DNA of 8,186 nt from a virus (lineage: Monodnaviria > Loebvirae > Hofneiviricota > Faserviricetes > Tubulavirales > Inoviridae). Below are positions 1 to 8,186 of this stretch, piece by piece; positions within the stretch are counted from its first letter, which is position 1; each line of letters starts with the position of its first letter. The stretch lies in IMG/VR virus record IMGVR_UViG_2537561932_000001; one strand, written 5' to 3'. The notes under the pieces were generated by a model. That model had not been told where the DNA came from and searched no databases. It saw only the letters and a program-made list of their open reading frames with translations. A program made the translations under genes and the position numbers.

Positions 1-13
1 CATTATGCGCACT
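1..13 (-). other. dif: Partial dif-like XerC/XerD recombination site, truncated by the window edge
   Basis: Reverse complement of 1..13 is AGTGCGCATAATG, matching 12 of 13 positions of the E. coli dif XerC arm plus the first two central bases (GGTGCGCATAA-TG). The rest of the site would lie upstream of position 1. Confidence 0.5.
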
Positions 14-320
14 GGCGTTGTGGTAGCTGAATTAAGGTGTCCGTGTGGGTACACAAACCCGGGAGTAAAAAAAGAAAACGCCTTATAACCTGGGAAAGTT
101 ATAAAGCGTCCCGGAAAATCCAGAAATGGATACAATGAAATATCCGTCTCAGTCAACGTAATTTACGTCTCAATCAACGTGATATACGGCCTTAACTGAC
201 ATTATGTGTCTACTACCTACTCACCCTCACATAGATGAGCAGCAAGACTATAACAAGTAAACATTACGGCGGATAACACCTGCAGACCTCTTGTTGAAAA
301 TTCCGGCTCAAAAGACGGCC
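11..320. repeat. Tandem direct repeat, copy A (about 310 bp, non-coding)
   Basis: 11..120 aligns with 321..427 at roughly 80 percent identity (ctggcgttgtg..gctgaatt..gtgtgggtacac; gtaaaaaaagaaaacgcc; taacctgggaaagttataa). The 3-prime ends also align (ttgaaaattccggctcaaaagacggcc). The middle is more diverged. No ORF of 60 aa or more. Confidence 0.8.
83..104. other. Conserved hairpin in repeat copy A (7-bp stem, 8-nt loop CTGGGAAA)
   Basis: TTATAAC (83..89) pairs with GTTATAA (98..104). The same loop and stem recur in copy B. Confidence 0.5.
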
Positions 321-388
321 TCTGGCGTTGTGATGGCTGAATTGAGATGTTCGTGTGGGTACACCGGGAAGTAAAAAAGAAAACGCCC

Positions 389-408
389 TATAACCTGGGA
401 AAGTTATA
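389..408. other. Conserved hairpin in repeat copy B (6-bp stem, 8-nt loop CTGGGAAA)
   Basis: TATAAC (389..394) pairs with GTTATA (403..408); loop is 395..402. Conservation across diverged copies suggests a functional structure. Confidence 0.5.
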
Positions 409-503
409 AGGCGCACTGGAAAATCCAGGTAATTATGGGATGTACGCGTCTAAACCAACGTTATGTCCGCCTCAGTATGTGCCAGTCCACTGCCACATAA
501 CAG

Positions 504-531
504 AGTGCGCAAATTGTAACGAGTAAAACAT
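504..531 (+). other. Degenerate dif-like motif with a conserved XerC-arm-like half (candidate attP component)
   Basis: AGTGCGCAAATTGTAACGAGTAAAACAT: the first 7 to 8 bases match the XerC arm of dif (GTGCGCA) and the centre is TGTA-like, but the XerD arm is not conserved. It lies in inverted orientation relative to the site at 1..13. Confidence 0.25.
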
Positions 532-589
532 TATCGCCGATAACACATCAGGACCTCTGTTTGAAAATTCCGGCTCAAAAAGACGGCCT

Positions 590-631
590 GTCAGTCATCA
601 ATTCCATCGAACGGCTTCATCAATGACTGTC
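590..631. other. Imperfect inverted repeat in the intergenic region downstream of the secretin gene
   Basis: CAGTCAT (592..598) pairs with ATGACTG (623..629), with a 24-nt loop. Confidence 0.35.
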
Positions 632-663
632 CGACTCCCGTCTTGCGCCGCTCGTCTCGCTGG

Positions 664-689
664 CTGCCCGCTAAAAGGCGGTCTGGCAG
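664..689. other. GC-rich bulged hairpin in the intergenic region
   Basis: CTGCC (664..668) pairs with GGCAG (685..689); inner CGC (669..671) pairs with GCG (678..680) around loop TAAAAG. Confidence 0.35.
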
Positions 690-811
690 GCGGCGCGTTG
701 CGCTGTTTCCTGCTGCTCTGTCATCTCTCCCCGGTTTCGGCGGGCTGACATCTGCGTCACATGAAACTTCATCATGCCGCCTTACATGTCCTGACGGACA
801 TCATCACACAC

Positions 812-2032
812 TCAGACCCGCCGGGCCTGAAGAACGACGATGATATCGGTTTTCGCACGTTCATCAGAGTCTGAACCAAACACATCCGGCAGAAATGAAA
901 GCCCTGTCCGCGCCTTTGATGTCTTGTTCTCCGCCAGTCCGCCCAGCACAATGATATCACCGTCATTCAGACTCACCGACGTGGACACCTCGCGCTTTAT
1001 CAGCGTTGGCGTGTTATTCACCCCCGTATCCGTTTTTGCAAAGTTACTCAGCTGCTGAACGATATCCAGACCTATCACATCCTGCGTCACGGTGGGTTTT
1101 ACCCGAAAAATAGCCCCGCTGCTGCGGTATTCCACGGACTGCACCGGAACCTTATCCTGCCATGACACTGATGACAGAACCGGCACATCAGACCCCACGC
1201 TGAAAACCGCCTCCTTACCGGAGATAACGCGCAGACGTGGCGAACTGACCACCTGAAAACGGCTGTCGGTCCTGAATAACTCATACATTGCATCAACAGA
1301 CCCCGTGCTGAGGCGAATAAAGTTATCCAGCCCCGATGCGCTGCTCATGGTGATACTGAAACGACCGGATAAAAGCTCTGCGGCCAGCGCCAGACCTGAA
1401 CCGTTACGCTCACTGGTCTGGACCTCAAACACATACCCGGCAACCGAAACCTCCTGTGCCCTGACGTCAATCTGCGGCAGAAGCTGCCGGACAAGCTCAA
1501 CTTCCCGGGCCGTTCCCCGGAACACAAACACATCCCCGGATGCACTGATGAACCGGGTACCACTGCTGACCGCCTGCCATGTCTGCTCACCGTTTGCCCC
1601 CTGAACCGGCTGTTGTGCGGCCGGAAGCTGACCCAGACCGGAAAGCGCCTGATGCAGATACTCCACTGTCCGGTAACGGGGCGTGTAAACAAGGGATTTC
1701 AGCGGCTCCTCTGGTGCGGCAGGTGTATGACTGTAAATATAATCAACGCCCTTTTTACGGCTTATCCTGATATTCATATTACCGAGATAACGGGTAATAA
1801 ATTCCCGTTCATCGATATCCGGTGAAATATGCAGCGTGACGGCCCGCGGGTCATTGACCAGTTCAGGGGCCAGCATGAACGGTGTTTTCAGGACTTCCGT
1901 CCAGAGCAGCGTCACCGCATCAGGCAGGCTCATGCGGTTAATATCCAGTTCCGTCCCGGCTGAAAACGACGGCAGCGGGAATAACAGCGCCATTGCAGGC
2001 AGCACCGGGAGAAGTAATTTTCTGATATTCAT
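812..2032 (-). CDS. gIV: Secretin pIV (outer-membrane export channel for virion extrusion), 406 aa
   Basis: N-terminal signal peptide (MNIRKLLLPVLPAMALLFPLPSFSA). C-terminal region DGDIIVLGGLAENKTSKARTGLSFLPDVFGSDSDERAKTDIIVVLQA aligns by eye with the M13 pIV C-terminus (LLLGGLTDYKNTSQDSGVPFLSKIPLIGLLF..STLYVLVKA). Last gene of the Ff-order operon. RBS AGGGA about 8 nt upstream. Confidence 0.9.
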   Translation of the reverse strand: MNIRKLLLPVLPAMALLFPLPSFSAGTELDINRMSLPDAVTLLWTEVLKTPFMLAPELVNDPRAVTLHISPDIDEREFITRYLGNMNIRISRKKGVDYIYSHTPAAPEEPLKSLVYTPRYRTVEYLHQALSGLGQLPAAQQPVQGANGEQTWQAVSSGTRFISASGDVFVFRGTAREVELVRQLLPQIDVRAQEVSVAGYVFEVQTSERNGSGLALAAELLSGRFSITMSSASGLDNFIRLSTGSVDAMYELFRTDSRFQVVSSPRLRVISGKEAVFSVGSDVPVLSSVSWQDKVPVQSVEYRSSGAIFRVKPTVTQDVIGLDIVQQLSNFAKTDTGVNNTPTLIKREVSTSVSLNDGDIIVLGGLAENKTSKARTGLSFLPDVFGSDSDERAKTDIIVVLQARRV

Positions 2033-2041
2033 ATTCTGTCC

Positions 2042-3298
2042 CTATGGTGTGGTGAGAGAAACGGACATCCCCCCGGCACCGCTGCCGGACGAACGCGACG
2101 GGGAAGGTTCACTGCCTGACCCGCTGTGAAACGTGATGTGTTCGCCATCCAGTTCCAGTACAGTAAGCAGCCCTTCATACGGCAGTTCACTGCGCACAAG
2201 CCGCGTGACGTTGCTGTTACTGCGCAGAATAAAAACCCCCTGCCCGTTACCGTCACGCATATGACCGGAAAGCCGCCAGACACGGGAAAGCGGCAGTTCT
2301 GCCGGAGATGCGACCTGTGGTACAGGCGGCGCTTTTTCAGTGGTGATTACCTGTGGTGGTGCCTGCATGACCGTTGCAGCCGGCTCATCAGGTGTGCCGG
2401 AGAAAAAATCCAGCACAAGACGTCCCCAGAACCAGAAAAACAGGCCACCCACCACAACGGACAACAGTTTTTTACGGCGCGCCTGTTGCTGCTCCTTTCG
2501 TTCCTCTGCCGTGAAGGTCTGCAAATCCCCTTTCTCCTGCCGCTCACGCAGCCGCCGGAACTGCCGGAGGGTTCTGCCGGGCAACAGGGAATACATGGCG
2601 CGCATATCACAGACCCGCTGATGCTCACCCGTTCCGAGCAGTTCCATTCCGTCATCAAATACCATGTTTGTCGGATGGATACCGTAAAAGGACGGCGCAT
2701 AAAAAACGCGGGATTCATTGGGACGGGAATTCGCCCGGGGAACACCGATATAAATTTTTGCCGAAATCAGGTGCGGCAGAAGCCCTTTCCGGCTGCCCGT
2801 ATCGCCAAACTTATCCGGCATGCAGAGTTCCAGAATATCGGACACGACCGGGACACGAATACGATCAAGACGACGGCAGCGGACAATCAGCTCACCCGTG
2901 GATTTAAATATTTTGCTGTCAACGGCGGATTCATCCTGCACCTGAATATAAACATCCCAGCCCAGTTTCCCGGACTGTACAAACCATTTGTAATATTCCA
3001 GGTATTCCCGGCCGGAAGATGTGCCGTTAAGCCATGTTCCGACCTCATCCAGAAATAACGCACCAAACCGCTCCTTCTCATTTTCATCACAACCACGCCC
3101 CAGCGCCCAGAAATCTTCAGGACGAGGACGGGCCGGAAGCACGGTCAACGGATGCGATGAAGCCGGGTCCATTTTTTCAGTATCAAGCGGGTAATTTGCC
3201 GCAATTCTGTGTCCGCGACGGTAAAACTGTTTTGCCACCATGGAGCAGAACAGCCCCTTCCCGTTGCGCATTTTTCCTGTCACCCAGTAAACAGCCAT
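2042..3298 (-). CDS. gI: Zot-like assembly NTPase pI (inner-membrane morphogenesis protein), 418 aa
   Basis: N-terminus MAVYWVTGKMRNGKG matches M13 pI MAVYFVTGKLGSGKT (P-loop). Further matches: LFLDEVGTWLN vs LVLDECGTWFN, KLGWDVYIQVQD vs KLGWDIIFLVQD, IVRCRRLDRIRVP vs VVYCRRLDRITLP. Central hydrophobic segment (VVGGLFFWFWGRLVL). RBS GGGGTG upstream. Confidence 0.92.
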   Translation of the reverse strand: MAVYWVTGKMRNGKGLFCSMVAKQFYRRGHRIAANYPLDTEKMDPASSHPLTVLPARPRPEDFWALGRGCDENEKERFGALFLDEVGTWLNGTSSGREYLEYYKWFVQSGKLGWDVYIQVQDESAVDSKIFKSTGELIVRCRRLDRIRVPVVSDILELCMPDKFGDTGSRKGLLPHLISAKIYIGVPRANSRPNESRVFYAPSFYGIHPTNMVFDDGMELLGTGEHQRVCDMRAMYSLLPGRTLRQFRRLRERQEKGDLQTFTAEERKEQQQARRKKLLSVVVGGLFFWFWGRLVLDFFSGTPDEPAATVMQAPPQVITTEKAPPVPQVASPAELPLSRVWRLSGHMRDGNGQGVFILRSNSNVTRLVRSELPYEGLLTVLELDGEHITFHSGSGSEPSPSRSSGSGAGGMSVSLTTP

Positions 3299-3305
3299 AA
3301 CACCC

Positions 3306-3665
3306 CTACTTCATTAAACCCAGTGTCAGTTTTCCGAGAATGAAAGCCTTCACCCGGAAGGCAAAATACAGCGACCATGCGCCGGTAATAATATTCAGGC
3401 AGACCGGAAGGTTATCCGGAAACAGGCTGGACACGCTGATCCAGACCGGATGCGTGAATACCGGAGAGGTCAGCATCAGGGAAGAAAACTTTTCATTCAC
3501 GAAGGAAATAAAAACGCTGTAAAACCCATACCAGACCCCGACCGTGGTCAGTGCAATCACGGACTTGAGGAGAAAAAAACGCAGGAGGCACCGGAAAATA
3601 AACGGCACCAGAAATATCATCATATCCTTAAAAAAGACGGTCAGTCCCATAAAAACAGCTGGCAT
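3306..3665 (-). CDS. Minor coat protein pVI-like, 119 aa
   Basis: Strongly hydrophobic multi-helix protein starting MP, of pVI size, placed between pIII and pI as in Ff. Its start overlaps the pIII stop (TAAATATG). Confidence 0.7.
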   Translation of the reverse strand: MPAVFMGLTVFFKDMMIFLVPFIFRCLLRFFLLKSVIALTTVGVWYGFYSVFISFVNEKFSSLMLTSPVFTHPVWISVSSLFPDNLPVCLNIITGAWSLYFAFRVKAFILGKLTLGLMK

Positions 3666-3667
3666 AT

Positions 3668-4996
3668 TTACCTACCGGATAATGATTTATCAACCAGGAT
3701 GACTAATGACACTGCGGTGATGACATAAATAAAAAAGCGAATAACCTCCCGCAGATAACCGTCATAAATACGACAGACACCTTCCGTGGAGAGATTAAAG
3801 GGCATTTCCTCACCCCCGAAAGGCCGGAATGAAAAACTTAAATCCAGTGGCACACAGACATCCCTGTTATTGCCGAAGAAGCCCTGAGGAATAATGCCGG
3901 AAAAATTAAGCACAGGCACATAATCTTCAATCAGGGGAATAAGTTCCTGAATCCGGTCCTGTACGCCCTGCTCCACTGAACTTATACCGTTCTCAATAAT
4001 CCCCTGCATAGTGCTGTTAAACTGCGCCTGAGACGAAGAGTAGTTTTTATCCGGCTCTGTCAGTGCGCCAAATTTTTCATCAATGCTGTGTAAATATTTC
4101 ACCTGCCTTTCTGTCATATAATCCATGGTAACAAGGGTTTTATTCTGAAGTTCAATGTAGCTGCTATGAAAACTGTCAATTTTGTCTCCGATGGCAGGCA
4201 GTCCGGCATTCAGCAGATAATATATTTTTCTTCCCCACTCATCAGAAAGACCGTCATCCCCGTTTCCGGTGTTATTATCATTGCCGTCACTCCCGGTATT
4301 TCCACCACCGGAATTATTACCGCCATCGCTGCCGGAATTATTATCTTCACTACCGTTGTTATCTTCCTCATTACCGTTGTCAGGAACAATTTTCCCGTCC
4401 TCAATTTTATAACCCTCCCTTAAATAACAGGTGCTGTTATAAAGGTTCTGCCAGCCGGAACCGTTGGGAGTGCAGGAGTAATATTTTGCGTGAGCGCGCA
4501 ACTCAGATAAAGGCATAGTTTCCCGCGGGGGATAATATCCTGAAAATGAACCACAGATTAACAGCGGATTATTATCACACTCCTGCCTCCTCAGTGTATC
4601 CGCAAGTTCAAGCAAATAGACAGCAGAAACCTGACCGGATACAGCGTTATCATTATCATCACCGGAACTGTTGTCCCCGTTGCCGCCGGAACTGTTATCC
4701 CCGTCACCGCCATCACCATCCGAAGGCTCATAAGCTGCCACAGGGATCCAGTTAGTAGCGGCGACATCACCTGTTTCACTGCCAACAATCACACCTGTCG
4801 CCATATAAATACAGCCATCCACAACAGCATACCATGTATTATCACTGCGAAACGCCCCGGAAAGTGACCCCTGCAGCGCCGGACGGGAAATACAGGCCTC
4901 ATCAGACTCCGTTAAATTAAAAGGCGCAAATGTTCTTGTGAATGACTCAGCAGATGAAAAGAACGGAAGAAATAAAAGCAGAAATAACAGCCGCAT
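3668..4996 (-). CDS. gIII: Adsorption/minor coat protein pIII, 442 aa
   Basis: Signal peptide (MRLLFLLLFLPFFSSA). The N1-like segment CIYMATGVIVGSETGDV..WIPVAAYEP resembles M13 pIII CLWNATGVVVCTGDETQ..WVPIGLAIPE. Two Gly/Ser/Asn/Asp low-complexity linkers. C-terminal hydrophobic anchor (FFIYVITAVSLVILV). RBS GAGG 5 nt upstream. Confidence 0.88.
   Translation of the reverse strand: MRLLFLLLFLPFFSSAESFTRTFAPFNLTESDEACISRPALQGSLSGAFRSDNTWYAVVDGCIYMATGVIVGSETGDVAATNWIPVAAYEPSDGDGGDGDNSSGGNGDNSSGDDNDNAVSGQVSAVYLLELADTLRRQECDNNPLLICGSFSGYYPPRETMPLSELRAHAKYYSCTPNGSGWQNLYNSTCYLREGYKIEDGKIVPDNGNEEDNNGSEDNNSGSDGGNNSGGGNTGSDGNDNNTGNGDDGLSDEWGRKIYYLLNAGLPAIGDKIDSFHSSYIELQNKTLVTMDYMTERQVKYLHSIDEKFGALTEPDKNYSSSQAQFNSTMQGIIENGISSVEQGVQDRIQELIPLIEDYVPVLNFSGIIPQGFFGNNRDVCVPLDLSFSFRPFGGEEMPFNLSTEGVCRIYDGYLREVIRFFIYVITAVSLVILVDKSLSGR
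4662..4709. repeat. Two tandem 24-bp near-identical units inside the first pIII linker
   Basis: CCGGAACTGTTGTCCCCGTTGCCG followed by CCGGAACTGTTATCCCCGTCACCG, encoding the repeated GDNSSG linker. Confidence 0.7.
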
Positions 4997-5010
4997 AATG
5001 ACCTCTGATA

Positions 5011-5030
5011 AAAAAGGGGCGCACGGCCCC
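5011..5030 (-). terminator. Rho-independent terminator between the major coat gene and pIII
   Basis: Minus strand reads GGGGC-CGTGC-GCCCC followed by TTTTT: a 5-bp GC stem (5016..5020 with 5026..5030) and a T-run (5011..5015). The position matches the known strong terminator after gene VIII in Ff phages. Confidence 0.6.
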
Positions 5031-5051
5031 TGTATTATTAATTAAACAGCA

Positions 5052-5327
5052 TCAGGAAGATGCCATTCTGAAGAGGGATTTAACTACGCGGAAACCAATC
5101 ATTAAAGAAACGCCAAAGCCCAGTAAAAGAAATGCTGCGGTACCCACCACGCCCAGCGTTGACAAAATGGAGTTCACCACCGGGTCAATCATATCCTGGT
5201 TGATAACTGCCTGTCCGGGGGTATAACTCACCCCTTCAGCCAGAACAGGACCGGACGCCAGCATCAGGGAAGATGCAATGACCAGAGGTTTTTTTACGAA
5301 CGTAACTGCTTTTTCACGAACAGACAT
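5052..5327 (-). CDS. Major coat protein pVIII precursor, 91 aa (start moved to internal ATG with RBS)
   Basis: ATG at 5327..5325 preceded by GGAG with a 9-nt spacer. Predicted signal peptide MSVREKAVTFVKKPLVIASSLMLASGPVLA with cleavage before EG. Mature protein has an acidic/polar N-terminus, one hydrophobic helix (LGVVGTAAFLLLGFGVSLMIGF) and a basic C-terminus (RVVKSLFR). Sits in the gene VIII position. Confidence 0.75.
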   Translation of the reverse strand: MSVREKAVTFVKKPLVIASSLMLASGPVLAEGVSYTPGQAVINQDMIDPVVNSILSTLGVVGTAAFLLLGFGVSLMIGFRVVKSLFRMASS

Positions 5328-5347
5328 AATATATAACTCCTGTATTA

Positions 5348-5506
5348 TTACAAAAAAGATGAAAAAAGTGTTTTCGTCAGGGAAAACACATACCCGAAGC
5401 CAAAACCGGCAAGCCAGCTGATGGCCCATATACCAAAAAGCGCAACAAGCGGAGGATAAGAACCCACGCCGGATATTGTCACAAGAAAATTTGTCTCAGA
5501 AAGCAT
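5348..5506 (-). CDS. Small hydrophobic protein in the pIX position, 52 aa (absent from the ORF track)
   Basis: Hand-translated: MLSETNFLVTISGVGSYPPLVALFGIWAISWLAGFGFGYVFSLTKTLFSSFL. Its ATG lies 2 nt after the pVII stop (TAATCATG), and its stop is followed by the pVIII RBS. Longer than M13 pIX (32 aa). Confidence 0.5.
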   Translation of the reverse strand: MLSETNFLVTISGVGSYPPLVALFGIWAISWLAGFGFGYVFSLTKTLFSSFL

Positions 5507-5508
5507 GA

Positions 5509-5610
5509 TTAACGCCTTCCCGTAATGACTCCGCCAATAAAAGCCAGTGAAAATATCAGCACTGGCACAGCACCAAAGAGAATAAGAACGAAAAATTCAG
5601 TCGTGAGCAT
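5509..5610 (-). CDS. gVII: Minor coat protein pVII, 33 aa (absent from the ORF track)
   Basis: Hand-translated: MLTTEFFVLILFGAVPVLIFSLAFIGGVITGRR. Same length as M13 pVII (33 aa) with a similar C-terminus (GGVITGRR vs GIIAGGQR). Lies immediately downstream of the ssDNA-binding gene, as in Ff. Confidence 0.65.
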   Translation of the reverse strand: MLTTEFFVLILFGAVPVLIFSLAFIGGVITGRR

Positions 5611-5620
5611 ATTTCAAAAA

Positions 5621-7496
<1,876 letters not shown>

Positions 7497-7709
7497 ATGA
7501 AAAAAGAAACAAAGCGCGGAGACACAACCGTAAGGATTAACGAAAACAGAAAACTGGAGCTAAAACGAAGAGTGCTGGAAATCGGTAATAAAACAGGTGA
7601 GCTACTAAAACCATCAGAGATAGTAAACCACTTAATAGACAACTACTTAGATGATGCGGTGAAAGATCTAATAAGCAAAGAAGAACTTAAGAAAAAAAAG
7701 GCAATGTGA
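7497..7709 (+). CDS. Putative ribbon-helix-helix transcriptional regulator (phage repressor candidate), 70 aa
   Basis: Divergent from the Rep operon, as repressors are in other filamentous phages. RBS GAGG 8 nt before ATG 7497 (the track starts at TTG 7494). The pattern TTVRINE, then NRKLELKRRVLEIG, then a GNKTGE turn, then LLKPSEIVNHLIDNYL is compatible with strand-helix-helix. Lysine-rich tail. Confidence 0.5.
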   Translation: MKKETKRGDTTVRINENRKLELKRRVLEIGNKTGELLKPSEIVNHLIDNYLDDAVKDLISKEELKKKKAM

Positions 7710-7767
7710 TCCCTTTTCCTGCATTCAGCAGACTACCCGCGAAGGATCGAAAGGATACGGTTTAACT

Positions 7768-7785
7768 GGAAACCCTTGAGTTTCC
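7768..7785 (+). other. Small hairpin (6-bp stem GGAAAC/GTTTCC, loop CCTTGA)
   Basis: Inverted repeat read directly from the sequence. Confidence 0.3.
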
Positions 7786-7795
7786 GTTGACTCTA

Positions 7796-7822
7796 CCCCC
7801 GTGTTACAAGACGGGGGTTTTT
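7796..7822 (+). terminator. Rho-independent terminator downstream of the regulator gene
   Basis: CCCCCGT (7796..7802) pairs with ACGGGGG (7811..7817), loop GTTACAAG, followed by TTTTT (7818..7822). Confidence 0.6.
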
Positions 7823-8011
7823 CTCCCGGCCTGTAACACATCGCTCTCTGATGTTAATGCAGGCGCTCCGCTCCTCGCAGGTTGTCGTTGTCGGCGTCCT
7901 CCTCCCGTCGTCCTTCTTCGCCTCCAACCTGCTGCGGTGCGGTACGACTGGATTAAGGGCGATTCAACTTCGTTACATGGACATTTAAAAAACAAAAGCA
8001 TGAGGGGAAGA

Positions 8012-8185
8012 ATGAACAACTGGAGTGAGATCATATTAGACCTGCTGATGAAGCACATAATAGGTGGCGCTGCGATTGGCGTGGCTATCCTGTTGTTTGC
8101 CGGAGTGATTTTTCCTGTTGCGCTGAAGATAAGGAAGCTCACTGGCAGGAAAAAACAGCGAATAAAACAGAAACTCATCAGTTAA
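8012..8185 (+). CDS. Hypothetical small single-pass membrane protein, 57 aa
   Basis: ATG 8012 preceded by GAGGGG with a 6-nt spacer. MNNWSEIILDLLMKHIIGGAAIGVAILLFAGVIFPVALKIRKLTGRKKQRIKQKLIS: one hydrophobic helix and a strongly basic C-terminal tail. The upstream in-frame extension to 7787 lacks an RBS and crosses the terminator hairpin. Confidence 0.5.
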   Translation: MNNWSEIILDLLMKHIIGGAAIGVAILLFAGVIFPVALKIRKLTGRKKQRIKQKLIS

Positions 8186-8186
8186 G

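Follow-up and report, generated by a model that had tools for sequence, protein, structure and literature searches.

The two tandem non-coding repeats that open this E. coli filamentous prophage are best explained, at a probability of about 0.55, as copies of an amplified intergenic module which bears a transcription terminator, arose as a by-product of tandem prophage arrays and has no function in Xer recombination. The DNA analysed here (8,186 nucleotides, hereafter the window) is a CTX-phi-type filamentous prophage sitting in the chromosomal dif site of E. coli, with ydeT/hipA as its chromosomal neighbours. Its first 620 bases, the part covered by this comparison, are 100% identical to E. 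coli E24377A and 7 other genomes, and the whole window lies inside the E24377A locus L001. The structural genes, recognised with Pfam as Secretin, Zot, Coat_A and Rep_trans, are all located on the minus strand, and the repeats are the non-coding spacer, present in tandem, that separates the final assembly gene from the Xer attachment site (Table 1). Megablast of the whole window returned zero nucleotide matches in the INPHARED phage collection, the search with the pI protein retrieved only distant relatives (Ff, Vibrio), and the secretin-based locus search yielded a single, distant locus among the GTDB species representatives and only near-identical fragments in IMG/VR. Likewise, a search of the literature on this prophage or on E24377A small RNAs found nothing specific to them.

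Both ends of the prophage bear out the original prediction of a prophage using XerCD and dif. On the left, a regenerated dif with 1 mismatch to the E. coli dif is found at L001 11986-12013 on the minus strand, that is at window positions -14 to 13, its XerD arm lying upstream, outside the window. The left end reads AGTGCGCATAA-TGTATA-TTATGTTAAAT, and the same XerC arm abuts unit A at every tandem junction. The right end consists of GGTGCGCATAA and then, in order, the central region and XerD arm of the phage, a loop and the inverted second site. This attP, which extends from the last window base (8186) outward (L001 20186-20286), is made of two inverted dif-like sites, which are predicted to fold as ssDNA into a forked hairpin at -43.7 kcal/mol (z -11.7), with 41 pairs of which 11 are compensatory across 5 attP types. 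The prophage has the flanks of a CTX-type IMEX, namely a regenerated dif with the phage XerC arm on one side and the chromosomal XerC arm joined to both inverted attP halves on the other, and it has the forked, covarying attP hairpin of such elements; the pattern seen at the prophage ends is the CTX-type scheme already described (PMC4246890). In locus L001, the genuine dif was the only hit of a dif search allowing up to 3 mismatches.

Table 1. Features of the window (positions in window coordinates; + and -, strand)
Feature	Position	Strand	Basis or remark
Phage-derived XerC arm (AGTGCGCATAA, window 3-13) + 2 nt of the dif central region	1..13	-	Regenerated chromosomal dif
Unit A, 310 nt, attP-proximal copy of the gene IV-attP intergenic module	12..321	-	Repeat alignment and orthologues
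Predicted intrinsic terminator A: 15-17-bp stem (75-112), then TTTTCTTTTTTT	62..112	-	Terminator scan, fold, conservation
5-bp hairpin CUGGA-UUU-UCCGG directly 5' of terminator A	111..123	-	RNAalifold of 20 units, fold; unit B counterpart 416-428
Two 21-nt direct repeats GTCTCArTCAACGTrATwTAC, unit A	133..174	.	Repeat family D4; single unit B copy 456-476
Unit B, 268 nt, secretin-proximal copy	322..589	-	Repeat alignment and orthologues
Predicted intrinsic terminator B: 14-bp stem (383-414), then TTTTCTTTTTT	366..414	-	Terminator scan, fold, conservation
'Half dif-like' motif	504..531	+	Judged non-Xer: 16/28 to dif
Short block like one attP arm, TAACGAGTAAAACATTAT-CGC vs attP TAACGTGTAACACATTATGCGC	517..537	+	Local alignment score 27, 0/300 shuffles
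Conserved GC-rich non-coding stretch, unit B to secretin stop codon	590..811	-	95-97% identity among relatives
Gene IV-type secretin, last assembly-operon gene	812..2032	-	Pfam Secretin E 1.8e-25 and annotation
Zot/pI-type assembly ATPase	2042..3298	-	Pfam Zot; 32% identity to M13 gene I
Rep_trans (RstA-like) rolling-circle initiator	5966..7192	-	Pfam PF02486, E 1.5e-21
57-aa hydrophobic ORF, always adjoining attP	8012..8185	+	attP forked hairpin begins at 8186 and continues outside the window

The repeats themselves are tandem paralogues of ~300 bp with conserved ends and a diverged middle, as had been proposed, although the boundaries given at that time (11..320 and 321..588) are one base off. 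In the global alignment of 12-321 with 322-589, 216 of 259 columns are identical (83%), with 60 gap columns and a z of 26.5 against 500 shuffles; the mean column identity of the two copies in MAFFT is 81%, and direct-repeat families pair 12-54 with 322-364, 59-123 with 364-428 and 259-313 with 526-580 at 84-88% identity. At the unit ends, 31-35 positions out of 40 are identical, compared to 12-24 out of 40 in the indel-rich middle. Besides the hairpin discussed below, conservation extends to ~43 nt at the start of the unit, ~46 nt at its end and the 12-mer GCCGTCTTTTGA, which is also present in the unit of an Edwardsiella relative. The 21-nt repeat is present in 1 or 2 copies in related units, and the junction of the two copies in unit A forms the palindrome ACGTAATTTACGT (156-168). 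The units are non-coding, in agreement with the earlier claim: the only small ORFs that they share (minus strand, 217-279 and 472-546) lose their common frame via an indel, on which ground a coding role was rejected, and a plus-strand reading, GVVVAELRCPCGY, was discarded as well, the changes falling at 5 first, 2 second and 5 third positions (counted by hand) and thereby showing no third-position bias.

The hairpin that had been noticed in each copy, with an identical 8-nt loop (CGCC(T/C)TATAAC-CTGGGAAA-GTTATAA(A/G)GCG), does exist, but rather than a forked dif-like hairpin it is, as predicted from its sequence, a Rho-independent terminator of the minus strand, consisting of a stem-loop immediately followed by a U-run. 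The pairing of its stem (alignment columns 225-235) survives in almost every one of 20 unit variants, the two top pairs covary, and it is on the minus strand that the stem is maintained, one-sided changes giving G-U there where they would give C-A on the plus strand. In the small 5-bp hairpin next to it (columns 210-223), the 3 central pairs are never broken in the same alignment. Folded together with this small hairpin, terminator A (62-130) reaches -21.9 kcal/mol (z -4.6) and terminator B (366-435) -23.3 kcal/mol (z -5.6). Beyond these two elements, RNAalifold of the 20 units detected only short helices of 3-6 pairs near the unit 5' end, and the predicted canonical intrinsic terminator on the minus (viral) strand is the only unit element with evolutionary support. 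From the secretin stop codon to attP, the terminator scan found no terminator-like sites besides those of the units, terminator B being the first one downstream of the secretin gene. A further strong terminator, predicted at 5015-5031, follows a short ORF (5052-5429), possibly the counterpart of the coat-gene region, and echoes the gene VIII terminator of the Ff phages.

In the same line as what had been anticipated, the number of units varies among related prophages, which have 0, 1, 2 or 3 copies. A single unit, in the same position and order, is found in an Edwardsiella tarda relative (83% secretin identity) and in E. coli UTME-13, and judging from this comparison the ancestral state is one copy. 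Orthologues of the A type are found in metagenome contigs and at loci L003, L004, L005, L015 and L018. Those of the B type are 82-100% identical and accompany three mutually unrelated Rep families (Rep_trans, Phage_CRI-type and Phage_GPA-type). Eight genomes share an identical A-B array, and the order A, C (where present), B is preserved in several, diverged phages. Tandem prophage arrays, also part of the original prediction, are found at this locus, with at least 5 prophages in strain JNE112863. As for the idea that the repeats are the leftover of a tandem integration, tandem-array dynamics give a reasonable account of how the duplication originated. The junction between the units (...ACGGCCT/CTGGCG...) has no dif-like arm, and since Xer half-sites are missing at the unit boundaries, the units are not serially integrated mini-elements, so that the proposal of a small satellite element has to be abandoned.

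Taken together, these data fit a model in which the viral plus-strand ssDNA, corresponding to the window minus strand, would fold its attP into a forked hairpin and be integrated at dif through XerC-mediated exchange; in CTX-type elements, XerC catalyses the exchange of a single strand, which replication then resolves. Each unit would end, on this viral and mRNA strand, in a strong Rho-independent terminator, and the array would therefore amount to a stack of two transcription stops closing the assembly operon. In the replicative form, these stops may keep transcription off the attP hairpin, the convergent small ORF and the regulator genes; in the prophage, they may in addition protect the regenerated dif and the host genes that follow it. 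Termination and insulation would thus be the main function of the units, and their amplification, itself neutral or nearly so, would have arisen incidentally through recombination within the tandem and mosaic arrays that such prophages typically form, which could explain the 0-3 copies found in relatives. Constraint on unit B is weak: its divergence equals or exceeds that of third codon positions in the neighbouring secretin gene. Each stop is comparable to the tandem intrinsic terminators of operon ends, with a GC-containing stem, a short loop and a U-run in series after the last gene, but differs from them in being embedded in a 270-310-nt repeat whose conserved flanks a terminator alone does not explain.

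Several observations do not fit easily with terminators alone. A terminator needs ~50 nt, whereas the units span 270-310; conserved blocks lie outside the hairpin, at both unit ends and in the 12-mer; the paralogue types hold the same order in several phages; and a -10-like hexamer (TATAGT, TACAAT or TATGAT) is found at a conserved position upstream of each terminator. Unit length, conserved flanks, kept order and hexamer together hint at a function beyond termination, and suggest that the units have an additional one.

In this context, each unit could be a small-RNA gene, carried as cargo between the assembly genes and attP in the slot where CTX-phi has ctxAB, a reading that we regard as unlikely. 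It would be driven by a weak promoter, with TTATCC-18-TGTTATAGT in unit A and TACAAT in unit B, and would produce a minus-strand RNA of ~130-190 nt with a variable body, followed by the small hairpin and a terminator with a long U-tail. The small hairpin before the terminator and the long U-run after it agree with such a product, as do the dispensable, cargo-like nature of the units and their variable copy number. Tandem small-RNA paralogues such as OmrA/OmrB have conserved ends and a diverged middle, and the units resemble them, as well as PrrF1/PrrF2, in being adjacent copies of this design with an intrinsic terminator each. Besides, T1, A2 and T6 of the -10-like hexamer fall in one alignment column in all E. 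coli unit types, with a TG extension in A. Nevertheless, the hexamer is absent from the Edwardsiella unit, the highest score of a promoter PWM on both strands (10.0) is the same as the median top score of shuffled sequences, and a simple promoter consensus scan of both strands of 1-900 was empty. In a further difference from the known pairs, conservation within the unit is lowest in the stretch that would form the RNA body, and Rfam 15 gave no match at E<=1 in 1-589; the sole match in the window is isrA at 616-720, at 20 bits for a gathering score of 51. Finally, the comparison of the units with the remaining phage sequence, for complementarity or similarity, returned only chance matches of 9-14 nt.

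Rather more doubtful is the view that the unit is a minus-strand origin or packaging signal of the viral ssDNA, duplicated as in the miniphage or interference variants of Ff. In Ff phages (M13/f1/fd), the intergenic region comes after gene IV on the viral strand, and transcription after gene IV ends in a Rho-dependent manner. The units likewise form a non-coding region directly downstream of gene IV, prone to tandem duplication, where transcription of the distal operon would end. Folding is more favourable for their minus strand (z -2.3/-2.8) than for their plus strand (-1.8/-0.5). They also accompany the morphogenesis module whichever of the three Rep families is present, and are retained in plasmid-borne mini-elements without phage genes. 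Packaging signals of integrative inoviruses can be short hairpins (bioRxiv 10.1101/2023.12.30.573655). However, besides the terminator hairpin no hairpin is conserved among the unit types, in contrast with the A-E series of Ff, termination is here predicted to be intrinsic, and the units are not tied to one Rep family. They are also dispensable: a relative present in at least three identical tandem copies has kept only the first ~40 nt of the unit, and another, at 59% secretin identity, has just 45 nt from the secretin stop codon to attP. The 590-811 stretch, which is found in all relatives, including the unit-less type-1 phage and a plasmid mini-element, and whose ssDNA fold has a z of -2.0, is a better candidate for such signals.

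It is improbable, although conceivable, that the XerC-proximal ~40 nt are an attP-linked accessory element and each unit a fossil attP-flank module, which CTX-type phages would accrete by integrating into each other's junctions, the resulting stack, placed directly on the XerC side of dif, influencing Xer recombination (directionality or array size) or providing the phage with small RNAs. 

A direct Xer-related role has also to be considered, in which the repeats would be duplicated or fossil attP sites, or cer/psi-like accessory sequences flanking the XerC arm and affecting integration, excision or array copy number. In its favour, the units abut the XerC arm, the first ~35-40 nt stay beside that arm even where the remaining unit is lost, an alternative version of this segment accompanies a second attP type, and some relatives have two intact attP hairpins stacked in this spacer. 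We consider this role very improbable. The motif at 504-531, first read as a half dif-like site, exists as written and its XerC arm scores 8/11, but its XerD arm, at 4/11, is at chance level. Furthermore, the XerC-like 10-mer varies between paralogue types: GTGCGCAAAT occurs only in B-type units, and the A, C and D types carry unrelated bases there. On both grounds the motif was rejected as an Xer core site. A covariance model (R1) built from five real attP hairpin types recovered all genuine attPs at E<=1e-15 (76-113 bits), whereas its best hit in 1-900 was the terminator, at 7.2 bits (E 0.27), and 498-561 scored 1.1 bits; the notion of a duplicated attP is thereby contradicted. Short pieces of the units do resemble attP arms above shuffle expectation, and the 517-537 block (Table 1), which has no matching fold in this model, is possibly a fossil attP fragment. 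In addition, unit B has the ~40-nt segment without an adjoining attP. Like cer and psi accessory sequences, the units are a few hundred bp of non-coding DNA directly on the XerC side of an Xer core, but, as unit B and the plasmid copies show, they can be found without an Xer core next to them, and no ArgR, ArcA or PepA sites were recognised in them; by eye, LexA, CRP, Fur, IHF, ArgR, ArcA and DnaA boxes gave only partial half-site matches. Neither unit is a second attachment site or, in the preferred reading, has a role in Xer recombination, and nothing was found to connect the units to the control of excision or copy number that had been suggested.

That each unit carries a rolling-circle plus-origin, its boundaries being Rep nick sites and the array a potential source of ~300-nt minicircles or miniphage, is scarcely credible: every unit does begin on the viral strand with AGGCCGTCTTTTGAG, a highly conserved sequence whose start coincides with the boundary of the duplication, and Ff miniphages carry duplicated origins, but two functional origins in the same orientation are unstable in Ff whereas this array is stable, and near-identical B units lie beside three unrelated Rep families, so that the reading was rejected. 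In CTX-phi, moreover, RstA nicks within Ig-1, beside rstR and across attP from this position (PMC8265649).

Returning to the amplified terminator module, the prophage is close to CTX-phi/RS1, and also to Ypf-phi and CUS-1, as an inovirus with a Rep_trans (RstA-like) initiator, a Zot-type assembly protein, an attP of two inverted dif-like sites forming a forked hairpin on plus ssDNA, a dif restored to function at one flank, arrays of tandem and mixed prophages, and mosaic genomes (PMC4246890, PMC4266046). It differs from CTX-phi in having its own secretin gene, and in that 0-3 non-coding terminator modules, instead of toxin or cargo genes, occupy the slot from the assembly genes to attP. Instead of a second Xer site or a satellite, the analysis reveals an ordinary 3' spacer belonging to an uncharacterised, CTX-phi-like inovirus of E. 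coli, and places the true attP at the opposite prophage end. For annotation, the junction between XerC arm and unit can delimit such prophages at dif, and counts of units should not be equated with counts of integration events. Mosaic arrays of this kind may also offer a compact natural system for module exchange among Xer-exploiting phages, as illustrated by one morphogenesis-plus-unit block found with three Rep families, by the stacked attP hairpins of some relatives and by the plasmid relics. Should the terminator flanks be functional, they would add a new cis-element, or a new small RNA, to those of integrative inoviruses. Prophages of this kind are present at dif in 22-30 of 5,426 complete E. 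coli genomes, and many of their listed hosts are human or livestock isolates.

Over positions 1-620, the window matches E. coli O139:H28 E24377A (NC_009801.1 1701170-1701789) and seven further complete genomes at 100% identity, prophage matches being found in 22 of 5,426 genomes by megablast and in 30 of 5,426 by blastn. The window lies there in the dif region, flanked by ydeT fimbrial gene remnants and hipA/hipB, and its genes, all annotated on the minus strand, code for a GspD-type secretin, a Zot-domain protein, several hypothetical proteins, and a replication initiation factor; the Pfam domains Secretin, Zot, Phage_Coat_A, and Rep_trans are recognized. The pI of this prophage is about 32% identical to that of M13, and a megablast search of the phage collection with the whole window gave no match. 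The window is a filamentous (inovirus) prophage without a close relative among deposited phages; its viral strand is the window minus strand. The hipA gene to the right of the prophage is truncated in E24377A (annotated C-terminus missing; 20373-20633 of L001, the E24377A locus), is intact in two other prophage-bearing strains (L003, L023), and is uninterrupted over the part shown in a third (L004). Besides, NZ_AP045060.1 (9,613 bp, circular) was submitted as a plasmid but is a related phage in extrachromosomal form, with two units, attP, a small ORF, an ISEc31 interruption, and many fragmented CDSs.

The original prediction placed the prophage at dif through XerCD, and this context is borne out. 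A dif site with one mismatch, AGTGCGCATAA-TGTATA-TTATGTTAAAT, has its last base at position 13; positions 1-13 are therefore the XerC-arm half, the XerD arm being chromosomal. To the right of the window end, the outer XerC arm of the two inverted dif-like sites flanking the GC-rich hairpin is the chromosomal GGTGCGCATAA, while in tandem arrays both sites are joined to the phage XerC arm instead. As minus-strand ssDNA, this attP region adopts a forked hairpin (-43.7 kcal/mol, z -11.7), whose GC hairpin doubles as a bidirectional terminator-like stem. The forked fold is common, with 11 compensatory pairs, to five variants, namely two E. coli types, one from the circular 9.6-kb record, Edwardsiella tarda, and a relative with 59% secretin identity. 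With a forked attP hairpin on the viral ssDNA and a XerC arm at the regenerated dif, integration follows the scheme of CTX-phi, in which the plus ssDNA integrates irreversibly by XerC exchange completed by host replication, and arrays yield phage via rolling-circle replication (PMC4246890); Ypf-phi likewise follows this scheme (PMC4266046). The 57-aa ORF adjoining attP, which has no match in Pfam, may code for a small membrane protein, such as a superinfection-exclusion or toxin-like factor.

Features of the prophage and of its gene IV-attP spacer, in window positions unless a locus is named
Feature	Position	Strand	Remarks
Unit A	12-321		attP-proximal
Unit B	322-589		secretin-proximal
12-mer GCCGTCTTTTGA	310-321; 578-589	minus	viral-strand start of each unit; identical in Edwardsiella phage (L019 10307-10318)
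21-nt direct repeats GTCTCArTCAACGTrATwTAC	133-174; 456-476		two in unit A; one in unit B
Palindrome ACGTAATTTACGT	156-168		junction of the two 21-nt repeats of unit A
GC-rich non-coding stretch	590-811		between unit B and secretin stop; 95-97% conserved, present in unit-less phages too
Further strong terminator	5015-5031	minus	GC hairpin AGGGGCCGTGCGCCCCT then TTTTTT; after short ORF 5052-5429
57-aa hydrophobic ORF, basic tail (MNNWSEIILDLL...)	8012-8185	+	directly adjoins attP in every relative and in plasmid relics
True attP	L001 20186-20286		first base = window 8186 (last base); two inverted dif-like sites and GC hairpin

Pairwise alignment confirmed the predicted pair of diverged ~300-bp tandem copies: units A and B share 83% identity (259 columns, 60 gap columns, z 26.5). 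Identity is 78-88% over the ~120 opening and ~80 closing columns and 30-60% in the middle. The hairpin loop announced as identical, CTGGGAAA, is indeed the same in both copies. As the mini-ORFs common to A and B keep no shared frame, the unit is non-coding; an Rfam search with it found nothing. The 21-nt repeats and their palindrome look like an iteron or operator at the sequence level.

The unit or units of each relative are located between the stretch conserved after the secretin stop (590-811) and the XerC arm of attP. Copy number ranges from 0 to 3. The type-1 phage, of which strain JNE112863 has at least three identical copies in tandem, has no unit and keeps the first ~40 nt alone; UTME-13 has one; E24377A, strain 503025 (three tandem prophages, each with A and B), the type-2 phage of JNE112863, and the 9.6-kb circular record have two; Sx181-0-1 and JNE25-003 have three, ordered A, C, B. 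Metagenome contigs again show the two- and three-unit states. A single recognizable unit (nhmmer E 7e-4) is found in an Edwardsiella tarda prophage with 83% secretin identity, with the same order of features as in E. coli (GCCGTCTTTTGA, terminator, ~60 nt, attP), and in the relative with 59% secretin identity only 45 nt separate the secretin stop from attP. From this position in every relative, the range of copies, and the single Edwardsiella unit, it follows that the unit is the gene IV-attP spacer of this phage lineage, single ancestrally, dispensable, and amplified in E. coli. At dif, the JNE112863 chromosome (1603478-1644071; locus L003) has a tandem series of at least five filamentous prophages, which belong to two types. 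The Edwardsiella unit is barely alignable outside the 12-mer, and a unit-less phage (L020) has a related CCGTCTTGAGC 16 nt before attP.

Among 20 unit variants analyzed with RNAalifold, one substantial structure is kept, a 13-pair hairpin followed by UUUUCUUUUUU on the minus strand; a 5-bp hairpin directly upstream is likewise kept. Stem changes are one-sided switches (G-C/G-U or A-U/G-U), neutral on the minus strand alone, whereas on the plus strand they would leave C-A mismatches. Covariation is seen in the two top pairs, and the loops vary. Segments with both hairpins fold as RNA at -21.9 (A) and -23.3 (B) kcal/mol (z -4.6 and -5.6), and a terminator scan detected both copies, which are the sole terminator-like sites from the secretin stop to attP. 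In Ff phages, a terminator follows gene VIII and transcription ends after gene IV. The further terminator of the window resembles the major one after gene VIII, and it would fit this Ff layout if the short ORF preceding it corresponds to the coat-gene region, as it may. The best-supported reading is that of a predicted terminator-bearing intergenic module, which would close the assembly operon and shield attP/dif, and would have been amplified as a by-product of recombination within tandem, mosaic CTX-type arrays. A further function of the module is conceivable, given its conserved flanks, the 12-mer that it has in common with Edwardsiella, and its 21-nt direct repeats.

A role of the unit as minus-origin or packaging signal of the viral ssDNA is possible, given that its position fits and that the viral strand folds better, but no further hairpin is conserved in the units, relatives lacking a unit do well as arrays, and such a signal would more likely lie in the invariant 590-811 stretch. 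Within that stretch, RefSeq annotates a 41-aa ORF at 623-748 (+), and 616-720 gives a weak Rfam isrA match (20 bits, E 0.5). A small-RNA gene was also considered, since a -10-like hexamer (TATAGT/TACAAT/TATGAT) holds its critical positions in a single alignment column and the 3' end of the unit is sRNA-like; however, the promoter reaches a score equal to the median of the maxima from shuffled sequence, Edwardsiella does not have the hexamer, and conservation within the unit is lowest in the presumed RNA body. Unit B diverges at least as fast as the third codon positions of the neighbouring secretin gene, which suggests that most of the unit is under weak constraint. A rolling-circle plus-origin is unlikely, as near-identical B units (96-100%) occur in phages with Rep_trans, Phage_CRI-type, and P2-A-type initiators, and as the A-B array is stable, unlike in Ff, where a pair of origins in the same sense leads to loss of the intervening DNA. 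In addition, the nick site of CTX-phi adjoins rstR, on the other side of attP (PMC8265649).

Finally, a reading of the units as duplicated attP sites or serially integrated elements is rejected, since the supposed half dif-like site 504-531 matches dif at 16/28 positions with a XerD arm at 4/11, a covariance model of five attP hairpins scores 1.1 bits over 498-561 and, with filters off, at best 7.2 bits (E 0.27) within 1-900, and the A|B junction has no Xer half-site. This model finds every genuine attP in the seven sources searched (76-113 bits), including that of L001, and its best match within 1-900 is the terminator hairpin itself. The stretch around the XerC-like GTGCGCAAAT of 504-531 differs in A-, C-, and D-type units. 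Of the original prediction, the genomic context and the copy-number variation thus stand, while the attP/dif reading of the hairpin and of 504-531 falls. Short attP-arm-like pieces do occur in the unit, for example at 517-537, with a likeness beyond shuffles (0/300). In some relatives, a second complete attP hairpin interrupts the unit near its position 40, giving two complete, different hairpins ~45-50 bp apart in one spacer (L003 3700-3950; L024 14002-14162 and 23367-23528; L016 17832-18079), and others have the first ~43 nt swapped for an alternative segment (GTCATAAGATCAGG...) tied to the second attP type (also L023 11959-12000). The spacer is evidently a site of exchange and stacking for attP-flank modules, decayed remnants of which may be present in the units.

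Comparison of the rep genes of L001, L003, L004, L015, and L016 shows the same secretin-Zot-coat-unit block joined to three unrelated initiators (Rep_trans, 398 aa; Phage_CRI-type, ~375 aa; P2-A-type, 660 aa) and to different regulators, which indicates extensive modular exchange, as expected from hybrid genomes across tandem prophages. Relics of the phage are also present on large E. coli and E. albertii plasmids (L005 9543-11326, L043 408-4690, L017 4050-4116, L070 3444-3488). Some consist of a dif-like site with a phage-type XerC arm and 35-38 nt of unit, others of a ~1.3-kb mini-element with no phage structural gene, made of a unit, ~150 nt of the 590-735 stretch, ~580 nt of uncharacterised sequence, the small ORF, and attP, which could be a decayed prophage or a satellite. 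A solitary D-type unit without its first ~45 nt lies ~250 bp upstream of lpxR (lipid A deacylase) on several ~100-165-kb plasmids, mostly from pig and cattle (L006 7841-8053, L017 6000-6208).

Follow-up and report, generated by a model that had tools for sequence, protein, structure and literature searches.

The sequence analyzed here, referred to as the window, is a stretch of 8,186 nucleotides that carries the core gene set of the Inoviridae, namely a rolling-circle Rep, a pIII-like protein, a pI/Zot protein and a pIV secretin (optional in this family), all on one strand of a phage genome that measures 8,270 nt by the junction analysis described below and thus falls within the family's range of about 6-9 kb. 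The features of the window and of the attachment region beyond its right end are collected in Table 1. We scanned 20 ORFs of the window, including all ORFs of at least 88 aa, against Pfam, and ten of these also against PHROGs and NCBIfam. The functions matched were secretin, Zot/pI, Phage_Coat_A and Rep_trans; the Pfam scan of the 20 ORFs returned no recombinase, and the ten ORFs searched further gave inovirus functions only and likewise no recombinase, consistent with a preliminary description of this DNA, which had reported that the window is devoid of a tyrosine or serine recombinase ORF. No deposited phage genome was matched in a megablast search with the complete window, and relatives among phages at the protein level are only distant (32% identity for M13 pI and 33% for CTXphi RstA, the latter over 92% of the protein and the best phage relative of Rep). 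The position downstream of Rep that is taken in the window by a 113-aa ORF holds an annotated single-stranded DNA-binding protein in related prophages.

Several parts of the window do not encode recognizable proteins. The intergenic units at its left end are direct repeats (D1-D3, 84-88% identical), and their number varies between strains, with one in RM14721, two in the window and three in Sx181 (Sx181-0-1). An Rfam scan of the window matched no family, leaving the intergenic units without an assignment, and a sigma-70 promoter scan of positions 1-850 gave no promoter; the units could serve in replication origin function or in packaging, or could give rise to small transcripts. We also considered unit 1 (positions 12-321) as a separately integrated element and rejected this because no dif-like site or hairpin lies between units 1 and 2. 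The noncoding stretch at 7730-7948 is 84-88% identical to plasmids of 2.0-2.7 kb from E. coli, E. albertii, Salmonella and Citrobacter, one of which, NZ_AP019859.1, was examined and encodes a "protein rep"; judged from this similarity, the stretch may be a replication-origin element common to the phage and the plasmids. At the end of the regulatory module, a 57-aa ORF (8012-8185) with no family match adjoins the phage attachment site and is kept in all relatives, even in those with different replication modules.

Table 1. Coordinates and characteristics of the features in the window, in the attachment region to its right and in the related ~464-nt modules
Feature	Position	Strand	Remarks
First two central-region bases, TG	1-2	-	XerC crossover point between positions 2 and 3
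Phage-derived XerC-binding arm	3-13	-	AGTGCGCATAA on the minus strand; A at position 1
Intergenic repeat unit 1	12-321	-	Adjoins the XerC arm; minus-strand intrinsic terminator 112-75
Intergenic repeat unit 2	322-592	-	Minus-strand intrinsic terminator 414-383
Secretin, counterpart of M13 protein IV	812-2032	-	Pfam Secretin 1.8e-25; PHROG 1012 "assembly (protein IV of M13)" 2.5e-128
Zot/protein I-like assembly ATPase	2042-3298	-	Pfam Zot 1.2e-09; PHROG 1675/197; 32% identical to the M13 gene I product
Putative small virion/assembly protein, protein VI position	3306-3665	-	PHROG 27651; role proposed from gene order only
Protein III-like receptor-binding minor coat protein	3668-4996	-	Pfam Phage_Coat_A 2.4e-10; PHROG 8482 "attachment protein"
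Two small ORFs in coat-protein position	5052-5506 (5052-5327/5429; 5348-5506)	-	CDS in E24377A; PHROG 17608; putative role, from position
113-aa ORF in ssDNA-binding (RstB/protein V) position, downstream of Rep	5621-5962	-	PHROG 14411; putative role
Rep_trans rolling-circle initiator, RstA-like	5966-7192	-	Pfam Rep_trans 1.5e-21; PHROG 453
71-aa ORF divergent from Rep, candidate regulator	7494-7709	+	PHROG 2503; putative role, from position
Noncoding stretch, possible origin element	7730-7948		Also present in small plasmids
57-aa hydrophobic ORF	8012-8185	+	MNNWSEIILDLLMKHIIGGAAIGVAILLFAGVIFPVALKIRKLTGRKKQRIKQKLIS; WP_001409659.1; stops 4 nt before the hairpin
attP hairpin	8190-8283 (window-equivalent); L001 16190-16283		Outside the window
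Site A		+	AGTGCGCACAA-TGACG-TTATGTGTAAA; 5-nt spacer; starts four bases past the right end of the window
Site B, phage form			AGTGCGCATAA-TGTGTTACACG-TTATGTTGAAA; inverted relative to site A; 11-nt spacer
Site B at the hipA-side junction of E24377A			GGTGCGCATAA-TGTGTTACACG-TTATGTTGAAA; ~35 nt beyond site A
98-nt attP(+) sequence, predicted to fold			CCAGTGCGCATAATGTGTTACACG...CATTGTGCGCACTGG
Site A' of the ~464-nt module			AATGCGCACAA-GAGCG-TTATGTGTAAA
Site B' of the ~464-nt module			AGTGCGCATAA-GACATATGCCG-TTATGTTGAAT

The E. coli dif site, read from the unoccupied loci of K-12 DH1 and FORC_042, is GGTGCGCATAA-TGTATA-TTATGTTAAAT. The window begins with CATTATGCGCACT, whose reverse complement AGTGCGCATAATG differs from positions 1-13 of dif only in having A in place of G at position 1 of the XerC arm (12 of 13 bases identical). 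The preliminary description, which had read these bases as the reverse-complemented XerC arm plus the start of the central region with one mismatch, was therefore accurate on this point. The chance expectation for a 13-mer that departs from dif at no more than one base is 0.02 per window; one was seen in 3 of 200 shuffled sequences, and no second match of this type occurs elsewhere in the window.

We next determined where the window is found among complete genomes. At least 80% of its length was present in 12 of 5,426 complete E. coli genomes, with copies that are 100% identical in four enterotoxigenic (ETEC) strains (503440, 503025, 504211 and 503829). The copy in E24377A differs by 1 nt, and given this difference and the four identical copies elsewhere, the window was not assigned to E24377A. 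E24377A contains a solitary copy between ydeQRS/fimA (usher genes) and hipAB, and here the 15 nt upstream, ATTTAACATAATATA, combine with window positions 1-13 into a site that matches dif at 27 of 28 positions (L001 7986-8013), a match obtained in none of 100 shuffles. Similarly, the identical copy in 503440, a strain with two copies, is the dif-proximal one, and the same 15 nt, ATTTAACATAATATA, again yield 27 of 28 dif positions. In K-12 DH1 and FORC_042, which have no prophage at this locus, a perfect and unoccupied dif lies between identical flanks. Thus, the prediction that the upstream flank would complete a 28-bp dif, and that prophage-free genomes would have an intact dif at the locus, was borne out for these strains.

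In tandem arrays, however, the start of the window is a phage-phage junction, and the half-dif reading does not hold there. In 503025, 504211, 503829 and TW10573, the matching copy is an internal or the last copy of the array, the sequence leading up to window position 1 ends in TTTCAACATAACGTGTAACA, and the 13-mer completes a 33-nt attP belonging to the phage (site B with its 11-nt spacer) rather than a 28-nt dif. Three of the four identical placements thus complete attP, and only that in 503440 completes dif. The placement of the window is therefore not unique among array positions. Whichever copy is taken, positions 3-13 are the phage XerC arm and the array sits at dif, and the interpretation given below stands.

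The arrays also define the ends of the phage. In the 503025 array of five tandem copies, one full dif is present at the secretin-side end, the four internal junctions consist of an A-type arm followed by TGTGTTACACG and TTATGTTGAAA, and one terminal junction is of the G type; the same junction pattern was found in the array of UTME-13. The copies in 503025 are spaced at 8262-8270 nt, which matches the 8,270 nt between the crossover points in E24377A. Junction positions and array spacing together give a phage genome of 8,270 nt, of which the window is without the last 86 nt. As a separate observation at this locus, hipA is cut to an N-terminal fragment beside the prophage or dif in E24377A (L001 16373-16633), FORC_042, 503025 and 504211 and is intact in K-12, UTI89, Sx181 and RM14721; because FORC_042 has no prophage, the truncation is not tied to the presence of the phage.

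The base at position 1 of the XerC arm distinguishes phage arms (A) from chromosomal arms (G) in every lysogen and array examined. In E24377A, Sx181 and RM14721, the A-type arm is in the regenerated dif and the G-type, chromosomal arm is on site B. Read from these junctions, the 13-mer at the start of the window is phage DNA and not host DNA, and the "mismatched" A marks the phage-borne XerC arm. Base-by-base comparison of occupied and unoccupied loci mapped the insertion to the XerC cut with single-nucleotide precision, and the junction polymorphisms place the crossover between position 1 of the arm and position 4 of the spacer, where XerC cuts. The regenerated dif of the window's lineage retains the chromosomal TGTATA center in every genome examined. 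These results bear directly on the possibility that insertion did not depend on Xer at all, the prophage having been placed beside dif by an integrase from elsewhere or by homologous recombination, with the bases at the window start being host dif. The one argument in its favor is that dif is host sequence. We regard this explanation as scarcely credible, given the base-exact insertion at the XerC cut, the phage-specific A in the arm at the window start and the XerC/XerD sites that the phage itself carries (see below). Further, the 8-kb flanks on each side of the E24377A prophage contain no integrase and no tRNA, so that an integrase just outside the window with a tRNA or other attachment site, which would have spoken against the preliminary description, was not found, and the same architecture recurs across independent strains and species. 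Exact location at dif, phage-borne XerC/XerD sites and the lack of an integrase all support the earlier reading of Xer-dependent integration.

The second attachment site, which had been predicted at the other end of the prophage, lies 4-97 nt to the right of the window. It is not a simple copy of dif but an inverted pair of dif-like sites, A and B, with spacers of 5 and 11 nt that surround a GC-rich stem-loop and form a hairpin. With such spacers, each site is unsuitable as a duplex substrate. In silico DNA folding of the attP single strand gave a long stem with an asymmetric central bulge at -37.5 kcal/mol (z = -8.9), and the version of attP found at phage-phage junctions folded at -43.9 kcal/mol (z = -11.1). 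In the predicted fold, the stem provides XerC and XerD duplexes around the bulged center. An alignment of six hairpin variants over 40 pairs showed that 94% of cells pair, and nine pairs were changed on both sides, compared with zero to three when the partners were slid. Folding on either strand was about equal (-37.5 versus -36.0 kcal/mol); because an inverted repeat folds similarly on both strands, folding energy cannot pick the strand.

Within site B, the XerC arm is perfect or near perfect, the XerD arm matches at 9 of 11 positions and TGT lies beside the XerC cut. Homology between the phage site and dif is limited to the XerC side, where the top-strand centers read TGT-GTT... and TGT-ATA, respectively; on the XerD side, the bottom strands (CGT versus TAT) have nothing in common. 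Homology on the XerC side only is the pattern that decides CTXphi integration according to a review (PMC4246890), and the CTXphi sites attP1 and attP2, with spacers of 12 bp and 5-7 bp, fold in the (+) strand (PMC4246890, PMC3442271). The inverted-pair hairpin therefore points to single-stranded integration of the CTXphi type rather than to a plain exchange between two dif sites.

We considered whether site B alone could serve as attP in the double-stranded replicative form, as in VGJphi, with XerC exchange, resolution by replication and a prophage that would be excisable through two usable flanking sites. The near-perfect XerC arm, the 9/11 XerD arm and the TGT at the XerC cut are what such a site needs, and the junction polymorphism taken alone fixes a crossover on the XerC side that this route would also give. 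The spacer of site B, however, is 11 nt long, whereas 6-7 nt are needed, so that XerC and XerD would be misplaced on the duplex, an argument made from the spacer of CTXphi attP1 in the review as well (PMC4246890). In addition, an inverted partner site that is conserved and shows compensatory changes would be purposeless, and the right-hand junction keeps the 11-nt spacer and is not a usable dif-like site. On this evidence, a VGJphi-type route is improbable.

A route of the TLCphi/GGI type, in which XerD exchanges first on double-stranded DNA upon a trigger by XafT or FtsK and XerC finishes the reaction, appears even less probable. TLCphi is known to alter dif (PMC6744903), and the GACATA dif center of one related lysogen, E. 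coli 16F5M1D1 (see below), could have come from two-strand exchange followed by heteroduplex segregation. In the window, however, the ORF scans found no DUF3653/XafT-like protein; the XerD arm is well conserved (9/11) and not degenerate, the XerD side of the center is without homology, and the regenerated dif in the window's lineage is always TGTATA in the genomes examined.

As a positive control, we applied the same scan to the CTXphi array GU942563.1, in which it recovered a site with a 12-nt spacer on the coding strand and an inverted site with a 7-nt spacer. In this array, the chromosomal arm AGTGCGCATTA is at the first, rstR-side junction, and the phage arm AGTGCGTATTA occurs both at internal junctions and, after zot, within the regenerated dif1. 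The phage site and dif1 have TGT in common. Like CTXphi, the phage described here is an integrase-less inovirus at dif with an inverted pair of dif-like sites that folds into a hairpin, TGT at the XerC cut in common with dif, the same junction layout, tandem arrays and an RstA-type Rep (33%). The spacers differ (12/7 nt in CTXphi versus 11/5 nt here) and are noncanonical in both. Unlike CTXphi, it has a different host and dif sequence, its inverted sites are ~35 nt apart rather than ~90 nt, it encodes its own secretin (none is annotated in the CTXphi array examined), it has no toxin genes and its structural genes are distantly Ff-like (32% identity of its pI to that of M13).

The coding strand of the phage, which is the minus strand of the window, is T-rich (29.5% T versus 22.6% A), and site B lies on that strand. 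Such a T-rich composition is typical of the packaged strand of inoviruses, as in the Ff phages. From gene orientation and base skew, the packaged (+) strand is thus probably the minus strand of the window. The prophage also has the orientation predicted for insertion of the coding strand. Taken together, the data make it very likely that the window represents one genome copy of an integrase-less filamentous phage lysogenized at dif by the CTXphi-type route. On the packaged strand, site B and the complement of site A would fold into a hairpin whose stem would hold a duplex for XerC binding and another for XerD binding on the two sides of a bulged, asymmetric center. Host XerC would then exchange a single strand pair to join the hairpin to dif, presumably as the only catalyst of the reaction, with the TGT common to both centers stabilizing the exchange, and replication would turn the exchange intermediate into a prophage. 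The expected product has a chromosomal XerC arm joined to the phage spacer at the hipA-side (regulatory) end and, at the end after the secretin gene, a regenerated dif with the phage XerC arm, corresponding to window positions 1-13. Within the prophage, the hairpin would be masked in duplex DNA, and Xer-mediated excision is not expected. New phage genomes would instead be produced from tandem arrays through rolling-circle replication by the RstA-like Rep; the arrays themselves could alternatively have arisen via duplication instead of repeated integration. We predict that solitary copies, such as that of E24377A, are locked in and would not yield phage, and that arrays of two to five copies are productive. 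The GACATA center of 16F5M1D1 is not predicted by a pure XerC-only exchange, so that at least some relatives may employ, or undergo, another type of exchange.

A literature search returned no experimental study and no description of this phage, nor of any inovirus of E24377A or ETEC. Xer-dependent filamentous prophages at E. coli dif are already known, namely CUS-1, YpfPhi and UPphi901 (PMC4266046, PMC7307601). The CUS-1 prophage (E. coli O18:K1:H7) is found in UTI89 at the locus of the window's prophage and runs in the same direction. CUS-1 and YpfPhi, which are ~99% identical to each other over 7.1 kb (PMC4266046) and have already been classed as CTX type (PMC4246890, PMC4266046, PMC3442271), resemble the phage described here in their XerC/XerD arms, their 5/11-nt spacers and the GGCCGCTGCG stem extension, and the attP module of the window phage is 79% identical to that of CUS-1. 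The 11-nt spacer differs (TGTGTTACACG here versus TGTACGACTCG in CUS-1), as does Rep, which belongs to the II/X family in CUS-1 and to Rep_trans here. Identity with CUS-1 was rejected: outside the attP module, the two genomes show no DNA-level relationship, with only 88 nt of the secretin gene matching at 81%. When one genome of each species was scanned for the pattern, the same attP-type site was found in Y. pestis, where it presumably belongs to the YpfPhi prophage, and in Lelliottia, Phytobacter, Enterobacter, Erwinia and Kluyvera.

The UPphi901 group (Virus Evol 2020) comprises filamentous prophages of E. coli and other Enterobacterales that occur in E. coli as tandem repeats at dif, the similarity of the repeats to dif being limited to its first ~15 bases (PMC7307601). 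UPphi901 measures 7.56 kb and is related to I2-2/IKe. It was rejected as the phage of the window because the primer diagnostic for UPphi901 has no match there, and E24377A does not appear in the supplementary files of PMC7307601. The VGJphi-type and TLCphi-type IMEXs (integrative mobile elements exploiting Xer) likewise lack an integrase and depend on host XerCD at dif. VGJphi, however, recombines through one duplex site whose spacer is of normal length, which is not so in this phage, and TLCphi proceeds XerD-first with XafT and has a degenerate XerD arm (PMC4246890, PMC6744903), neither of which was found here.

The CTXphi hairpin mechanism is established, and the finding on this phage is correct but ordinary and will not surprise a specialist. 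It nevertheless fixes the exact ends (8,270 nt) and the likely integration mechanism of a prophage of enterotoxigenic and other E. coli. For annotation, the phage arm explains the one-base deviation of dif in lysogens, and half-dif matches within arrays are phage-phage junctions and not functional dif sites.

We also compared related prophages with the window (L005, L006, L007 and L026). In these relatives, the structural module, from the secretin to the coat proteins, is 95-99% identical, and the replication modules are of three kinds, encoding Rep_trans, a II/X-family Rep with a single-stranded DNA-binding protein, or a "replication endonuclease." The relatives with differing replication modules all keep the 57-aa ORF and the attP hairpin. 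The combination of three replication proteins with one structural module indicates that the family is mosaic and that the attP cassette travels with different backbones. The hairpin attP module known from CUS-1 and YpfPhi is thus a portable cassette, common to otherwise unrelated genomes with three types of replication protein. Different module versions lie next to each other within one array in UTME-13 and JNE112863.

Modules of ~464 nt, each containing its own hairpin attP and one intergenic unit, are present between prophage copies in UTME-13 (L007 2140-2705 and 10740-11305), UTAK-3, UTAK-18, JNE23-001 and JNE25-005. The hairpin of the module, with sites A' and B' (Table 1), folds in silico at -33.7 kcal/mol (z = -7.7). 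Its spacer begins with GAC and not with TGT, so that by the CTXphi rule no integration into a normal E. coli dif would be expected. The modules could be miniature satellites or captured remnants. In E. coli O8:H8 16F5M1D1 (NZ_AP019856.1, L026 935-962), the only full dif at the locus is AGTGCGCATAA-GACATA-TTATGTTAAAT; a GACATA center in place of TGTATA was found in 1 of 5,426 genomes, and this site adjoins a ~464-nt module. The altered center suggests that two-strand exchange or gene conversion has rewritten the host dif. That the modules are autonomous satellites whose own recombination rewrites the host dif from TGTATA to GACATA is a speculative proposal that we consider unlikely; if true, such rewriting would change which Xer-dependent phages can integrate later, and E. 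coli would have its own equivalent of the change that TLCphi makes to dif in Vibrio cholerae.

Degraded copies of the phage are also carried by plasmids. On the ~104-kb plasmid pUTME-13 (NZ_CP157094.1, L010 4486-5648), a truncated phage corresponding to window positions 366-1459 (97.5% identical) adjoins the dif-like sequence AGTGCGCATAA-CGTACA-TTATGTTAAAT, and the same arrangement is found on the plasmids of ~104 kb in UTAK-3 and UTAK-18. Integration into an Xer site on the plasmid may have left this copy behind, but it is too degraded to interpret. A deleted derivative of ~1.7 kb lies on the IncF conjugative plasmid of Sx181-0-1 (NZ_CP078136.1, L023 about 2040-3800); no clean dif-like junction is visible on its left side, and this derivative is likewise too degraded to interpret. 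The derivative keeps both phage ends, including the intergenic units, the small ORF and the hairpin, and the chromosome of Sx181-0-1 contains a full prophage as well.

Follow-up and report, generated by a model that had tools for sequence, protein, structure and literature searches.

Hairpin block, shared non-coding cassette and a predicted 57-aa membrane-protein gene next to attP in a filamentous prophage at the Escherichia coli dif site

The window, which is the whole stretch of 8,186 nucleotides analysed here, matches ETEC strain E24377A (NC_009801.1) at 100% and is a filamentous (inovirus) prophage integrated at E. coli dif. The prophage contains genes for a secretin, Zot and a Rep_trans-type Rep in addition to other phage genes, and its gene list includes no recombinase that would represent a phage-encoded integrase. 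Its left end (positions 1..13) is part of the chromosomal dif site, identified by the dif pattern with 1 mismatch; the full site, AGTGCGCATAATGTATATTATGTTAAAT on the minus strand, reaches 15 nt beyond the left edge of the window (4587-4614 of locus L001, in which window position 1 is 4602). On the right, hipA is preceded by inverted dif-like sites that include a host-type GGTGCGCATAA arm. These sites are located just outside the window, at L001 12790-12890, and their predicted fold is a forked hairpin in which the central 6 nt stay unpaired (-37.5 kcal/mol, z -8.8). This CTXphi-type attP begins 4 nt beyond the window end. The presence of dif on one side, a hybrid dif-like site on the other and two inverted sites folding together is the arrangement that characterises an IMEX. 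Tandem arrays of the prophage reach up to 10 copies per genome. Positions 7710-8185, the segment considered in the following, are the end of the minus-sense (regulator-strand) side of this prophage, up to attP. A degenerate dif site at 7828-7860 was also considered, but was unconvincing when judged by eye.

The prophage shares its organisation with CTXphi-type IMEX inoviruses (CTXphi, RS1, CUS-1phi of E. coli O18:K1 and Ypfphi of Yersinia pestis), which also reside at dif without an integrase, use an attP of two inverted dif-like sites that form a forked hairpin, and occur in tandem arrays. Further traits in common are accessory genes beside attP, a Zot-like pI and a regulator that diverges from a Rep_trans (RstA-like) initiator (PMC4246890). 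CUS-1phi and Ypfphi are given as CTX-type relatives (PMC4246890), and their likeness to the E24377A prophage is taken from this listing. Unlike the CTXphi-type phages, the E24377A prophage has its own secretin gene, and its attP-side accessory gene encodes a 57-aa membrane protein instead of ctxAB. The phage collection contained no DNA match to the prophage. The UPphi phages of E. coli belong to a separate, IKe-like group.

The gene preceding the segment, on the same strand, encodes a putative regulator of 70 aa (7497..7709, plus strand; from the ORF list) and is divergent from the rep operon. Its product matches phrog_2503 (E 1.5e-27), a phrog without assigned function, and has no match in Pfam or PDB. 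Divergent promoter-like sites are found at 7351-7378 on the plus strand and 7422-7393 on the minus strand, of which the former, belonging to the regulator, is the sole sigma-70-like site upstream of the 57-aa ORF on the plus strand. A relaxed sigma-70 scan of both strands revealed no promoter within the leader that precedes this ORF or antisense to it (minus strand, 7700-8290), with the proviso that consensus scans may overlook weak promoters. For the antisense or leader transcripts for which the earlier note had suggested a search, no promoter is detectable on either strand.

Downstream of the regulator gene is a non-coding block with two hairpins (7730-7845), which is common to plasmid p16F5M1D103. 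The first is a small hairpin, GGAAAC-CCTTGA-GTTTCC, read directly from the plus strand at 7769..7786 and kept in the AST240-type phage and a 2732-bp plasmid. The second (7795..7823, plus strand) is GC-rich, ends in a T-run and corresponds to the intrinsic terminator that had been placed at about 7796..7822. Its arms ACCCCCGT and ACGGGGGT (7795-7818) form 8 bp, 6 of them GC, around an 8-nt loop and are followed by TTTTTCT; the predicted folding energy is -16.0 kcal/mol. The hairpin is located 86 nt 3' of the regulator stop codon and is kept in relatives. As a GC-rich stem-loop directly before a U-run and downstream of a same-strand gene, it has the defining features of an intrinsic terminator and could terminate the regulator transcript; the frequency of terminator-like sites per 1 kb is not above chance (1 found vs 1.3 expected). 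The T-run itself is not kept in homologues: it reads TTTATCC in the AST240-type phage and is missing altogether from the corresponding hairpins of JNE, Sx181 and p2012. The loop motif GTGTWACARR reappears in a different, T-run-less hairpin of other phages and plasmids.

The terminator arm GTGTTACA (7801-7808) can also pair over 8 bp with TGTAACAC (7832-7839), as had been pointed out in the earlier note. This alternative pairing exists and constitutes the minimum-free-energy fold of 7780-7845 (-21.3 to -21.5 vs -16.0 kcal/mol for the terminator-like hairpin; z -2.2), but it is neither conserved nor co-varying in relatives. Its 3' arm (7832..7839, plus strand), just ahead of a recombination junction at ~7842, reads TGCAAACA or CCAAACAC in the relatives. 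Full 8/8 pairing is confined to the copies of E24377A and RM14721. It weakens in every other relative, and in the 2732-bp plasmid, RIVM166 and AST240 the complementary stretch has shrunk to 4-6 nt. Because the alternative pairing weakens and the T-run degrades across the compared copies, a conserved attenuator is unlikely.

The approximately 190 nt between the terminator and the ORF had been described as C/T-rich and lacking a convincing ORF start. The compositional claim applies to the core (7860-7935), which has 71% C+T and 4 A per 76 nt, but not to the whole of 7823-8011, where C+T amounts to merely 55%. The second claim agrees with the comparison of relatives, in which no upstream ORF is conserved. 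An in-frame upstream extension of the 57-aa ORF was rejected as coding sequence, as was a minus-strand ORF of 124 aa (7804-8178), since 1-nt indels disrupt both frames in relatives. This absence of conserved reading frames indicates that the sequence is non-coding.

The assumption that these 190 nt are a simple mRNA leader could not be upheld, because their core is a mobile non-coding cassette that is also found, without the ORF, on small rolling-circle (RCR) plasmids and in other inoviruses. This 'type A' cassette (~7842..7950) is pyrimidine-rich on the plus strand, while the proposed acting strand is the minus strand of the window, which corresponds to the phage (+) ssDNA. Its core is as conserved as the ORF and nearly invariant among phages with differing rep and regulator modules. 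Plasmids of 2012, 2732 and 2751 bp carry the cassette without the ORF; their Reps are G2P-like, Rep_1 and Rep_trans-like and show no BLASTP similarity to one another or to the phage Reps. In the 2012-bp plasmid, there is a single non-coding region, much of which is taken up by the cassette, with a nick-like motif, CTTGATA, downstream of it. PLD-type inoviruses (L016 and L017) also contain it, in L017 in an intergenic position 270 nt past the secretin gene. The orientation of the cassette is fixed, with the purine-rich complement always on the rep-sense strand in all phage backbones examined and in the three plasmid types. Characterised phages gave no match to the cassette, and an Rfam search of L001 11900-13000 (E<=10) returned only noise.

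Two other readings of the shared sequence were discarded. The small plasmids are not deletion derivatives of the phages, as their Reps are unrelated, and the cassette is not a Xer accessory, cer-like or dif-related site, as the small plasmids contain no dif-like core within 7 mismatches.

The sharing of the cassette among replicons with unrelated Reps in constant orientation suggests that it is probably a Rep-independent ssDNA element, and on these comparisons we lean towards a function in ssDNA replication or packaging. Rather than serving primarily as an mRNA leader, the cassette would then act in cis on the phage (+) single strand, and the same probably applies to the hairpin block. The likeliest roles would be those of a host-dependent minus-strand origin and/or a packaging signal, comparable to the Ff intergenic region. 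Like the intergenic region of Ff phages (M13/f1) and the sso cassettes of RCR plasmids, it is non-coding, orientation-specific, Rep-independent and exchangeable between replicons with different initiators, and it occupies the corresponding place on the (+) strand, following gene IV and shortly before the replication module. The cassette, whose role is putative, has no sequence similarity to these elements and no Rfam match, and type A lacks hairpins as long and stable as those in the minus origin and packaging signal of Ff.

The folding behaviour differs between cassette types. The type B cassette of the Z0117-type inovirus forms a 45-bp hairpin (-50 kcal/mol, z -12.9), of which only the tip is kept in the AST240 copy. 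The type A cassette of the window folds weakly as ssDNA (z -1.4), and the register of its closing stem shifts between variants, which precludes clean covariation. In the alignment, the type B hairpin shows conserved T-G wobbles, which point to the pyrimidine-rich strand as the one that folds; this would be more in keeping with a function as RNA than with one on the (+) ssDNA. As an RNA, the leader in the window folds no more stably than shuffled sequences (z -0.18, -1.3 and +0.4).

The ORF downstream of the cassette (8012..8185, plus strand) encodes a protein of 57 aa (RefSeq WP_001409659.1), assigned from the ORF list, hydropathy, conservation and an AlphaFold model. Both the well-placed ribosome-binding site and the single transmembrane helix with a Lys/Arg-rich C-terminus, proposed in the earlier note, were recovered. 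The Shine-Dalgarno sequence GAGGGG (8002..8007, plus strand; AAGGGG in relatives) precedes the ATG at 8012 by 4-6 nt, Kyte-Doolittle means over 19 residues exceed 2.2 throughout residues 15-40, and the C-terminal 19 residues include 9 K/R and no acidic residue. Since the N-terminal segment has a net charge of -1, an N-out/C-in topology is predicted. AlphaFold models a single featureless helix from residue 3 to 56 (pLDDT 77). Recognisable motifs are (I/V)(L/M)DLLMK near the N-terminus, an invariant G19xxxG23, P35 and the basic C-terminal tail. At its 3' end the gene abuts the GC hairpin of attP, which is shaped like a bidirectional terminator. We regard it with high confidence as a real membrane-protein gene inside the prophage.

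Among 5426 complete E. coli genomes, only 22 carry the gene; in tandem arrays every unit has its own copy, always as the last gene ahead of attP. The check for the right att site suggested in the earlier note places it within the prophage, on the stretch bounded by dif and the hybrid site derived from attP. Because it is rare in E. coli and multiplies with the phage unit, it is not a conserved host chromosomal gene. The ORF is intact in at least 4 phage backbones, behind at least 4 different regulator/Rep modules. Divergent homologues of 46 and 50 aa, with 24-35% identity, occupy the same position and share the invariant residues D10, L11, L12, M13, K14, I17, G19, G23 and P35; together with a dN/dS of 0.35-0.6, this supports a real coding sequence. 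Neither a word-indexed search nor a complete HMMER scan across 1.84 billion representatives recovered anything beyond near-identical E. coli proteins, and a family profile search added just type B relatives of 42-50 aa, a partial sequence of 61 aa and one weak match. The protein is thus a member of an orphan family of ~12 clusters, all from E. coli or gut metagenomes, with invariant DLLMK and GxxxG. IMG/VR contains 6 loci of the same two types, the family has no member in 185,579 species representatives, and no paper mentions the protein accession.

This narrow distribution would also fit an ordinary stretch, with the hairpin as the regulator terminator, the pyrimidine stretch as a 5' UTR or spacer, and the ORF as a neutral hitch-hiking 'moron' that does nothing for phage or host. 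A tiny family restricted to Escherichia, the disruption of several copies (one by an inserted IS3, one by a frameshift in the tail and one by ATG>ATA together with an insertion) and a dN/dS of 0.35-0.6, only moderately below 1 and derived from few sites, are all compatible with such neutrality. However, the protein is identical across phages in which the DNA of the region has only 86-90% identity, its motifs are invariant across homologues with 24-35% identity, and the spread of the cassette to unrelated replicons in constant orientation is hard to explain for a neutral spacer. An ordinary stretch of this kind is therefore a rather unlikely explanation.

The small size of the protein and the long untranslated region upstream of it are reminiscent of type I toxins such as Fst/Ldr, Hok, TisB and ZorO, with which it shares a length below 60 aa, a single transmembrane helix, a positively charged end and a preceding sequence able to mask the Shine-Dalgarno sequence. 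In a corresponding addiction module, translation of a membrane-depolarising 57-aa toxin would be blocked by the anti-SD-rich leader together with an antisense RNA that has escaped notice, and prophage or plasmid would be stabilised by the module. The leader indeed contains several CCTCC motifs, its minimum-free-energy folds pair the Shine-Dalgarno region, and cassette and ORF persist as isolated IS-flanked remnants on three large plasmids and in one decayed chromosomal prophage. The search against type I toxin families proposed in the earlier note produced a faint Fst-profile match (E 0.039), which at 13.8 bits is well below the NCBIfam cut-off of 26; the protein stays under every toxin-family threshold, and searches of Pfam, PHROGs, PADLOC, NCBIfam and PDB sequences gave nothing significant, in line with the earlier note, which did not recognise it as any known toxin family. 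There is likewise no indication of an antisense RNA gene, as the minus strand of 7700-8290 contains no sigma-70-like site, although weak promoters could escape a consensus scan, no antisense terminator is seen, the phage has no complementary sequence elsewhere, and Rfam has no match. Further arguments against a toxin are that the leader folds no better than shuffles, that the cassette is also found without any ORF, and that type B homologues lack a clear Shine-Dalgarno sequence that could be sequestered. An addiction module is thus unlikely.

The acidic, N-out end, the transmembrane helix and the basic, C-in tail also follow the layout of a coat protein. As a morphogenetic or virion protein, it would use its anchor and basic tail to bind the adjacent ssDNA packaging signal and start assembly in the manner of pVII/pIX or a Pf3-type coat, and the cassette plasmids would use it in trans. 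The gene adjoins the cassette in all phages and remnants, the cassette type (A or B) tracks the protein type, and the small plasmids without the ORF mostly co-occur with a cassette-bearing phage. The co-variation of A and B types is, however, expected from simple linkage, and PLD-type inoviruses have the cassette without a homologue of the protein. Moreover, all replication and morphogenesis genes are encoded on the other strand, the gene itself follows the regulator, and both a canonical coat gene, whose product has a signal peptide, and a small pVII/IX-like ORF are already present in the phage. The protein shows no sequence similarity to coat families in PHROG, Pfam or PDB, and a virion function appears very unlikely.

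Our best guess is instead that the prophage expresses an accessory inner-membrane protein, which may for example exclude superinfecting phage, and we consider this more likely than a type I toxin. The GxxxG helix would pack against itself or a host inner-membrane protein, with the +9 tail in the cytoplasm, and the likeliest role would be to block the entry of related filamentous phages (superinfection exclusion) or to modify the envelope in another way. An exclusion or envelope-modulating role is only tentatively proposed. A parallel is PfsE (PA0721) of the Pseudomonas phage Pf4, also a very small inner-membrane protein from an integrated filamentous phage; unlike the 57-aa protein, for which exclusion is putative and which has no sequence similarity to it, PfsE is encoded in the structural gene cluster and acts on type IV pili. 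PfsE is described as blocking superinfection (PMC8764522), and Roux et al. report exclusion activity for 2 of 10 hypothetical inovirus proteins tested (PMC6813254). No feature ties the 57-aa protein specifically to phage entry.

Expression of the protein could arise by read-through from the regulator promoter, a weaker part of the proposal. In the E24377A phage, a good terminator is positioned between regulator and ORF, and read-through expression is therefore not assured; in JNE- and Sx181-type phages, no terminator separates the ORF from the gene upstream of it. The lack of a clear Shine-Dalgarno sequence in type B homologues also counts against the proposal, and the linkage of gene, attP and cassette could be mere adjacency. 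To the explanation as a whole, including the proposed roles of cassette and protein, we assign an even chance.

A more far-reaching, and quite unlikely, extension is that 7730-7950 constitutes a Rep-independent intergenic signal set, composed of a packaging signal and a minus-strand origin, that the 2-2.8 kb RCR plasmids are natural phagemid-like satellites, and that the 57-aa protein might recognise the signal at the membrane. The plasmids would then be converted, packaged and spread by co-occurring dif-integrated filamentous prophages. Similar to the TLCphi and RS1 satellites and to laboratory phagemids, they are small replicons without morphogenesis genes that have cis elements in common with a helper filamentous phage in the same cell. 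In contrast to TLCphi and RS1, they lack a dif-like site and encode RCR Reps that are their own and unrelated, and their packaging is putative.

Pathogenic E. coli commonly carry filamentous prophages at dif, and the carriers identified here are mostly human, ETEC-type isolates. The accessory genes of such prophages are the usual seat of host-affecting functions, including toxins, exclusion and biofilm effects. Conserved, predicted to insert into the membrane, encoded beside an immunity gene and outside all annotated families, the 57-aa protein is a testable candidate for a function of this kind. The shared cassettes, in turn, provide a lead on the lagging-strand replication of cryptic 2-kb E. 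coli plasmids and raise the question of whether some cryptic plasmids may move between cells inside filamentous virions.

The final 787 bases of the window are matched at 100% by at least ten complete E. coli genomes, among them ETEC E24377A, whose record carries a filamentous prophage over the window span; no close DNA relative is present in the phage collection. According to the ORFs and the E24377A record, the minus strand encodes the secretin, Zot-like pI, pVI-like, pIII-like and coat proteins, a small ORF, an ssDNA-binding-like protein, a Rep_trans-type initiator and a 65-aa protein. The plus strand encodes a 70-aa putative regulator (7497-7709, phrog_2503 match) and the 57-aa ORF (8012-8185). 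The left end is formed by a dif site with one mismatch that includes window 1-13. Outside the window, beginning four bases 3' of the 57-aa ORF stop, two inverted dif-like sites surround a GC-rich hairpin (12790-12890 of the E24377A region, NC_009801.1); the outer site, with hipA after it, has the XerC arm of the host type, GGTGCGCATAA. As ssDNA, the pair folds at -37.5 kcal/mol (z -8.8) into a forked hairpin whose centre is unpaired, and this folded site is an attP of the CTXphi type. CUS-1phi of E. coli and Ypfphi of Yersinia appear in a review's list of CTXphi-type phages (PMC4246890). Since dif lies to the left and the attP-type site just past the 57-aa ORF, the gene is located within the prophage, which settles the question raised in the earlier note about the right att site. 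The apical GC hairpin of attP has an A-run on one side and a T-run on the other and is thus shaped like a bidirectional terminator, at which the small gene and the secretin operon would both end. The 57-aa gene is found in 22 of 5426 complete E. coli genomes, in up to ten copies per genome, and tandem arrays contain one copy for each phage unit.

Between dif and the secretin gene, window 12-320 and 322-590 constitute a tandem duplication of ~300 nt (84-88% identity). Each copy contains a minus-strand hairpin followed by a T-run (79-109 and 383-413), and a 41-aa ORF of the RefSeq annotation (623-748) directly follows the second copy. By the other prophage end, hipA of E24377A has lost its 3' part (~1 kb) through a deletion that begins about at the position of the hipA stop codon, leaving the N-terminal domain alone (12960-13234 of the E24377A region versus 3960-5294 in locus L009); hipA is intact in other carriers.

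The 57-aa ORF is almost certainly a real membrane-protein gene. A Shine-Dalgarno sequence, GAGGGG, is present 4-6 nt 5' of the ATG at 8012, and the proposed single transmembrane helix with a basic tail corresponds to a single stretch of strong hydrophobicity (residues 15-40) and to nine K/R within the final 19 positions. Together with the slightly acidic N-terminus, these features predict an N-out/C-in topology, and the AlphaFold model is one unbroken helix. The protein (WP_001409659.1) is encoded downstream of four distinct modules. These are the RHH-like regulator and Rep_trans initiator of the window, two modules with HTH regulators and other Reps, and a DUF2726 protein with a "replication endonuclease". 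In these four settings, the DNA around the gene is only 86-90% identical. AST240-type phages retain the regulator and hairpin of the window, while the downstream segment is swapped for a diverged version with an unannotated 46-aa ORF in the same position, and an IncFII plasmid remnant contains a 50-aa version. In an alignment of five sequences, D10, L11, L12, M13, K14, I17, G19, G23 and P35 are invariant, comprising a DLLMK motif, a GxxxG helix-packing motif and a proline; pairwise dN/dS is 0.35-0.6, from few sites.

Pfam, PHROGs, PADLOC and NCBIfam contain no match to the protein, the best profile score being that of the Fst toxin (13.8 bits vs a cut-off of 26), and a PDB sequence search gave no meaningful match. 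The observation in the earlier note thus holds, and its interpretation holds in part: the gene is a real one, borne by the prophage and of no recognised family, toxins included. Among 5.8 billion clustered proteins there are five near-identical clusters, and the family profile finds ~12, all E. coli by name or from ENA/Logan assemblies. A full HMMER scan of 1.84 billion representatives returned one match, the representative genomes of 185,579 species lack the protein, and six IMG/VR loci carry the same two types of small protein.

A promoter scan found no sigma-70-like promoter between the regulator and the 57-aa ORF, and none antisense; JNE- and Sx181-type phages lack a terminator between the upstream gene and the small ORF. 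Most simply, the ORF would be expressed by read-through from the regulator promoter. Its product fits a known category, the accessory small membrane proteins of CTX-type inoviruses. The position on the immunity strand of a temperate inovirus, the small size, the predicted N-out/C-in form and the invariant GxxxG would suit an accessory membrane protein whose packing partner is either another copy of itself or a host membrane protein. A function in exclusion or envelope modulation can be suggested tentatively. Exclusion activity is known for the small inovirus protein PfsE (PMC8764522), and Roux et al. reported it for two of the ten hypothetical inovirus proteins that they tested (PMC6813254). 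A neutral passenger gene seems unlikely. A type I-like toxin, itself rather unlikely, would agree with the size and with persistence in IS-flanked remnants, but the profile searches gave no match and an antisense gene was not found; likewise, no complementary sequence was found elsewhere in the phage. A morphogenetic, signal-binding role, suggested by the coat-like architecture and the adjoining cassette, is improbable, as the strand is the wrong one and the gene is missing in inoviruses that have the cassette.

Upstream, the hairpin 7795-7818 followed by TTTTTCT is terminator-like (-16.0 kcal/mol), in agreement with the earlier note, and can terminate the regulator transcript in the window's phage. 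Termination is probably not its sole role. The block 7730-7845 accompanies the Rep_trans module in E24377A-, AST240- and RIVM166-type phages and is also present on a Rep_1 plasmid. The T-run position reads TTTATCC in AST240, and the loop motif GTGTWACARR recurs on another stem, with the T-run absent, in JNE- and Sx181-type phages and a 2012-bp plasmid. The alternative pairing 7801-7808/7832-7839 is indeed the minimum-free-energy local RNA fold (-21.3 kcal/mol) but is not kept across relatives, the 3' arm having only 4-6 complementary bases in all except the E24377A/RM14721 sequence. A conserved attenuator at this block is not supported. RNA folding of the leader gives no gain in stability over shuffled sequence; the stretch exists, but a phage cis-acting origin/packaging region explains it better than a regulatory mRNA leader.

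In alignments of relatives, all modules meet the cassette at ~7842. In CTXphi, as reportedly described by Davis and Waldor in 2000, new phage genomes arise by rolling-circle replication (RCR) that begins at one prophage's origin and ends at the origin of the next prophage, so that hybrid genomes are joined at the plus-strand origin. By analogy, the junction at ~7842 may mark the plus origin. Production of new CTXphi genomes depends on RCR (PMC4246890). An 8-10-mer, (G)TGTAACAC(AT), occurs three times, in the hairpin loop (7801-7808, as complement), just before the module junction (7832-7841) and in the attP central region (12864-12874 of the E24377A region), which may be chance or a recombination trace.

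The cassette itself (~7842-7950) is almost invariant in aligned copies from phages with unrelated regulator and Rep modules, and its conservation equals that of the 57-aa ORF. The described pyrimidine richness applies to the core 7860-7935 (71% C+T) but not to the whole 190 nt (just 55%). Coding on either strand is excluded by one-base indels among relatives. With the diverged AST240 version (type B) as query, further copies of the core were found on E. coli and E. albertii plasmids of 1959-2760 bp, in large-plasmid remnants and in two other inovirus kinds, both with a phospholipase-D gene. The 2732-bp plasmid p16F5M1D103 contains both the type A core of the window and the hairpin block from 7730. 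The initiators of the three small plasmid types are Rep_1, G2P-like and Rep_trans-like, and BLASTP found no similarity of these Reps to one another or to the phage Reps. In every replicon, the rep-sense strand, which is displaced or packaged as ssDNA in inoviruses and rolling-circle plasmids, bears the purine-rich complement of the cassette. The 2012-bp plasmid has ~350 nt of non-coding DNA, much of it cassette, with a downstream CTTGATA motif that resembles an HUH initiator nick site.

Single-strand (minus) origins are Rep-independent, orientation-fixed non-coding elements passed among rolling-circle replicons, and the packaging signal of the Ff intergenic region is, to our knowledge, the only other element of this kind. 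Rep-independence, fixed orientation, lack of coding capacity and exchange among rolling-circle replicons thus make it somewhat probable that the cassette is a minus origin and/or packaging signal. Type A of the window folds weakly (z -1.4), and its closing-stem register varies among variants. According to the alignment, the type B hairpin contains T-G wobbles, with which the pyrimidine-rich strand would fold more readily than its complement. The Z0117-type inovirus has the core 270 nt past its secretin gene, as a 45-bp hairpin of almost perfect pairing (-50.4 kcal/mol, z -12.9) with no small-ORF homologue nearby, and the position would be like that of a packaging signal. In this genome (NZ_CP098223.1, element 1501-1567), ten similar ones and the second phospholipase-D-type locus (L016), an inovirus of another kind, with a secretin and a phospholipase-D family gene, is integrated near ybiB or sanA.

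Three unrelated RCR initiators are represented among the 2.0-2.8 kb plasmids of E. coli and E. albertii that share the non-coding cassettes of the dif prophages; matches to window 7730-7950 (L003 1662-1979; L010 14-128 and 1953-1991; L011 2341-2416, one locus per plasmid type) have the prophage-like orientation to rep. All three types also conserve an acidic ORF of 75-76 aa that has no match in Pfam (L003 1177-1404, L010 274-501, L011 1949-2179) and the backbone around it, which in L010 includes the CTTGATA motif. A 9613-bp circular record labelled as a plasmid (NZ_AP045060.1) looks like a related filamentous phage in episomal form, with attP, the cassette, an ISEc31 insertion and fragmented phage gene annotations (e.g. 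a 276-nt replication-domain ORF); its small ORF is disrupted by ATG>ATA plus an insertion.

Type B is present in 56 records, 15 of them plasmids <3 kb from 14 strains. Ten of these 14 strains (eight matched by strain name, two via adjacent accession numbers) carry a further copy on the chromosome or a large plasmid, versus ~41 of 5426 genomes overall, an association inflated by repeated sampling of ETEC lineages. The 2732-bp plasmid and its own host's prophage share 90% identity over a 58-nt hairpin element and 92% over the cassette core. Such co-occurrence and sharing raise the idea, in itself distinctly unlikely, that the small plasmids would be natural phagemid-like satellites. The sharing of the cassette with tiny plasmids is a side lead of more interest than the 57-aa protein, which is itself a modest finding.
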